A DNA stretch of 64,000 bases from an uncultured virus (IMG/VR IMGVR_UViG_3300037493_002973) (Duplodnaviria; Heunggongvirae; Uroviricota; Caudoviricetes): IMG/VR virus record IMGVR_UViG_3300037493_002973; one strand, 5' to 3'. The position numbers and the translations under genes are program-made. Below are positions 1-64,000 of this stretch, one piece after another. The notes below the pieces were generated by a model that searched no databases, was not told where the DNA came from, and saw nothing but the letters and a program-made list of their open reading frames with translations. How positions within the stretch are numbered: the first letter of the stretch is position 1; the number at the start of each line of letters is the position of its first letter.

Positions 1-109
1 CTGGGAAGAGTTTAGGGTCTAGTAACTTCCAGGTTTCTTCTTCTCCAATTCTAGAGATGATTTTAGGGTCTGCAAGTTCTGCTATTGCAAAGTACTTAGG
101 TTTACTCAT
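1..109 (-). CDS. Endolysin, probable peptidase M15 family (N-terminal part; runs off the window edge)
   Basis: Hand-translated MSKPKYFAIAELADPKIISRIGEEETWKLLDPKLFP resembles the N-terminus of phage M15 peptidases. ATGA overlap with the upstream gene; follows holin-like genes. Catalytic residues lie outside the window. Confidence 0.55.
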   Translation of the reverse strand, partial: MSKPKYFAIAELADPKIISRIGEEETWKLLDPKLFP

Positions 110-219
110 CGCCCTTGTCCTCTGTACGATTTGAATCCTTTGCCTCGGTACTTTCTGTGCCTTCGGAGTTTTCTTTTAACTCTTACTTGGTGGTTTCCAC
201 CTGTTACTTGCTTTTTCAT
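106..219 (-). CDS. Small basic peptide with C-terminal YRGQGR motif (37 aa)
   Basis: Hand-translated MKKQVTGGNHQVRVKRKLRRHRKYRGKGFKSYRGQGR; coupled to both neighbours (TAATG, ATGA). Confidence 0.7.
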   Translation of the reverse strand: MKKQVTGGNHQVRVKRKLRRHRKYRGKGFKSYRGQGR

Positions 220-485
220 TATTTGTAAAGGTATGAAGTAAATACTCCTAGTGTAGCAAGGTCTACTACCATTCTTGCAGTTGTCATCTTAGGAATGTAA
301 AACACAGATGCTTGATATGCTTTTTCTACTTCCTGTCTGTTTGAATTGTACTCAACAAGTTTTTCTTCTTGGTTTTGTTCGGGCCTACTTACCTTTCTTA
401 TTGAGCACAATAGGTCGTCAAGTGCGTCTATGCAGCTTGTATCGTTTATTGCCTTTCGTGTTGCTAACCTCATTTTCCGTGACAT
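219..485 (-). CDS. Hypothetical protein in lysis region
   Basis: 88-aa ORF with short overlaps to both neighbours and a hydrophobic C-terminus. Confidence 0.55.
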   Translation of the reverse strand: MSRKMRLATRKAINDTSCIDALDDLLCSIRKVSRPEQNQEEKLVEYNSNRQEVEKAYQASVFYIPKMTTARMVVDLATLGVFTSYLYK

Positions 486-730
486 TTAAGCTTATCTAAT
501 TGTTCTGAAATTTTTTCAAAAGCTATTTTAGATTCAATCGCTACCTCAACCATCTTAACAGTATTTGCTTCAGATTTTGATAGTATTGATTCTTGAAGTG
601 TTTTGTTTTCTTTCCTAAGAACATTTGCAATGTATATCCCACCAATTGCTACCAATGTCATAATAGCCATAGGAGTCATTAAACTAACCGATGTAGCAGT
701 TTCGATAACTTCTTGGATTTGTAGGAGCAT
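470..730 (-). CDS. Holin-like membrane protein
   Basis: One hydrophobic segment (MAIMTLVAIGGIYIANVL) followed by a charged coiled coil; upstream of the endolysin. Confidence 0.5.
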   Translation of the reverse strand: MLLQIQEVIETATSVSLMTPMAIMTLVAIGGIYIANVLRKENKTLQESILSKSEANTVKMVEVAIESKIAFEKISEQLDKLKCHGK

Positions 731-755
731 AGGTTTGGGGCTTATTTTCTTATTA

Positions 756-763
756 CAAAAATA
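756..763 (-). promoter_or_regulatory. Bacteroidota-type -7 promoter box (TAnnTTTG) for lysis genes
   Basis: CAAAAATA on plus = TATTTTTG on minus, just upstream of the holin-like ORF. Confidence 0.55.
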
Positions 764-947
764 GAGTATAATACTTTAAGGTTGCGGTGGTATTGGTGGG
801 TACAATATATCCCACCACGCAGGAGGGTCTGTATTAAACTCCCACCCATTTACAGGAGATTGTCCTGCATCTGCTGCCGATATACTTGTGCCATCAGGAA
901 ATGTAATTACATATCCTCTTGTCTGTTGCTCTTCGTTATACCACATT

Positions 948-2315
948 TTAGTTTGCTATTGTGTAACCTTTACCTGTTAATACCAATGCAATTGCTACTG
1001 CTGTTGCATCTGCTGCCGTAACTAATACTCCAAAGGGTGTGTTTGTTATTGTAATCGTTTGAAATCCGCTTGCCGTTCCTATGCCACCTAAGGTATAATT
1101 TGTACCTTGTATGTTTACAGTTCCGCCACTTGCAAATAGATTCATACCATAATTACCAATTGAACTATTAGTAAAATTGATTCCTCGTGTTAGGTTAGGC
1201 ATCATTAACACTTGTAATGCTGCACAATAATTTATCATTTGAACTACCGAAGTACAAACTGAACAATCTGTAAAATAAACAGCATTTAAACTTTTTGAAT
1301 AAGTAAAAGCAAAATCATAATTGGTTGCTAATGGCACATTTATTAGACCAATAGATTGTAATACTTGACAACCACTCCAAGCATAACTAATGTTTTGAAC
1401 TACAGGTAAATTAACGCTACCAAAAGAACGAAGTAATATATTATCAGAAATGTAATATGCCATTTGTGTCAAACTATTTCCTGACATATTTCCGTGAGAT
1501 ACAAAATACGAACTTCCAAATACTGATTGCACATTTGTTGAAGTGCCCCAATCTTGGTTACTTAAAGTACACGGTCCTACAGCTACAAAATTTCCATTTA
1601 CCCATGTACCCCCTCTTGTTGCTGGCAACTCTAATACTTCCAAATTTTTTATTTGGGCAATTTTAGTATAACCAGCAGCAACAGCCCACAATCTAACTCT
1701 TTTGGCATACAGTTGTTCACGCTGATATACCCCACCCATTAAAAGTGTAGTAGCATTTGGAAATGATATATTCCAATCTACAGCATAATTAGTTTCAATC
1801 ATTGGAAAAGTAGCAGAAGCTACTGTAAAATCTACGTAAGTAATCGCTGCTCCTAAACGTGTAATACCTATTATTACTTGCTTGTAGTTTTCACCTGTTT
1901 GAGCATCTACAAATACCGTTTGAGCAATACTTGAATAAGTATATGTTTTGGTTCTAATTGCTGCGCTTGCCGCGCTTGTAGTTCCATCACCCCAATCCAC
2001 CGTTCCATTTGGGATTTGTAGGGTAAATCGGTTCAACCTATTTTCATAAACAAAAAGCAGAATATATCCCGCTTCACTTGCAGCCGTTAAAGTTGGCAAT
2101 GTCCTCCAATATGAAGGCCTAACCCACCCACCAGTTGAAGTAAAAGCAAGGGTATCTGTAGCTGCATTGTAAGTACCTCCAGGAGTACCATCTAAAGTAG
2201 CAACCAAGTTGAATGCCCCTGTTAGAGTTTCTTCTTCTGTTCCGTTTATTGAAAAAGGAATTGAAGGAGTACCTCCTCCTCCGCCTGCGTTTCCGAATAT
2301 AAATGGGTTCGCCAT
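948..2315 (-). CDS. Tail fibre / receptor-binding protein with BspA/LRR-like repeats
   Basis: WVRPSYW and VDWGDGT (PKD-like) motifs, then degenerate LRR-like repeats (CQVLQSIGLIN, CAALQVLMMPNL); more AT-rich than neighbours. Confidence 0.65.
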   Translation of the reverse strand: MANPFIFGNAGGGGGTPSIPFSINGTEEETLTGAFNLVATLDGTPGGTYNAATDTLAFTSTGGWVRPSYWRTLPTLTAASEAGYILLFVYENRLNRFTLQIPNGTVDWGDGTTSAASAAIRTKTYTYSSIAQTVFVDAQTGENYKQVIIGITRLGAAITYVDFTVASATFPMIETNYAVDWNISFPNATTLLMGGVYQREQLYAKRVRLWAVAAGYTKIAQIKNLEVLELPATRGGTWVNGNFVAVGPCTLSNQDWGTSTNVQSVFGSSYFVSHGNMSGNSLTQMAYYISDNILLRSFGSVNLPVVQNISYAWSGCQVLQSIGLINVPLATNYDFAFTYSKSLNAVYFTDCSVCTSVVQMINYCAALQVLMMPNLTRGINFTNSSIGNYGMNLFASGGTVNIQGTNYTLGGIGTASGFQTITITNTPFGVLVTAADATAVAIALVLTGKGYTIAN

Positions 2316-2336
2316 AATTATTTTCTTGCTACAAAA

Positions 2337-2675
2337 TTAAGAACCTATGTTTGGTCCTGTAATCTGAATTGAACCTGCTGACAAATCAATTGACGTAAAG
2401 CGATACCCTTCAGGGGCTACCCACAAGTCACCTGCTTTAGTAGCAGCAGCTCCTCCAAGGAAAAATGTTGTTCCAAGGGTTGCTCCTCCTCCTTCACAAA
2501 CAAGAGTAGTGAATGTAGTAGCATCCTCTCTTATTGAGATTGACGTTACATTCAAATCTGTTCTTGCATTTGTATCTCCAATAGTACGACAGCCCCCCCT
2601 TCCTGAAACAGTTTCAAGATAGTCGGCTGTGCGCTGAAGATTAAGTGTTTCGTTTACTGCTAATTTTCCGCTCAT
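2337..2675 (-). CDS. Small beta-rich virion/tail protein
   Basis: G/T/S-rich 112 aa ending FTSIDLSAGSIQI, in the tail gene run. Confidence 0.5.
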   Translation of the reverse strand: MSGKLAVNETLNLQRTADYLETVSGRGGCRTIGDTNARTDLNVTSISIREDATTFTTLVCEGGGATLGTTFFLGGAAATKAGDLWVAPEGYRFTSIDLSAGSIQITGPNIGS

Positions 2676-2689
2676 TACTTGTAATTTTT

Positions 2690-3160
2690 TTAAGGGTCTG
2701 TAGTTAGTGTAAAGGTTCTTGAGATACTAAAATCTCCTCCCGTAGCAGTAATAGTAAATGGATAACTCTGACCTGCGCTAGCTGCCCCATTAAACAAAAG
2801 TTCAACTAAACTATTACATTGAGTATTATCAATTGTTGGGAGAGCTATTGTTACATCATAGATAGCATTGGCAGTTACAGAAATAGTAATATCCCCCCAG
2901 TAAGTACCTCTTTGAGTATCTAAGTAAACTGCATATCCATCAAGAGTATCCCCAATAATAGTATGAGGGATTTCAATAGAATATGGTAAAATCTGGTTAA
3001 TTCCATTAATAGCATTTCCTATCACTGGTTGAATTAAAGCTGAGAATGTAAATGGTACGGATGGCATTCCCTCAATAACAACTCCTTTAAGAGTAAGTGG
3101 GGTTCCCGCGTTGTGAACTAATTCTGAACCTGATTGTGTAAATACTACTGGTTTTGTCAT
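2690..3160 (-). CDS. Putative tail-associated Ig-like protein
   Basis: Beta-strand-rich 156 aa; C-terminal YPFTITAT pattern. Confidence 0.45.
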   Translation of the reverse strand: MTKPVVFTQSGSELVHNAGTPLTLKGVVIEGMPSVPFTFSALIQPVIGNAINGINQILPYSIEIPHTIIGDTLDGYAVYLDTQRGTYWGDITISVTANAIYDVTIALPTIDNTQCNSLVELLFNGAASAGQSYPFTITATGGDFSISRTFTLTTDP

Positions 3161-3172
3161 TTTATTTCTGTG

Positions 3173-3298
3173 TTAGCATCCGCACTCTGCTTCGCAAAGT
3201 TCGTCTATTTTTTTGATTATTGAAAGGACTTGCGCATCGGTTAAACACAATGGAGTTCCAACGCAATCTTCTTCTTCGGTAGATGTTGATGTAGCCAT
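3173..3298 (-). CDS. Small Cys-rich protein (41 aa)
   Basis: Hand-translated MATSTSTEEEDCVGTPLCLTDAQVLSIIKKIDELCEAECGC; fills the gap between two tail genes. Confidence 0.65.
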   Translation of the reverse strand: MATSTSTEEEDCVGTPLCLTDAQVLSIIKKIDELCEAECGC

Positions 3299-3301
3299 TT
3301 A

Positions 3302-3847
3302 TTATATTGGCGTTGGGATTAGTATGTAGGTAATTATAACGGTAATATCTGAATTACCAGCTGTTGGGTTGCCAGCATTGACGGAAACTACAACATCAGT
3401 TGCGGACACTTGTTGTCCCGAACTTTCAAAGTCCATATTAAAAAAAACGTTTGAGTTAAAACCTAAAACATTATCCGAAAAAATAGCTTTTACACTTGGA
3501 AATCCTATTTCAAGAGTGACGTTGGTGGCGTAAGGTGTTCCCCCGTAAGTCGCTTTCATTTGCGCACTCAATAATTGTGCATAATATCCAACTGGAACAG
3601 TAATTCCAAAGGGTACTGGCGTTGTGTTTAAGGTCAATACTTGTGCCGTTGTCAACTTTACTGTTTTGCTCTTAACGAACAAATACGCATTCAATTCATT
3701 AGCCTTACTTACCGCATCAATAAGAGTAGCTTGATTAGTTTTTCCTGGCGTAAAAAGCAATACGTTTTCATCTCCCGTTATTTCTGCTTGGGTTAATTTA
3801 GGTTGGGCTGATAATGGCTCCGTGCATGTATTATTTGTATTTGCCAT
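3302..3847 (-). CDS. Putative short tail-fibre / head-fibre protein
   Basis: LTTAQVLTLNTTPV...GNPTAGNSDITVIITY beta-sandwich-like C-terminus typical of phage fibre tips. Confidence 0.55.
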   Translation of the reverse strand: MANTNNTCTEPLSAQPKLTQAEITGDENVLLFTPGKTNQATLIDAVSKANELNAYLFVKSKTVKLTTAQVLTLNTTPVPFGITVPVGYYAQLLSAQMKATYGGTPYATNVTLEIGFPSVKAIFSDNVLGFNSNVFFNMDFESSGQQVSATDVVVSVNAGNPTAGNSDITVIITYILIPTPI

Positions 3848-3851
3848 AATG

Positions 3852-4142
3852 TTATGTTATTTTAATTTTTTTACCGTCATGTGTAAGTAGACTGAATATT
3901 CTACCATCGTTAATGCCAACTAAATCACTTCCTCCTTCGCATCCAAAGCAAGGGGGCGCAGTAGGTTTCCACCTTGCAAGAGTACATATAAGAGAATCAA
4001 GCATAAGTGCCTTTTCCCGAGCGCATTGCGCGTTAACCATATCACCTTCCTCCATATATCCCCACATGTTTTCCACATGGATAGCCAAACAGCATCCTGC
4101 TTTTAATCTCTTTGCGGCTATATTACAGGAGGTTAATAACAT
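3852..4142 (-). CDS. Cys-rich tail-associated protein
   Basis: 96 aa with CC and CxxC motifs, in the tail operon. Confidence 0.55.
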   Translation of the reverse strand: MLLTSCNIAAKRLKAGCCLAIHVENMWGYMEEGDMVNAQCAREKALMLDSLICTLARWKPTAPPCFGCEGGSDLVGINDGRIFSLLTHDGKKIKIT

Positions 4143-4146
4143 GAGT

Positions 4147-4374
4147 TTATAGATATGCTTTGATTTGTTTTACAAGGTCGTTTACCGCTTTATTTGTTGG
4201 AATAGAAATATCTGCGGGATTTTGATTAAAGATAATTCCTAAAACAGAATCTTTAATGATAATATTTCCGTTAGAAGCATAACAAGATAATGTTGCCTTT
4301 GGATAGTAAACGCTATTTCCAGCATTATCTGAAATAAAAAGATTTGTGCTAATACTTTCTATCGTCCAATTCAT
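4147..4374 (-). CDS. Hypothetical protein (tail region)
   Basis: 75-aa ORF tightly packed in the operon. Confidence 0.55.
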   Translation of the reverse strand: MNWTIESISTNLFISDNAGNSVYYPKATLSCYASNGNIIIKDSVLGIIFNQNPADISIPTNKAVNDLVKQIKAYL

Positions 4375-4377
4375 ATT

Positions 4378-5547
4378 CTACGATTTTACAATCTTTAAGG
4401 AGATATTAGCAATTCCACTTGTTTTAGTTGTTTTGCTTAATTCCATTGTTATGCTTTGCCCTGCTGTAAATACGTTGTTTGCAGTAACTGTATTTGTTAT
4501 TTGGTTTCCCAAAACAAGCGCTGTTGTAAAATCCATTTGAGAACCTGTCATAACTGTTCCCGCATTATTTTTAAATATGATTGTTCCAGGGTCGTTTAAA
4601 AAAGGGTGCATTACAGTTCCCGACACTAATGGTATAGAGCAATCTTCGTTAATGATAAATTTTACAACACCTACTTGAGCTGCATCATCAAAAGCTATTA
4701 GAATATCCCTCGTATAGGTATTAGCATTTGCAGACATCTTAGTAGGCGTAACTGCGGCTGCTCCCAATTCAGTAGTTGTAACGGCACCTGCGGCAATCTT
4801 TGCTGTTGTAACTGCTAATGCTCCAAGCTCTGCTGTAGTAACGGCTCCTGTATTGATTTTAGCGGTTGTAACTGCTAATGCGCCTAACTCTGTTGCTGTA
4901 ACTGCTCCTGCGGCAATCTTTGCTGTTGTAACGGCTAAATCATCTAATTCTGTTGTTGTAACAGCCTTTGTGTTAATCTTTGCAGTAGTAACAGCTAATG
5001 CTCCTAATTGAGTTGCTGTAACAGCTCCGTTTGCAATTTTAGCAGTAGTGACTCCAAGGTTTGCAAGTTTTGCCGTTGTAACTCCAAGGTCGTCAATCTT
5101 AGCGGTTGTTACAGATAGGTCAATCAATTTAGAGGTTGCTATCGTAATGTCCTGTAATCGGTCTGCGTTTAAAGAGCTTGCAACAAATAAACTTGGGGAA
5201 AAGAAATCTACTACCCAAGCAGCTCCGTAATAAGACAACTTGATAATGAAGTTCTTCCCAACGTATTCTGTAGGAATTACCTTGCCAAGAATAGATACTG
5301 CAAACCCTGCGGGGGCACATACTGCTTGCCAATCGAAGATAATAGTAGTGCCCACTACAGGTGAGGACATCGTAATACTGAAATTACTTCCAAGAGTTTG
5401 AGTTCCTGTTATACGATATTCAGTACAATGCTGCTCAATTAACACTCCAATATCAGGTAATGGTAAATTTATTACCCCGTTATTTATAGCGGATGCGCCT
5501 CCTGTTGTTAAAGGAATGTCGATTATCAATTTTGCTTTAAGACTCAT
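4378..5547 (-). CDS. Tail fibre with 10-aa AVTTAKIxxG-type repeats
   Basis: 14 tandem decapeptide repeats between N- and C-terminal globular regions. Confidence 0.75.
   Translation of the reverse strand: MSLKAKLIIDIPLTTGGASAINNGVINLPLPDIGVLIEQHCTEYRITGTQTLGSNFSITMSSPVVGTTIIFDWQAVCAPAGFAVSILGKVIPTEYVGKNFIIKLSYYGAAWVVDFFSPSLFVASSLNADRLQDITIATSKLIDLSVTTAKIDDLGVTTAKLANLGVTTAKIANGAVTATQLGALAVTTAKINTKAVTTTELDDLAVTTAKIAAGAVTATELGALAVTTAKINTGAVTTAELGALAVTTAKIAAGAVTTTELGAAAVTPTKMSANANTYTRDILIAFDDAAQVGVVKFIINEDCSIPLVSGTVMHPFLNDPGTIIFKNNAGTVMTGSQMDFTTALVLGNQITNTVTANNVFTAGQSITMELSKTTKTSGIANISLKIVKS
4726..5145 (-). repeat. 14 x 30-bp coding tandem repeat
   Basis: Units alternate AVTTAKI(AAG/NTG/NTK) and AVT(A/T)(T/A)EL(GAL/DDL). 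Confidence 0.9.
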
Positions 5548-5553
5548 TTTTAA

Positions 5554-6501
5554 TTACCTTTTAATTAGTTCAATTTTTAGCATTGGAAGATAAATATTCG
5601 GGGTTGCCGTTGGAGAACCAACTGCGGTTCGTCTTGCAAAAACTTGAAAAGGAATTATAGCGGTTGTTGCGCCAACCCCTGTCGTGTAACCCGAAGAGAA
5701 AGCATTTCCTACGTGCATGGGCGGTATAGGAAGCATAAGAGTTCCCTGAACCGCGTATCCATCCGTAGGAGTATATAGACCTAATCCAACTTGGAAATGA
5801 CTAATATCACTTATAAATACAGGGGTAGCTCCTACGGAAAGTGCGATAATATTTACTTCTGCCGAAACTCCATTGAGATTTACCCATGAAGTAGACCTTA
5901 AAAGCGGGTTAGTAGCTGGTAAAACAAGGTCTATCCCCCCAATGGTAATCTTAACATCATAGATCCAATAATCAGGTTGGATTGGATGAGGAGAATCTCC
6001 AACAATAATAAGAGAAACCCTAATCATATCTCCTGCTGTCAAAAATGTGTTTGCTGGTAAATTTACAGCAGGACCTATTGCTGTGAATAATGTTGAATTT
6101 ACAGGAGTTGTGGGATAACTAATGTGCAAGAGAGTGGTGCCATCAACACCATCAACACCAGGGGCTCCTGCGGGAGAAACTCCTTTACCCAAAGCAATAA
6201 GAGCACTTGGGGCTGCATTACCTGTAGTTCCTAAATTGGTTGCGGTTATTGTAGTGTGAGTAGATGAAACTACTTCGTAATACCCTGCACCTTCAATAAA
6301 TATCGTTTGTCCTGCTACAGCCCAAGTACCTGTCGCTTGTCCAAGCGCGGAAACATTTATAGTTCTATCTGCTCCAATTGCAGGAACATTAAATGCGCCT
6401 GTAGTTACCGTAAAGGAGTTCTTTCCGTCTATTCCTGCGGGTCCATCGGGAAGTTCTACACCTCCGCAATCGTTACACCCACCACATCCTGTTGCGCACA
6501 T
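5554..6501 (-). CDS. Tail fibre protein with Cys-rich N-terminus and short collagen-like GxY motifs
   Basis: Starts MCATGCGGCNDCGG; GPAGIDG and GAPGVDGVDG motifs. Confidence 0.65.
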   Translation of the reverse strand: MCATGCGGCNDCGGVELPDGPAGIDGKNSFTVTTGAFNVPAIGADRTINVSALGQATGTWAVAGQTIFIEGAGYYEVVSSTHTTITATNLGTTGNAAPSALIALGKGVSPAGAPGVDGVDGTTLLHISYPTTPVNSTLFTAIGPAVNLPANTFLTAGDMIRVSLIIVGDSPHPIQPDYWIYDVKITIGGIDLVLPATNPLLRSTSWVNLNGVSAEVNIIALSVGATPVFISDISHFQVGLGLYTPTDGYAVQGTLMLPIPPMHVGNAFSSGYTTGVGATTAIIPFQVFARRTAVGSPTATPNIYLPMLKIELIKR

Positions 6502-6502
6502 A

Positions 6503-7786
6503 TTAGCAGTTTTTACAGTTATTATTACAAAGGTCTTGAAGTTTTGTCAATAAGGACTTCGCCCTTTCTACCTTCCCACAACTCCATGCAGCATTTATAG
6601 CAGCAAGAGTAAGATGGGCATTTATAGATTTCTTGTTGCCTCCCTTAGAGCAAGCGCATCCTACATCGGAATCCGCTATAAGTTTGTCCGTGCAACATTG
6701 TACTGAACACAATGCAAGGGTTTGTTTGGCACATCTTCCTTGGAATACAATATTACTTCCCCCTGTACATACATTTGACTGTGCCGAAACGGACGTTATT
6801 CTGCATGTATGGGTTAATCCAGCGCCTATACCTGAAACCCAAACACATAGGTCGGTAGATGTGGTTGGGGTATAATACGCTATGACTACTCCAGTTTGAT
6901 TGGCTAGGGCAAGTTGATAAGTTACCCCTGAACCAAACTCAAGAATACCAATGGTGCAATTAGCGTTTGTGGTAATATCTATGGTGATTAAATACTGAAC
7001 CCCTATGGTAAGCGCAGAGGATTGAAAAGCTAATATCGAACCGGAAGCTCCTGGGGCCGTAAAGTCATCATACCGTAGTAAGCCGCCAGAAATTGTTCCG
7101 ACACCGTTTCCGTAATTGTTTATCGCCCAAGAAGCGCCAGATGAAAACGTAGGATTAACGAGGACTTCAGTTAACGCGCATGTCTGGCCTGATAAATAAT
7201 CCCCTGCAACAGTCCAATCGAATAACCATACCCCATCGGAGATTGCTTGCCCATCTCCCGTTCCAAGAATGTTTGCAGGGTCTATTACAAGTGAATACCC
7301 GTTAAGACTTGGCAAAACTGCCGTTCCTACGTTTTTACCCGAAGCAATTACCGTTGTAGGAGCTGCATTTCCTGCACTTCCTAAATTGGTTGCTACAATA
7401 GAAGATGCTGTTACAGTTACTGCTCTGTAATATCCCGCGCCCGCAACATAGAACGCTTGTCCCGTTGTTAGCCATGCGGTGTAATACGGAGATGAACTTG
7501 AAACGGAAATCGTTACATTAGAACCTACTGCGGGAACCGTAAAAGATGCCGTTGTAATTGTAAGGTTAAGTAACGAGTAAGGGCCGTAAACCGTTCCTGA
7601 CGGGGCTGTAATAGTAAGCCCTGACGAAAGTACTTGGTCGAGTTCGATATTATCTCCCGAACCGTCTGCTGCCCATCCATAAGGATTAAGCGTTGCATCC
7701 CAAGGACCCGTAACGTCATACAACGAGAATAACCCCGTATGGCAATCTATGCAAACCTTTAGCTTTGGTTTTACGAGAAATGACAT
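6503..7786 (-). CDS. Tail structural (hub/adaptor-like) protein with Cys-rich C-terminus
   Basis: LYDVTGPWDATLNPYGW N-terminus, internal CBM-like domain, ends LQDLCNNNCKNC. Confidence 0.6.
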   Translation of the reverse strand: MSFLVKPKLKVCIDCHTGLFSLYDVTGPWDATLNPYGWAADGSGDNIELDQVLSSGLTITAPSGTVYGPYSLLNLTITTASFTVPAVGSNVTISVSSSSPYYTAWLTTGQAFYVAGAGYYRAVTVTASSIVATNLGSAGNAAPTTVIASGKNVGTAVLPSLNGYSLVIDPANILGTGDGQAISDGVWLFDWTVAGDYLSGQTCALTEVLVNPTFSSGASWAINNYGNGVGTISGGLLRYDDFTAPGASGSILAFQSSALTIGVQYLITIDITTNANCTIGILEFGSGVTYQLALANQTGVVIAYYTPTTSTDLCVWVSGIGAGLTHTCRITSVSAQSNVCTGGSNIVFQGRCAKQTLALCSVQCCTDKLIADSDVGCACSKGGNKKSINAHLTLAAINAAWSCGKVERAKSLLTKLQDLCNNNCKNC

Positions 7787-7894
7787 TTAGTATTTCTTTT
7801 TACCTGATTTCTTTTCGGATTTCTCCATTTTCTTACTTTCCATCTTTTCGTGCATTTTCCCACTTTTATGTGAGCAAGATTTTTTGGCAGCCAT
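7787..7894 (-). CDS. Small Lys/Glu-rich peptide (35 aa)
   Basis: Hand-translated MAAKKSCSHKSGKMHEKMESKKMEKSEKKSGKKKY; its stop abuts the next ATG and a promoter box lies just upstream. Confidence 0.65.
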   Translation of the reverse strand: MAAKKSCSHKSGKMHEKMESKKMEKSEKKSGKKKY

Positions 7895-7918
7895 TTTGTG
7901 TGTGTTAAGAATGAAGCC

Positions 7919-7926
7919 CAAAGATA
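7919..7926 (-). promoter_or_regulatory. Bacteroidota-type -7 promoter box for the tail-fibre operon
   Basis: CAAAGATA on plus = TATCTTTG. Confidence 0.65.
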
Positions 7927-7929
7927 TAT

Positions 7930-8694
7930 AAAAAAAGAAACCCTTACGTAATTACTTAATGGGGTAGTGTACTGCACTACCTAGGTGGTGCACATGAAAA
8001 GAAACCCGTTGCCGACTGTGTGAATCACAATCCAAAGCAACGGGTCGGCCATTGGATACTATCCGTTAGCTGGGCTGAAATCGGTTTCCCGAAATCTTTA
8101 CTACACCTACACATGGTAGGTAAGCTAGAAAAGACCTCATTGTTGCGCTCATATTTCGATAAGCGTTTGAGGTGTATTATAAAAAGACCCGACAAAGTGC
8201 GCTTGAATCAGAGGCGTGTTGGGTTTGATTGGAGCAAAGATAAAAAAAGAAATTCGTCAAGGATAATTACAAACCTTGACGGGCGAAACTTCCCGATAGT
8301 GTGCTTTTCAGCCTACGAGATTAAAAGATGAGTCAGTTACAAATTGTAACCAACTGAAATTACAATCAGAAGAAAAAAACCCGTCAAGGATTACCACAAA
8401 CCTTGACGGGATAAGTAAACGACCCTGACTAGTACGCTGTTCTGAAGGTAAGCGTTCGGGTACTGTTGAGACAAATGTACAACACGTTCACAAAATTTGA
8501 ACACGATAAAATAGTGAACAGTCAGCCTATAAGTTGACTTTCTAACCAAAAAAGTAAGCCTATACCTTTACTTATTTATACCCGATAAGGTCAAAAAACG
8601 CATGAAATACGCTATATTCGAGAATGGTATACCCGTTAAGGTATGATTTACCATTCAAATTGAACTGTCCGATTTTTTCGTACAGTTGAAAATG
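7930..8694 (-). ncRNA. Putative small-RNA array / dense hairpin cluster
   Basis: More than ten stem-loops, several followed by U-runs on the minus strand; internal TAnnTTTG boxes at 8235-8242 and 8472-8479; two repeated hairpin families. Confidence 0.6.
8255..8410 (-). terminator. Two copies of a terminator-like hairpin CGTCAAGG-N11-CCTTGACG
   Basis: Copies at 8255-8281 and 8380-8410, each preceded by an A-run on plus (U-tail on minus). Confidence 0.7.
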
Positions 8695-8889
8695 TTAATC
8701 TTTAGCAAACCCATCACTTGAGAATATAGGGCTACCATCTTTATCTAATGGAGGAAAATGTCTTAGACACCTTCGCAATCGCTCATTTAATTCCTTTACG
8801 GTTTTTGGCCTTGTGTTTGGTCTAAGTAAATCAAGTAGAAAATCACGGGTCATCAACAAAGATGCTTCTTGCTCATAGCGCAAACTCAT
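8695..8889 (-). CDS. Hypothetical protein
   Basis: 64 aa with RCLRHFP motif; abuts the phosphoesterase gene. Confidence 0.65.
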   Translation of the reverse strand: MSLRYEQEASLLMTRDFLLDLLRPNTRPKTVKELNERLRRCLRHFPPLDKDGSPIFSSDGFAKD

Positions 8890-8890
8890 G

Positions 8891-9910
8891 TTACCTTACT
8901 TTACCCTTTATTATTGTGTGATTATGAACAGTAAATTGTCCGTCAGATTCTTTCTCTACGTAGGAAAAACCCAAATTCCATTTATTTATGGGCATATAGG
9001 ACGGGTGAAGTTCGGAAAGGCAGCCCTGAGACCATGTATTCACAACATCTCCATTTAAGGAAGGTTCTGCGTGGCTACTTGTTTGGTGATGGTGCCCTAT
9101 AATGCAATTTTCTTTTGCTCTCATAAAAAGACCTCTTGCGGGGTTTACTGGGCTAAAAACAGAACGTCCAAATTCATGTCCGTGCATGATATTTAATCTT
9201 CCGAAGTGAACTATTCTCATGTCGTCAATAAGTTCTACTCCAAGTTCCCCAAACTTCAAAAGGACATCCATTCTGAACTCTGAAACGTCAAGAAGCTCGG
9301 GAGCTTTTATGCGCAAGTATCTTTCATATCTTTCTTCATGGTTACCTAATTTGTAGTAAATAGGCACTCCATCGAACTCTTTTCGGAGTATTTTAAGGAA
9401 CTGCCGACCCATTTCAAGTTCCTCGCTAAATCTTCTTTTTCGTGGGTCTTTTTCAAATGAACTCAAACCGTAGAAATCAAGAATGTCCCCATTTAGCATT
9501 ATTCCATTGATATTCCTTTCCTTACCGTATTGTAGGGCTAACGTAACGGCTTCAATATTGTGATATGGTATATGAACATCTGAAAGGATTAAAAGTCGTG
9601 TAACAGATGCTGGAATATCGTATGGCAACCACTCAGTCTCATCTGTCTCGGGAAGAAAAAACGGATTGGGTATTCCCATTGCGTTAGCAAAACTTCCTGC
9701 TTGTGGTTTTTCAGTCATTTGTATTTTTTTTCTATTGTTTTTTCCTGCCTGTCCTCGATAATATCGAACAGCAGATCTTGCACTATCAATAGTATTATAG
9801 ATTTCAGGGTGGTCAACAAACAGTTTCTTTGCAAGTGTTTGGCTTGGTAAATTGGGGTATTTTTCCAATGCCTCTAGCGTAACTGTACCTATTATAGTTA
9901 TAACACGCAT
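8891..9910 (-). CDS. Calcineurin-like metallophosphoesterase with N-terminal HTH-like extension
   Basis: All five motifs present: SDVH, GDILD, GNHE, HGH, GHHH. Confidence 0.9.
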   Translation of the reverse strand: MRVITIIGTVTLEALEKYPNLPSQTLAKKLFVDHPEIYNTIDSARSAVRYYRGQAGKNNRKKIQMTEKPQAGSFANAMGIPNPFFLPETDETEWLPYDIPASVTRLLILSDVHIPYHNIEAVTLALQYGKERNINGIMLNGDILDFYGLSSFEKDPRKRRFSEELEMGRQFLKILRKEFDGVPIYYKLGNHEERYERYLRIKAPELLDVSEFRMDVLLKFGELGVELIDDMRIVHFGRLNIMHGHEFGRSVFSPVNPARGLFMRAKENCIIGHHHQTSSHAEPSLNGDVVNTWSQGCLSELHPSYMPINKWNLGFSYVEKESDGQFTVHNHTIIKGKVR

Positions 9911-9959
9911 GCAAAAAATTGTAACAGGTTATAATTATGCAATTATAGACAAAAATTGC

Positions 9960-10730
9960 TTACCTTGAACCTATGCTCACGCTTTTTCTTACAGCGAACT
10001 TTACAGCGTAGTCTGTGTCGGAGAAATCTGCTGCAATCCCATACGACCAATCTTTCTTGTCGGTGAATCCTACTCCAATAGTTGCTATTGCAGTTATTAA
10101 TTCATTTTGCTTCCAAAGTAACCGTGGACCAACAGCCGCTTCCGCATAGAGCTTCCTATAAACTTTTGCTGCGTGATTTACGGTATGGACTTCTCTAATG
10201 ACTTCTTTTGGAAGTAAGTACTTGTATGAAAATTCGGGAGTTCTAACTAATTTTCCACTAACATCAAACGCTGCGTAGAGAACAATGGAATCATTCCTTA
10301 GTGAATCTGAGTATGAGCGTATTGCAACTGCATCCCCATACATGGAATCACATAGGAGAGTCATTTGAGTTATTTCATTGCACACATTCCACAAAGTAGC
10401 AAGAGAGTCGCGGCAACCACCATTGCCATTAAAGTTAGGAGCTTTGGGTTGAAATCGGGCTCGGGATTGAAGTATTGCGACATGCTTAGGTAAGGTATCA
10501 AAACCATAAAGTGCAAAGATAGCGTTTGTGTCAGGGTAAACGTAAAAGGTATCTATCTGAATTGTTGTATTTGTCCCCTCCCGAACATCCCAAGGAGATA
10601 ATCCCCTGCAATGCGTTAAAGTACACACTACTACCCAAAGAAAGAATATCGCAAAAAGAAGTTGCTTCCAGTTCTCCTTTAGGAAAGTTAGGATGGGAAC
10701 TACGTTGGGGATTATTGGGGGGAATATCAT
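9960..10730 (-). CDS. Membrane-anchored protein (possible spanin-like lysis accessory)
   Basis: N-terminal TM segment (LLFAIFFLWVVVC) and amphipathic beta-strand C-terminus. Confidence 0.45.
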   Translation of the reverse strand: MIFPPIIPNVVPILTFLKENWKQLLFAIFFLWVVVCTLTHCRGLSPWDVREGTNTTIQIDTFYVYPDTNAIFALYGFDTLPKHVAILQSRARFQPKAPNFNGNGGCRDSLATLWNVCNEITQMTLLCDSMYGDAVAIRSYSDSLRNDSIVLYAAFDVSGKLVRTPEFSYKYLLPKEVIREVHTVNHAAKVYRKLYAEAAVGPRLLWKQNELITAIATIGVGFTDKKDWSYGIAADFSDTDYAVKFAVRKSVSIGSR

Positions 10731-13700
10731 TTTGGGTTTCTGTATTTGTTATACTCCTTTTCAAAGTTGTAAAAATACTCTAAAGTCTTTACTTTCTTTA
10801 TTATTGCAGCGTGTTCTGCTGAAATTACTTTTGGAGAAACTCCGTCAAAATAATTCCTTGCAAAAATTTTGGAATCCTCATAATCATCTCCACTGCCATT
10901 TACTGTAATGAATGCTTTTTTGAAATTCTTATCTTTCATTTCCTTAATAGCCTCTATGTTGTGCTTTTTAAGAATTTCTTCATAGGGGAACTCTCCAATT
11001 TCTTTTTTAGCGTTTAGGACATTTACTTCTCCTCCGTATGCAGACATTACATTGGCTTTTGTAGCAAGGCCTAATGGATTTAACGGGTTCTTTTTTACTT
11101 TTACAGAAAGGCTATTTACAGTTTCCTTTACAATAGCGTCTTTGCGTTCTTTCTTTTTCAAATCCTCTTGCTCTCCTTTTTGCGTTGCGCTTCCTTCTTT
11201 TGCAGTTTTCTTGTAGTCTTTGAAAACATCTCTAATTATTAGGTTTCTAACATCCCTTGGGATAGGTGCGCCTATTGATTGCATAACTAATTCAGGCATA
11301 ATTCTAAACGCAATCTCTTCATTTATTTTCTTAATCTCAGTCTCGCTTGTTTCACTTGGTTCTATTACATAACCGCCCATTCCGTCTTCCAGTCCTCTTT
11401 TTACCATAAGGTCTTTGAATCTGAACGCGGTCTTTGCCATTGGACCATAAGGGCCCATGAATTTAGGTAGTAATTTTTCAGCGTCTAAATCGCTTCCTTT
11501 TATATCACCCGCTAAAGGACTAAATACAACAGGGGATTTATAGTCATCGTATTCACCTTTTCTTAAACCAACTTCCTCCCCGAAATTCTTATTCAAAGTT
11601 TCTATTCCCCAAGCAATAGGTGCTTTTGCCCAGTTTCCAAGTCTACGGAACACAAGCATACTTATTATTGCCCCTGTTAATGATGAAGATATTTTCTCGA
11701 CAACATCCTTTTCCTCATCTTCTTCGTCTCCTGTTCCAGTAGCGCTTTCGATAAGTGAATAAAACATATCCACAGCATAAGACATGGCAAATTGATATGC
11801 AGACATCCTTATGATTGTTGCCGCTAATAATGCGGCACCTTGCGTTTTAGACATTTCATTTCTTCCCATCAATGCGTTTATAGCATCAACAGAAGATTGG
11901 AACTCATATCGCATAAACCTCGTCATGTACTTATCGTAGAGGTCTATTAATCCATCTGCTCGTGTTACCTGAGAGGCTACAACTCCTTCAAACGGGTTCA
12001 TAGAAGCGAATCCTTGAGAGAGGTTTGCATCAGCTACGTTTCTTGCTTTAGCTATTGCGGCAGCATTTTCTTGTCTATACTTCGGATTATTTATAAACTC
12101 CTGTATGTCAAGTTCACTTCCTGACGCTTCTCTAAATGTTCTTGAAAAAGAACCTATCCATAGCGGTCTTGCAACAGCCCTGTCGGGAGCAGACATTATT
12201 GAATCTGCCATTTGGTCTACAACCCTTCCGTATGTAGTTGCAGAGCCTTTTGTATTAGACCCTTGTTCCGCCATTATACTCGTAGACTTCCCGAACATCC
12301 TTGAGATTTGAGCAGATTCAGAGAAAATCGCAAGCGTTCTTAAATCTTCATCGTTGCCTTTGTATTTATACAAGATTTGAGAACCTTCCATAAGTTCTTT
12401 TGGCTTGTTTATTATAGCGTGGCTTAGATTCGTTCCAAACTCTACCCCTGCTCTTGGGACAGAAGCAAGTGCCATTTGATAACCTCTTTTCTTTAGCGTT
12501 TCTGCAATTAGCGTTTTTAGACCTTCGTCATAAAACTCATTAACAAATACGTTTTTAACCACCTGTGCAATATTCGCCTCAAGACCCTTAAAGAATGCTC
12601 TTGAATCGGCACTCATTCCGATGTCTTTAGATATTTTGTTGAATGCCTTACTTGCAACCCGTAAAGGTTCTCTCATATAATAATCGAGAAGAACTGACCT
12701 CGTGGCTCTTTTTGCATTTCTGTGGTAGTCCAAGTAAAGAGGTTTTGCTCCCTTTGTTCTTTTCTTAATATTTCCGCTTTTTGCTGTTGGAGTCACGTTT
12801 TCATTACTTGTAAATTTATCTGCCATTTCTTGAACTTCAGATAAATTACTGTATTCCATAAGGGCAACACTTATGGGGGTATAAGATTGGCGAAGGGAAA
12901 TGTTCTCCCCGTTTCTTATTGCAGAAACCTCTACAAATTGAGCGTTTGAAGCATTTATTTCTTGAGCGTATTTATAGAAATTATAAGTGTCTTTATCAAG
13001 TAACTCTTCTTGTTTTTTATAATCGAACTGACCATTTTCATCAAGCATAGACTCATAGATCTCGATATATCTATCTGCAAGTTTTGCATATTCCTCATTT
13101 GCTTTAGCCGCCTCTCTTATTGCTTCGATATAATCTGATAGCGGAGAAGAAATCTCTTCGTTATACGGGTTGTCCTCAAATTCTTTTTGAATAGCAATAA
13201 GGGAAATTTTAACCATTTCGTCTTGGCGTTGCTGCTCGCGTTTCCAAGGCAATATGCTCTTACCTACTTTTGAGTAAAGTTTGTCATAACCACTTTCTAT
13301 TTGATTTATTTTTTCGGTAAATACTGAAAACGCTGTGCTAATTGGTTGAATAAAAGCGTCATGTATTTGTTGTCCAGTAATGCCTTTCATTGCAGAATCA
13401 ATTCTACTCAATGGCATCATGGAGATAAGCCTTTTATATTTCTCGCTGTCGGTTAATTTTTCGATACCTCCCTTAAAGGAAACTTTGAGAGGAAGGATAA
13501 TATCCCTAACTAATTGCTTGAAAGCTCTTCCTTCAGAAATCTCATTTGCTTTTACCGCAAGTCTTTCTGCCTGTAGTTCTCGAACGGTATTTGCAGCATT
13601 TCCCGACATGAATCCTACTTCATCCCTCATGTTGCGAATAGCATTAGAGAGTTCTTGCAATTGCTTCTCAGACAAGTTGCTCAACTCTTCATTTGTAAGA

Positions 13701-16700
13701 GATTTTATGAATAGGTAATCTTTTTTGTACGCTTCTGAAACAGGTTCTAACATAGATTGGCGCTCATACTCAAACTCATTAAGAGCCTCGTCTTTTGCTT
13801 CGCTTCTTGATATTTGCCTGGCTTCATTTGCTAATACCATTTTATCGGACAATGGTTCTTGGGCTTTGCTTTTTTGTTCTCGGTATATCTCCGCGTACTT
13901 ATTTACTAACGGAATGTTCTTTGCCTTATTATATGGTCCCGCAGAAATTCCTTCAAGAAAATCAAGATATTCTGATAATTCATCAATAGACAAATCCTCA
14001 ACATTAACCTTTAATGCTTGGCGCATCGACCCATCATCTATTCCGTAGTCGTTTCTATTTAGGCGCTTTGTATTGTCCTTCTTTAATTTATTCGCTCTCG
14101 ATACGTTGTCTGCATAAGTAGCATCCTCGAGAACCTTACCCATGTACTCTACCGCTTTTGCGTAAGAGTTTTCGTTGAATGGATTTACAGATAAGAGTTT
14201 TTTTGTTATTGCCGCAAGTTGTCTTGGTGCAATTGAAAATCCAGGATTAGATTCCTTTGCTTCCGCAATCATGTCCTCCAAAATGGTATTCACTTGTTGT
14301 GTAAACCATTTCTGCATTTGCGCGGCTTCTTTTATGCCCTTTGCTTTACCCGCAATTTGCCCCTCAAGGTTTCCAAACGCTTCTCCTATACGAGCGCCTA
14401 TGTTGACATACTTCTGTTTGGCTTTCTCGATAGCCTTTTCAACGGCTTTCTCTTTAGATTCCTTTGCGGCTTCCCTTGCTTTAGCGGCTTTTTCGGAGGC
14501 TTCTTTTTTGGCTTTCTCTAATCTCGCTGCGGCTTTCTCGCGTTCTTCTTTCTTAGCTTTTGCAAGGTCTTCTTTAGAGGTTTGTTTAGGAGCTTCTTTT
14601 TTGGGAATACCCTCGGAGATTGAATTGAAGATGTATGAAGCGATGTACTGACTTACATTCACTCCTTCTTTATCTTTTAGGTATCTAAGCAATCCTTTTG
14701 AACTAGGTTCTAATTTGGAATTTTCTGCGTAGGTCTTTGCAATGGATTTCAAGTCCTCGAACAACTCAGGGTCTTTCATTAAAGCGTGTACGTCTTTTAC
14801 CGATTCTTCAAATATGCCCTTATTCCATTTCGCTCCTTGCATTGCCTTGTCGATGTACTCAACGGCTTTCTGTATAGCTTTTCCTATCTCAGTTCCGTTC
14901 TGAACTTCTTTAGCGGCTATATCGAGGGCTGCGTTGTAAATTTTTACGCTTATCCCTATAAGACCAAGAGTGGGGTCGAAGAAGGTTAATCCCTTCACTT
15001 TCATGTCAAGAATAGCCTTAGCTAAAATCTCGTTCTTACTTCCGAATAGAGGTAAGCCAGTTTTCACGGCTTGTTTTATTTCGGGGGTTATGTCGATGGA
15101 GTGTTGGGTGGTGGCATTTGAATTAATAAAATTATCAAGTTCTTTTTCTGATATTTTACCTTCTCTATACTTTTGTGCCATTTCTTTTGTACCAACAGGT
15201 GTTCCACTTCCTATTTCCACAGTCTTTGGCTGTTGCCCCGTCAAGGATTCCACTACGTTACCTACTATACCTAAACTCCCTTCACTTGGACTTCCGTAGA
15301 AGCCTTTCATTCCTTTGCCGCCTACCTTAAGATTTTCTCCTGTTAGAGACATATCTTCTTCTATCCTTTCTCCTTTTCCATCAATAATTCTTTGCGCCAC
15401 ATCTTTACCAAGTGTTTCCTCTAATTTATCCTCTTTTAAGGATTTGTTTTCAGAAACATTTTCGCCTCTTTTGTAAGCAACAATTCTATATGTTCCATCG
15501 CTATTCTTTCTGTATTTAATTTCATCTGCTATTTTTTCTAACGAATACCTCTCATTCTGCTGCTCTCCTGTTGTCCAAGCAATCTTGTCAACGCCTTGCG
15601 CTACAGCTTCTTTTAAGGCAACCTTTACTCCGAGTTTTACCCAAGAGTTTGTGTCGGTTACGAATGGGGCGGAGGGGATTGTTCCGTCTTTGAACTCTCC
15701 GAATATAGGGTCCCATCCTTGCACGGAATTTCTTGCTTCAATAAGCCTGTCGATTTTGGCGGACTCTGCATCAGTTATCTTAGCGCTTAAATCATTCCCG
15801 TACTTGTCTTTTAGTGAATTATAGAAGTCGGAAACAGCCCTATTAGCTGCCTCAGCCTTTTTCTTTAACTCAGGACTCTTAAACCCTTCCTTCTTCCCCT
15901 TCTGTCCCCAGTCAGATTGCACCTCTTCGAGAAACAATACTTTATTTCCATCAGAATCCTTTCGGGTGTTCATTCTTAAATGAACCAATCTTCTATTATC
16001 AGGTAAATCTTGGCCATATTGATGCGCTTGTGGAACTTTATAATCACCCACCTTTGCCATACTGCCTGTGCGTGGCAATATTACTATTACCTCCTTGTAG
16101 TTCTCTTTTTCTCCTTCTAGTTGGTATTGGGAGAATTTAGTAGGATTAGATATTCCACCTTCCCCTTCAGCACTTAACTCTAATTCTTCAAGCCTTGCTA
16201 TTGCTTGATGGTTTTCATCCCAGTATTTTTTAGCAAGTATTTTATCCCCGCGTCTTTGCGCTAACTGTGCCTTTTTTTCTGTTTCCTTTTGCAGATTTAT
16301 CAGGTCATCTGAAGAACTCTCGTCTCTTTTATTGAGTAGCGTTAGAAACTCGCTATAAGACCCATCTTCAATATCTTCTATTGCTCCTCCTGGATTTTTT
16401 GCATCAAGTTTGGTAAGGTATTCTAATCTCTTCAGTTGCTCATCGTTTAGTATGTCGCTACCTGTTGCTACTCCCTTCATCACCTCAACGACATCCACGC
16501 GGTTATCCTTCAAGAAGTTCAAAAGCTCCCTCTTAGAAACTCTATCTTTTGGGTTCTTTGCTTCAAGCACCCCGCGCAAGCCCGTCCAAAGGTCTTCCCC
16601 TTCTTTGCTCCTTACTTTATCCAACCATTCTTTTGCAGTAAGGGAATCTGCTTTAGTATCCTTTATAGATTTCTCAAGAGGGCTATACCATCCGTTTACT

Positions 16701-19700
16701 ACGTCAAGAGTTTCTGTTGAAAGGTCGCGCTTAACCTCAACTTCTTTTCCGTTAACAGTCATTTTGAATTGGTCGTTTAAGTGTCTTCCGAAAAGACCCT
16801 TATCCCATCTTGCCCCATTCATTCTTTGGTCAACGTACTTCATAGCGTTGGCTATCGCAACTCCTAATTTGGTTCCCTTCTCAACCTGTTTAGCGGCTAA
16901 TTCAAGCGCTCCATCGTAGATTGTTTTAGAGATTCCTATTAGTCCAAAAAGAGGGTCTACAAAACCAATTCCACCTATTTTCTTGTCACGGAGTCTTTTT
17001 GCGATTTCTGCTCTTTCAGCCTTAGATTTAGATACATCATCACGAGTTTCTGCTTGGCTGACATCGGCTTTTCCTGTGCTTGCTTTTCCATTTTCTTTTA
17101 TGTATTTCGTTAAGTCTTTCTTGTATTGTTCTGACGATTCGTATTCTCCTTGTGCTTGCATCTCTGCAAAAATACTTGCGGCTTCTTCCTCTGTAAGTTC
17201 GTCTATACTGAGGATTACAGGAAGGTCTTCTTCGGATTGCTTGAAAGCATTTCTTTCCATGTAAGCATTCCGTTCTTCCCATTCGGCTTCCGTTGCCCCT
17301 TCCATTCCTGGAGGAACATCTTCTTTATTTCCTGCGTTGTAAACTTCTTCTGCAAAATCAAAAGCTTCTTCACGGCCATTGTTTGTAGCAAAAATCTTTA
17401 TAGCGTCTATAACTTTGTCAATATCAACTTCCGCTTCGGTGTCCATTCCGAATCCCGCATCACGCATTTCTTGGGCAAGAAACTCTAAAGAAATTCCATT
17501 GTCTGACCACATCCAAGACGGAATATCCGAACCCCTTCCAATTGCCCTAATAATTTCAGCCTTACGAAATCTTGTTCCTTTCGCCAATGCCATAGCCACA
17601 TAATGTTCTATGGTTTGAGGAAGCATATTTATAATCTTACCTTGGTACTTTTTAGATTCTCTTCTTGCTTGTCCCGATTCCTTCTTCTCTTCCTTAGTTT
17701 TGAATACTGGGGTTGCTCGGATTTCTTTACCGTTTTTATCGGTAATTCTAATAGAACCCGTTTTTTGGAATACAACTTCCCATCCGTTTTCTTTTGCAAG
17801 GTCGCGGAGTTCTCCGAAAATTTTGTTCCCCATAATGTCCTTCCTCATTCGCTTCCCTATACGGTTGTATAGTTGGGTCAAGTAAAGTCCTCTTGCTATT
17901 GGAGATTCCTTTTCAACTTTCCTTTTAGCTGCATTCAATCTTTCTGCAAGACTTAAAGGTTTTTCTGTAGGGGTTGCTTCTTTTACTTCAGGCGTAACCT
18001 CCGCTTTAGTTTCCTTCACTTCAGCATTAGGAACCCTCTCCATGTTCTTCCCCTCCGTAGCCACAAAACCGAATCCCTCGTAGAGTTTCCTTAAACCTTC
18101 TTCTGTTGTGGTTTCATCTTTAGGCACCACACTTAAAACGATAGTTTTTCCAAGTTCGTCTGCCTTGTCGATAATCTTCCGCAAGGCTTTCTTTGCTTTG
18201 CCTTGTTCGCGCTCTGCTTCGGGGGTTTCGATAGATTCCAACTTAACGGTATTCCCGTCTACTTCTGAGAAAAGGACATCTACTCCATCAAGATTTGTTT
18301 GCATTACTCCTTCGGAAACATCGTTGAGGTCTTCTACTGGAGTTCCGAAGGAGGAGATGAAGGGTTTGGCTGTTGGCTTTTCTTCAAAAGATTTTAATAA
18401 AGCCTTTTCGTCTATATCAAAAAGAGTTGGGTGTTCATTATTACTTGAACCTCTAATTTCTCTTGGATTTTTAAGAACACCTTTTTCGACTAACTTGTCA
18501 ATGGCATTTCTTGAGTCTAAACTTTGATTAGATATTCTTATGCTTTTAGCTCCTTTTTCCAAAAGAGATTGTATTAACCTATTGTAGGTTTTTGTCCCTC
18601 TTTTTGCCCCATAAACACCATCCGTTCTTTCGGGGGCTTTTACTCCCGTTATGTTTGCGGTCTTACCATCAATATCTCCAAAGGCACTTGCTCCATCAGG
18701 AAACTTTATAGAGAATTTTCTGACGGTTTTTTCGCCTATTTTATCCCCCATAATATCCTTTACATCAACAACCTTGTCTTCCTCTTTGTATTCTATTTCA
18801 GTGGAAATGGGTTCTTTCGGAGTTTCTTTTGTAGGTTCTGCGGGGGTTTCCTTATTTAACTCAGCTAATTCCGCATCGTATAATTTTTTATTTTTAGAAG
18901 TAAAATAATGGTAATCTTCACTTTCAACAAGTAAATCAAAGCCTTTTTTATCTGCATATTTTTGAGCTTCTTCTAGTGAATCAAAAGCTCCAGCACTTGT
19001 AAGTTTACCGTTTTCTGTTTGGCGCTGTATAAAATATCTTCCTCCTGACCCTGTGTAAGGTAAAAATCTATAAAAATTTTCTGCATTTGGTAAATAAACG
19101 CCATATTTATCTTTTAATTCATCTCTTCTTCTTTTTTCAATATCAGCCCTCTTCTTATTTAACTCAGATTCGGAAACGGGTTTTTTCGGAGCTTCTTTTG
19201 TAGGTTCTGCTTGGGGTTGTTCTACTACGGCATATTGCCCTTCGCTTTCATCAATCCATGCAATATCTTCTAATTTAACTTTTTTTGAATATAATTTACC
19301 ACCTTTTCCTCCCGCGTATTCTTGCGCGTTCATTTTTGATGGCGTAACAAATACACCGTTTTCAATAGGATTACTTGAATATATTGTTATTTCACCACTA
19401 TCTAATGCGTCTTGCATTTGTTCTTCAGTAAAGTCGGGGTACATAGCACCTTCCTTTTTTGCTACCTCAAATACTTCGTCAGCGGTTTTTATATCTTCAA
19501 CTTTTCTAATCCATGTATTGTAATTGTTTGGAGCAGGGTTTGTTTTGTTTATTATTTCTAATTGTTTATTTCTCCTACTTTCCACATCTTCCCCTACAGC
19601 AATACTACCTGCTTGGGGTGTTTCTTTGAACTCTATATTAGCAATGTTAGGGTAAAGTTTCTTGGCATTTTCTTTTGCCTTTTCTGTTAGAATTTCGTTA

Positions 19701-22657
19701 ATGTTAGCAGGAAGATTATCTCTTTTTTCTATTGTTGCAAAAGAATACCCATCTCTGCCGCTTGTTGTAGCTCCAACGTCTTGCTTTATTTTTACCCCTA
19801 CCACAATAAATTCTTTGCCATTACGCGAAACGGTAGTAGTAAAAGACTCGTCCTTATTGATGTTGTCCATCACAGTTTTATCGCTTCTTAAATCAAAAGC
19901 GTTTTTCGTTGCGGCTTGGAATCCATCTCTTAGTCCACTTAATTGAATGTCACCAACTACTTCTTCTTTAGGGGTTTTCCCGTCTTGTAGTTCTGTTTGG
20001 TTGACGATTGGCATATTGCTATCGCTTTTCCCTTGGGGTTGCTCTTGGACACCTTGCTCACGCATCTGCTCACTTTGCTGTTCTTTGGCATTTTGTTCTG
20101 TTTTAGAGGTTGTTAATTGTTCTGTTACTGGTTTATTTTTGGCTTTCCAATCGAGGTATTCCTGTTTGGTTAAATAAACAGTTCCCTTTCCATCGTTATT
20201 ATTAACGGAGGCATATTTCTCGTCTGTTGGAGTGGAATTTATTACGGGTTCTGTAGTTGTTGTTGTCTTGGGTTTTTCTGAAAGGCTTTCAAGACGAGCT
20301 ATTTCGTCTTTTATATCTTTTACCGATTCTTTTTGGTACTCACTTGTGGGGTCTTCTGCTAACGATTCTTCTTGATATACAAGTCTTTCCTTCCAAAATT
20401 TAATAGGGTCGTCTTTAAGTTGTTTTATTCTTTCATCTTCCCACTCGCTAGATATGGAGTACCGTTTACTTCTTGCCGAAACTCTTTCGTATGACGCAAT
20501 CTCTTCGCTCGTCAAGTCTTTCTGCCTTTCTTCGTACTCCTTATATCTTTGTTCTTGTCTTCTGTTTCGAGATTTCCTTATGATTTTGTTAAAAACGTAA
20601 TTAGTTTCTTTTTCCGCATCATTTATCCTTTCTCTTTTTTTGTCGCCCAATCCTATTCTTCCAAGTAAATTTTCAGTAGTTGAATTGATTTTTTTGTTAA
20701 GTTTTTCAAGGTATTCCTTGTCACTTTGAGTGGCGTATTTTTTAATTATATCGTCACGTTTAGCGTTGAACTCACTTTCTAAAGCGTCAACCTGAGCCTG
20801 TTCTTCTTCTGACAACTCACCATACTCTCTACCGTAAGTTATGTCGCTTACTCTTAAATCGTAATCCTCAACTAAATCGTCAAATTGTTTATCTTCCGCT
20901 TTTTTAGCAAGTATTTCATCAATCTTAGCAATTTCTTCTTCAATAGGTTTTGCGAATACGGGGTCAAGATTTCTTTTCTTTTCCTCGAGTTCTTGCTTTT
21001 TTTGAACATCGTCCACAACCTCGGTATCTTCTACTAAATTGTCAGGAACTGCATTAACGGCTTTCTCCCGAACCTTTAAGTCTTGTTCCGTTGTAGAATA
21101 CTGTTCGGGGTTTTCTTTTATAGCCTCTTGCAAGGAAGTTAATCCCTCGGGGTCATTCTTTATTGTATAATCAACAAATTTTTTCCTTGCTGTATTTGCA
21201 GAAGATATTGCGGTAACTGCCATTTGAGGGGCAGTTGTAACTCCTCCTGATGCTGCGCCCAATGCCCAAGTGTTTATCCCGTCTTTAAGTATCTTTTGGG
21301 TAGATTCGTTATTTATCCCAAGGACTTTATCGGTGAATTTCTGTTGGGCAAATGTTAGGACTTCCGAAAAACCTTCTTTTGAAGGATTCCCAACAAAGAC
21401 ATCGAATAGATTTTTAGCAATTGTTCCTGCTCCTTCTTTAGCAACTTGCTCTGCGGCTTCTTTTCCTGCGGTTTCAGCCACTTTCTTTACGGTGGACCTA
21501 AGTGAGCCCATCATAATGTTTGTAGACCCTTTCAATAGACCTACGGAAATAATTTCCCCTGTTAATTCTGCCGAACCGTAAGCAAGTGGTCGGGTAATCA
21601 TTCTATTGAACTTAGAAAGGTCTTCCACCCCTGCTGCTTTCGGGTTGCGTTCTTGGTCTGCGTATGCCCCTCCAACAAATATAGGGGCTACTGCCGCGCC
21701 TCCTGCAACCAATCCCCCTGTAAGCGCTGCTCCTGTTCCTATTAAAAGGCTGTTTGCGGCTGACCTAGCAGAGGTATTTACCGCTAAATTACCCATCTCT
21801 CCCCACTTACCTTGTCTGTATAAATCAGTCATTTGACCGTCTACTTCAAACATATCGTTTTCGATAAGGTCTACTTGCTCGTATGTTTTAGCAAGGGCTT
21901 TTTGAATTTCCCCTACTTGACCTTTTTGAGTAGCAACACCAACGATTCCTTCAAGAAAATTAGGGATTCCTGTAAGTTCCCCAAGGACATCATTTGTCCA
22001 ATCAGCAAATCCAATTGCGCCCTTCTTAGCGTCAATAACTCCCGCTACCAAATTGTCATACCAATCGGCACCATTTTTAAGTGCTAAACCTTGTTTTTTT
22101 ACATAGTCCCTTAACTGAGTGTTTCCTTGTATGTCTACTTGACGTTCTCCCGCAACAAAAGACTTCATAAAATCCCTGTCTTGTGCGTACTGGCGCATCT
22201 TAGCGTTAGGAACAAGTTGTCCATCTATAAAACTCTGCCCTATATCTGCGGGTGGGTTTAAGGCTTGTTCTACAACGGCACTTGCATAGGTTTCCTCTTT
22301 CTTAGGCGCTTCTGTTCCGCCAATCCCAACGATAGCCTCTTTAGGGACTTCCAATCCCTTTGTTGGGTATTCAGTAATAGGCTTCTGTTTGGTTGCCCTA
22401 TCTAAGTTCCCAGTACCGAAATCAAGTTTACTCTTCTGTTGAATCTCTTGTGGAGATAACGGTGAAGGTACATTCCCATCTGAAGAACCTCCAAGACCAC
22501 GTAAAGGGGCAGGTTGGGAAGCTCCAACAACGTTTTTTTTTTCAGGGGTTGGGTCTACAAGAATGGCATCTGACGGTGGAGTCCATGTTGATTTTTCTTC
22601 TACAAGGATAGCGTCCGATGGTGGTGTCCAAGGGGTAGTTGGGTCTTTTTGAGCCAT
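10727..22657 (-). CDS. Giant virion-ejected polyvalent protein (3976 aa) with ART-like, GNAT and EEVQSDW-motif domains
   Basis: Last of three genes after the muzzle protein; N-terminal Gly/Ala hydrophobic helices; GNAT motifs REQGKA and LYEGFGF; ART-like ITIYSS...GVFVTPSK...YA; long helical C-terminus. Confidence 0.8.
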   Translation of the reverse strand: MAQKDPTTPWTPPSDAILVEEKSTWTPPSDAILVDPTPEKKNVVGASQPAPLRGLGGSSDGNVPSPLSPQEIQQKSKLDFGTGNLDRATKQKPITEYPTKGLEVPKEAIVGIGGTEAPKKEETYASAVVEQALNPPADIGQSFIDGQLVPNAKMRQYAQDRDFMKSFVAGERQVDIQGNTQLRDYVKKQGLALKNGADWYDNLVAGVIDAKKGAIGFADWTNDVLGELTGIPNFLEGIVGVATQKGQVGEIQKALAKTYEQVDLIENDMFEVDGQMTDLYRQGKWGEMGNLAVNTSARSAANSLLIGTGAALTGGLVAGGAAVAPIFVGGAYADQERNPKAAGVEDLSKFNRMITRPLAYGSAELTGEIISVGLLKGSTNIMMGSLRSTVKKVAETAGKEAAEQVAKEGAGTIAKNLFDVFVGNPSKEGFSEVLTFAQQKFTDKVLGINNESTQKILKDGINTWALGAASGGVTTAPQMAVTAISSANTARKKFVDYTIKNDPEGLTSLQEAIKENPEQYSTTEQDLKVREKAVNAVPDNLVEDTEVVDDVQKKQELEEKKRNLDPVFAKPIEEEIAKIDEILAKKAEDKQFDDLVEDYDLRVSDITYGREYGELSEEEQAQVDALESEFNAKRDDIIKKYATQSDKEYLEKLNKKINSTTENLLGRIGLGDKKRERINDAEKETNYVFNKIIRKSRNRRQEQRYKEYEERQKDLTSEEIASYERVSARSKRYSISSEWEDERIKQLKDDPIKFWKERLVYQEESLAEDPTSEYQKESVKDIKDEIARLESLSEKPKTTTTTEPVINSTPTDEKYASVNNNDGKGTVYLTKQEYLDWKAKNKPVTEQLTTSKTEQNAKEQQSEQMREQGVQEQPQGKSDSNMPIVNQTELQDGKTPKEEVVGDIQLSGLRDGFQAATKNAFDLRSDKTVMDNINKDESFTTTVSRNGKEFIVVGVKIKQDVGATTSGRDGYSFATIEKRDNLPANINEILTEKAKENAKKLYPNIANIEFKETPQAGSIAVGEDVESRRNKQLEIINKTNPAPNNYNTWIRKVEDIKTADEVFEVAKKEGAMYPDFTEEQMQDALDSGEITIYSSNPIENGVFVTPSKMNAQEYAGGKGGKLYSKKVKLEDIAWIDESEGQYAVVEQPQAEPTKEAPKKPVSESELNKKRADIEKRRRDELKDKYGVYLPNAENFYRFLPYTGSGGRYFIQRQTENGKLTSAGAFDSLEEAQKYADKKGFDLLVESEDYHYFTSKNKKLYDAELAELNKETPAEPTKETPKEPISTEIEYKEEDKVVDVKDIMGDKIGEKTVRKFSIKFPDGASAFGDIDGKTANITGVKAPERTDGVYGAKRGTKTYNRLIQSLLEKGAKSIRISNQSLDSRNAIDKLVEKGVLKNPREIRGSSNNEHPTLFDIDEKALLKSFEEKPTAKPFISSFGTPVEDLNDVSEGVMQTNLDGVDVLFSEVDGNTVKLESIETPEAEREQGKAKKALRKIIDKADELGKTIVLSVVPKDETTTEEGLRKLYEGFGFVATEGKNMERVPNAEVKETKAEVTPEVKEATPTEKPLSLAERLNAAKRKVEKESPIARGLYLTQLYNRIGKRMRKDIMGNKIFGELRDLAKENGWEVVFQKTGSIRITDKNGKEIRATPVFKTKEEKKESGQARRESKKYQGKIINMLPQTIEHYVAMALAKGTRFRKAEIIRAIGRGSDIPSWMWSDNGISLEFLAQEMRDAGFGMDTEAEVDIDKVIDAIKIFATNNGREEAFDFAEEVYNAGNKEDVPPGMEGATEAEWEERNAYMERNAFKQSEEDLPVILSIDELTEEEAASIFAEMQAQGEYESSEQYKKDLTKYIKENGKASTGKADVSQAETRDDVSKSKAERAEIAKRLRDKKIGGIGFVDPLFGLIGISKTIYDGALELAAKQVEKGTKLGVAIANAMKYVDQRMNGARWDKGLFGRHLNDQFKMTVNGKEVEVKRDLSTETLDVVNGWYSPLEKSIKDTKADSLTAKEWLDKVRSKEGEDLWTGLRGVLEAKNPKDRVSKRELLNFLKDNRVDVVEVMKGVATGSDILNDEQLKRLEYLTKLDAKNPGGAIEDIEDGSYSEFLTLLNKRDESSSDDLINLQKETEKKAQLAQRRGDKILAKKYWDENHQAIARLEELELSAEGEGGISNPTKFSQYQLEGEKENYKEVIVILPRTGSMAKVGDYKVPQAHQYGQDLPDNRRLVHLRMNTRKDSDGNKVLFLEEVQSDWGQKGKKEGFKSPELKKKAEAANRAVSDFYNSLKDKYGNDLSAKITDAESAKIDRLIEARNSVQGWDPIFGEFKDGTIPSAPFVTDTNSWVKLGVKVALKEAVAQGVDKIAWTTGEQQNERYSLEKIADEIKYRKNSDGTYRIVAYKRGENVSENKSLKEDKLEETLGKDVAQRIIDGKGERIEEDMSLTGENLKVGGKGMKGFYGSPSEGSLGIVGNVVESLTGQQPKTVEIGSGTPVGTKEMAQKYREGKISEKELDNFINSNATTQHSIDITPEIKQAVKTGLPLFGSKNEILAKAILDMKVKGLTFFDPTLGLIGISVKIYNAALDIAAKEVQNGTEIGKAIQKAVEYIDKAMQGAKWNKGIFEESVKDVHALMKDPELFEDLKSIAKTYAENSKLEPSSKGLLRYLKDKEGVNVSQYIASYIFNSISEGIPKKEAPKQTSKEDLAKAKKEEREKAAARLEKAKKEASEKAAKAREAAKESKEKAVEKAIEKAKQKYVNIGARIGEAFGNLEGQIAGKAKGIKEAAQMQKWFTQQVNTILEDMIAEAKESNPGFSIAPRQLAAITKKLLSVNPFNENSYAKAVEYMGKVLEDATYADNVSRANKLKKDNTKRLNRNDYGIDDGSMRQALKVNVEDLSIDELSEYLDFLEGISAGPYNKAKNIPLVNKYAEIYREQKSKAQEPLSDKMVLANEARQISRSEAKDEALNEFEYERQSMLEPVSEAYKKDYLFIKSLTNEELSNLSEKQLQELSNAIRNMRDEVGFMSGNAANTVRELQAERLAVKANEISEGRAFKQLVRDIILPLKVSFKGGIEKLTDSEKYKRLISMMPLSRIDSAMKGITGQQIHDAFIQPISTAFSVFTEKINQIESGYDKLYSKVGKSILPWKREQQRQDEMVKISLIAIQKEFEDNPYNEEISSPLSDYIEAIREAAKANEEYAKLADRYIEIYESMLDENGQFDYKKQEELLDKDTYNFYKYAQEINASNAQFVEVSAIRNGENISLRQSYTPISVALMEYSNLSEVQEMADKFTSNENVTPTAKSGNIKKRTKGAKPLYLDYHRNAKRATRSVLLDYYMREPLRVASKAFNKISKDIGMSADSRAFFKGLEANIAQVVKNVFVNEFYDEGLKTLIAETLKKRGYQMALASVPRAGVEFGTNLSHAIINKPKELMEGSQILYKYKGNDEDLRTLAIFSESAQISRMFGKSTSIMAEQGSNTKGSATTYGRVVDQMADSIMSAPDRAVARPLWIGSFSRTFREASGSELDIQEFINNPKYRQENAAAIAKARNVADANLSQGFASMNPFEGVVASQVTRADGLIDLYDKYMTRFMRYEFQSSVDAINALMGRNEMSKTQGAALLAATIIRMSAYQFAMSYAVDMFYSLIESATGTGDEEDEEKDVVEKISSSLTGAIISMLVFRRLGNWAKAPIAWGIETLNKNFGEEVGLRKGEYDDYKSPVVFSPLAGDIKGSDLDAEKLLPKFMGPYGPMAKTAFRFKDLMVKRGLEDGMGGYVIEPSETSETEIKKINEEIAFRIMPELVMQSIGAPIPRDVRNLIIRDVFKDYKKTAKEGSATQKGEQEDLKKKERKDAIVKETVNSLSVKVKKNPLNPLGLATKANVMSAYGGEVNVLNAKKEIGEFPYEEILKKHNIEAIKEMKDKNFKKAFITVNGSGDDYEDSKIFARNYFDGVSPKVISAEHAAIIKKVKTLEYFYNFEKEYNKYRNPK
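18803..19210. repeat. 39-bp direct repeat pair (36/39 identical) flanking an in-frame cassette
   Basis: 18803-18841 versus 19172-19210; offset 369 bp = 123 codons. Confidence 0.9.
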
Positions 22658-24261
22658 TATGGTTTTTTATATTGTTTTCCGTCAGGACCTGTTAAAATTG
22701 TTCCGCTTTTAGCTTTGCTCCATGCTGCATTAAATTCACTTTCGGTCATTAAAGCAGGCTTTCCTTGGGCATTCATTTTAGTAGTTGTCGCTGCGGGTTT
22801 TCCGCTTGGGAATTTTGCATTTACGCCTCCTTTAGAAAGATACTGTACGAATCCATCTAAAGTCTCCTTACCGCTTGTTCCTACCAATTCCCCTGTAACA
22901 CGAAGGAGTTCATCCATTGCTTCTTGAGATTCTATTGCCCTTGTGTTTTGAGCAAACTCTTTGAAGTTTTCATTGGTTGCGGGAATGAATACATCTTCAT
23001 ATCCTCCTTCTCCGTTATCTGCAAGGTATTTCATATACAGTTCTCCGTCCTTCAATACGGCAGGACCTTTCGCGATTGCAGATTTACTTCCTGTTCCTCC
23101 TGCTATAGGACTGTCAATCATCATTCCTTTTTCGTTATGCGTTTTAGATCCTAAAGGAATAATGATGTCGGTTTCCCTTGGCTGCGTTCCCGCTTGTCCT
23201 AAAGATACAGACCTCTCTCGGGTATTCTTGTTAAAGGTTGGCTCTCCCCAACTTCCGTAGTTTTTCTCTACGGCACTTGGTTTAGGTTCTCCTGGGGCTT
23301 TGGGCGCTAATGCCGAAATCTCCTTCCAATTATTAACCCTTTGTTTTAGGTCGTAGGAAGTATTTATGGCAGCATATTCAGCGACTTCTTTTGGGTTTAC
23401 GGTTTGAAGTTGTTGCTTCCAAGTCCAATTTCCGTTAGCCTTTGCTTTTCTTTCGTTGTAATCCTGTATGTAAGCACGATTTGAAACGGCAGGGATTGTA
23501 TATGCGTCTACTGTAATTTTATTTGCAGCATCCTCATTCATTAAGTACGGAGTAAGTTGCTGACGATTTCCCCCAAAGCTTTTTACAATTGGAGTACCCT
23601 CTCTTGTATAAAAATCAGGATTATTTATTTGGTCTTTCATCGCTTGCTCGGGAGAAATGGCAAGTGCGGCTCCTGGATTAAACAATACGCTAAACTTCTT
23701 TTCTCCTAAAATATCCTCTTGTTCCATTCTAGAGAAAGGACCATTAAAAGCCTCTTGTATCTCTTCTTCTTTTCCTGCGTTCTTAGGGTCGTTTAACGCT
23801 TCCCACATAGTAGAGTAAGTGGTTCCGTTTATAGTTTGGGAATCCGTAAATCCCATATATTCGTCAGGTTTTGCGTTATAAAGAGTTTTGGTATCGTTCC
23901 AATTTTTATTCATTGCATCGTAATGACCTGCAAGGGCTCTTAACTTTTGTATGCCTTGACCTGCTATTACTGCTGAATTACCTTCTCCCGTAAGTGTAGA
24001 TTGAATTATATCGTCTTGTATCTTATTAGCGTCTGCTTGCCATTGCCTTTGAATGTAAGAATTATCGAACTTGGTATTAAAAATTGTATTCTCGTTAATC
24101 TTATCAATCCTTGCTTGTCTGTTTGCAGCTTCCTTTGCTGCTGCTGCTTCTTTTGCCGCTTTATTGGCACGGATATTATCTCCTATAACAGACGGGTCTA
24201 TATACTGTGTAGTTCTTGTTTGGGGATTTACAGCCCCTGCCATTGCTAATTCTCCTGCCAT
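22657..24261 (-). CDS. Putative internal virion / ejection protein
   Basis: Helical Ala/Gln/Lys-rich; second of the three post-muzzle genes. Confidence 0.6.
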   Translation of the reverse strand: MAGELAMAGAVNPQTRTTQYIDPSVIGDNIRANKAAKEAAAAKEAANRQARIDKINENTIFNTKFDNSYIQRQWQADANKIQDDIIQSTLTGEGNSAVIAGQGIQKLRALAGHYDAMNKNWNDTKTLYNAKPDEYMGFTDSQTINGTTYSTMWEALNDPKNAGKEEEIQEAFNGPFSRMEQEDILGEKKFSVLFNPGAALAISPEQAMKDQINNPDFYTREGTPIVKSFGGNRQQLTPYLMNEDAANKITVDAYTIPAVSNRAYIQDYNERKAKANGNWTWKQQLQTVNPKEVAEYAAINTSYDLKQRVNNWKEISALAPKAPGEPKPSAVEKNYGSWGEPTFNKNTRERSVSLGQAGTQPRETDIIIPLGSKTHNEKGMMIDSPIAGGTGSKSAIAKGPAVLKDGELYMKYLADNGEGGYEDVFIPATNENFKEFAQNTRAIESQEAMDELLRVTGELVGTSGKETLDGFVQYLSKGGVNAKFPSGKPAATTTKMNAQGKPALMTESEFNAAWSKAKSGTILTGPDGKQYKKP

Positions 24262-24284
24262 AATTTTATTTGATAATTAACCAA

Positions 24285-25004
24285 TTATCCAAAAAAGCTT
24301 CCCCCATTTCCAGAATAAGCTATATTATCAAAACTTTGGTTAGTGTCGTAAAATCCTCCGTTTTGGTTTGCGGGATTTTGACCGCCACCTCCACCGCCAC
24401 CTCCTGAATTTCCACCCATGTTTATTTGTTGGGTTTGCGTTCCTTGTTTTTTTTCAGTTGGACTTGAGTTCATACCAAACATTTGAGCAACATATCCTTC
24501 TGCTTGGTCTCCGCTACTAACCCACCCTTGTTCTGCGTTTGCTCTTGCGTTAGAAGCTGCATTTGCAAGAGCAACTTCTCTTTGATTTAATCGAGTATTA
24601 AATCCAATAACATTTGAATTTGCTAATCCTTGAAAATTATCTACCACACCACCTAATTGAGCCATGTAATTGGCCGCAAGTTGGTCTCCTTGCAGTAATC
24701 TTTGTGCTGACTGCTGTAGTCCCGCAGTATTCATTCCCGTCATAATTGCCCCACTTAAAGAAGGGTCGGCAGAAATTCCTCTTTGGTATGCGTTAGCTGA
24801 ACTTTGTCCAAGCATTGAATCAAAGGCTCCTTGAGAAACTGACAAAGGGTTTGTAGAGCGTTTTTTTAAGTCTGTATAAAGCGACAATAATTCGCTTACT
24901 GGTTTTTGTTCTTTGTAATCAGGGAGTTTTTTAATCTCCGCCATAGCCTCATCGTAGGCTATTTTTCCTTGTATGCCTTGAATTATACCTCCTATGATTG
25001 ACAT
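24285..25004 (-). CDS. Putative internal virion / ejection (pilot-like) protein
   Basis: IIGGIIQG N-terminus, Ala/Gln/Gly-rich, poly-Gly tail. Confidence 0.6.
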   Translation of the reverse strand: MSIIGGIIQGIQGKIAYDEAMAEIKKLPDYKEQKPVSELLSLYTDLKKRSTNPLSVSQGAFDSMLGQSSANAYQRGISADPSLSGAIMTGMNTAGLQQSAQRLLQGDQLAANYMAQLGGVVDNFQGLANSNVIGFNTRLNQREVALANAASNARANAEQGWVSSGDQAEGYVAQMFGMNSSPTEKKQGTQTQQINMGGNSGGGGGGGGQNPANQNGGFYDTNQSFDNIAYSGNGGSFFG

Positions 25005-25023
25005 GGCTATATATTATTTTCCC

Positions 25024-25031
25024 CAAAGATA
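25024..25031 (-). promoter_or_regulatory. Bacteroidota-type -7 promoter box for ejection-protein genes
   Basis: CAAAGATA on plus within a 31-bp gap. Confidence 0.65.
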
Positions 25032-25035
25032 GGTA

Positions 25036-28000
25036 TTACGACTTAAATGCGTTTCTATCCCTTGCGTAGTATTTTAAAACAAAAGCTCTTAATGTATTAT
25101 TAGAGAATGTGTCGAATATAGCCCTTACAATAAGGTATCTACCTCGGATAAATTCCTCTCCTGTATTCACGCCTGTTATAGCGCTATTACTCTTTATTGG
25201 GGACATCCACATATCTTCATTCGGCTCAAATTCCGTATCGTCAAGGAAACTTTCTTGGTCGAACGTCTCAAATTCAACTCTATCAGGGGCAGTATTTGCA
25301 GAAGATTGTATGGAAGCATATCGTTTAGAATTATCGGGGAAAGTATTATGCACGGCTTCCACATAGGCAATATCTATAAGTTCCTCTCCATTAAGCATCC
25401 ACCAACGAAGTCTATCTCCTTTTCTATGTAAGAACAAGCTGCTTTTAACGCTAGGGTGCGTTGTAACAAACTTATTATTCCAAGTCATATAAATCCTTGG
25501 CATGGGGGTGTAGAAGCAAGAGAATCCGTCTTTTACCTCATTCCAAGCAATACTGAACTCGGTATAATTATCGGGGTCTGTGTGCGGAATAACTTCCCAA
25601 TACGTTTCCCAATCAGACCCAACTCCAGGTTCTGTTGCAAGAGTTGCTGAATGGTTTACTAATGCTCGGTACAAATCGGGTAATTGATGGAAGTTACTTG
25701 GGATTGCATTAGGAGAAACTCTAATTTGTCCTTCTGAAATTCCTCTTCCACTTTTCCATTCTGTAGCCTTTCTTCTTCCTGTAAAAGTCCAAATTGCTTC
25801 TGAGTAGTCTTTATCCCAAATGCCTCTTATTCCGTACATCTCGTAAGGAGCATCTTCATTAACAATCCATTTCGCGTTTTCTTTAATCCAAGTATAAATG
25901 GGTTGTCTTTCAGAAATAACTACAAGACCATCTGCCCCGAATCTACAGAACTGAAACTCTACGGGATTATACCAAAAAGCAATGTCTTTTCCTCCTTCGG
26001 AACGCCCGTAAATAATTCCTTCACGCTTGCTTGTTCCAAATACAGAAAGTTCAATCCCGTTTCTACTCATAACAGTACCGTCACCAATACTCACGTTAAG
26101 AGAACCTTCGGAGGTTTGGAGTAATCCTGCTGCATTAAAGAACTGTCGCATGAAGTTATTCCTCTGCCAAGAAACAAGCTCTCCGTTTATAGGTTTGTGC
26201 CAAGTGATTTCTCCTTTTGTAAGGTCAAGGTCTTTGAAATTTAAGATGGGCACAAATCTGTATCTATCTGAAAGGGCATCTACAATAGCGGCTTCTGTCC
26301 AATGTAACCTTGTAGGAAATGTTCCTCTTTTTAAGAAGGAAACTATAAATGGAGTAAATACTTGGATTTTAAACTCGGGGGTGTATGCAGAAGAGTAGGT
26401 AAATTCATCTTTTTTTGCATCTGTCGATTCAATCCAAGCGGTTTCATCTGTTGTATCTCCAAGGAAAATCTGTTGCGTTCCTCCTGAGTGGCGCATTTGA
26501 GAGTTAACCCTGTTTTGGGTATATATTTTGAATGCAGAGCCAAATCCAGGACGTGCCGCGAATCCTTCTCCATCATCTGTTTGGGAAGCATCAAAACCTT
26601 TATCCCAAGAAGACTCTCCTGTACGAACCGCTTCATTCATATAACGGTTCTTTATGTATGTACCTTGCGTAAAGGTATCTCCACCGAATATTGGATAAGA
26701 ACCGCTTTGAATTACCGTATCGTCAAGATTAATGTCGAACTCCGCGCAAACCTCTCTGTAGATAGTGTCTTCGCTTGGGCCATACGGGTCATCAATTTGT
26801 CGAACAAGTTGAACATAGAAAGTTCCAATGCAAATCTCTTCTGTTTTCTTTGCAAGGTACTTAGCGTTTCTTTCTTCGATTGATTCTGTGTGTGTGGCAA
26901 GGTAATTTTCAGTACTAGAATTGTTACCTATTTCAATAGTAGAATGCCAAGTTCCTGTTTGGTTGAATCCTGTGTTTAAGAATAACTCTCCTTTGTTTCT
27001 ATTTTGCTGCCAATAACTTCCATCAGCAGTTCCGTAAGGACTTCCTTTTTGGGAATGTTGATGAAGCATTATAGGGTATTCAGAAGGATTGTTAGGGTCA
27101 TCACCACCTTTTCTGTCGCTTCCCATTTGAAGAACTATTGCAGGGCAGTTATTCCAAAGAAATAATGGGGATGGGTTGTATGCGCTAATCTCTTCCTCTT
27201 CATCCGCAGGATTGGGTTCGGATATGTATGGTTGGTTTTGCCAAATATCTGTTCTTCTATCACCGTCTGTAGGAATACCAAAGTATTTTTTTAGATTGAT
27301 TGAAGCAAGATTTCTTTTATAAGTTTTATCGAAGTAAATATCTTTTTCTGTTATTCCTGTTTGAGCATTAAGAGCAGCTCCTTCCTTATATTTAAAAGGT
27401 TCCAAATCTGTTTCGTCAGCATGATTTAAAGGCTTGGAATGTTGTATGTCGTAATCTCTCCAAGTCCTTGTTAAATCTGCAGGATACGGATGAAGTTCGC
27501 TATACATATTAAAAGCTCTTCCCCAAGCTTGAGGAGAAGTTGTTTTAACGCGGATTGCCTCATGGTTAATTGCCATTGCCCGAAGTTTATATCTTCCTTG
27601 GTTAAGGTCTTCGGGGTCAATCTTTCCGAATAATGAATCAGGGCAATAAAGGGAGAGTATATTCGGGAAAGCAATTAAAGCAGTTCTATCATTTCCCTGT
27701 TCGTAGTTCCAATTATTTAATGTATCTCCTCCTTCTTGATTTTGATTAGATATTTTCCAATCACCAGTACCTCCTGTATCATCAAGCATATAAATATCCC
27801 AAGTTCCATCAGGGCGCAAAGGTGTTCTTCCGAATGGTTGTCCAACCATTGCTCCTAATGGATAACTAAACTGAAGTTGTTCCGAAATAGGATTTGTTGG
27901 GGCATTCGTATAAAGAAGATTTGCGTCAATAAACATTGGGTCGTCAGGAGGATAAATTCCACCCGATACATACGGAAACTCATGTACTACTTTATTATTT

Positions 28001-30420
28001 TCCCCGTAGATACAGGTTTTCCATCTTTCAGGACTATATATGTATCCATCCCAAGGGCTAGGAATAGATCTAAATGCAGGGATTTGAGAATTAGGTCCAT
28101 AAAGCATAACATTTGCAGGGTGCGAAACGCTTTGTATGCACATTCCTGTAGAAAGTACTGTTGTAATAGTATCAGGTCTAAGAAACTCAATCTTATCGTA
28201 TTTCTGCCTAAGAGGAACTCCGCCAATAATAGTTGTCATGTCTGCTCCGAAGAACTCTACAAAAGTTACATGCACTCTACACGAAACGTCTTGTGGCTCT
28301 ACGGGTAAAGGTGCTGTTATGGGACTTGTAGGATTACTTGTTAAACCCCAATTTACTTTTGTTGCAGCGCCAACAGGTGCGGGTCCATTCTGTCCTATTC
28401 CGTAAGAAACTATTGATTGGTCGCGTCTGTTGTCTGTTGGGTTCCCAAGGTTAGTTGGAAAGGCATCCATAGAAATATCGTCTACAAGGAAAACCTTTGT
28501 CCATTTCTTTGTTTCGCGATTCCTTAATCGAACTCCACATCTGTAAATCTCATTGTCCATATATCCAATGTATCGAAATACATTTTGTGGGTCTTGGTAC
28601 TCCCCTACGGTAGCTGTTTGCGGAACACCTGACGCAAATCTTCCTGCTTCGCTAATAAAAGCCGTCATTACTCGGTGCTTAAATGTTTTTGCCCAAGCGG
28701 TTAAATCATCTTCATCAAACCTATCTAAGTTTGAGAAAATCATTCTACTATCGAGAACACTACTATTCTCTGCTGTGTCAAACAGTTCAGAACTTACATC
28801 AGGAATATCGGATAGAGCAAGATTGGTCGGTTGCTCGTACCCATCGTGTTGATAGGTGAAAACGTTGTGAAGTTGTTGCCCAATTCCTTGTCCTTTCAAA
28901 GAAACTCTTGCAATCATTTTTGCTGCGGGAGAATCTCCATTATATTCTACAACTCCAATCTCTATAAAGTCGTAAGCGTATCTATCAACGTTCTTGATTG
29001 TTAGAAGATTGATTTTTCCCGTAAATACTCCTGGATTTGAACCAATTACTTTATTTCCAAATGAACTTACAATGTTTGAAGGAGCGTAAACCTCTACCAT
29101 GCTTGTAGGTAAAGACCATTGGCTTGGTACGAGAAACTTATTTAGAAGCCTTGCTGTGTACCTGTATGTTCCCGCAATAAGGTTTCCTCCGTCTTGGTCT
29201 TGGCTTGTAAAGTCAATTTCTAAGTTGGTATTTCTTGGGATGTGCGAAATAGCATCTGCTAAGTGTCCATACCAATAAAGGTTGTCTCCGTTTACGTGGG
29301 CAAGAAATCCATCTACTACATAGTTATTGATGTAATACATAGCTTTCGGATTTGTATGCCCGTCAGTAAAGTAGAAAGATGTTCTGTAATTATTGAGTTC
29401 TACATGAGGTCTATCGAGCGTCCAAAGTGTTCGTAATGGAATGTCTTTGGTGCGGATAAGCCTCTTGTAGGTGTAGGTAGACAAGTCAATATCCTCTGTT
29501 AATACTCCAATCTCTCCAATCGCTTCAGGATGGATGTAGATTTTAGTATCTGCCCCTTGGAAGCCTAATGGCATAGTTCCTCCCCAAAGGAGTTCTGTTG
29601 GGATTCCTATTGTAGTCGCGTTGGGAACTGTAGCAACGATAAACGTTCCGTTGCACCAATAAAGTAGACTATAAGCAATCCTTATGCGTTGTCCAACAGA
29701 AATTCCGTGCGGAGTAGTGAAAGTAATTTCAGTTATTGGACCTACAAAGTTTGGACCCGAAGTTGGTCCTGTTCCAGCAATAGTTAAATCAAGTTCCGTT
29801 TCCTCGTATCTCTGCGTTGTACTCCAAATAAAGAGTGTTCCATTTAGGTCAAAAGATTGGATTGGGATAAGTTGTCCTGCAAGGTCTGTACTTATAGATT
29901 CTCGGATAATTACATAGTCATAAAAATCCTGTCCTGCGGGACCAAGTATCTCGAGGTTGTATTCAAGTCCATCAACAATATCTAATTCAAAATCTACATA
30001 TCCGTTTCCTGAGATTAGAATTATTGAATATCCTGCAAGTGAATTGAAGTAAGATTGAGTTGTAGAAATGAATGCTGCTTTGGCGGCACTTCCCGAAACT
30101 AATCCACCTGAAATGTATGTCCAAGTTGGCCCAACTCCTCCTCCATTAGGAAGAGATATTCCGCAAACCATGTAAAATCCTGAAACAATATTCGGAAAGT
30201 AAATCCTATACCGTTTATTCTGAGCGGTAACAGAGCCAATGTCAATTATGTATTCATTCCCAAGAGTTGCTTTAGTTCCTTTTGAAGTCCCTGTAGAATC
30301 TCTTGTCTGTACTATATTTTTAGCATAGCGATAATGACCGTCATCAATTGCTGTTGGGTCGGAATCCAAATCCATGTTCCCAAGAAGCCCAAGTATTTCC
30401 TCTTTATATGAATCTGCCAT
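25036..30420 (-). CDS. Tail muzzle / stabilisation (nozzle) protein, crAss-like
   Basis: MDLDSDPTAIDDGHYRYAKNI N-terminus; C-terminal AWNEVKDGFSCFY...IRGRYLIVR pattern; follows ring proteins. Confidence 0.75.
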   Translation of the reverse strand: MADSYKEEILGLLGNMDLDSDPTAIDDGHYRYAKNIVQTRDSTGTSKGTKATLGNEYIIDIGSVTAQNKRYRIYFPNIVSGFYMVCGISLPNGGGVGPTWTYISGGLVSGSAAKAAFISTTQSYFNSLAGYSIILISGNGYVDFELDIVDGLEYNLEILGPAGQDFYDYVIIRESISTDLAGQLIPIQSFDLNGTLFIWSTTQRYEETELDLTIAGTGPTSGPNFVGPITEITFTTPHGISVGQRIRIAYSLLYWCNGTFIVATVPNATTIGIPTELLWGGTMPLGFQGADTKIYIHPEAIGEIGVLTEDIDLSTYTYKRLIRTKDIPLRTLWTLDRPHVELNNYRTSFYFTDGHTNPKAMYYINNYVVDGFLAHVNGDNLYWYGHLADAISHIPRNTNLEIDFTSQDQDGGNLIAGTYRYTARLLNKFLVPSQWSLPTSMVEVYAPSNIVSSFGNKVIGSNPGVFTGKINLLTIKNVDRYAYDFIEIGVVEYNGDSPAAKMIARVSLKGQGIGQQLHNVFTYQHDGYEQPTNLALSDIPDVSSELFDTAENSSVLDSRMIFSNLDRFDEDDLTAWAKTFKHRVMTAFISEAGRFASGVPQTATVGEYQDPQNVFRYIGYMDNEIYRCGVRLRNRETKKWTKVFLVDDISMDAFPTNLGNPTDNRRDQSIVSYGIGQNGPAPVGAATKVNWGLTSNPTSPITAPLPVEPQDVSCRVHVTFVEFFGADMTTIIGGVPLRQKYDKIEFLRPDTITTVLSTGMCIQSVSHPANVMLYGPNSQIPAFRSIPSPWDGYIYSPERWKTCIYGENNKVVHEFPYVSGGIYPPDDPMFIDANLLYTNAPTNPISEQLQFSYPLGAMVGQPFGRTPLRPDGTWDIYMLDDTGGTGDWKISNQNQEGGDTLNNWNYEQGNDRTALIAFPNILSLYCPDSLFGKIDPEDLNQGRYKLRAMAINHEAIRVKTTSPQAWGRAFNMYSELHPYPADLTRTWRDYDIQHSKPLNHADETDLEPFKYKEGAALNAQTGITEKDIYFDKTYKRNLASINLKKYFGIPTDGDRRTDIWQNQPYISEPNPADEEEEISAYNPSPLFLWNNCPAIVLQMGSDRKGGDDPNNPSEYPIMLHQHSQKGSPYGTADGSYWQQNRNKGELFLNTGFNQTGTWHSTIEIGNNSSTENYLATHTESIEERNAKYLAKKTEEICIGTFYVQLVRQIDDPYGPSEDTIYREVCAEFDINLDDTVIQSGSYPIFGGDTFTQGTYIKNRYMNEAVRTGESSWDKGFDASQTDDGEGFAARPGFGSAFKIYTQNRVNSQMRHSGGTQQIFLGDTTDETAWIESTDAKKDEFTYSSAYTPEFKIQVFTPFIVSFLKRGTFPTRLHWTEAAIVDALSDRYRFVPILNFKDLDLTKGEITWHKPINGELVSWQRNNFMRQFFNAAGLLQTSEGSLNVSIGDGTVMSRNGIELSVFGTSKREGIIYGRSEGGKDIAFWYNPVEFQFCRFGADGLVVISERQPIYTWIKENAKWIVNEDAPYEMYGIRGIWDKDYSEAIWTFTGRRKATEWKSGRGISEGQIRVSPNAIPSNFHQLPDLYRALVNHSATLATEPGVGSDWETYWEVIPHTDPDNYTEFSIAWNEVKDGFSCFYTPMPRIYMTWNNKFVTTHPSVKSSLFLHRKGDRLRWWMLNGEELIDIAYVEAVHNTFPDNSKRYASIQSSANTAPDRVEFETFDQESFLDDTEFEPNEDMWMSPIKSNSAITGVNTGEEFIRGRYLIVRAIFDTFSNNTLRAFVLKYYARDRNAFKS

Positions 30421-30421
30421 G

Positions 30422-31123
30422 TTATCTTAATACTATAGAGTTGTATGCGCCTATCCAAGCTGTAAATACTCTTCCGATTGCTTGTTTATTATTCTGCCAT
30501 TTAGTTACGTTAGCGGATGCTTGGAGGTACTTCTTTTGGTTATTGTATTCTGTTCTTGCGTTAGCGCCTTTCCCCATAAGCATTTGTGCCCTTGCAAGGT
30601 TATCGTGTGTAGGACCAACTTTTTCGCAGAACCTCCAAACCATGTAAGCCCTTACTGCTCTTTCATGCGTAAGTTTCATAACGGGTTGCCCATTTTCATC
30701 TATGCGCATTCCTAAGAAAGCAACAGAAGCGGTTGTGGCTGTCATTGCATCGGGATTCCTAAACACAAGGTGATTGCCATTTATTTGAACGGATGTCGAT
30801 ATAAAACCCGAACAAGTAGACGTATCGCAATTACAGTAGCTAATTACTTTAGTTTCTAAGTACGGAAGCCCTACACAAACTCCTTGCTCGTTTTGGAACC
30901 ATGCACCCATAAAACGGATAAACCCGCAAGGCAAAGGTGCTGTTCCATCTTCTACTGGAACTACTTCCGTGCGGAGTTCAAACATGGACAAATCTGAGAT
31001 ATGTCGCATGGCTTCGTCTGCCATAAGCAATAGAAAAGGGTCGTAGTCTGTTGTGTTCTCTATGTCGAGGAATAGTTTCGCAGATGCGATTACTTGGCTG
31101 TAAGGAATTTCCTCGTATATCAT
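30422..31123 (-). CDS. Tail ring / tubular protein
   Basis: APLPCGF and GMRIDENGQPVM motifs; immediately upstream of the muzzle gene. Confidence 0.65.
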   Translation of the reverse strand: MIYEEIPYSQVIASAKLFLDIENTTDYDPFLLLMADEAMRHISDLSMFELRTEVVPVEDGTAPLPCGFIRFMGAWFQNEQGVCVGLPYLETKVISYCNCDTSTCSGFISTSVQINGNHLVFRNPDAMTATTASVAFLGMRIDENGQPVMKLTHERAVRAYMVWRFCEKVGPTHDNLARAQMLMGKGANARTEYNNQKKYLQASANVTKWQNNKQAIGRVFTAWIGAYNSIVLR

Positions 31124-31464
31124 CTTTTCTTATCTTCTTTAGGTACTACAAATAACGGACTTTTCTGACACTTAGCCCATCCATTTGAACCTGTATTTAT
31201 CAAGCGATTCATAGCAAACCACTTCACGTAAAGATAATACGGATATTCTGCTTCTACGGACTTGAAATGAAGCTCTGCAATCTCAATAGATGCAAGGCAT
31301 AGTCTGAATAGTTTCTCCCGCATGAACAAACAATCGTAACCTTTAATGGAAAGCCAAATTGTATGCAAGGCTTTCATCCTTGTACTATCTCCTTCAAGGC
31401 TTCTTGCGTATCTGCAAAGTTCCTTCTCGAAGTCGTTGTCCCTATTTACGTTATCCTTAAACAT
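31120..31464 (-). CDS. Hypothetical protein between ring genes
   Basis: 114-aa ORF with ATGA overlap to the next gene. Confidence 0.5.
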   Translation of the reverse strand: MFKDNVNRDNDFEKELCRYARSLEGDSTRMKALHTIWLSIKGYDCLFMREKLFRLCLASIEIAELHFKSVEAEYPYYLYVKWFAMNRLINTGSNGWAKCQKSPLFVVPKEDKKR

Positions 31465-31529
31465 GACATCACAATTTGTGATTTCAAGATTTTGTCCAGT
31501 TTATTTACTAAAAAACTGGACATTTATCT

Positions 31530-32195
31530 CTATTGAGCAACCGCAGTTTGAATGTCGTCAGCCCCGTTCGCGATTACGTTAGCGGGTCTTTGCAGGTACT
31601 TAACAAATCTTCCATCGCGAAGATACTGCTCAACCATATTAAGGCACTCAGGGGTAATTGGGTATTGGTCTAACTGGCGGTTAAATGGAGTGAGGTCGTT
31701 AAGGGGGTCTTGGAAGATGGAATACCCTACTGCTGTTTTCGGTCTAACCGCGTCTGCTGTATGGAATACCCTTACGAGTTCTGCTTGGGGTTCTAATACG
31801 TAGTAATACCCTTCGGTTTTTATACGTGAACCCATTGCGTTTTTTAGATTGGAGTATTGAGCAAAACTCTTTACCCTTGTCCAAGACACGTCTCCTTTAA
31901 ATTTCCCTAAGTATTGATGTCCGTCAATTTGACTATTGATATTCAAAACAGCGGGGTATCTAAATAAAGTATAGCAATCGTCCTCTTGTAAATCCTCTTC
32001 GTATCTAATGTCAGCGTATTGGTAGTAGATTTCGTTAACATTGTTTCTGCTCGGGTACATTTCCTTTATACACGTAGCACGAGCATACCCTAAGAATGCT
32101 TCTGCAAACTTTACCTCTGTTAGGTTTTCTTGAGTGAATACACCTCCTCCGATAGAGGACTGAAGGAGTTCAACACATTCTCTTAGTGTAGGCAT
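31530..32195 (-). CDS. Tail ring protein
   Basis: IFQDP...DQYPIT motif typical of crAss-like ring proteins; position in tail module. Confidence 0.6.
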   Translation of the reverse strand: MPTLRECVELLQSSIGGGVFTQENLTEVKFAEAFLGYARATCIKEMYPSRNNVNEIYYQYADIRYEEDLQEDDCYTLFRYPAVLNINSQIDGHQYLGKFKGDVSWTRVKSFAQYSNLKNAMGSRIKTEGYYYVLEPQAELVRVFHTADAVRPKTAVGYSIFQDPLNDLTPFNRQLDQYPITPECLNMVEQYLRDGRFVKYLQRPANVIANGADDIQTAVAQ

Positions 32196-32198
32196 GGG

Positions 32199-33284
32199 TT
32201 AAGGATTCATTTGCGCTGAAGCATTCATAGCTTGCGCTTGTTCGGGTTCTCTTACTTGAAGCATAAACGAAACAACGGCTTCATCTACAATCTTCATTAG
32301 GTACTTAAAGTCGTAATACTGTTCTAAATCCAATGTAGTGTTTAGAACGTCAATAGTTATTGGAGGATAGCGCATGTAATCCACCTTTACGCTATCGCAA
32401 ATGGAATTTGTAGGGAATAGAATAATGGAGTTGTTTGAGATGCCGTATTTAGGTGCCCAAACATCTGCTTGGCTACTTGGAGCGATTCTCCTGTCGGAGT
32501 GCATCCTTGTAGAATATTCTGAAACGATAATCTTCGCTTGTCCACTTCCTTGATATGTTCCTGAGAGAACTGCGGGGATAGTCAACGCTTCATTCGTATA
32601 GATATAAACGCTTGTTCTATTACGTTGTTTGCAATAAAAGTCCCCGTTCAATCCTGTTACTCCAAGGGCGTTTAAAATCCGAATCTTCGTATTGTTTCTA
32701 ACCTTGTTTCTAATATCGAACCTTATGTAGGGAACATTTGCGGTAGATACAAATTCAATATCCAAAAGTTCGTTATCCGTAAAAGTCGTTTCAATCGCTA
32801 ATGGGTGAAGTATGTTCGCAAACATAAATGGGGTGGAAATCGACCCAGTTCCTTGCACCCAAACACCTACAACGCCAATCTGTGTAAAGGTTACTTGATT
32901 TGGGGTAGGGACGGTAAGAACCGTGTAGGTATTGTTGATGTTCAATCCTTGTAAGTCACTTATTGTAAGGGTATCCCCAGCTTGTAATTGATGGTCTGAA
33001 TCTGTAGTTACACTAACGATACCACCTATAAATGTCGCTGCGGTTATTCTTAATGGCCCAGTATAAAAACGGTTGTCACGAACTGTAATGATCTGATTCA
33101 TCAACGTCAATGGAGATAACTCGTCTGAGGTCTTTTCGGTTTTATTCGTGCTGTATAGTTTTTCGGCAATTCTTATTTCAGAAGCTCTTATTAGTCTATT
33201 CGCACGGGTGCTGTTTAGATAGCCTGTATAGTTTTGGTCTATACCGTTCTTAATGAAGTTGTAGAACTCGGCACCTGTTGTCAT
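32199..33284 (-). CDS. Head-tail ring protein with two inserted small beta domains
   Basis: TEKTSDELSPL and VDYMRYPP motifs; inserts HQLQAGDTLTISDLQG and KVRNNTKIRILNALGVTGLNG. Confidence 0.65.
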   Translation of the reverse strand: MTTGAEFYNFIKNGIDQNYTGYLNSTRANRLIRASEIRIAEKLYSTNKTEKTSDELSPLTLMNQIITVRDNRFYTGPLRITAATFIGGIVSVTTDSDHQLQAGDTLTISDLQGLNINNTYTVLTVPTPNQVTFTQIGVVGVWVQGTGSISTPFMFANILHPLAIETTFTDNELLDIEFVSTANVPYIRFDIRNKVRNNTKIRILNALGVTGLNGDFYCKQRNRTSVYIYTNEALTIPAVLSGTYQGSGQAKIIVSEYSTRMHSDRRIAPSSQADVWAPKYGISNNSIILFPTNSICDSVKVDYMRYPPITIDVLNTTLDLEQYYDFKYLMKIVDEAVVSFMLQVREPEQAQAMNASAQMNP

Positions 33285-33308
33285 TTACGCTTGGGATATT
33301 AGTAAAGG

Positions 33309-33316
33309 CAAAGATA
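33309..33316 (-). promoter_or_regulatory. Bacteroidota-type -7 promoter box for ring/muzzle genes
   Basis: CAAAGATA on plus within a 34-bp gap. Confidence 0.65.
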
Positions 33317-33318
33317 GA

Positions 33319-33837
33319 TTAAAACTTCCTTTCGTGTACTCCCTCGTGACATGCCTTACATAGAACCATCAAATCCTCCATCTTTTCTTTATAGAGGGTG
33401 TCGTAGTGCAAATGATGTAGGTGAAGGTTAAACGGGGTCTTACAAAGATGGCAAAACTTCCCGTGATATTTCAATGCTTGTTCTCTTTTCTTTTTCCAAG
33501 CAGGGGACTTCATGTAACTTTCATACCCCGCGTAATTTTCCTTACCGATGTTCTTTCTTGGGACTACTACAACTGTTTTCTTTTTAGGTTTCTTGTCGGG
33601 GGTTATTACTAAGTCCTCTCTCGAATTATACAACTCCCAAATCCACTTACGGAGTTCTGCATAGGAACCTACGGTAATGTTTCTTGTACTGGCAAATATC
33701 TCTCGGAGTTCTTTGCTTGGAGTATCGGTTAAATCTCTGTGGGAACTTCTTGATTGAAGAAACTCTCGGATGCAATCATCTATTACATTCCAATGTTTCT
33801 CGTTGTTTGCTAATGGGGTTTTCTTCTTTTTTGCCAT
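33319..33837 (-). CDS. HNH endonuclease
   Basis: YMKSPAWKKKR...CHLC...LHLHHLHY...LMVLCKACHEGVH. Confidence 0.85.
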   Translation of the reverse strand: MAKKKKTPLANNEKHWNVIDDCIREFLQSRSSHRDLTDTPSKELREIFASTRNITVGSYAELRKWIWELYNSREDLVITPDKKPKKKTVVVVPRKNIGKENYAGYESYMKSPAWKKKREQALKYHGKFCHLCKTPFNLHLHHLHYDTLYKEKMEDLMVLCKACHEGVHERKF

Positions 33838-33838
33838 A

Positions 33839-34837
33839 CTATAAATCCGTTTGGAAATCCAAAATTTTCCCCTTCCCTAAATGTGCAACTACTACAAGCA
33901 ATTCATTATTGGAATCCCTGTAGGAATCTTTTTTAGTAATACTTATAGGAGTACTTCTAAGGGAATTATTTCTGAAATACTTAGATAAATCATTCAAAAC
34001 ACACATTCCAATATCTGCCTTAGAAAGTGGCGCGGTGGAAGACTGCGATTTTTTGAAACGAGCTTGTTCTAAGTTTTCAACTTTCTCCAAAAGTTCGGGT
34101 CTAAAGTGATATTCCCTGTAGCATGTCAGCATCTTGTAATTGCATACAAAACATGATTCGGGAGTAATCTTATTAGTCCCCCTTTCGGAGTCCTTAACAA
34201 GGCGCATAATCGTATTCGTGTTGAGTTTTTCCGTCTGTTTCATACGAGGAACGATATTCCTACGGTAGTAACTGACGGGAACTCCGAATAGTTCTGCTGC
34301 TTTTGTGTCGGATAAACGAAATTCATCTACTGTTTCAGCGCGGAATCCTTCTTTGTTGGCATACTTTCTGAACTTCGATTGCATTGCTGCAATGGAGTGG
34401 AACATTTGAGATTTGCCTTGCGAAGAAGTTATTGCTTGGTTTTGATCGCGCTTTAGACTGGAGATGTATTTCTGTTGGATAAAAAGGTTTTCGAGGTTAA
34501 GTAGGCATAATTCTCCGTGTATTTCATCGTCTGTCATAGACGGAGTGAATGCTATTCTATTGAATACAGATTGCTTCTCATTCTTTTCATTGCTGTATAG
34601 ATTGGTGAAGCGCATTACTTTCCCTTCATCGAAGGTTATAAAGCGTTCTTTCTTCAGGAAGTTTAGTGTTCGGGAAGCCTTTGTTGTGCCGCACCCAAGA
34701 ATACCTGCAATGTATTTAAGGTCGTATATCTTTGTGTATCCATTGCGGAAATGAAGTTTTAAGCGCACGAAGGAAACAAGGTATCTGTACCTCTCCTTGT
34801 TTATGTAGTTCGTTACGCTTGCTCTGTGTACCTTCAT
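33839..34837 (-). CDS. Tandem winged-HTH DNA-binding protein, replication-initiator-like
   Basis: Two HTH-like segments: LKYIAGILGCGTTKASRTLNFLKKERFI and LSDTKAAELFGVPVSYYRR. Confidence 0.55.
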   Translation of the reverse strand: MKVHRASVTNYINKERYRYLVSFVRLKLHFRNGYTKIYDLKYIAGILGCGTTKASRTLNFLKKERFITFDEGKVMRFTNLYSNEKNEKQSVFNRIAFTPSMTDDEIHGELCLLNLENLFIQQKYISSLKRDQNQAITSSQGKSQMFHSIAAMQSKFRKYANKEGFRAETVDEFRLSDTKAAELFGVPVSYYRRNIVPRMKQTEKLNTNTIMRLVKDSERGTNKITPESCFVCNYKMLTCYREYHFRPELLEKVENLEQARFKKSQSSTAPLSKADIGMCVLNDLSKYFRNNSLRSTPISITKKDSYRDSNNELLVVVAHLGKGKILDFQTDL

Positions 34838-34845
34838 TTATATCC

Positions 34846-34953
34846 AAAAAAAAAGACCTGATGAAAAACGAGGCACATTTTTCTTAGGTCTTTAATTCGG
34901 GAAGGCTATTTGCAGTCCCTGAAAGTCTTCAAGTTAAATGTGCCTCATTTAAC
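34846..34953 (-). promoter_or_regulatory. Attenuator-like leader (5' hairpin plus intrinsic terminator with complementary loops)
   Basis: Hairpin 34933-34953; terminator 34852-34893 with U-tail; 11-nt complementarity between 34870-34880 and 34936-34946. Confidence 0.7.
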
Positions 34954-34981
34954 CGTTCGTAAAATTACTTCAATAATTCAA

Positions 34982-35248
34982 CTATGTACCCCAAACTGTA
35001 AAAATATTTTTAGCGGCAATTACATCTGCCATATCTGAATCCTTGTTGAGGGGAAATATCACTCCATCATTAGTAGTCATTCCGCAGCGAACAATGAAAT
35101 TGCTTTCATCGAAAACAAAGAACATAGACACTCTCGAGGAACATTTGTAATGATAGCATCGTTTCCCATTGGAATCCCATATAAGTTTGAATCCCGCTTC
35201 GAGAAGTCCGTTTAGGAATACTTTTGGTTTAATCTCTTCGGGTGCCAT
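34982..35248 (-). CDS. Hypothetical protein
   Basis: 88-aa ORF in operon. Confidence 0.6.
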   Translation of the reverse strand: MAPEEIKPKVFLNGLLEAGFKLIWDSNGKRCYHYKCSSRVSMFFVFDESNFIVRCGMTTNDGVIFPLNKDSDMADVIAAKNIFTVWGT

Positions 35249-35251
35249 AAC

Positions 35252-35737
35252 CTAATTCACAATAGTTAATCCACTTTTAGTTTTCCCCTCGATGATATTC
35301 TCTGCAAGGACATCCACTTCGGCAATCATCTTTTCCATTTCCACAAGAATATCGGGATAGCGGTCTTTAAGGAAGTTCTGCATTCCTGGCCATGCGTGTA
35401 TCATAAACTCGATTTGCGCAGGAAGGGGTGATTCATTGTATGCCTTACCGATATTCCGTAGGAAGTAATTCATATCATCTTCATCCATAGTTTGAAGCGT
35501 GAATCTCCGCGTGCGGAACATTTTGCCATCCCACTTTTGATACATAAAGTATTTCGGGTTGTGTGGCTTAATAGGTTCTTGCGGTTGCTCTACAATGGTT
35601 TCTGCAACTACTTCCTCTTCATCAGAAGAAAAGTCGTTAGCATTCATCTTTACTTCCATTTCAGGAGTCTCAATATTTTTAAGTTCTTCCCAAAACTCTT
35701 TTTTTTCAACTTCTTCTTTTGCTTTTCTTTTAGCCAT
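35252..35737 (-). CDS. Hypothetical acidic protein
   Basis: Start reassigned to MAKRK (35737), downstream of the promoter box at 35762-35769. Confidence 0.65.
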   Translation of the reverse strand: MAKRKAKEEVEKKEFWEELKNIETPEMEVKMNANDFSSDEEEVVAETIVEQPQEPIKPHNPKYFMYQKWDGKMFRTRRFTLQTMDEDDMNYFLRNIGKAYNESPLPAQIEFMIHAWPGMQNFLKDRYPDILVEMEKMIAEVDVLAENIIEGKTKSGLTIVN

Positions 35738-35761
35738 GACGGTTTTCGTAAATGAGTTCGA

Positions 35762-35833
35762 CAAAGATACGATTAGTTTGTAAAAAAGAAAGAAAGAATA
35801 AACTTTTTTATACCGAAAATTAAATTACCTTTG
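35762..35833. promoter_or_regulatory. Divergent pair of Bacteroidota-type promoters
   Basis: TATCTTTG on minus (35762-35769) and TACCTTTG on plus (35826-35833), at the strand switch. Confidence 0.75.
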
Positions 35834-35858
35834 TTGCCGACATTAAAGATAAGAAACA

Positions 35859-36161
35859 ATGAGTAAAGAAGAAAAAAGTACGTTCATCCCTAAAGCAAGG
35901 ACAATAGTAAGTCGTTCCGATAGGGCTTTCTACATATCTGAGAAAGAAGATGGAACATTAGGAGGAACACAACCTATGACAGTAAGTGAATACGTTGTAG
36001 CAACTCTTGACAAGGTAAAAGAACTTGGAATACAAAAGGGAGAACGAGGGATAGCAAACAACAGAGCTTCTGTTATGTATAGGGTAAAACACGGTAAGTT
36101 GAAATCTAAGGTAGAGTTCAATATGATTATTGTTTGGGAGGAAAAAGGTAAGCGCCCATAA
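35859..36161 (+). CDS. Hypothetical basic protein
   Basis: First gene after the plus-strand promoter; A-rich leader. Confidence 0.65.
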   Translation: MSKEEKSTFIPKARTIVSRSDRAFYISEKEDGTLGGTQPMTVSEYVVATLDKVKELGIQKGERGIANNRASVMYRVKHGKLKSKVEFNMIIVWEEKGKRP

Positions 36162-36175
36162 CAAGTAATAGGGAT

Positions 36176-37501
36176 ATGCAGATTCTTCCTATGGGTACGG
36201 GTTCTTCTGTTAAGCAGCAATTTATCCCAAGGGATTACCAAGAAAAAGGAATTGTTTGTGGATTGGATTTTCTTAATAGTGATACTGGACAGAATGAATT
36301 GCAGGTGATTCCTTGCGGAGGTGGGAAGAGTGTTATAATTGCGGGGATATGCGAAAGGTTCACAGGAAATGTCCTTGTTCTACAACCCTCTCAGGAAATC
36401 CTTCGGCAGAACTACTCCAAGTTTATTTCTTACGGAGGTCACGCAGGGATATTTTCTGCTTCTGTTGGAAGGAAGGACGTTTCACGGGTGACGTTCGCAT
36501 CTATTCAAAGTGTGATGTCCCGAAAAAGAGGACAACTCGATAATAACGGAAGGGAAACCTACATTTATAGTTCGGTACAAAACTTCATGCACTATCGTCA
36601 TATAATAATTGATGAAGTACATTTAGGGTCGGCTGCGGGTGAAAGTCAGTTGTCAGATTTTATTACCATGCTGGAGGCTTATCACAAAAAGAAGCCTCGT
36701 GTATTGGGCTTTACAGCAACTCCATTTAGAATGAGCAGATGCTCGGACAAGAATGGAAATAGCGATTCTATGCTGAAATTCTTAACCCGTACACGACCAA
36801 GGATTCTTGGGCATCTTTCTTATTGGGTTCAAATATCTGAATTGAAAGAGCGCGGATTTCTTTGTAAAACCGATTATTATTCACTTACAAAGCAGTTAGG
36901 GTTTAATCGGAATGCTATTAAAGTAAATAGTACGGGTGCCGATTACGATGAAGATTCTTTAAGAGCGTATTACGATACGATTGATTTCAAGAACGATATT
37001 GTAAGCATAGTGAAAAGGATAAACAATAAGGGTAAGCGCGTTCTCGCATTCTGTTCTTTTGTTGCGGATGCTGAGTATGTATCTTCTATGTTGGGTAATA
37101 GCGCTACGGTACATGCTTTAACTCCTCGTGCGGAAAGACTCCGTATAGAAGCTGCTTTTAAGAGGGGTGATTTAATGTCTGTTATCAATTGCTCTACATG
37201 GACAGTAGGATATGATGATGAGGCATTGGATTGCGTTGTTTTGGCAAAGCCTATGAGGTCGCTTTCTCTTTACTATCAAATGCTATCGAGAGGGCTTCGC
37301 ATAGACCCTAAAAAGAAGGATAAATTAGCTTGGTTTGTGGATTTGTGCGGGAATATGTCTGTGTTTGGGAAGGTGGAAGATTTAATTGTTGGACACGACA
37401 TAAAGGGGCTTCCCGTTATAAGAGGCACTAAAGGAAAGTTGTTGACAGGAGTTCCATTAAAAGAACAAGAGATAGAAATGGAAACGCAAGTTTTTGGATA
37501 A
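36176..37501 (+). CDS. Superfamily 2 DNA helicase (RadD/UvsW-like)
   Basis: PRDYQ, PCGGGKS (Walker A), IIDEVH, TATP, TVGYD, YYQMLSRGLR. Confidence 0.92.
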   Translation: MQILPMGTGSSVKQQFIPRDYQEKGIVCGLDFLNSDTGQNELQVIPCGGGKSVIIAGICERFTGNVLVLQPSQEILRQNYSKFISYGGHAGIFSASVGRKDVSRVTFASIQSVMSRKRGQLDNNGRETYIYSSVQNFMHYRHIIIDEVHLGSAAGESQLSDFITMLEAYHKKKPRVLGFTATPFRMSRCSDKNGNSDSMLKFLTRTRPRILGHLSYWVQISELKERGFLCKTDYYSLTKQLGFNRNAIKVNSTGADYDEDSLRAYYDTIDFKNDIVSIVKRINNKGKRVLAFCSFVADAEYVSSMLGNSATVHALTPRAERLRIEAAFKRGDLMSVINCSTWTVGYDDEALDCVVLAKPMRSLSLYYQMLSRGLRIDPKKKDKLAWFVDLCGNMSVFGKVEDLIVGHDIKGLPVIRGTKGKLLTGVPLKEQEIEMETQVFG

Positions 37502-37516
37502 GTAAAAAAAGAAAAA

Positions 37517-38014
37517 ATGGAAAACAAATTTGTAATTGCAGTTGACCCTGGAAACATAGAATCAGCAATCTGTGTATATAACGGAGAGAAGATTGTGTAT
37601 TGCGAAAAAGTAAACAATAAAGAGTTCTTCAACCATCTCGAGCATAATATCACCCAATCTCTTGTAAGCGGATTATATGCCCGTCCAAGTATCTACATCG
37701 AGGACATTCAAGCGATGGGAATGGCGGTTGGAAGCGAAGTTTTTAACACGGCAAAAATGATTGGGAAAATCCAATACCATCTCGAACTGAAAAAAGACCC
37801 TTACACTATGGTAAAAAGAACGGAGATAAAACTTCACCATTGCGGAAGTGTTCGAGCGAAGGACACTAACATAAGACAATCTTTAATAGACCGCTTCGGA
37901 GATAAGGGCACGAAGAAAGCGCAAGGATTCTTTTACGGCATCTCGGGGAATGATGAATGGAGTTCTTGTGCTATCGCGATATACGGCCACGATATGTTAA
38001 ACGGAAGGAAATGA
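37517..38014 (+). CDS. RuvC-like Holliday junction resolvase
   Basis: IAVDPG, IYIEDI, conserved Lys region, C-terminal NDEWSSCAIA. Confidence 0.8.
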   Translation: MENKFVIAVDPGNIESAICVYNGEKIVYCEKVNNKEFFNHLEHNITQSLVSGLYARPSIYIEDIQAMGMAVGSEVFNTAKMIGKIQYHLELKKDPYTMVKRTEIKLHHCGSVRAKDTNIRQSLIDRFGDKGTKKAQGFFYGISGNDEWSSCAIAIYGHDMLNGRK

Positions 38015-38949
38015 GCCTCCAAGCAAAACCCAAATTATGCTCCTGTTGCGGAACCTTGCAGAAGTTATGGAAAGCGAACCCTCCTATGTGTAAAAACTGC
38101 TACGGGAGAAACAAGCAAGCGGAACTTGATGGAGCTAAAATCATGGAAAACCTTTTAGTAGAAGGTGAAAAGCATAGATTTGAAAATCCACCTCATTTTG
38201 GTAAGTTTACATTAAAATCTGAAGAGATGACTGATGGAAAGTGTTTATACTGTTCTACTCCAACAAAGAAATGGGGAGTTGGGTTTACTAAGTTTTGCAA
38301 CCACACTTGCGGTGATAGGTATAGAACTTTACAAGAAAAGTTTGTGCCAAAGTTGCTCATATGTCCTATTTGTAAAATCGAATTTCTTCAAAAAAATAGC
38401 ATGAGCAAACTTTGCTCTAAGAAGTGTAACGGGAGGTATCACAACTCATTAGTTAGTAAAAAGCCTGAAACGAAATCATGCAAAGTTTGCGAAAAAGAAT
38501 ATGTCCCGTATACATCTCTCGATAAATATTGTTCCGTTGAGTGTAGGGTTGTAAACAAAAAGTCAGGACGTTCATTTCAATGGGGTGAACAAAGTGTTAA
38601 AAACAGAATTGGAAAGAATAATCCAAATTACAAGCATGGATTAAAAGTAGCCGATATAAATAAAAAACAAAAGGAGTACATGAGAGTTAGGGATAAACTT
38701 CATGCTTGTATTATTGAAAAAGACGGTTATTTATCTTGCCAAAATTGCCATAAGTCAAACGTTAAGTTTGAAACTCACCATATAGTATTTAGGAGCGAAA
38801 GGCCGAGTCACGAACATATCCACAACCCAAAAAACCTAATTGTTGTTTGCGTTCCATGTCACAATTATTTTCATAACGTAAAATCAAATAGAAACCAACT
38901 TGTTTACGATAGAGGGTTGGAGGAATTATTCGGGAATCTATATAAGTAA
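38011..38949 (+). CDS. HNH endonuclease with multiple Zn-finger repeats
   Basis: Repeated CxxC...CSxxC units; CQNC...ETHHI...NLIVVCVPCHNYFH. Start reassigned to the ATGA overlap at 38011. Confidence 0.85.
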   Translation: MSLQAKPKLCSCCGTLQKLWKANPPMCKNCYGRNKQAELDGAKIMENLLVEGEKHRFENPPHFGKFTLKSEEMTDGKCLYCSTPTKKWGVGFTKFCNHTCGDRYRTLQEKFVPKLLICPICKIEFLQKNSMSKLCSKKCNGRYHNSLVSKKPETKSCKVCEKEYVPYTSLDKYCSVECRVVNKKSGRSFQWGEQSVKNRIGKNNPNYKHGLKVADINKKQKEYMRVRDKLHACIIEKDGYLSCQNCHKSNVKFETHHIVFRSERPSHEHIHNPKNLIVVCVPCHNYFHNVKSNRNQLVYDRGLEELFGNLYK

Positions 38950-38979
38950 AGCAATCACAAATAACTAAATGGAAAGAAG

Positions 38980-39138
38980 ATGAACGAAGAAATTGAACCA
39001 AATGAAATACATGTTCCAAACCATGTCGCAATACCTTTTATTGTCCTTGGGGTAATCGTATCAATGTACTGCTTTAGTTCCTTGTTGGGGATTCTTTTGG
39101 GGTTATACGATGTAGTTAAGATATTAAACATAGAATAA
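38980..39138 (+). CDS. Small membrane protein (52 aa)
   Basis: Hand-translated MNEEIEPNEIHVPNHVAIPFIVLGVIVSMYCFSSLLGILLGLYDVVKILNIE. Confidence 0.55.
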   Translation: MNEEIEPNEIHVPNHVAIPFIVLGVIVSMYCFSSLLGILLGLYDVVKILNIE

Positions 39139-39145
39139 AAAATTT

Positions 39146-39271
39146 TTCCCAAGGCAAATCATCAGGCACCCCGTACTCTTTGGGGTGAGCAAAGTAGATG
39201 CCCACTCAGCATCATGTTGAAAACGCCATTGCTATTTGGGAGTTGTAGACGTTGGGCGTAATGGGTGGGAA
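39146..39271 (+). ncRNA. Putative structured RNA
   Basis: GC-rich multi-stem segment whose imperfect pairs are G-U on the plus strand; directly followed by a terminator. Confidence 0.45.
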
Positions 39272-39276
39272 GGAGC

Positions 39277-39316
39277 AAAAGAAAGCCCCGATAGAGATTT
39301 CTCTTCGGGGCTTTTC
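39277..39316. terminator. Bidirectional intrinsic terminator
   Basis: AAAGCCCCGA...TCGGGGCTTT stem with A-run and T-run, between convergent blocks. Confidence 0.85.
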
Positions 39317-39341
39317 TATTGGGATTGGATGTGGATTCTTT

Positions 39342-40460
39342 TTAAGCGCCTATCTCTTCGTTCACAAATTGAACCGAAATACGGCTATCTGCTGGAAGTG
39401 CTTGCTTGCTTACAAGTTCGTTAAACTTTGCAACAGCATCCTCGAGGGAGGTTATTGACTTAAACTGCAAATCGGGTCTCGTAGCCAAACCTCTTTTCTT
39501 AGCCAAGTCTTGCACAAATGCAATACCACGAGATTCATTTGCAGAACCGTTAACGACATTTACTACCTTATTGGCTGCGGCAACATCTTCAGACAATCCT
39601 GTAGCGTTAGAGATAGCAATTTTAAGTGAACGGTAAATATCATCTTCGTTTACAAGGTCAATCATTGCCTCTTGCTCGCTAACTCCAAGTCTACGGCTTC
39701 CGAAAATCAAATACCCTTGCTTATCTTCAATAACTCCGCAAGCGATACCCTTTTTAATGTACCTAGAAACCTCTATCTCCTTATCAGATAGTGTAGGAGT
39801 TACAATGTACTCCATAAACTTCCTACGGGCTTCCGATTTAGGGTTATTTACAACTTGATTGGAAAGCATGTAGTACAAATCTTCATGGCTAACTTCTCTG
39901 TCAGGTTGTTCTCCAATAAGGAACAACGCATCGCGAAGCTTCTTAGCATCACCTTTCATCTCTCTTAATTTAACGGAGATGTCGATAGTATCTTCATTAT
40001 CGGCAATGTTCTGTTTCCGCGCAAGGCGCATATCCTCAAAGAAGTACTGAGCAGAAGCATTCTTTCCAAGCGCACTTTGTGTAATCCTATCAAACTCTTT
40101 AGAATCACTTCTATTAAGTAAAATTGGAGTAGATGAAAATAGCGCGATAATATCATCTACCTGAGAATCTGTATAGCCATGACTTTTACGCATAACCATA
40201 GAGGGCTTACTCTTGCTGAACTCCAATTTCATCAAAGGAAGTTTTGCAGCGATGTTCATTCCCGTTTCCGTAGACAAGTCTTTGTCTGCAATCGCCCATC
40301 CTGAAACCAATACCTTGCTCCTTAGAGGGTTTTTCTTTTCGGGTACTTCAATGTAAACTCCAAGCCCTCCTCTTGTAGAGAGCAACTCCCTATTCATTCC
40401 TACACGGAGTAATACATCGGGGTCTTCGGTAATCGCTTTTTGACTTCTTTTAAGTGCCAT
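39342..40460 (-). CDS. Conserved protein downstream of the capsid genes (crAss-like head module)
   Basis: YIKKGIACGVI...GYLIFGSRRLG...AMIDL pattern and position after the capsid genes. Confidence 0.55.
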   Translation of the reverse strand: MALKRSQKAITEDPDVLLRVGMNRELLSTRGGLGVYIEVPEKKNPLRSKVLVSGWAIADKDLSTETGMNIAAKLPLMKLEFSKSKPSMVMRKSHGYTDSQVDDIIALFSSTPILLNRSDSKEFDRITQSALGKNASAQYFFEDMRLARKQNIADNEDTIDISVKLREMKGDAKKLRDALFLIGEQPDREVSHEDLYYMLSNQVVNNPKSEARRKFMEYIVTPTLSDKEIEVSRYIKKGIACGVIEDKQGYLIFGSRRLGVSEQEAMIDLVNEDDIYRSLKIAISNATGLSEDVAAANKVVNVVNGSANESRGIAFVQDLAKKRGLATRPDLQFKSITSLEDAVAKFNELVSKQALPADSRISVQFVNEEIGA

Positions 40461-40497
40461 TTGAAATGTGTTTTAGTTAGAACTACTGTTTAGATTA

Positions 40498-40545
40498 CAA
40501 ATGTATATAAAAAAAAGAGGAGTACAACTTAATGTACTCCTCTTT
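40498..40545 (-). terminator. Terminator after the capsid genes, followed by a -7 promoter box
   Basis: 13-bp stem AAAGAGGAGTACA/TGTACTCCTCTTT with U-tail; TACATTTG at 40498-40505. Confidence 0.85.
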
Positions 40546-40567
40546 ATTAAAAGATATGTGTTACTGC

Positions 40568-41614
40568 TTAGAGCAACAATGGGTCTACGGCAGTTCCCGC
40601 AGAATCCAAGTACTGTTCAACGTAAGAGAACTGCGTCATAAGCAACAAGGCGTTTGCAGCAGAACCTGTGGCGCTGATAAAGTAATGTTTCTCGAAAGGA
40701 GAACCGTCACCAACAGTCATTGTAGAACCTGAAGGAGTAAGACCCGAAACAACTACCTCGTGGTAAGTGTTTGCAGCTACGATGTCTACATTCGGATTTC
40801 CACCACCTACAACATTCCGTTTAGCGATAATGTCGGCACCGTAACCTGACGCTTCTGTTGCAAGAAGTACCCATGTAGAGGTTTGGTTGGTGATTGTTGC
40901 TGAAATCGTATCCGCGATGTACACAATTGAAGTGCTGGCGGTAAACGCTGAAACACGAAGTATTACACCTTGTGTTCCTGTTAAACCGTTAATCAACTGA
41001 GCGCCCGTCCAAGTGATGTAGTGCAACTGTCCAACCGCAACTCCTGTTGTTGAAGCAAGTGTTACTGTAAGAGTAGCTGTTGAAGCCACCGCGTCACATC
41101 CTGCGGCAGAAGAAGCTCCACTTGCAAGTTGGCTTGCAACAGTCATATTGATAGGTTGTGAAACCGAAACAAGACCGTAGGTAGCAAGACCTGCAATAGT
41201 AACACCTCCATTGCTTGAAGTGATTGCTGTTGCAGTAGCGAACAATTGACCTGAGTCAATAAATCCTTGTACTGCTGCGGCAAACGCTGCTCCTGCAACT
41301 GCTGAAGAAGGAACTGTTGGGAATGAAATATCAACAGTAAGGAATCTAGGAAGTTCTCCGTTCATAGAACCTGCTTGCGATTGAGAGATAACGAAGCGGT
41401 ACTGTGTATTCGCTGCAAGAGATGCAGTTACAGTAACGTCAATATCCGCAAGGGTTTCTGCGATGAAGTACTTCAAAGATATGCTGGAAACCTTCGGGCG
41501 AAGGAATCCAACCGTATCTCCTGTTACTAACACCAATCCGTTTCCAGGACGGGTTAAGTCGCCTGCCGTAGCTGCAACTGTATTGATAACGTAATTGAAA
41601 AGTGATTTTGACAT
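40568..41614 (-). CDS. Auxiliary capsid / decoration protein
   Basis: A/T/S/V-rich 348 aa directly after the MCP, before a strong terminator. Confidence 0.6.
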   Translation of the reverse strand: MSKSLFNYVINTVAATAGDLTRPGNGLVLVTGDTVGFLRPKVSSISLKYFIAETLADIDVTVTASLAANTQYRFVISQSQAGSMNGELPRFLTVDISFPTVPSSAVAGAAFAAAVQGFIDSGQLFATATAITSSNGGVTIAGLATYGLVSVSQPINMTVASQLASGASSAAGCDAVASTATLTVTLASTTGVAVGQLHYITWTGAQLINGLTGTQGVILRVSAFTASTSIVYIADTISATITNQTSTWVLLATEASGYGADIIAKRNVVGGGNPNVDIVAANTYHEVVVSGLTPSGSTMTVGDGSPFEKHYFISATGSAANALLLMTQFSYVEQYLDSAGTAVDPLLL

Positions 41615-41648
41615 GATTTCTGTGTCTTTTTTTTGAGTTGGTTAAAAA

Positions 41649-43016
41649 TTAAAGGGCTGCTTCAAAGATACCTGAGTACTGACCTGTGATCATATTCACA
41701 CCACCGTGATACATGAAGTTAATCTCGCTGCGGTCGATTGCAGAAGTACTAACCATGTAACCTTCAGGGTTTGAAAGTTGACCATCCGCAGTAGGCATAC
41801 CTACAGGGCAATCACCAATACCTGTGCTACGTCCAATGTAGAAAGGAGATTCTCCGAAGTGAAGTTTCTCAATAGCAGGAACTGTACCTCCACCATCAAT
41901 CATAACTGGGTCTTGGTCAATCAAGTAACATGACCATTCTTTCTTCATTCCTGTCATGCCTGCACCTGATGTAAGTACACGGTCATAATCCAACTCTTGG
42001 AACAAAGCAAGGTTAGTAACCAAGTCAACTTCAAAACCTGATACCATAAAACGATTGGCATTGAAGTTAATATCACCAGTAAGCATAGCTTTAGGCTGCA
42101 ACTGCTCGATAAATCCAGTAGTGAAGTTTGCGTTGATGTGTTGATACAAGGCATTACCCATGTAAAGTTTCTTCAAGCGAATGTAACCAGGACGTTGGTA
42201 GAATACTGATTTCAACCAATCAACAAATTGACCTTGTGTTGGAAGTGCGGCAAACTGAACAACGTTACCACCGCGATTACGGATAGCCCAATCCACACCT
42301 CCGTTACGAGAGAAGTCATTGTTTGGCGCTTCAGGTTGACCCCACAACCAAGAACGCTCGATGTCTTTCAACATGCGGTCAAGGGCAGAAGAGATTTGTC
42401 CAAATTCCCAAAACTTACCTTTCCATTCAACACGAGCTTTAATCATGTCAACACGGTTCCATTGGGCACCGTCTCTCAAAAGAGAAAGGTAGTTCAATTG
42501 GATTTCAGGAACACGGTTCAATCCAGGTACTCCGCTTGAGTTACGGTAGTTCTTGTAAAGACCGATAGTCTGAACATCATTACCAACTGTGAATGAAGAA
42601 AACAAGGTGGCAGCAGTAGAACCTGCGGAAGGAGCAACGGTAATCTGACCAGGAGCAACTGCAACAACAATACCTTGCACTTGTTTAGAGGTAGAGAAAA
42701 CAACGTTACCTTCACGGTAGAACTCAACAGGATTACCTCCTAGTGGTTGTAGGTCAACAACAAGGTTGCCTGCGATTATTGCTGTGTTTTGGATTTCCGC
42801 AACCAATTCATCGTCACCGATGTAAGATTCGCGATATTCCAATACGTTTAGGCTTTTAGAAGCCATTGGGATGCCAACGTTAAGTTGTTCAATGTCTTGC
42901 ATGAAGTAGCATCCTTTGCTAATCTTACGAACACGGGAAACATCGTTCCAGTCTGTAAGGGTTGCGATTTGGAGGTTATCCAAAACGCTCAGAGTATTTG
43001 ATGGAGTAGTGGCCAT
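41649..43016 (-). CDS. Major capsid protein
   Basis: 455 aa after portal and scaffold; LKDIERSWLWG...NGGVDWAI HK97-like pattern; codon bias consistent with high expression. Confidence 0.8.
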   Translation of the reverse strand: MATTPSNTLSVLDNLQIATLTDWNDVSRVRKISKGCYFMQDIEQLNVGIPMASKSLNVLEYRESYIGDDELVAEIQNTAIIAGNLVVDLQPLGGNPVEFYREGNVVFSTSKQVQGIVVAVAPGQITVAPSAGSTAATLFSSFTVGNDVQTIGLYKNYRNSSGVPGLNRVPEIQLNYLSLLRDGAQWNRVDMIKARVEWKGKFWEFGQISSALDRMLKDIERSWLWGQPEAPNNDFSRNGGVDWAIRNRGGNVVQFAALPTQGQFVDWLKSVFYQRPGYIRLKKLYMGNALYQHINANFTTGFIEQLQPKAMLTGDINFNANRFMVSGFEVDLVTNLALFQELDYDRVLTSGAGMTGMKKEWSCYLIDQDPVMIDGGGTVPAIEKLHFGESPFYIGRSTGIGDCPVGMPTADGQLSNPEGYMVSTSAIDRSEINFMYHGGVNMITGQYSGIFEAAL

Positions 43017-43055
43017 TTTGGGCTGTTTGTTTTAAAAGGTTATTTTTTGATTGAA

Positions 43056-44228
43056 TTATTGCATGTTCGCTAATTTCTGAGCCTCCCGTAAAGAAGTTTC
43101 TCTTGAAACCGACTGGCCGCGAGTTCCTGAAGGTCTTGCTTTGAGACCACTCATAGGCTTTCCTTGCTTGATGGCGTTCCGTTTATTCGCATCTCGTTTT
43201 CCTGCTTCGTAAGCGGCATTTAAGATGTCGTACTTGGAATCCACGAGCAATTGAGCTTCGATGGCTTCTTGCACATTCTTCGCTCCTTTCGGCAATCCAT
43301 TTACGCGGATACTGTCGAGGACTTTAGCTGTGTGCTTTTCAGTAAGTGTAATCCCAAAGAACTTCTGTCCAAGATATTCAGTTTTCAGCGCGCTATCGGC
43401 TTCCCCTATTGTCTTGGTGAGTGTTTCCTTAGAAGCATTCACATCCTGATTTATTTTTGTGGCAAGTAATTCTTTGCTTTTGCTGTATTCAGCTATAAGC
43501 GCTTGCCTAAGAACCTTTGTATCTTCTTTTTGAGCCAAGTAGGATTTCTCCTTAAATGCTTCAATGCTATCCTCAATATCCTCGTCTGTGATATTAGAAT
43601 CTTCTTTCTGCATTTCTCTTAACTCGTACATCTTCAGCTCTACAGGAGTTACCGTGTTTGGATTCCGAGTAAGACCTGATTTGACAATTAACTCTATAAA
43701 GTCTATGTCAGCATTCTCTTCTTTGGCTTTAACAAAGGCTTTGTAAACAATATCTTCCTCGAGTTTTTCTACACGGGCAATCTTTGTTTTAACTTCCTCA
43801 GGAAGGTCTGCTATAGGAGTAACTTTTCCGTCAGCGGCAACAATTGCAGATTCTGCTTTAGAGCCTTTACCGAAGAAATCCGAACCAAGACCCGATTCAG
43901 AAGAACCTTCAGATTCATTTGTTGTAGTTTCTGCAAGAGATGTAATTGCAAGGGCAACTAATTCATCCTCTGTTTTATCTGCATTAGCAGGGTCTTTAGC
44001 AAGTTCAGTTGTCTTAGCGATTATCGCTTTGTTCTCCTCTTGTAAAGATTGTAGTTTGGATTTTTGGGCTGCTTCAAATTCATCAGCAAGTTCGTGTTCT
44101 GCTTTACCGACATTTGCTTCAAGAACCGATTTGCGTACTTCTTCTTGAGTCTCATCATCAAGAATCAACTCGATTATAGGCTTGCTATCCTCTTCTTGAC
44201 CTTCTACTTTTCCTTCTTCAACCGCCAT
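43056..44228 (-). CDS. Scaffold-like acidic protein
   Basis: Very Glu-rich helical protein with a basic C-terminus, between portal and MCP. Confidence 0.65.
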   Translation of the reverse strand: MAVEEGKVEGQEEDSKPIIELILDDETQEEVRKSVLEANVGKAEHELADEFEAAQKSKLQSLQEENKAIIAKTTELAKDPANADKTEDELVALAITSLAETTTNESEGSSESGLGSDFFGKGSKAESAIVAADGKVTPIADLPEEVKTKIARVEKLEEDIVYKAFVKAKEENADIDFIELIVKSGLTRNPNTVTPVELKMYELREMQKEDSNITDEDIEDSIEAFKEKSYLAQKEDTKVLRQALIAEYSKSKELLATKINQDVNASKETLTKTIGEADSALKTEYLGQKFFGITLTEKHTAKVLDSIRVNGLPKGAKNVQEAIEAQLLVDSKYDILNAAYEAGKRDANKRNAIKQGKPMSGLKARPSGTRGQSVSRETSLREAQKLANMQ

Positions 44229-44266
44229 TTTATTGGGTATTACAGATTAGTGAATAATATTGGTCT

Positions 44267-44301
44267 CAAACATACAAATTAAATCTACGTGAATCACGTA
44301 G
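44267..44301 (-). promoter_or_regulatory. Promoter box(es) with palindromic operator CTACGT-N5-ACGTAG
   Basis: TATGTTTG at 44267-44274; palindrome at 44285-44301. Confidence 0.65.
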
Positions 44302-44330
44302 TATTTTTCTAAGTGTTTTACTTAGGAAGT

Positions 44331-46619
44331 TTACATTGGGCTTGTTCCAGGAACTCCTTCTTCAGAAGCAAAAGACATATTTCTATCTGCTGCTATTTCT
44401 TGTCCTATTCCACCTCCCGTATCCATTCCTGCCTGCTGTTTCTCCAAATCAATCTTCTGCTGTTCAATTCCTACCTTTTTCATATTAGGAGTTTGCCTAA
44501 TGATTTCTCGTTGGGCAGAAGACTCATCCTTCATTTGCTGTTGCTGCTGCATGGCTTGCAATTGCATTTGTTGGCTTTGTTGTTGCATTTGCATATCCTG
44601 TTGACGAATCCTTTCTGCTTTCATCTCTTTCAATTTGAAAGTTTCAGTCATATCGTGAAGGAGTTCTCTTGTAGTTCTTGCAGTTTTGGTTTTCAGCCAT
44701 TCAACAGGACCGAAGCCTGTCTCCTTAAAGTTTTGCGCCCAAGCAAGAGCCATTCCATTAAGTTCTGCGCGTAAACTATCATCAATAATATCCTCAAGTT
44801 CTACCCTTACCTGCATTGCAGACATTGTCATGTTTTGAATTTCCTTCCAAAACTCTTTGCTAGACTCATTAAAGATTAGATCCGCTTCATCCTCGTTCTT
44901 AGCATCTAAAAGCATAACCTTAGCAACATTCAGAACGTATTCCTCGAACATAGCAAAGAATTGGAAGAATCCTTGGAGTAACATAATAGTTCCGTTACTT
45001 GCCTGAGATATAGTTTGTTGCTGTGTACCTCCGCCAATGTACGTCTGCTGCATACCCTGCGTAATTCTCGATTGAGAAACTACATCACGCATATCCTGCA
45101 TCATTTCCTTACGGAGAGCCACGTAATTCATAATGTTTGGGTCAAGGGACATGTCAACCATTTCGATTGCCCTTCCTTGTGTAATAGGTTCTTCACCGTT
45201 AGCCCTTGAAAGGACTGTCATTTTGTGTTGCTTCAAATCAGCTATTAAGGCGCCAACCTCTACAGCATCTCCTCCAAGGGATTCGGCAAATACAAAATAA
45301 GTTTTACCCAAGTCGGTAGAAATCTTCTCTCTAATGCGGTACATGAAAGCATCGCAATCATCCTGCTGCTGCCTGAATCTATCTACTGGACAAACGTTCT
45401 TTCCTCTAACGGTATCGGGAGAGAAGATTGCAATTGGAAGAACGGGCCATTCAGGTTTTGCATTGTCGTAAACAATGTTCGTTCCTTCTCCGTAGTTTAC
45501 CAATATGCGGTTTCCGATAAGGGTTCCACCGTAGTAAGTAGTGTACCATCCATCAGTTTCCGAATAAAGTCTTGCGATAAAGTATCCTGTGCAACAAGCT
45601 ACCCTTGAAATATCGCCTGTTTCGCTCCATCGGAATCCTGTTGCAGGGGTAAGGTTATTTAGAACCCCCGAAAGATTTGCCGTAACTACTCCACCGTTTG
45701 AACTATCGAATACATCGTCAAGGACTTCGCTTGCATCAGGTCCAAGGTCGTAAGTCATCATTACTTCCTCTTTACTGTGCCAAGAAATAAATCCCTTGTA
45801 TAGGCAATAGCGGTTGTAATCATCGTCTTCATTCCCCCTATCCCATACAAGATACTGCGGGGCAATGGCTTGGTAGGAGATTCTCCCATCGAAAGACTCT
45901 AAGTGAATCCCACAATATCTACCGATAATAACATCTCTGTATCGCTTCGGGAAAAAGTCTTTGTATGAATTGACGTTGTTAATGTGATTCATAATGTCAA
46001 GTCCGTACAACTCAACTTTATGTGCAGGCTTACGGGCTACTTCAATCATAGCCATATCCATGTCTGTCTGCGTTCCTTCGGGAACAAACTCTACTCCCAT
46101 TTTAGCAAACTCCGCAAAGATTCTTGGTAGTTTCTTCTTAATGTCAATCATTGCAATTTGCAATTGACGGATACTTTGCACGGATGGGTCTAAGGATTCT
46201 ACTGTAAGTTTAACAGAAGAGAAGTGTTTTTGCATAGGCCCAAGCATGTGCTGAACCGTTTCGTAAACTTCGTGCCCTGCTGTCCAAGGGGCTTGTAATT
46301 CCTGCCCTTCGCTGCCTTGCGCCATGTAAGCGAACATGTAATTGTCCTGCTGCGCGGTATAGTAATCGAAATTTCTGTTGATTTCTTCTACTGGAGAAAG
46401 TCTGTTGTAAACCTTTGTGGCGTTGTTAAAACCGTCTACTGAAGTGGTGTATTCTGCGTTATATTGATTGGCTATGAATTGTAGGTAACTTGCGCAAAGT
46501 CCCGAAATGCCTCCATATTTCTTTTTTAGGGCAGCTTTTGTTCCCGTTGTGTCGGGTCTACTAAATCCTATGGATTCTGTTTGGGTGTTCGCTTTATCAA
46601 TAATAACATAGTCTGCCAT
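44331..46619 (-). CDS. Portal protein
   Basis: 762 aa after terminase; IEMVDMSLDPNIMNYV motif; Gln-rich C-terminal helix typical of podovirus portals. Confidence 0.85.
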   Translation of the reverse strand: MADYVIIDKANTQTESIGFSRPDTTGTKAALKKKYGGISGLCASYLQFIANQYNAEYTTSVDGFNNATKVYNRLSPVEEINRNFDYYTAQQDNYMFAYMAQGSEGQELQAPWTAGHEVYETVQHMLGPMQKHFSSVKLTVESLDPSVQSIRQLQIAMIDIKKKLPRIFAEFAKMGVEFVPEGTQTDMDMAMIEVARKPAHKVELYGLDIMNHINNVNSYKDFFPKRYRDVIIGRYCGIHLESFDGRISYQAIAPQYLVWDRGNEDDDYNRYCLYKGFISWHSKEEVMMTYDLGPDASEVLDDVFDSSNGGVVTANLSGVLNNLTPATGFRWSETGDISRVACCTGYFIARLYSETDGWYTTYYGGTLIGNRILVNYGEGTNIVYDNAKPEWPVLPIAIFSPDTVRGKNVCPVDRFRQQQDDCDAFMYRIREKISTDLGKTYFVFAESLGGDAVEVGALIADLKQHKMTVLSRANGEEPITQGRAIEMVDMSLDPNIMNYVALRKEMMQDMRDVVSQSRITQGMQQTYIGGGTQQQTISQASNGTIMLLQGFFQFFAMFEEYVLNVAKVMLLDAKNEDEADLIFNESSKEFWKEIQNMTMSAMQVRVELEDIIDDSLRAELNGMALAWAQNFKETGFGPVEWLKTKTARTTRELLHDMTETFKLKEMKAERIRQQDMQMQQQSQQMQLQAMQQQQQMKDESSAQREIIRQTPNMKKVGIEQQKIDLEKQQAGMDTGGGIGQEIAADRNMSFASEEGVPGTSPM

Positions 46620-46642
46620 TTGCTCGCATTTTTTAGCGTTAG

Positions 46643-46664
46643 CAAATCTACGTTTTTTACGTAG
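46643..46664 (-). promoter_or_regulatory. Promoter box overlapped by palindromic operator CTACGT-N5-ACGTAG
   Basis: TAGATTTG at 46643-46650; palindrome at 46648-46664. Confidence 0.7.
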
Positions 46665-46683
46665 AAGTTTCTATGTGTTTTAC

Positions 46684-46938
46684 TTAGCTTGTCTCTTGGT
46701 CAATATAACTACGAGTTCCATCTTTATGCGTAATGTATTTTGGAGGTTCTTGCATCATCACAATTTCGACTCTTACATTGCCTAATCTTCCTGTTCGGAG
46801 CATGACAGTTGCCGTTGGTCGGCTTCCATCTTTATCGCTGTATTGGAATATCCCGTAGCATACCGATTCGTAATACCCCTCGGGAATCATAATGTAACAA
46901 GGCAGGGGGAATTTAATGTTTTCGTGTAGTTCGTTCAT
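46684..46938 (-). CDS. Hypothetical protein
   Basis: 84 aa; ATGA overlap with terminase. Confidence 0.6.
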   Translation of the reverse strand: MNELHENIKFPLPCYIMIPEGYYESVCYGIFQYSDKDGSRPTATVMLRTGRLGNVRVEIVMMQEPPKYITHKDGTRSYIDQETS

Positions 46939-49121
46939 ATTGCAGCTTTCCAGTTAGACCCTTCTCCGTAAAATTCTTTCATAGATTTCTCTGTCATTAC
47001 TTTCCTCATTACAACTACTCTTTTCCCATCTTTTATTTCCATGTAAGGAACTTCGTTGTATTGGGCTTTCATAGCATTTATAGCACGTCTTCCATCTGTA
47101 ACAATACGACCTTCCGTCATTACTTCACACATGAATATCGCGTCAATAACGTCCGTATTCTCCATGCCGAATACCCGAAGTTGCTCGAGGATAATAGGGA
47201 AGTCCACGTCGCTCATGTGCTCCCTAAAGTATTTAAACCCTACGTTGTAAATCTTCTCGGTATTGTGCCCGTCTTTAACTATACCTCGAATGGTATTCTT
47301 TTTAAAACCCTTTGAGCCTATCCATTGCGGTTGATATGCAAGGGCACTCAAATTATTATCGTTTTTATATTGAAGGTAAAGAACATCACCCCTGTTCCTT
47401 TCAATCATGTTTTGGCAATTATTGTAAAGCTGTTGCCCTCCCCAAACATCGTTATAAATTCGCTTTTCATCAGAAGTTCTCATTAAATAAATAGCGACAT
47501 ACTCATTTGTTTCTACGCATTTGATAACAGAACAGTGCATCGAACGTTCCGTTCCATCGGGATCCATTGTAATCTCTTCCTTCTTCATCAGCATAGGAAT
47601 AGCGTCCGTTCCCATTTCGTAATTCATTCCTTTTACTGGACCTTGGGAGATAAGCCAAGCGCCTTTAGGGTCGTTCTCGAAAGAAACAATTCCGTTTGGT
47701 AGCGTTATAATGCTAACCCTACGGATATTTCTTGGGTGGTTTACAAGTTCGAGTTCTTGCGGGGCAATTAGTTTGGCAACATCGTCAGGAATTACTCCTC
47801 TTTCATCTGATTGGAATACCTCGTCAATAGTTAAAGGGTATCTTTTTATGAAGGAAAGTAAGTCGCCTTTATCGGAGTTTAGGTCAAGCGTGGCTCTTTG
47901 CCAATTTATATAGGCTTCCGCCCTTGCTTCATCATCCCAACCGTTAATACAGAAGTTCTCCTTACCAATTACATTACCGTTTTCGTCCCAAATCGTTGCT
48001 TCAGATATACCTAAAGAACCTTTAAGGAGCATACATTTTAATCGGTTTCCGCTTTCGCTTGCTTTCCAAATCGCACGAGCTTCCTTCATCCCAAGACGGG
48101 AAACCGAACCCGCAGAACCTCCTGCCACCATTATACCTACTCTTGCCATACCTGCCATAAGACAGGATTCTACTGCACGTCTTACATCTTGGGGATAAGG
48201 GTGGAGGAATAATTCATCAAGGAACGCATACTTAGCACGGGCACCTTCAAGGTTAGTAACGTCTTTTCTGTCTTGCGAAGTTTGCCTACAAGTAATATCT
48301 GCATACATACCCGTTTCAACTCCATCGTCATCAAGCTCTGCAAGGATTGCTCCTTTCATCTTATCGTAGTTCTTACGGAGGGCTTGAACCCAATCTTCTA
48401 AGGAACCGTGTTGGGCAATAAACTTCTCTGCAAGCAAGTCTTCTGCTCTTCGTAAGTCGGCAGAAGTCATTAGGGTACGAGAACCTGGAAACATAATCGA
48501 AATCCAAAGCGGAATCAATCCTCCAAATATAGAGGAAAGCCCAATCTCCCTTCGCTTGAAAATGTAAAGGTCTTTTTGGTTTTTAAGACATTCGAGAAAT
48601 TCATTAAGAATAATCTCGTCTACATTCCTCCACGTAGGTCTAATTAGATTTCCTTCTGCGTCCTTTATCTTGACCTGAGTAAGATAGAAGTAATGGATTC
48701 CAGTAAGTCCTGCAAATCCCTCTTTCCACCTCCTTTTCTGTTCTTTCCTCCAAGGTCTACGAATGGAATGCCCTTTGGCTTCATGTATTCTTCTTGCGGA
48801 TTCCTGTTCATCAGCTTCCGTTCGGAGTTCTTCTATTTCATCCGCAATTGATTCTACTTTCCCTTTCTTTTCGGAGGAGTCTAAATCTGAATTTCTTTTT
48901 GTGGCACCCGATTCGCGTTTAAGTGCGGCTATCTCGGTTTTTATTTCATCAAGTCTTGTTGCGCATTCTTTCGCTGCATCGAACTCTTTATCCCAAAGCG
49001 TTTTTAGAGGGAGTTCTTCTTCAAGGTACTGCGAATAGGTGAACTTAGGAGGTCTTACCTCTATTGGAGGAGGGAGAACAAGTTTAGGAACTACACTTTC
49101 AACTACTTCTTCGTCAGACAT
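46935..49121 (-). CDS. terL: Terminase large subunit
   Basis: LTGIHYFYL, KRREIGLS (Walker A-like), AFLDE (Walker B), GTD and NTDVIDA nuclease motifs; upstream of portal. Confidence 0.88.
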   Translation of the reverse strand: MSDEEVVESVVPKLVLPPPIEVRPPKFTYSQYLEEELPLKTLWDKEFDAAKECATRLDEIKTEIAALKRESGATKRNSDLDSSEKKGKVESIADEIEELRTEADEQESARRIHEAKGHSIRRPWRKEQKRRWKEGFAGLTGIHYFYLTQVKIKDAEGNLIRPTWRNVDEIILNEFLECLKNQKDLYIFKRREIGLSSIFGGLIPLWISIMFPGSRTLMTSADLRRAEDLLAEKFIAQHGSLEDWVQALRKNYDKMKGAILAELDDDGVETGMYADITCRQTSQDRKDVTNLEGARAKYAFLDELFLHPYPQDVRRAVESCLMAGMARVGIMVAGGSAGSVSRLGMKEARAIWKASESGNRLKCMLLKGSLGISEATIWDENGNVIGKENFCINGWDDEARAEAYINWQRATLDLNSDKGDLLSFIKRYPLTIDEVFQSDERGVIPDDVAKLIAPQELELVNHPRNIRRVSIITLPNGIVSFENDPKGAWLISQGPVKGMNYEMGTDAIPMLMKKEEITMDPDGTERSMHCSVIKCVETNEYVAIYLMRTSDEKRIYNDVWGGQQLYNNCQNMIERNRGDVLYLQYKNDNNLSALAYQPQWIGSKGFKKNTIRGIVKDGHNTEKIYNVGFKYFREHMSDVDFPIILEQLRVFGMENTDVIDAIFMCEVMTEGRIVTDGRRAINAMKAQYNEVPYMEIKDGKRVVVMRKVMTEKSMKEFYGEGSNWKAAI

Positions 49122-49126
49122 GAATG

Positions 49127-49134
49127 CAAAAGTA
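49127..49134 (-). promoter_or_regulatory. Bacteroidota-type -7 box 5 nt before the terminase ATG
   Basis: CAAAAGTA on plus = TACTTTTG. Confidence 0.55.
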
Positions 49135-49182
49135 GTAAGAAATGGGTTTTATTTAGAAGTTGAAATTTTATACTATATTAGA

Positions 49183-49839
49183 TTATTCTAAGAATAGGGA
49201 TTCTTGATTTGTTTTTGGCTTTTGTATTACGCCCATTGCAGTATTAAAAATTGTTTTTCCTGCTTCATAATCCACAAGATTTCGGGCTATCTTATCCATT
49301 CGTTGTTCACCTTTATATTGGTAAAAATTATAATCGTGGAATTCGCACCACCTTTTTACTTCGTCTTTACCTTCCATTATTGACGCTTTCCTTTCGTTTA
49401 AATCACTTGGTATGTTAAAGTTTGTCCAATACAAATGTCTACCTCTTTTTTTACCTATAACCAAAGGCTCATAAAATGGCACTACATTTTCAACGCAATA
49501 CTTCCCTTTAAAATAGTTATCTAAAAAAATAATCTCTTGGTATAATTTCATATCTGGATATTCAGGCGTTGTGCTTTCGTGCCTTGCAAACCTAGCCTTA
49601 CTATGACTTGGACAAGGTGGTGAACTCCAAATAAAATCAAACTCTTTGTAATTGTCTAATAGATATTGATGAGCGTCTGCAACTATTACTGTATCGTTTG
49701 GGAAACGCTCTTGATACAACCGCGCAAGCTCAGGGTCAAGTTCTATTGCTGTAACCTCAATACTCGTAACCTCATCCCATTTGTAACGATTACCTCCAAG
49801 GCAAGCGTATAGATTAAGAACTTTTACTGATTTTTTCAT
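49183..49839 (-). CDS. C5 cytosine DNA methyltransferase (short phage type)
   Basis: VLNLYACLGG (motif I variant), SPPC (IV), VENV (VI), RxxxYW (VIII-like). Confidence 0.85.
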   Translation of the reverse strand: MKKSVKVLNLYACLGGNRYKWDEVTSIEVTAIELDPELARLYQERFPNDTVIVADAHQYLLDNYKEFDFIWSSPPCPSHSKARFARHESTTPEYPDMKLYQEIIFLDNYFKGKYCVENVVPFYEPLVIGKKRGRHLYWTNFNIPSDLNERKASIMEGKDEVKRWCEFHDYNFYQYKGEQRMDKIARNLVDYEAGKTIFNTAMGVIQKPKTNQESLFLE

Positions 49840-49852
49840 CTTTCTTTAATTA

Positions 49853-51355
49853 TTAAAATGGGCTTCCGTCTGAATCATCGTTATCCTTATACGGTAAACT
49901 AGGAATGTCGAATTGAGTAGACCTAACCGTAACACTTGGCATGGGTTCCAAAATGGAATTTGGGTTTGGAACGTAAGAGGAATTATCTTCCCAATCCGAA
50001 AAGGAAGTCGTTTCGGGATTCCACTTCAAGTTTGCTGTTCCTGTTATCCCGTCCCTGTTCTTGGCAACGATATACTCTGCAAGCCCTACTGTGCTTCCGT
50101 TATCGTCAGACATATCTATTCCGTAGTATTCGGGTCTATGTAGGAATACAACTACGTGTGCATCCATTTCTAATTGACCGCTTTCACGTAAGTCTGAAAG
50201 TTGGGGCTTCTTACTTCCTCCCCTCTTTTCTAAATCCCTTCCAAGCTGCGCAAGGGCAATAAGAGGGATATTCAAGTACTTCGCTAAATTGGCAAACGTT
50301 GTAGAAATATCTGCAACTATCTGTTCGCGATTTCCTCCTTGTATATTGTTCTGTACCCTCTGCAAGTAATCTACATAAATTAACTCTACGGGTTCTTTTA
50401 TGTTCTCGGAAATTATTCTGTTTCGGATCTCCGTCTTAGTCAAACAGTCGTCAATAATTACAAGTTTGCTGTCAATTATCTCTCTCGACATCTCGTTAAT
50501 TATTCCCCATTCAGTTGTTGAAAGTTGTCCTGTTCGGATTTTATAGGCGGGGATTCCTGTGTGGTAGGACATTAAGCGGAGCATTAACTGAGGTGCCGAC
50601 ATCTCTACCGAAAAGAATAACGTCCTACGTGCTTGTGCAACGGAAAATTCGTAGGCTTCTTGTAATGCCTTTGCGGTTTTCCCCATTCCAGGACGGGCAG
50701 CAAGAACAATAAAGTGCCCTTTTGTATATCCTCCCGTTAATTTATCCGCGTCAATAAGTCCTGTTCGCAGCCCTTGTATTGCTCCAGTAGAAGCAAGTTC
50801 GGACTTCTCTATTAATTCTAAAACTAAGTCTTTATTAGATTTCGATTGCTTTCCCGTAATAGAAGTTCCTACTCCAAGAATCTCTTTATTGGCATGGTCT
50901 AGAAGTTCTAAGGCATCTGAGGTGTTCTCGAAAGCCATGTTGTAAACATCTCCTGCAACTCTTATCAGTTCCCTTTTAATAAATGCCTGCTGTATAATCC
51001 TTGCGTGGAACTCTGTATTGGAACCTCCTCCAACTCTATCGGTCAACTTAGAGATGAAATACGCTCCTCCAACCAATTCTAACTCTCCCGATTTCTTTAG
51101 GAAGTTAACAACGGTCATAATATCTACGGGGCTTGTTTTGGAATACAGCGTAGCTATTGCGTTGAATATCTTTTGGTGTTCTAACTTGTAGAACGATTCG
51201 GGTTTTAGAATTGGAATAACGCTATGCAACGCTTCCAATTCCATTAAGCAAGCGCCTAATACAACCTCCTCTAAAGGAAGCTCATTTGGAGCCACTTTTC
51301 CTAAAGAAGTAGAAATGGAATCATTCATGGAAAATCTATTGGGAGTTCTGTTCAT
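49853..51355 (-). CDS. dnaB: Replicative DNA helicase DnaB
   Basis: LAARPGMGKT, FSVEMS, VDYLQ, LAQLGR, LSDLRESGQLEMDA, AKNRDG. Confidence 0.96.
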   Translation of the reverse strand: MNRTPNRFSMNDSISTSLGKVAPNELPLEEVVLGACLMELEALHSVIPILKPESFYKLEHQKIFNAIATLYSKTSPVDIMTVVNFLKKSGELELVGGAYFISKLTDRVGGGSNTEFHARIIQQAFIKRELIRVAGDVYNMAFENTSDALELLDHANKEILGVGTSITGKQSKSNKDLVLELIEKSELASTGAIQGLRTGLIDADKLTGGYTKGHFIVLAARPGMGKTAKALQEAYEFSVAQARRTLFFSVEMSAPQLMLRLMSYHTGIPAYKIRTGQLSTTEWGIINEMSREIIDSKLVIIDDCLTKTEIRNRIISENIKEPVELIYVDYLQRVQNNIQGGNREQIVADISTTFANLAKYLNIPLIALAQLGRDLEKRGGSKKPQLSDLRESGQLEMDAHVVVFLHRPEYYGIDMSDDNGSTVGLAEYIVAKNRDGITGTANLKWNPETTSFSDWEDNSSYVPNPNSILEPMPSVTVRSTQFDIPSLPYKDNDDSDGSPF

Positions 51356-51356
51356 C

Positions 51357-51989
51357 TTACTTTTTCCTTAAATCAATCCCGTCAAATACAACTACATTAA
51401 ACATCTGTTCGATTCTCGAGTCGATTCTCTTACCGTACTTCTTTAGGAGATTCTCCCTGTCAATGTTAGAAGTAGCCAATGTAATGAACCCCTTATTTAC
51501 CCAAGCATCGTACCTTGTAGATAAAACTTCGTAGCCTACAAAGATTTCCGTTCCGTATACCTTAGAGGAATCCACTTCATCAGCTAAGTCGTCAATAAAC
51601 ATAATGGGGGCACGTTCAATTTTATCTTCTAAAGAAAACATGTATTCGGATCCTCGTCTAAAGGTCTTTGCAATATCCCTCGAACTTGTACTCATTACTG
51701 GGCTTCTGTTAATATCTGTAAGTACTTTACATAAAGCATCCATTGCGAAGGTCTTTCCGCTTCCTACATCTCCAATAAACATAATCCCCTTGTTAAGATT
51801 TCCTTTAAAGGATTTATCGCGAATGGCATAGAGGGCAAGTTCTCTTAGGGTATTCTTATGCAAGGGTTCGTATTCTCTCCCTATGTTGGAACACGATTTT
51901 TGTATGTACTGCATAAGAACTTTAATCCAATCCTCAAGTTGTTCTGCGGGGCACTCTTTTAGGGTGAAGCGGGAAGGTTGTGTGTTCAT
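51357..51989 (-). CDS. DnaC/IstB-like AAA+ helicase loader
   Basis: GDVGSGKT, FIDDL, TSN, YGKRIDSRI, GIDLR. Start reassigned to the ATGA overlap at 51989. Confidence 0.88.
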   Translation of the reverse strand: MNTQPSRFTLKECPAEQLEDWIKVLMQYIQKSCSNIGREYEPLHKNTLRELALYAIRDKSFKGNLNKGIMFIGDVGSGKTFAMDALCKVLTDINRSPVMSTSSRDIAKTFRRGSEYMFSLEDKIERAPIMFIDDLADEVDSSKVYGTEIFVGYEVLSTRYDAWVNKGFITLATSNIDRENLLKKYGKRIDSRIEQMFNVVVFDGIDLRKK

Positions 51990-52213
51990 CGTATTTGGGT
52001 TAGTCCACATAAACGGCATTTTTTCATCCATTTTCCATCGTAAATAAAGTGATGGGCGCATGTTGAGTAGTGAACCGTTTTAGGGGTTTTAACTTGTTTT
52101 TTATCTTCTACCACATCTTTCCCATACGCGGCTATAATTTCAGACATGTCGGATTCTAATGCGGTGAAGCCACAAATTCTTTCAAGTGCTTCAAATAAAT
52201 TTTGGTTTCTCAT
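51986..52213 (-). CDS. Hypothetical Zn-ribbon protein
   Basis: CAH...CRLCG C-terminus. Confidence 0.6.
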   Translation of the reverse strand: MRNQNLFEALERICGFTALESDMSEIIAAYGKDVVEDKKQVKTPKTVHYSTCAHHFIYDGKWMKKCRLCGLTQIR

Positions 52214-52218
52214 TTTAC

Positions 52219-53112
52219 TTACATATTACCCTGATAATTCATCTTCTCAGGAAGTTTGTGTGCGGCACCTATGTTGGTATTGTTCTGCTGTTCTTTTCTC
52301 GGGAACACTCCCATGTATCCATTGCTAATAGATTCATACAAAGCCTTGGTTAATTGTTCCGTAGAGAACTCTTCAAGTTTATCGAGGTTGAGTTTCATTG
52401 CATTAAATGTCATAGGCTTTCTCCTGTCTTTTCTATCCTGAGCGAACATCTGTAACGCTTTATTTAGTTCGGGGTCTTCGTGGAAATCGTCTTGAGGGTC
52501 TACGTATGGAGTTAGCTTTTTAACTTTCGGGGGCTTAGTAGAAGTTTTTGGACTTTCTTCTGTTGACTGAAAAAGAAGGGGGGGCTGCGCAATAGGGGGT
52601 TGATTTTTTGTTTGGATGTTCAGCAAATCATTTAATTGGCTAATTGGATTTTGGGGAAAAATTTCTTCTTCTGAAATTTCTATTTCTTTTTCTTCTTTTT
52701 GTTTTTCTTCTTCTTTTTTTTCTTTTTCTTCTTGTTTGTCGCCCTTTGATTGCCCTTCTGCTTGCCCTTGGCTCGCCCTTTGTTCGCCCTTTGGTTTTGA
52801 AACTTCTTGGTAACTATCGTATTTACAGACAGTTATCATCGTCCCATCGCTTGCCCCTTGTATGTCTATTTCTCCAGTAGTTTTCATCTTTTCGATTGCC
52901 ACTCTTACTTGCTTAATTGTAAGCCCTGTTTCAACTGAAAGATGTGCCATTGAAGTCCATTTTTGCCCTCTCAAAATCTTCTTGCCTCTATAATTAGCAT
53001 CAGCATGGTTGGCTGTAATTAGGAGGTGAATAAAAAGGACTTTGGTGGGTACGTCATCATACCACTCCCATTTAATAATCGACCTGTGAAGTTTTATCCA
53101 ACCTTCTTCCAT
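52219..53112 (-). CDS. Phage replication initiator (replisome organiser, lambda O analogue)
   Basis: GWIKLHRSIIKWEWY, wHTH, ITVCKYDSYQ, C-terminal ESISNGYMGVF; upstream of loader and DnaB. Start reassigned to MEEGW. Confidence 0.88.
   Translation of the reverse strand: MEEGWIKLHRSIIKWEWYDDVPTKVLFIHLLITANHADANYRGKKILRGQKWTSMAHLSVETGLTIKQVRVAIEKMKTTGEIDIQGASDGTMITVCKYDSYQEVSKPKGEQRASQGQAEGQSKGDKQEEKEKKEEEKQKEEKEIEISEEEIFPQNPISQLNDLLNIQTKNQPPIAQPPLLFQSTEESPKTSTKPPKVKKLTPYVDPQDDFHEDPELNKALQMFAQDRKDRRKPMTFNAMKLNLDKLEEFSTEQLTKALYESISNGYMGVFPRKEQQNNTNIGAAHKLPEKMNYQGNM
52655..52795. other. Putative replication origin (iterons plus AT-rich tract)
   Basis: GCCCTT at 52741, 52752, 52764, 52775 and 52786, next to a long T-rich tract, inside the initiator gene. 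Confidence 0.65.
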
Positions 53113-53116
53113 TATG

Positions 53117-53271
53117 CAATCATTACAACAAGAGGCCGTATAGCCGTACGGAGTAAAGAAGCGCACACGTACACGCGGCTAACCTTACTACTTCCTCTTG
53201 TCGATGATTGGAATGGCTTTTTCATTGTACGTGAATTACATTAGGGGGCTAACCTAACGGGTGTAAATGTA
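53117..53271 (-). promoter_or_regulatory. Structured leader of the initiator gene
   Basis: Long stem 53117-53135/53194-53210; repeated GGCTAACCT; CACGTACA/TGTACGTG complement; near-consensus -7 box at 53264-53271. Confidence 0.6.
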
Positions 53272-53403
53272 GTAATTATTTTAATCCATCAAACCTCCCA
53301 AAAGAAGCTACCGTTCCGAAGTTCCCGTTTCGTCTACTTGAAGTGTATTCCATCAGTAATTGAAGTCTTTGTTCGGGGTCTAAGAACGTGTATCCATGTT
53401 CCT

Positions 53404-53730
53404 CTATCTTCGTTTTAGGTCTTCCGAGGATAAAGCCCTGAACATTACATCCTGTATCGGCTTGTTTATGAATAGGGCTATTAGCACGAGAACCGATAGG
53501 TGTTCTGTTGTTAGGGAATCTTGGAGGGGGAATTCTCTGTTTGGAAACTTCTTCAAGCGCGACAGGAGGCATTCTTTCACTCCTTGCTGCTTTGTCCATT
53601 CCAAGAAGTCCCGAAATGTCATTCCTCTTTGTGTTAAGCATAGGTTTAAGTTTTTAGATACTGTTAGGAGAATCTGTTGGGATTCCTCGTAGGTTTTTTG
53701 GGAGAAGTATGTGGGGGGTGCTTTAGTCAT
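53404..53730 (-). CDS. Putative XRE/Cro-like HTH regulator
   Basis: VSKNLNLCLTQRGMTFRDF...LSVLVLIALFINKPIQDVM pattern; upstream of the replication genes. Confidence 0.5.
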   Translation of the reverse strand: MTKAPPTYFSQKTYEESQQILLTVSKNLNLCLTQRGMTFRDFLEWTKQQGVKECLLSRLKKFPNREFPLQDSLTTEHLSVLVLIALFINKPIQDVMFRALSSEDLKRR

Positions 53731-53777
53731 TTTCTAAATCACTTTCTAAATAAATTTCGATTCCTAATTTGAAATAT

Positions 53778-53858
53778 CTATTTGCGTTGTTCTTTTCCTG
53801 TGAAAGTACGTGTTGCATATTTTTCAACTAACTCGTTTGCTTTTTCTTTTGGTGTCAT
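53778..53858 (-). pseudogene. Truncated MTPKEKA-type small gene fragment
   Basis: MTPKEKANELVEKY followed by a stop after 26 aa, at the edge of an AT-rich block. Confidence 0.45.
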
Positions 53859-54105
53859 CTTATTTCTTTTTAAATTGTTCAAACCAATCTTTTGCTCTTA
53901 AATTACAACCACCCATAACGTCATCTGTGTATTCATTCATAATTTCAAACATTCTTTCTTGTTGCCATTTAGCACCAAAGTTTATTGCTGATATAATATC
54001 ATGTTTACAATACTCATTATCATTTGTTGCTGGACACCTATATATTTCTGCATATCTTTCAGCAGCTTCTTCAATTGTTTCTTTCATCTTATTTCTTTTT
54101 AAATT
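53855..54105. repeat. Perfect 22-bp direct repeat flanking one small gene
   Basis: TCATCTTATTTCTTTTTAAATT at 53855-53876 and 54084-54105. Confidence 0.9.
53860..54087 (-). CDS. Small phage protein (ETIEEAAE...GAKWQQERM...FEQFKKK type)
   Basis: 75 aa, AT-rich, bounded by direct repeats. Confidence 0.75.
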   Translation of the reverse strand: MKETIEEAAERYAEIYRCPATNDNEYCKHDIISAINFGAKWQQERMFEIMNEYTDDVMGGCNLRAKDWFEQFKKK

Positions 54106-54107
54106 TT

Positions 54108-54467
54108 TTAATACAAACTTGCTATTTTTTCATTAATTCCATAATCAAGTAAGATGTAGTTCTTACCTTCTATTCCCCAATTTTGAGGATTACGTAAGTC
54201 ACAATTGTCAAAATTAAATTCAGGAACTTTTGATTTAATACGTCTGACTACTAGGCTTGGTATTGATTCAACGGTAGCGTATCTCTTCTGACATACGATA
54301 CCCATGAACATCCATTTAAGTTCTGCTAAGAAACCATATCTTCCATACTTATCCCAAAGTCTTTTTTCATTAAGTCCTTGTAAATAGCCTTTTCTGCTTA
54401 TAGGAATCTTGATAACTATATGACACAGAATAATTACCAGTCTTGTTGAATACCTAAATGAAATCAT
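54108..54467 (-). CDS. Minimal protein-kinase-like fold protein
   Basis: STRLV, VIKIP, NE, DLRNPQNWG (catalytic-loop-like), LLDYG (DFG-like). Confidence 0.55.
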   Translation of the reverse strand: MISFRYSTRLVIILCHIVIKIPISRKGYLQGLNEKRLWDKYGRYGFLAELKWMFMGIVCQKRYATVESIPSLVVRRIKSKVPEFNFDNCDLRNPQNWGIEGKNYILLDYGINEKIASLY

Positions 54468-54631
54468 TATTTTATTTCGTTTATGTCTTTGTAGAACAAC
54501 CTCTGTTGCTGTACCGTAAACAGTTTTACGTGTACTGGCACCTCATGGGATTCTTTACAGACATGAGGTTCGTATGCTACAATCGGGCAAAGCAGGCAAG
54601 CACAATAGTAGATTATGAATAATGTTTTCAT
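54467..54631 (-). CDS. Small protein with hydrophobic N-terminus (54 aa)
   Basis: Hand-translated MKTLFIIYYCACLLCPIVAYEPH...; TAATG coupling. Confidence 0.5.
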   Translation of the reverse strand: MKTLFIIYYCACLLCPIVAYEPHVCKESHEVPVHVKLFTVQQQRLFYKDINEIK

Positions 54632-54632
54632 C

Positions 54633-54860
54633 TCAAATTTTTATTACATTTCTATCTGTTAATTCATCCACCGTAAAAACATCCGTAGCCCATTTAGTAA
54701 TGTCGTTACGGTCTTCATCCTCAACCACGTCAATTTCGTTTGGGTTGTAATAATCGGGAACAAAATATCCACCGCTTAATCTGCTCCCGTATTCAAAATG
54801 CACGGCTAATTCAAGTTCAAAATTTATCTCCTCAAAGTAGATAGTTACGGTGTTTATCAT
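54633..54860 (-). CDS. Small acidic hypothetical protein
   Basis: 75 aa, D/E-rich. Confidence 0.6.
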   Translation of the reverse strand: MINTVTIYFEEINFELELAVHFEYGSRLSGGYFVPDYYNPNEIDVVEDEDRNDITKWATDVFTVDELTDRNVIKI

Positions 54861-54968
54861 TTCTTAAATTTTATGCGTTTATACTCTTTTAAAATCTCCT
54901 CGTCAATCCCTACAAGTTTCCTCAAAACGATTTCCATAAGAACCTTCCCCGCTAATCCTGGTTGAGAC

Positions 54969-55616
54969 TTATCTAAAATCCCCAACAAAACCATCCTTTG
55001 TGTCAACTGCGTAAGGACTGCCATTTGCCCTGAGTCGGGAACTTGGTAGCGTAGGGTCTTGTAAACCTTCTTGGAAGATAAAATCTCGGAGAGTAGTTCG
55101 TTCTCGTTCGAGGGCGCTAATTTTATCTCTAAGCGAGGTATTTTCTTTCTTACTTTCTTCATGTCGTTGCTTCTCAAGGTTATATTTTGACCTCCAATTA
55201 CTAATCTTTTCAGGAGCCAATCCGTTAGCGATATTTCCCACAAGCTCCATAGTGTCTTTCCCTACGATTTTTGCAAGAAAGGCAATCTGTCTAAGAGTAA
55301 GGTCAATAGGGTGCAGAAGTTTCTCCTCTGCTTCTTTTATTGCCAATTCCTCCTTTGTATTCTCTTGTTTAATAAGCAAACCCATCTTATTCATTCCCGA
55401 TAAGTAAGCCTCTCTACGGGTTACGTTATCGCCCCTATCCCCGAACTTCTTAGATAACTCTTCCCGTATACTCATGTCGGGAATACTTACTTGTTTGAAG
55501 TTGGAAGTTGCCGCAAGGATAGCCTTTGCTAAGGTTTCTTTTGGGGGCAACTTCCTACGGGAAAGTATGACGGAAATAACGTAGTTAGGTGCTTTGGAGA
55601 TGGTGTAGAAACTCAT
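54969..55616 (-). CDS. Hypothetical coiled-coil protein
   Basis: 215 aa; ATGA overlap with upstream gene. Confidence 0.65.
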   Translation of the reverse strand: MSFYTISKAPNYVISVILSRRKLPPKETLAKAILAATSNFKQVSIPDMSIREELSKKFGDRGDNVTRREAYLSGMNKMGLLIKQENTKEELAIKEAEEKLLHPIDLTLRQIAFLAKIVGKDTMELVGNIANGLAPEKISNWRSKYNLEKQRHEESKKENTSLRDKISALERERTTLRDFIFQEGLQDPTLPSSRLRANGSPYAVDTKDGFVGDFR

Positions 55617-56014
55617 TTGCTTTTCAATTTAATCTTCATACTTCTACTGGCATCCTCATGGATTCTCCTAAAAATATCTTTAGAGAGAATATCTGAATAG
55701 CGATTCATTCCGTATTTCAACCAAGTTTCAAACTTTTCTATCCTTCGCTGTTCAGCATGGATATGAGTGTCGGTTTCCTTAGATAGGCAATACTTTGTGT
55801 CTGCCGTTCCGACAACTTTTCCGAATACTATTCCTGCATCCTGCAATTCATCCAAGCGACCTGTAACGGTGTGAACCTTCACTCCAAGGTATACAGACAG
55901 TTCTTTTGCCGTTAGCCCGTTAGAACTATCCGTAATAGCTTTTCTTACTCGGGACTTTATGCTCGGGAGCTTTGGCGTTACAAACTCTAAGGCTTTTTGG
56001 CGTTCTTGTGTCAT
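55613..56014 (-). CDS. Winged-helix DNA-binding protein
   Basis: GLTAKELSVYLGVKVHTVTGRLDELQDAGIV. Confidence 0.8.
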   Translation of the reverse strand: MTQERQKALEFVTPKLPSIKSRVRKAITDSSNGLTAKELSVYLGVKVHTVTGRLDELQDAGIVFGKVVGTADTKYCLSKETDTHIHAEQRRIEKFETWLKYGMNRYSDILSKDIFRRIHEDASRSMKIKLKSK

Positions 56015-56036
56015 AGGGTTAATTTCTAATGAGCAA

Positions 56037-56044
56037 CAAAGTTA
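56037..56044 (-). promoter_or_regulatory. Bacteroidota-type -7 promoter box
   Basis: CAAAGTTA on plus = TAACTTTG. Confidence 0.6.
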
Positions 56045-56074
56045 GTATTATCTTTTGAATACGAAAGAACTTTA

Positions 56075-56296
56075 TTAAACTTTTTTAGGGATTATTTTAC
56101 TGTATTCAGTCGTTTCCTTCAGCTCTCCGAATCCATTATTAGCCATTACAATTTTCTTGTGCAATGGATACCCCGTTTTACCTACAAGGTAAAAATTTGC
56201 GGCTACATGTTCCATTTTAAACATAGCCCAACAATCAAATCTATTAAGGGAGTAACCCCTATCTAAAAACCAAATAAGTACATTGGGTGCTGTCAT
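56075..56296 (-). CDS. Small winged-helix-like protein
   Basis: LDRGYSLNRFDC...GYPLHKK...EYS pattern. Confidence 0.45.
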   Translation of the reverse strand: MTAPNVLIWFLDRGYSLNRFDCWAMFKMEHVAANFYLVGKTGYPLHKKIVMANNGFGELKETTEYSKIIPKKV

Positions 56297-56499
56297 TTCT
56301 TATCCTTTCTAAATTCTCTTACATTGTCCTCGGAAATGAGTTTCTTAGAACGTACTCCTCCTTCGTAGATATATTCCCCATTTACTTTAATGTGATAGAA
56401 GTATTTTCCCGTAAGGCAATACACGGCAGTAACCTCGTATTTAGTCCCATCGGTATTCTCCCATTTGAGTCCTGTTGGGAGGTGCTTTAGTGTAGCCAT
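56293..56499 (-). CDS. Hypothetical protein
   Basis: 68 aa, coupled to neighbours. Confidence 0.6.
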   Translation of the reverse strand: MATLKHLPTGLKWENTDGTKYEVTAVYCLTGKYFYHIKVNGEYIYEGGVRSKKLISEDNVREFRKDKK

Positions 56500-57093
56500 T
56501 TACCCGTTTATCCGTTCAAATTTCACCCATCCAACCATATCGAGATCTTCCATAAAGTTATTCTTTTGCCCCCTCTTGCCGACATAATGCCAAAGAGTTC
56601 TATTCTGTTTCCCGTGCCCGTTCTGTATTGCATGGGATATGAATGGAGGATTCAATATGCGGTGTATTTTCTCTTCATGTATTCTCAAGGGATTTCCTGT
56701 AATGCCGTCCAGGAGAAAGTCGTAGGAATTTTCCTCCTTCATTTGCTGCCTACCTTTTTCCGTTAGGGCAAACAGAAGGGAGCCATCCTTGCATTCCGTT
56801 ACAAGTGCATAATCAGATTTCCCGTATAAGTTCCCTATTTCGGAAACATTCTCGGAGATGAACTTTGTAAGGAGTGCAAATTGGGGCACTTCTCCGAATA
56901 TCTCGTAAGCGCCTACTGGCTTGGAAGATAGGTCGAGGAATCTGAGGTGAACAAACCTTCCTTTATTCGTGCTGTTTGTAACGATTTGAAGCCCTACAAC
57001 ATCTATGTGTGGACCGTTGAAGCGAATCCTCGGGAGAGGTAACTCGAAGTCTAACTGCGGAGGAGTAAAATCCTCAAGGTCGTATTGGGTCAT
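56500..57093 (-). CDS. Hypothetical protein
   Basis: Start reassigned to the ATGA overlap (MTQYDLE). Confidence 0.6.
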   Translation of the reverse strand: MTQYDLEDFTPPQLDFELPLPRIRFNGPHIDVVGLQIVTNSTNKGRFVHLRFLDLSSKPVGAYEIFGEVPQFALLTKFISENVSEIGNLYGKSDYALVTECKDGSLLFALTEKGRQQMKEENSYDFLLDGITGNPLRIHEEKIHRILNPPFISHAIQNGHGKQNRTLWHYVGKRGQKNNFMEDLDMVGWVKFERING

Positions 57094-57911
57094 TTCTCCC
57101 ATTGTTCTGTAATTTTTAACTGTTCTATTTTGAAATAAACTCTCGCTATGTTCCTCCAATCTTTTACATAAATTGGCATCAATATTTTTTTATTTCGTTC
57201 TCCAATTTTGATGATATGCTTTACTAAATTATCAGTTGTAAAATCTTCAAGTTTTTCAATTCCGTAATATCTACGCACAAAATCAAGCCTTTTAAACCTT
57301 TTGTGCCCAAGTTCTCCAAGAGTAATTACCAGTCCTTTTTTTGCCATCTTAATTGATAAATCAAAGCAATCATAAGCACTTCCAAACGGGTCTAAATCTA
57401 CAAGGTCATATTTATTTCCTCCTGCATATTGCATACAGCAAAAAGTCAAAGCATCATAATTGTAATCTGTACTAAACGAAACTTCTACATCATTAGTCAC
57501 AATTTTTTTAATCCCATAAGTTTCGTAAGCGCTTTTGCTCCCTGAAAAAACATCTAAAACGCTATCAATTTTAATTTCAGCAATAAACTTTTCGTTTGTG
57601 CTATATTTCTCTGCTCGATGCGGGTCATTATACGTTTTATTTGCCTTTCCCAATCTTTTCATCTTAATTGAAACCTGTGTAATATCTCTGTCAATACATT
57701 CTGCAATCTGTTTTGTGTTAAGACCTTTTTCTTTTAACATATTTACCCATTCAATTTCTTTTTCCGTCCATTTACGAGGTTGGAATTTAGTTAAACCTCC
57801 ATTTTTAGTGTGCTCTCCCTTATACTCGGGTGGCATTAAATATGGATTAGTAAAAATGTCCATGAAAATTGGGGTGTCTGTTTTTGAATAAAGTTTATCA
57901 TTTCCCATCAC
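57090..57911 (-). CDS. HTH fused to a SAM-dependent methyltransferase-like domain
   Basis: RKWTEKEI...TKQIAECIDRD HTH; VLDVFSG (motif I); YDLVDLDPFGS. Confidence 0.75.
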   Translation of the reverse strand: MMGNDKLYSKTDTPIFMDIFTNPYLMPPEYKGEHTKNGGLTKFQPRKWTEKEIEWVNMLKEKGLNTKQIAECIDRDITQVSIKMKRLGKANKTYNDPHRAEKYSTNEKFIAEIKIDSVLDVFSGSKSAYETYGIKKIVTNDVEVSFSTDYNYDALTFCCMQYAGGNKYDLVDLDPFGSAYDCFDLSIKMAKKGLVITLGELGHKRFKRLDFVRRYYGIEKLEDFTTDNLVKHIIKIGERNKKILMPIYVKDWRNIARVYFKIEQLKITEQWEK

Positions 57912-58624
57912 GAAAATTGTTTAGTACATGTATTCCGATACCCGCAAACAGCATTACAGAAATACCCGTTGTCCTTCATTGGGTAATCCCCCGAATAGGC
58001 TTCTATTTCTGAAACCATTTTATCTGCCCAATCCCAAGCTTCTATGTAGTCCTCTACTTTAAAAGGAACTATTAACGGAAGTTTCTGCCTGAAGTGAAAG
58101 AAGATTAAACGTTCGGGAAATTTCCCAAACTCCTCCTTAACGGCAGTACTGTAAAGATACAACTGACGGGCTTTCTCCTTCAACTTAGCCCCTTCGTAGG
58201 GCTTCGCGCATTTGTAATCTGTAAGGATTAAATTACCGTTTGTAGATGAAAGTCCTAATCGGTCTACATATCCTTGGAATAGGTAATTATCCCTTTGCAG
58301 AAGTACGTGCTGTTCTACCCAAATAGCTTCCGTGCTGAATCCCTTGAAGGTCTTGAAGAAGTTATCTGCTTCCTTCTTCCAGTTATCCATCCAAGAAATT
58401 TCGTGGGGTAGACCTACTTCGATTGGGTATCTATTGTTCCACTCCGTAAAGGCATACTCAGGGGATATTTCTTTTAGGTCTAACTTTTCAAAAATTTCGT
58501 GACCAAGAGTTCCGAAGCGGCTAAAGAAATTATCCTCTCCCTTATCCCCATCTATGTAGTTATTCTTCCATGCTCTTTTGCATGTGTCCCAAGAACTAAG
58601 GCGGCTAAAACTGAACGTGGTCAT
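57908..58624 (-). CDS. PD-(D/E)XK exonuclease, Cas4/RecB-like
   Basis: SFSRL..C, GTLGH, GYVDRL, DYK, QLYLY, C-terminal CNAVCGYRNTC. Confidence 0.9.
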   Translation of the reverse strand: MTTFSFSRLSSWDTCKRAWKNNYIDGDKGEDNFFSRFGTLGHEIFEKLDLKEISPEYAFTEWNNRYPIEVGLPHEISWMDNWKKEADNFFKTFKGFSTEAIWVEQHVLLQRDNYLFQGYVDRLGLSSTNGNLILTDYKCAKPYEGAKLKEKARQLYLYSTAVKEEFGKFPERLIFFHFRQKLPLIVPFKVEDYIEAWDWADKMVSEIEAYSGDYPMKDNGYFCNAVCGYRNTCTKQFS

Positions 58625-58654
58625 ATTCTTAGTGCTAATAACATTAGGGCAAGG

Positions 58655-59179
58655 TTAATTAGTTCTTTCTACTATTATTTTATTCTCTATTGCATTGAAT
58701 AGCTGAATAAAGTATCGCTTATTCTTATCGGTTACATCCCCCGTGTAACTCTCGTAAGTCCTTCCGTTAGTCATTCGGATCTTAGACATAGGCTGCGTTT
58801 TCAATAACTTCATATCTGAATCCGATATGTTGAAATAAGCATTCCCTTTACAATTGAATTTTTGAGCAGATTTTTTAATAATCTTTTCTCCATTTTCAAA
58901 GAGGATAATCATTTCATCATTCTCATTGCATCCACCAATGCCAACCATTGTGACTGCAATCCATTCAAATAGTAAGTTCTCTTTTAGAACTGGAGTAACC
59001 TTGAATCCTTTTGTTCGCGTTTCATTTGCGCAAACAAAATCTCTATTGGGGTAGACGTAAATCTCTCCACTCATAGCATCGGTATTTTTCACCACATGAA
59101 CGCTATCCGTTTGGCTAAAGGTTAGTGAAGTAATAAAACATAAGGCAATTGCAACTGTCATTTTTTTAAGATTGTTCAT
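58655..59179 (-). CDS. Secreted/periplasmic protein with signal peptide (moron-like)
   Basis: MNNLKKMTVAIALCFITSLTFS-Q signal peptide with +1 Gln; separated from neighbours by spacers. Confidence 0.7.
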   Translation of the reverse strand: MNNLKKMTVAIALCFITSLTFSQTDSVHVVKNTDAMSGEIYVYPNRDFVCANETRTKGFKVTPVLKENLLFEWIAVTMVGIGGCNENDEMIILFENGEKIIKKSAQKFNCKGNAYFNISDSDMKLLKTQPMSKIRMTNGRTYESYTGDVTDKNKRYFIQLFNAIENKIIVERTN

Positions 59180-59250
59180 TTTTTTAATTGTTAAATGGTT
59201 TAAGTTTTTTATTCTTTACAAGGACTACTACACAAAATTCTAAATCGTTA

Positions 59251-60471
59251 TTATTTCATTTCACTACTTACCCTACGGAGACCCTCTATCCATTTCTTCT
59301 GCATAGATATAAAACTAGAAACTACTTCAATACCTTTATCGGATACACATGTAGGAACAGTAATAGATTCAAACGCATTAGCCAACTCCTTAATTTTATC
59401 TGAGTCGGAGCCCTGCAACAGAAGTGATTTCCGAGCTTCCTCCGCATCCTTCAAGCGTTGCTCTTCGTCAAGTTTCTCTTGGGCTAACCTTTTTTGTTCT
59501 AAGATAGAATCCTCTAAGGCTTTTTGCGCGGCTTTCTCTCGGTTCTCTGCATCAATTCTAAGTTGAATGAGCTTGTCTTGTTCTTTTTTAGCTGCTGCTT
59601 GTGCAAATGCTGCGGCTTGTTCTTGAGCAAGACGTTCCTCTTCTAACTTCCTTTGTATAGCATTAAGTTCGTCTTGCGCTTTCTTTTCTGCTAATGCTGC
59701 TACTTCTGCTTTCTCTCGCTGTTCCTTCAAGAAGGATTCTATTCGGATTTTTTCTTCTTCAGCTTCTCTATGTAGCCTTGCGGTTTCTGCAATTTGATTC
59801 TCATGTGCTGAGATTCCGTTTTGTAGGATTTTATTGAAAGCCTTTTCAGTTAACTTCTCCCAAAGTATCGCCTCGTAGTTCTCTATGTAGAGTTCGTACT
59901 TGGCAGTAGCCGACATTCTTTCTACGCGAATCCTTTGCAAGGCAATCCGTTCTTGTTCTGCTTGGTAATCCTTACGTTTTTGCTCGAAGTATTTCTCCCA
60001 AGCATCTTCCGTCATTTCTCCTAAGAAGGTGTCGGGGTATTCAACTCCATATCCGAATAGAATTGTTCCTCTTGTTTCCTGGAGTTCAGCAATCCTTGCG
60101 GCTTCTTGGCGTTCTGCATATTCTTCAATCTCCCGAAGTTTCTCCTCGCATGACATAAGGAACTCTCTTGGCAGTCTTTCAAGGGTATCTATTGCCTTTC
60201 CCTCCAAGTTTACATCTTCCTTTAATTGAGCGTGGATTCCTTTCAATCCGTCTTTACCCCGTAATGGAACCATTTTAAGGCGTAATACACGGGCATCCTT
60301 TGCTGCTTTCTGAGTGAATACCGTAACGTCTGAACCCGTAATGGATTCATATTCGGGCATTAAGTCTTGTATCTGCTCGTAAACAGGCGTGTAGGCATTC
60401 ATAATAGCTTCCTTACGGGATTCAGGAAGGTTTAAATCAATACGGGGCACGAAGGTTATTTCTGTTGTCAT
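59251..60471 (-). CDS. Long coiled-coil protein
   Basis: E/A/K/Q-rich heptads, in the recombination neighbourhood. Confidence 0.7.
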   Translation of the reverse strand: MTTEITFVPRIDLNLPESRKEAIMNAYTPVYEQIQDLMPEYESITGSDVTVFTQKAAKDARVLRLKMVPLRGKDGLKGIHAQLKEDVNLEGKAIDTLERLPREFLMSCEEKLREIEEYAERQEAARIAELQETRGTILFGYGVEYPDTFLGEMTEDAWEKYFEQKRKDYQAEQERIALQRIRVERMSATAKYELYIENYEAILWEKLTEKAFNKILQNGISAHENQIAETARLHREAEEEKIRIESFLKEQREKAEVAALAEKKAQDELNAIQRKLEEERLAQEQAAAFAQAAAKKEQDKLIQLRIDAENREKAAQKALEDSILEQKRLAQEKLDEEQRLKDAEEARKSLLLQGSDSDKIKELANAFESITVPTCVSDKGIEVVSSFISMQKKWIEGLRRVSSEMK

Positions 60472-60482
60472 AGCTTTTAGTT

Positions 60483-60668
60483 TTAATCGTTAAAAAATCT
60501 CTTCCTTACCCTCACTTGCCACCCCAAGTCATACACGTTAGGTCTTCCTTTCGCGACATCCTTGTATTGTTCCTCCGTAACTGCCTTTTCATTTGCCTTG
60601 CGGAGAAACGTGTTGATGAATAGTAGGGGATTATTCTTGAAGTGTTCCAAAATCGGTTTGCGTTTCAT
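60483..60668 (-). CDS. Hypothetical basic protein
   Basis: 61-aa ORF. Confidence 0.5.
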   Translation of the reverse strand: MKRKPILEHFKNNPLLFINTFLRKANEKAVTEEQYKDVAKGRPNVYDLGWQVRVRKRFFND

Positions 60669-60846
60669 GTGTTGTTGGTTTAATTAGTCCATCAATTTCT
60701 GCATCCATAATTATTGACTCTCGAATGGCGTTGTATTGGTCTACCGAAAAGATGTGCGACCAATGCTCCTTTCCATTTCTACAGGAAATCTTTACTTGAT
60801 ACGATGCAGGAAACTTATCTATCGTAACGTTTACTTGCTTGCTCAT
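60631..60846 (-). CDS. Hypothetical protein
   Basis: 71-aa ORF. Confidence 0.55.
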   Translation of the reverse strand: MSKQVNVTIDKFPASYQVKISCRNGKEHWSHIFSVDQYNAIRESIIMDAEIDGLIKPTTHETQTDFGTLQE

Positions 60847-60849
60847 GCC

Positions 60850-61278
60850 TTAAATTTTAGAGACACTTAACGAAGCTGCTGCGTAGGAAACTATTGCAGG
60901 CTCTATTTCGATAATCTCCCCTGTATTCTCGTCAATGTACTGACCTGAACCCTTTTCGGAAGCCACTTTAGCCAACTCCTCGATTTCCTTTAAGGCATCG
61001 TTAGTTTTCTTCCAAGCGGAGATATGGTCAAACTTAAACATCCGTCTTCCCTGTTGGAACTTGAACTTGAATCCCTTGTAGGCTACCTCTCCTTTCTCTG
61101 CGGAGTGTCCCATTGCGGCTTCTATTGCTTCTGCCTTAACGCCTTTCTCAATAGATTCCAATGCCTTTCTCAAGGTTTGGATAATCGCATAGGTTTCCAT
61201 CGCATCGGCTTCTCCTTCGGACACTTGCATTGCAAGGTCTAATAGGTGTTCTTCTACTTCGTTTTGATTGAATTTCAT
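60850..61278 (-). CDS. Conserved-looking phage hypothetical protein
   Basis: Start reassigned to MKFNQ after an A/C-rich leader; IDENTGEI motif. Confidence 0.7.
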   Translation of the reverse strand: MKFNQNEVEEHLLDLAMQVSEGEADAMETYAIIQTLRKALESIEKGVKAEAIEAAMGHSAEKGEVAYKGFKFKFQQGRRMFKFDHISAWKKTNDALKEIEELAKVASEKGSGQYIDENTGEIIEIEPAIVSYAAASLSVSKI

Positions 61279-61310
61279 TGTGTTTGTTTTGGTTTGGTTA
61301 ATAATTAAAA

Positions 61311-61386
61311 ACACGCAAGGAGGGGTCGAACCTCATCTCTTCTTACCTATTTCTAGGTGCGTTCTACCTTTGAACTACTTACGTGT
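61311..61386 (-). ncRNA. tRNA-like RNA lacking a canonical anticodon loop
   Basis: Acceptor ACACGTAAG/CTTGCGTGT; TA linker; D arm GTTC-AAAGGTA-GAAC; ACCTA-GAAA-TAGGT; T arm GAGG-TTCGACC-CCTC. Confidence 0.75.
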
Positions 61387-61394
61387 GTACTATA

Positions 61395-62216
61395 TCAGAA
61401 CGGACACGAATCCTCCTCTATTCCGTTACTTCCCTCGAAGTTCACTTGATGGACTTCCTGCTGTTGTCTTGACGGGATTCCTTGCGCTGCTTGTTGCGGC
61501 AGTTCCTGTTTAGGCGTTTCCTTCGGGGCTTCTTGCTCTTGAACTGGCGGTGTTGTATTTACGGCATTCGTAGAGAAGTACTGAGTTAAGTACTCTGTAA
61601 CTTTCTGTGTAAGAACATCCGCTTGGGCATTCGTTTCGGGAGATACTTCTTTAGTTACGAAAGTTGGAACAACGTAGTTTACCGAACCTTTCTGCTTCTC
61701 GGTAACATGGCTAACCATTACTGCGGTGTTGTAAATAGCGGTTGCCTTTCCTGTTGACTTGGCAAGGGCTGTTGACAAATCTCCGAACGCCATAAGGCTT
61801 GTTGAAGATAGTTCTACTACAGCAAGTTCCAAAACTCCATTTACTTTAATCGCTGCGTATAAGTTTGCTACAAATCCGACCTTCCTTGTTTCGCAAAGTT
61901 CCTTAATATCCTTCCAAAGTCCTTTAGCAAAGATATTACCTTGATTGTCCTTCACCTCAATCTCCTCTGTTCTCGTATCGAGTACTTCGTTGGAGTAATA
62001 CCCCATTTGTTTCGGTTCGTAGTAACCTGAAGCCCCCTGTGTACGGAGAAGAGGTAGGAAGATGAAATCCTTTATTGTAATCTCAGACTTCTGTTTGGTG
62101 GTCTTGTCGAATGCTTTCCAAAATCCTTTTCCTCCGTTCCAACTTACGCGGAAACGTGCGGGGTGAATGTTGGTGTCTACATCGTTAATTCTGCTTGGAA
62201 TGTTTAGTACTGACAT
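61395..62216 (-). CDS. Putative single-stranded DNA-binding protein
   Basis: Beta-rich core (YSNEV...GLWKDIK), Q/P-rich linker, acidic tail ending EEDSCPF. Confidence 0.65.
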   Translation of the reverse strand: MSVLNIPSRINDVDTNIHPARFRVSWNGGKGFWKAFDKTTKQKSEITIKDFIFLPLLRTQGASGYYEPKQMGYYSNEVLDTRTEEIEVKDNQGNIFAKGLWKDIKELCETRKVGFVANLYAAIKVNGVLELAVVELSSTSLMAFGDLSTALAKSTGKATAIYNTAVMVSHVTEKQKGSVNYVVPTFVTKEVSPETNAQADVLTQKVTEYLTQYFSTNAVNTTPPVQEQEAPKETPKQELPQQAAQGIPSRQQQEVHQVNFEGSNGIEEDSCPF

Positions 62217-62257
62217 GGTTACTTGGTTTGATTGGTTGGTTTAATTGTTTTGGTTAA

Positions 62258-62449
62258 TTATGTTAGGTACACTATTTCAATTTGTAATCGTTCTCCTTCT
62301 TCATTTTCAATAAAAGTTTCTGCATATTCAACTGAATCGTACAAGTGGGCGAATCTTGGATCTTCTTCCCATAAATGGTATTTCCAAAACGCATAACCTG
62401 AGAAGTATTTCTTGGTATTAAAATTTTTTACTACGAATTTTTTCTGCAT
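62258..62449 (-). CDS. Hypothetical protein
   Basis: 63 aa, AT-rich. Confidence 0.6.
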   Translation of the reverse strand: MQKKFVVKNFNTKKYFSGYAFWKYHLWEEDPRFAHLYDSVEYAETFIENEEGERLQIEIVYLT

Positions 62450-62474
62450 TTCATTATTTATTAAAGGTTAGTTA

Positions 62475-62981
62475 CTATCGTTCTACCCTATGTGGAGAAT
62501 GTTTATATTCCTCCATAAGGTTCTTAATTTTTTGGTGTATGGTCATTTTCTGACCTTCCACTACTGTCCTGAATCCCCTCAAGTCCGTATATAAGTCCTC
62601 GTACTCATTCCTTGCCTTTCTTGCAAGGCGAAGTTCATCTCGGAGTTTCCTTGTAGATATTGCTGCAAGTTTATCTGCCTTACCCATCGGGATCCCCTCA
62701 TTGTTACTCAAGCGCAAGGCTTCTCTTGCCTCTTCCACCTTAACAATCTCCGTACAAATTTCTATGTGTGTTTTAGCAGTAGTAATAAATGGGAGAATGG
62801 ATTGTTCTTCTTCCTGGAGGTAGGTTAAGTAACCTGAGTACTGCTGTACGATTTCTATTAAGTAGCCTATATCGTTGCTATTCTCTACCTCTACCCAAAG
62901 AGACTTAATTTCCTCTCTAATGGTTCTCACTTGTGGGAGTCCGTGCGCTGTCATGTCGTTGTCTGTTGTAGGAAGTTCCAT
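62475..62981 (-). CDS. Hypothetical helical protein
   Basis: 168-aa coiled-coil-like ORF. Confidence 0.65.
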   Translation of the reverse strand: MELPTTDNDMTAHGLPQVRTIREEIKSLWVEVENSNDIGYLIEIVQQYSGYLTYLQEEEQSILPFITTAKTHIEICTEIVKVEEAREALRLSNNEGIPMGKADKLAAISTRKLRDELRLARKARNEYEDLYTDLRGFRTVVEGQKMTIHQKIKNLMEEYKHSPHRVER

Positions 62982-63050
62982 TTGTGGTTCCTTGTCGTTT
63001 GTAAAAGTAAGATTAATTTCTTTAATGTAACTAAAAGTGTGAAATTATTT

Positions 63051-63422
63051 TTAGTTGTTTTTCGGTTCAATACTTTCATCTACCTCCAACAGGAACCAAT
63101 CTATCCCATCTTCAAAGACTGGCACGGGATTCATAATGTAATATCCAATAGAAACTATCTCTTTCGGGCAACATACCTGAGCTTTCTTACTTGATTTCTT
63201 ACTGAGCTTCCAACCTTGTTGTTTATCGTAAGGGTCTGCAATACCTATCGCAGGATATTCTACTCCGTTACTATCAATCGTTCTGAATACGCAGTAATCG
63301 TTGTCGTACTCCTGTAATGTACTTACGGCTTGGGGCTGCAAGTAGAGGAGATTCATTAGTTCCGACCCGTGCATATAATTACAGGCTACACTTAGGGGAT
63401 TCCTTTTTGACGGTATTGACAT
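63051..63422 (-). CDS. Hypothetical protein
   Basis: 123-aa ORF. Confidence 0.6.
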   Translation of the reverse strand: MSIPSKRNPLSVACNYMHGSELMNLLYLQPQAVSTLQEYDNDYCVFRTIDSNGVEYPAIGIADPYDKQQGWKLSKKSSKKAQVCCPKEIVSIGYYIMNPVPVFEDGIDWFLLEVDESIEPKNN

Positions 63423-63444
63423 TTGGTTGTTTTATAGTGCGTTA

Positions 63445-63591
63445 TTATCCCTTATTCCATCCCCGTCTCCATGCCGTAGCAAGGGGTTCTGTTGTGTACG
63501 GGTTTGAGACTGCTTTATTTGTTGCTTCAAAGAATGTCCAAGATATTTTACCTTGTCTTTCCGCTTGCTTGATGGTTGGTTGGCTGTTCAT
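63445..63591 (-). CDS. Small protein with Rmf/CrpP-like NPY...AWxxGW motif (48 aa)
   Basis: Hand-translated MNSQPTIKQAERQGKISWTFFEATNKAVSNPYTTEPLATAWRRGWNKG; ATGA overlap. Confidence 0.6.
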   Translation of the reverse strand: MNSQPTIKQAERQGKISWTFFEATNKAVSNPYTTEPLATAWRRGWNKG

Positions 63592-63782
63592 GGTTTGTTT
63601 GTTGGTTTAAGGTTTGGTTCATGCTCAAATAGGAAGTTAGCGATGTAGGATCTCCTTCGGGAGTTATTGATGGAGTCCTTGTCTTGTACTTGTTGGATGA
63701 AGACCTTCGCTCGTTCCCTTACTGAGGGACTTAGCTTTACGTTGTCTTGTATTACCTGTAGGCGTTCGATGTAGTTCTCCAT
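63588..63782 (-). CDS. Hypothetical protein
   Basis: 64-aa ORF. Confidence 0.6.
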   Translation of the reverse strand: MENYIERLQVIQDNVKLSPSVRERAKVFIQQVQDKDSINNSRRRSYIANFLFEHEPNLKPTNKP

Positions 63783-63784
63783 TG

Positions 63785-64000
63785 TTATTTGTTTTTTAAA
63801 TCGAATGCAATTATTTCCTGAGCAACTAACCTTCTCTTCTTAGCGTAAGGGGCGCGAACATTACACGCCATCTTGATAATGTTCTCCGCCACTTTTTCTG
63901 CATAAAAGAATTCTCGATTAGGTTCTTGGCAGTCTCCTGGCGACAACTTACCTGTGGGTACGTATGTTGGCTGCTCCTCTGTTTGATAGATTTCGGATTC
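63785..64000 (-). CDS. Hypothetical protein (partial, begins outside the window)
   Basis: Open frame from the window edge ending IIAFDLKNK-stop. Confidence 0.5.
   Translation of the reverse strand, partial: ESEIYQTEEQPTYVPTGKLSPGDCQEPNREFFYAEKVAENIIKMACNVRAPYAKKRRLVAQEIIAFDLKNK

Follow-up and report, generated by a model that had tools for sequence, protein, structure and literature searches.

The question raised by this locus is what three bulged hairpins are doing in a gene-free stretch of a phage genome. The window, by which is meant the whole 64,000-nucleotide stretch of DNA that was analysed (IMG/VR record IMGVR_UViG_3300037493_002973, from an uncultured virus), is phage DNA with nearly all of its long open reading frames (ORFs) on the minus strand. 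One ORF contains a crAss-virus muzzle domain (PF25731, E 1.6e-17) and an ORF of 3976 aa is also present; the source phage is crAss-like and of lytic type. The stretch is found, whole or in parts, in sequencing runs from freshwater and sediment metagenomes. Between a Metallophos gene (8891–9910, minus strand), which forms the upstream border, and two ORFs of 35 aa (7894–7787) and 427 aa (7786–6503) downstream on the same strand lie approximately 900 nt without credible ORFs and, read on the minus strand, this gap is a chain of hairpins with a U run after every one of them. Over the whole window Rfam at gathering thresholds gave no match, a tRNA scan found none and a scan for sigma-70 promoters and terminators was at background (4 against 3.6 expected, 3 against 1.5 expected). 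The 427-aa neighbour has no relatives among viral contigs. Hairpins with a TATAGGC loop (8517–8573) were sought in 401 Bacteroidia genomes as a separate candidate and rejected, the matches being one-mismatch matches only, in 21 genomes, and no commoner than those of a reversed-pattern control.

A reading made from the sequence alone, the sequence-only reading, had drawn attention to hairpins at 8133–8173 (copy 1), 8186–8224 (copy 2) and 8421–8461 (copy 3), two of them about 11 nt from a promoter box. The sequences are as quoted there, the hairpins fold and copies 3 and 2 are the top matches of the window to the two covariance models described below. The promoter boxes were likewise confirmed. 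On the minus strand a TACATTTG box of the TAnnTTTG type (8479–8472) lies 10 nt ahead of copy 3 (8461–8421), after which comes terminator T1 (8373–8410, minus strand), formed by CCCGUCAAGG...CCUUGACGGG and a U run (inverted repeat I7, direct repeat D1). Terminator T2 (8243–8283, minus strand) is the D1 direct repeat of T1, 83% identical, and a variant of this area without 8247–8372 was present in sequencing run X2. There follow a TATCTTTG box of the same type (8242–8235), again 10 nt ahead of its hairpin, then copy 2 (8224–8186) and copy 1 (8173–8133), each with its U run, and terminator T3 (7998–8045, minus strand), closing the transcription unit of copies 2 and 1. The T3 hairpin lies directly 3' of copy 2 in relatives L002 and L020. 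A further TATCTTTG box (7926–7919, minus strand) stands ahead of the downstream genes. We take TAnnTTTG to be the Bacteroidota -7 promoter consensus. The gap would hold two minus-strand small RNA genes, one arranged promoter, copy 3, terminator and the other promoter, copy 2, copy 1, terminator.

On either strand all three hairpins fold with an inner CGCU/RGCG stem set off from the outer stem by an asymmetric internal loop. The common plan on the minus strand is an outer stem of 6–7 bp, a 5' bulge of 1–2 nt, an inner stem of 3–4 bp (7 bp in copy 1), a loop of 6–12 nt, a 3' bulge of 6 nt and then the U run. The outer stem is imperfect in copy 2, which has one A.C mismatch, and in copy 3, where a bulged A is present in all orthologs. 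The minus-strand fold of copy 1 beats its shuffles (minimum free energy -12.2 kcal/mol, z -3.33). The minus-strand folding energies of copy 2 (z -0.43, 59 of 200 shuffles folding equally well) and copy 3 (z -0.60, 51 of 200) are within the range of the shuffles, and G-U pairs make the plus-strand fold of copy 2 the more stable one (-15.6 kcal/mol, z -3.1). Given that energy alone is not above chance for copies 2 and 3, the case for the hairpins rests on comparison.

A permissive Rfam scan of positions 7700–8900 gave one notable match, copy 2 (8223–8187, minus strand) to the abiF RNA family, RF03085, with 24.8 bits, E 0.087, a full-length alignment (1–37) and one non-canonical pair; copies 1 and 3 had no match to this family at E <= 10. 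AbiFr is described as a non-coding RNA antitoxin which binds the HEPN RNase toxin AbiF (Abi_2) and neutralises it (PMC12373285; PMC12737573). The score of copy 2 is under the family's gathering score of 37 bits, as are those of its orthologs in related viral contigs (27.1–32.7 bits) and of the RNAs of its subclass that are linked to AbiF in bacteria (L322, L340 and L323, with 28.1, 29.9 and 30.5 bits), while another subclass exceeds it at 41.9–43.4 bits. Since bona fide AbiF-linked RNAs of its own subclass also miss the Rfam threshold, the failure of copy 2 to reach it is uninformative. Copy 2 fits the consensus fold of RF03085, namely a 6-bp stem, a 1-nt bulge, a 3-bp stem, an 11-nt loop and a 6-nt 3' bulge, and shares with the family a GCCUCU motif in the loop and a bulge that opens with CA. 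Read by eye, it keeps 17 of the 17 invariant columns of 17 AbiF-linked RNAs.

A pattern made from the positions common to copy 2 and the Rfam consensus (class A) was scanned against one genome per prokaryote species and found at least 121 loci, mostly in Bacteroidota. Among the matches listed, the outer stem has at least 5 of its 6 pairs in 123 of 127 instances, an ORF of at least 230 aa starts between -40 and +200 nt in 40 of the 68 instances with enough flank, and 14 of the 18 adjoining ORFs that were tested are Abi_2. A locus in a Bacteroidetes MAG (L094/L322) has a 25-nt core, A-CGC-loop-GCG-CACUUU-G, identical to that of copy 2. The identity spans the 5' bulge, inner stem, loop and 3' bulge, whereas the outer stem differs and yet is compensated, and this RNA lies 17 nt ahead of a 298-aa Abi_2 gene (E 1.1e-58). 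Close variants of copy 2 occur in Kaistella jeonii (L120) and a Sphingobacteriaceae MAG (L142). Phage and bacterial class-A loci can be aligned without gaps over 75 columns (alignment A5), taking in the leader CAAnCAAA and a TAnnTTTG box that lies 10 nt ahead of the hairpin, and the TATCTTTG box of copy 2 falls on the boxes of the bacterial AbiF loci L340, L323 and L324. A covariance model built from the 17 AbiF-linked RNAs (R2) was run on both strands of the 64-kb window with filters off, and copy 2 was the top match of the window (49.4 bits, E 2e-11), a score which is not fully independent because the training set was partly picked with the pattern derived from copy 2. Taken on these sequence comparisons, copy 2 belongs to the abiF RNA family.

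Copy 3 was placed by way of the bacterial toxin genes. Abi_2 scored over the cut-off in 44 of 401 Bacteroidia genomes, and the upstream regions of 31 Abi_2 loci (30 from this search and L323) were compared. At least three hairpin classes are found there. The Rfam type is termed class A. Class B lies upstream of 16 of the 31 loci and combines a CGCU/AGCG inner stem with a UUCCCAUCAGAAC-type loop and a CACCAG-type bulge, and the third class is without a 3' bulge. Seven loci of classes B, B2 and C had no Rfam family at E <= 1. In 11 bacterial class-B sequences 99.1% of the cells are paired and four pairs have changed on both sides, and the covariation score was reached by none of 500 shuffles. 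A covariance model made only from these 11 bacterial AbiF-upstream RNAs (R1) was run on both strands of the 64-kb window with filters off. Copy 3 was the top match (31.3 bits, E 2.8e-7) and copy 2 ranked second (E 0.07), and copies 1, 2 and 3 were all matched on the minus strand. The working strand of the hairpins, which had been left unsettled by the sequence-only reading, is now settled as the minus strand.

In copy 3 the outer stem ACCCGA/UCAGGGU, with its one bulged A, and the inner stem CGCU/AGCG enclose a 12-nt loop, and the 3' bulge is UACUAG, which has a U where all 11 bacterial sequences of the model have a C. Copy 3 shares with five bacterial AbiF loci (alignment A6) the leader AACAGUA and the TAnnTTTG box (TACATTTG) at the bacterial spacing. 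By these sequence features copy 3 is assigned to a second AbiF-linked RNA class, defined here and absent from Rfam 15. The hairpins had been read as three diverged copies of one motif; this does not hold, copies 2 and 3 belonging to separate bacterial RNA classes, and copy 1 being a singleton.

Copy 1 has a 3' bulge CAACAA, which starts with CA, a 7-bp inner stem and a 6-nt loop. Over the 64-kb window it was not significant with either model, ranking fourth with R1 (9.9 bits, E 1.6) and fourteenth with R2 (7.1 bits, E 8.4). Its 5' leader resembles, by eye, that of the class-A subgroup of L335 and L338. It sits in an insertion of approximately 137 nt (8045–8181) which is missing from relatives. 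The joint from 8044 to 8182 is seen in sequencing run X20, and the lack of cover over 8054–8157 in this run is consistent with a relative that lacks the insertion containing copy 1. A contig of DNA run X2 covers copy 1 with no listed differences, hence there is no covariation to judge. A viral pattern scan for relatives of copy 1 returned 31 loci, all of them unrelated sequence, and of two pattern scans of metagenomes one gave no matches and the other 19 chance matches without the closing stem. With no homolog in three pattern scans copy 1 remains a singleton, and we can only infer from the shared plan that it belongs with the AbiF antitoxin RNAs.

Relatives of the locus were gathered through the Metallophos gene, 80 being kept of 428 confirmed. 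Copy 3 has orthologs in 12 of these 80 viral loci and copy 2 in 9, on the gene strand in every case and all in the closest relatives. Metatranscriptome contigs (X20) cover the block of copy 2, T3 and copy 3 of a relative, these being contigs from an RNA library, which do not demonstrate transcription and give no transcript ends, strand or level. Across the relatives the outer stems vary by compensatory change and the loops and bulges are constant within each class. The outer stem of copy 2, CCCAAC/GUCGGG, becomes CCUGGC/GUCGGG in L001 and CCCGAC/GUCGGG in L011, its inner stem CGC/GCG becomes UGC/GCA in L002 and L020, and an inner U-A pair of copy 3 becomes A-U in L011, L013 and L044, also a compensatory change. 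The stems are thus what covariation preserves, as had been asked of relatives at the outset. The description of constant stems and variable loops was therefore right about compensatory change in the outer stem and wrong about the loops and bulges, which are conserved within a class; the copies of the window only look constant in the stem and variable in the loop because they belong to different classes.

This bears on a guide-like role, in which the hairpins would serve an RNA-guided nuclease and the loops would be specificity segments. Such a role has some appeal in that Cas13 is considered to descend from AbiF, and the crRNA to have a forerunner in the AbiF RNA (PMC12737573). The loops and bulges are however constant within classes across bacteria and phages, which is not how spacers behave, and neither a repeat-spacer array nor a nuclease gene is nearby. 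We regard it as most improbable, and the guide-like variable segments of the sequence-only reading are abandoned, since each class keeps its loops and bulges, and these track AbiF clades. The other suggestion made there, of a scaffold recognised by a protein, is supported by the homology of copies 2 and 3 to RNAs ahead of bacterial AbiF (Abi_2) genes.

The relation between the RNA classes and the toxin was examined on the AbiF protein tree. The classes require 9 label changes against a shuffled mean of 14.6, and none of 200 shuffles was as low, a result to be read as clustering and not as co-evolution because related sequences share labels. The clustering of RNA classes with AbiF clades offers a reason for carrying several classes.

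Further instances, which covariance models had been expected to find if the motif was real, were plentiful. Pattern scans of viral contigs found at least 120 class-A loci and at least 117 class-B loci. An alignment of phage class-B hairpins, fitted to the model and made from 61 of the at least 117 loci together with the window and nine relatives, contained 69 distinct hairpins in which 97.4% of the cells are paired and both partners change in 8 of the 11 pairs. The number of cells changed on both sides was 159 against 40 in shuffles, and slid controls were 19–44% paired.

These numbers are difficult to square with plain intrinsic terminators, or with non-functional scraps of host AbiF loci left by recombination. 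A hairpin on the gene strand followed by a U run, in a gap rich in terminators, is what either would look like, and the folding energies of copies 2 and 3 are not above those of shuffles. Set against this, the promoter box, loop and bulge are kept, while the stems change in a compensatory manner, in 9 to 12 loci of related phages, more than 230 viral loci have such hairpins with strong covariation, two classes are neighbours here, each preceded by a promoter box of its own, and the stems are weak and bulged, unlike those of the neighbouring terminators. It is very unlikely that the hairpins are terminators or scraps.

The gene that would be expected beside an AbiF antitoxin RNA was sought in the window in several ways. 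Pfam found no Abi_2 in 50 window ORFs and PADLOC had no match in 11. Searching with 31 AbiF proteins by tblastn gave a best E of 0.06 over 17 residues in the window and no matches at E <= 0.01 in the 80 related loci. Comparison with the AbiF profile by hhalign gave a probability of 0.2% for the 427-aa neighbour and 0.1% for the 315-aa neighbour. In relatives, 24 downstream ORFs yielded no Abi_2 either. Five hairpin-bearing relatives with whole records, three of them complete with terminal repeats, have no PF07751 match, and nor do five further relative records, one of which carries a hairpin.

Adjacency to AbiF was then compared between bacteria and viruses with a hidden Markov model of the 31 AbiF proteins against six-frame translations. 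Among the matches listed, an AbiF-like frame lies downstream of class A at 41 of 68 places in genomes and at 1 of 70 in viral contigs, and downstream of class B at 4 of 74 places in viral contigs; for R1 matches in 151 Bacteroidia genomes class B has such a frame at 6 of 10 places. Altogether 139 of 144 viral hairpins are without an adjoining AbiF and 5 of 144 have one, again among the matches listed. Orphan hairpins are also found in bacterial genomes (27 of 68 for class A, among the matches listed, and 4 of 10 for class B).

It might be argued that the phage has a complete toxin-antitoxin system of which the hairpins are the antitoxin half, the toxin having escaped recognition through divergence or distance. 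AbiF systems can be carried by prophages (PMC12373285), the window does not span the whole phage genome, and AbiF does adjoin the hairpin at a few viral loci (L267, L415, L418 and L454). Nevertheless, Pfam, PADLOC, tblastn and profile comparison all failed to find Abi_2 in the window, and the three complete hairpin-bearing relatives lack it as well. A conserved 322-aa protein downstream of 11 viral class-B hairpins, tried as a hidden AbiF, was unrelated (hhalign probability 1.5%). A complete system is accordingly considered quite unlikely.

The genes which do follow the viral hairpins are heterogeneous. The largest cluster, that of the 322-aa protein, contains 11 of 96, among the matches listed, and others are Endonuclease VII, ThyX and unassigned. 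A further rival role is that of cis-acting leaders or attenuators, controlling read-through into the 35-aa and 427-aa ORFs and having nothing to do with host AbiF. A U run comes after each hairpin, with a block of same-strand genes further downstream, and the AbiF antitoxin RNA RCd22 is reported to act in cis on abiF by premature termination (PMC12373285). In the window, though, the separate canonical terminators T1 and T3 come after the hairpins and the TATCTTTG box at 7926–7919 comes before the downstream genes; those genes differ among relatives and among viral loci; and the match of loop and bulge to AbiF-linked RNAs would be left unexplained. We think a cis-acting role unlikely.

A cultured phage provides a further case of an RNA without its toxin gene. 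The T7-like Aeromonas phage vB_AhaP_PT2 has an abiF RNA, between the connector and scaffold genes, which scores 44.4 bits, above the Rfam threshold, and 55.1 bits with R2, and no Abi_2 was found in its 41-kb genome. Its loop is of the proteobacterial type, and that of the window is of the Bacteroidota type and is accompanied by promoter boxes of the Bacteroidota type, so that, going by sequence, the phage RNA variants look host-matched. The lineages with such RNAs comprise crAss-like phages and phages of 34–40 kb with Bacteroidota-type boxes, the T7-like Aeromonas phage and a cyanophage.

The explanation which we favour, and hold to be rather likely, is that the hairpins are orphan antitoxin RNA decoys directed against the AbiF abortive infection of the host. 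The decoy-like alternative in the sequence-only reading is adopted because AbiF-linked RNAs bind and neutralise the toxin, and homology to such RNAs supports it. Copies 2 and 3 are phage homologs of two classes of AbiFr, an RNA which binds AbiF and blocks its active site. Published work describes such systems as follows. RCd22 neutralises AbiF in trans by direct binding, with the structure of the stem and not its sequence being what matters (PMC12373285); in the PbAbiF structure single-stranded bulge nucleotides block the RNase site (PMC12737573); and in type III systems the loss of a labile antitoxin induced by phage frees the toxin (PMC13728456). Given neutralisation in trans, a bulge which blocks the RNase site and a toxin freed by loss of its antitoxin, an orphan antitoxin RNA with its own promoter would be expected to keep AbiF inactive. 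The phage would make its RNAs during infection and so keep the host AbiF neutralised once the supply of host antitoxin RNA fails, and with AbiF neutralised it would escape abortive infection. More than one class of RNA would give coverage of different AbiF clades. We infer from the resemblance to AbiFr that the phage RNAs are expressed, bind host AbiF and benefit the phage, and a decoy function is probable. Counting against the decoy reading, Abi_2 was found in only 44 of the 401 sampled Bacteroidia genomes. So do the imperfect outer stems of copies 2 and 3 and their unremarkable minus-strand folding energies, the U in the bulge of copy 3, the lack of a significant model match for copy 1 and the orphan hairpins of bacterial genomes.

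On a broader proposal we are evenly divided. Many phage lineages may carry stand-alone, promoter-equipped AbiF antitoxin RNAs as a general, RNA-only counter-defence; this phage may stack two or three classes against several AbiF clades; and class B may be a large uncatalogued AbiF-linked family, present at over 100 loci in viruses and at many in bacteria. As a toxin of abortive infection AbiF is widespread, and phage ways round it are barely known. If the hairpins are decoys, they would be a natural, protein-free form of anti-defence present in more than 230 viral contigs, they would extend antitoxin mimicry from a single laboratory example, pseudo-ToxI, to a second toxin family, and they would supply a simple sequence marker predicting which phages are able to infect AbiF-carrying hosts. 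Class B in addition widens the repertoire of AbiF RNAs and gives matched RNA-protein pairs for the evolution of specificity towards crRNA.

No proposal of phage-borne AbiFr homologs as anti-AbiF decoys and no description of the class B RNA was found in the literature, with the proviso that Zilberzwige-Tal et al. 2025 (Cell) may bear on the novelty of both, and AbiF is unmentioned in a November 2026 overview of phage countermeasures. Several known systems invite comparison. The tandem of copy 2 and copy 1 before a terminator recalls the two abiF motifs described for RCd22. Unlike RF03085, AbiFr and RCd22 as they are known, copy 2 has no abiF gene downstream or elsewhere in the window and sits in a crAss-like phage, and copy 3 is of a separate class without an Rfam family at E <= 1. 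The cos-region hairpin of lactococcal phage sk1 is another phage nucleic-acid hairpin reported to inhibit AbiF (PMC13064643, citing Rince 2000; Zilberzwige-Tal 2025). According to that review it is without resemblance to the AbiF non-coding RNA (PMC13064643), whereas the hairpins of the window are homologs of it. The lytic cyanophage S-CREM1 has an RNA of the abiF family in its genome (RF03085, 51.6 bits) and three more phage genomes have abiF RNA in Rfam (PMC9964418). In the available text of that report the S-CREM1 RNA is an annotation whose function is left open, with no link to toxin loss or counter-defence and no second class of RNA (PMC9964418).

The remaining parallel is with Pectobacterium phage PhiTE and its pseudo-ToxI. 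PhiTE reportedly escapes ToxIN by repeat expansion or capture. Pseudo-ToxI, like the RNAs described here, is a phage RNA without a toxin that resembles a type III antitoxin of the host, and it has been proposed as a suppressor of abortive infection (PMC3594212). The toxin there is ToxN rather than the HEPN protein AbiF and the RNA fold is another one (PMC3594212). Unlike pseudo-ToxI, copies of the type found in the window are native, have promoters of their own, come in more than one class and occur widely among uncultured phages.

The two terminator hairpins T2 (8243–8283 of the window) and T1 (8370–8410) were found to be direct repeats, 83% identical and 127 nt apart. A contig from sequencing run X2 joins window position 8246 to 8373 and so represents a variant without the segment between T2 and T1. 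The loss of this segment is as expected from recombination between the two repeats. Upstream of the RNA genes lies a 15-nt direct repeat, TATACCCGWTAAGGT, at 8577–8591 and 8628–8642 (93% identical). Two small minus-strand hairpins at 8517–8540 and 8550–8573 share the loop UAUAGGC, and each is followed by a run of Us. These hairpins are kept in three viral relatives (L011, L013 and L044); a search for the same pattern in 401 Bacteroidia genomes gave matches no higher than the control.

On the 3' side of terminator T3 there is a palindromic element (GUGCACCACCUAGGUAGUGCAGUACAC..., 7961–8000, minus strand), which is 92% conserved in the viral loci L003 and L004, is also present in L001 and L013, and could be a further small RNA or a protein-binding site. 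A third TATCTTTG box (7919–7926, minus strand) precedes a lysine-rich ORF of 35 aa on the same strand (7787–7894), the stop codon of which abuts the ATG of a 427-aa ORF. Promoters of the host type (Bacteroidota) appear to serve the phage across the whole of this region.

Among the loci that carry both the Metallophos gene and the RNA block, L005, L011 and L020 are the closest; their whole records (G409–G411) are complete phages of 34–40 kb with terminal repeats. The window derives from a crAss-like phage with an ORF of 3976 aa. The module of Metallophos gene and RNA block appears to be common to unlike phages.

Upstream of the Abi_2 genes of Bacteroidia, at least three additional hairpin classes were observed (L326, L329, L337, L341, L348 and others), namely class B, class B2 with the bulge CGCUCA and class C, which is without the 3' bulge. 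Scanning these three classes against Rfam 15 at E ≤ 1 gave no matches. The hairpin classes and the clades of the AbiF protein go together. In one Sphingobacteriaceae MAG, the AbiF locus has a domain of a group II intron next to it (RF01999, 82.8 bits; L323, 2344–2464).

In 11 viral loci (L387, L430, L433, L440, L443, L446 and five others) a conserved protein of 322 aa is encoded ∼150 nt downstream of a class-B hairpin. A Pfam search with this protein gave no match, and profile comparison ruled it out as a relative of AbiF. Bacterial genomes too hold class-B hairpins with promoter boxes and no AbiF downstream (L514 and L517, both 1501–1545), one of the two being followed by a 458-aa AAA-ATPase-like ORF. 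These bacterial hairpins may be prophage-borne or part of other systems.

The abiF RNA itself was found in a cultured T7-like Aeromonas phage, vB_AhaP_PT2, where it lies in the gap that separates the connector gene from the scaffold gene (L511 1502–1544, equivalent to ∼15320–15362 of OM716005.1). It scored 44.4 bits, above the Rfam gathering score, and 55.1 bits with R2, the covariance model built from 17 AbiF-linked RNAs. No Abi_2 gene was found in a search of the 41-kb genome. The sequence 5' of this RNA, read by eye against the consensus, resembles a T7-type phage promoter.
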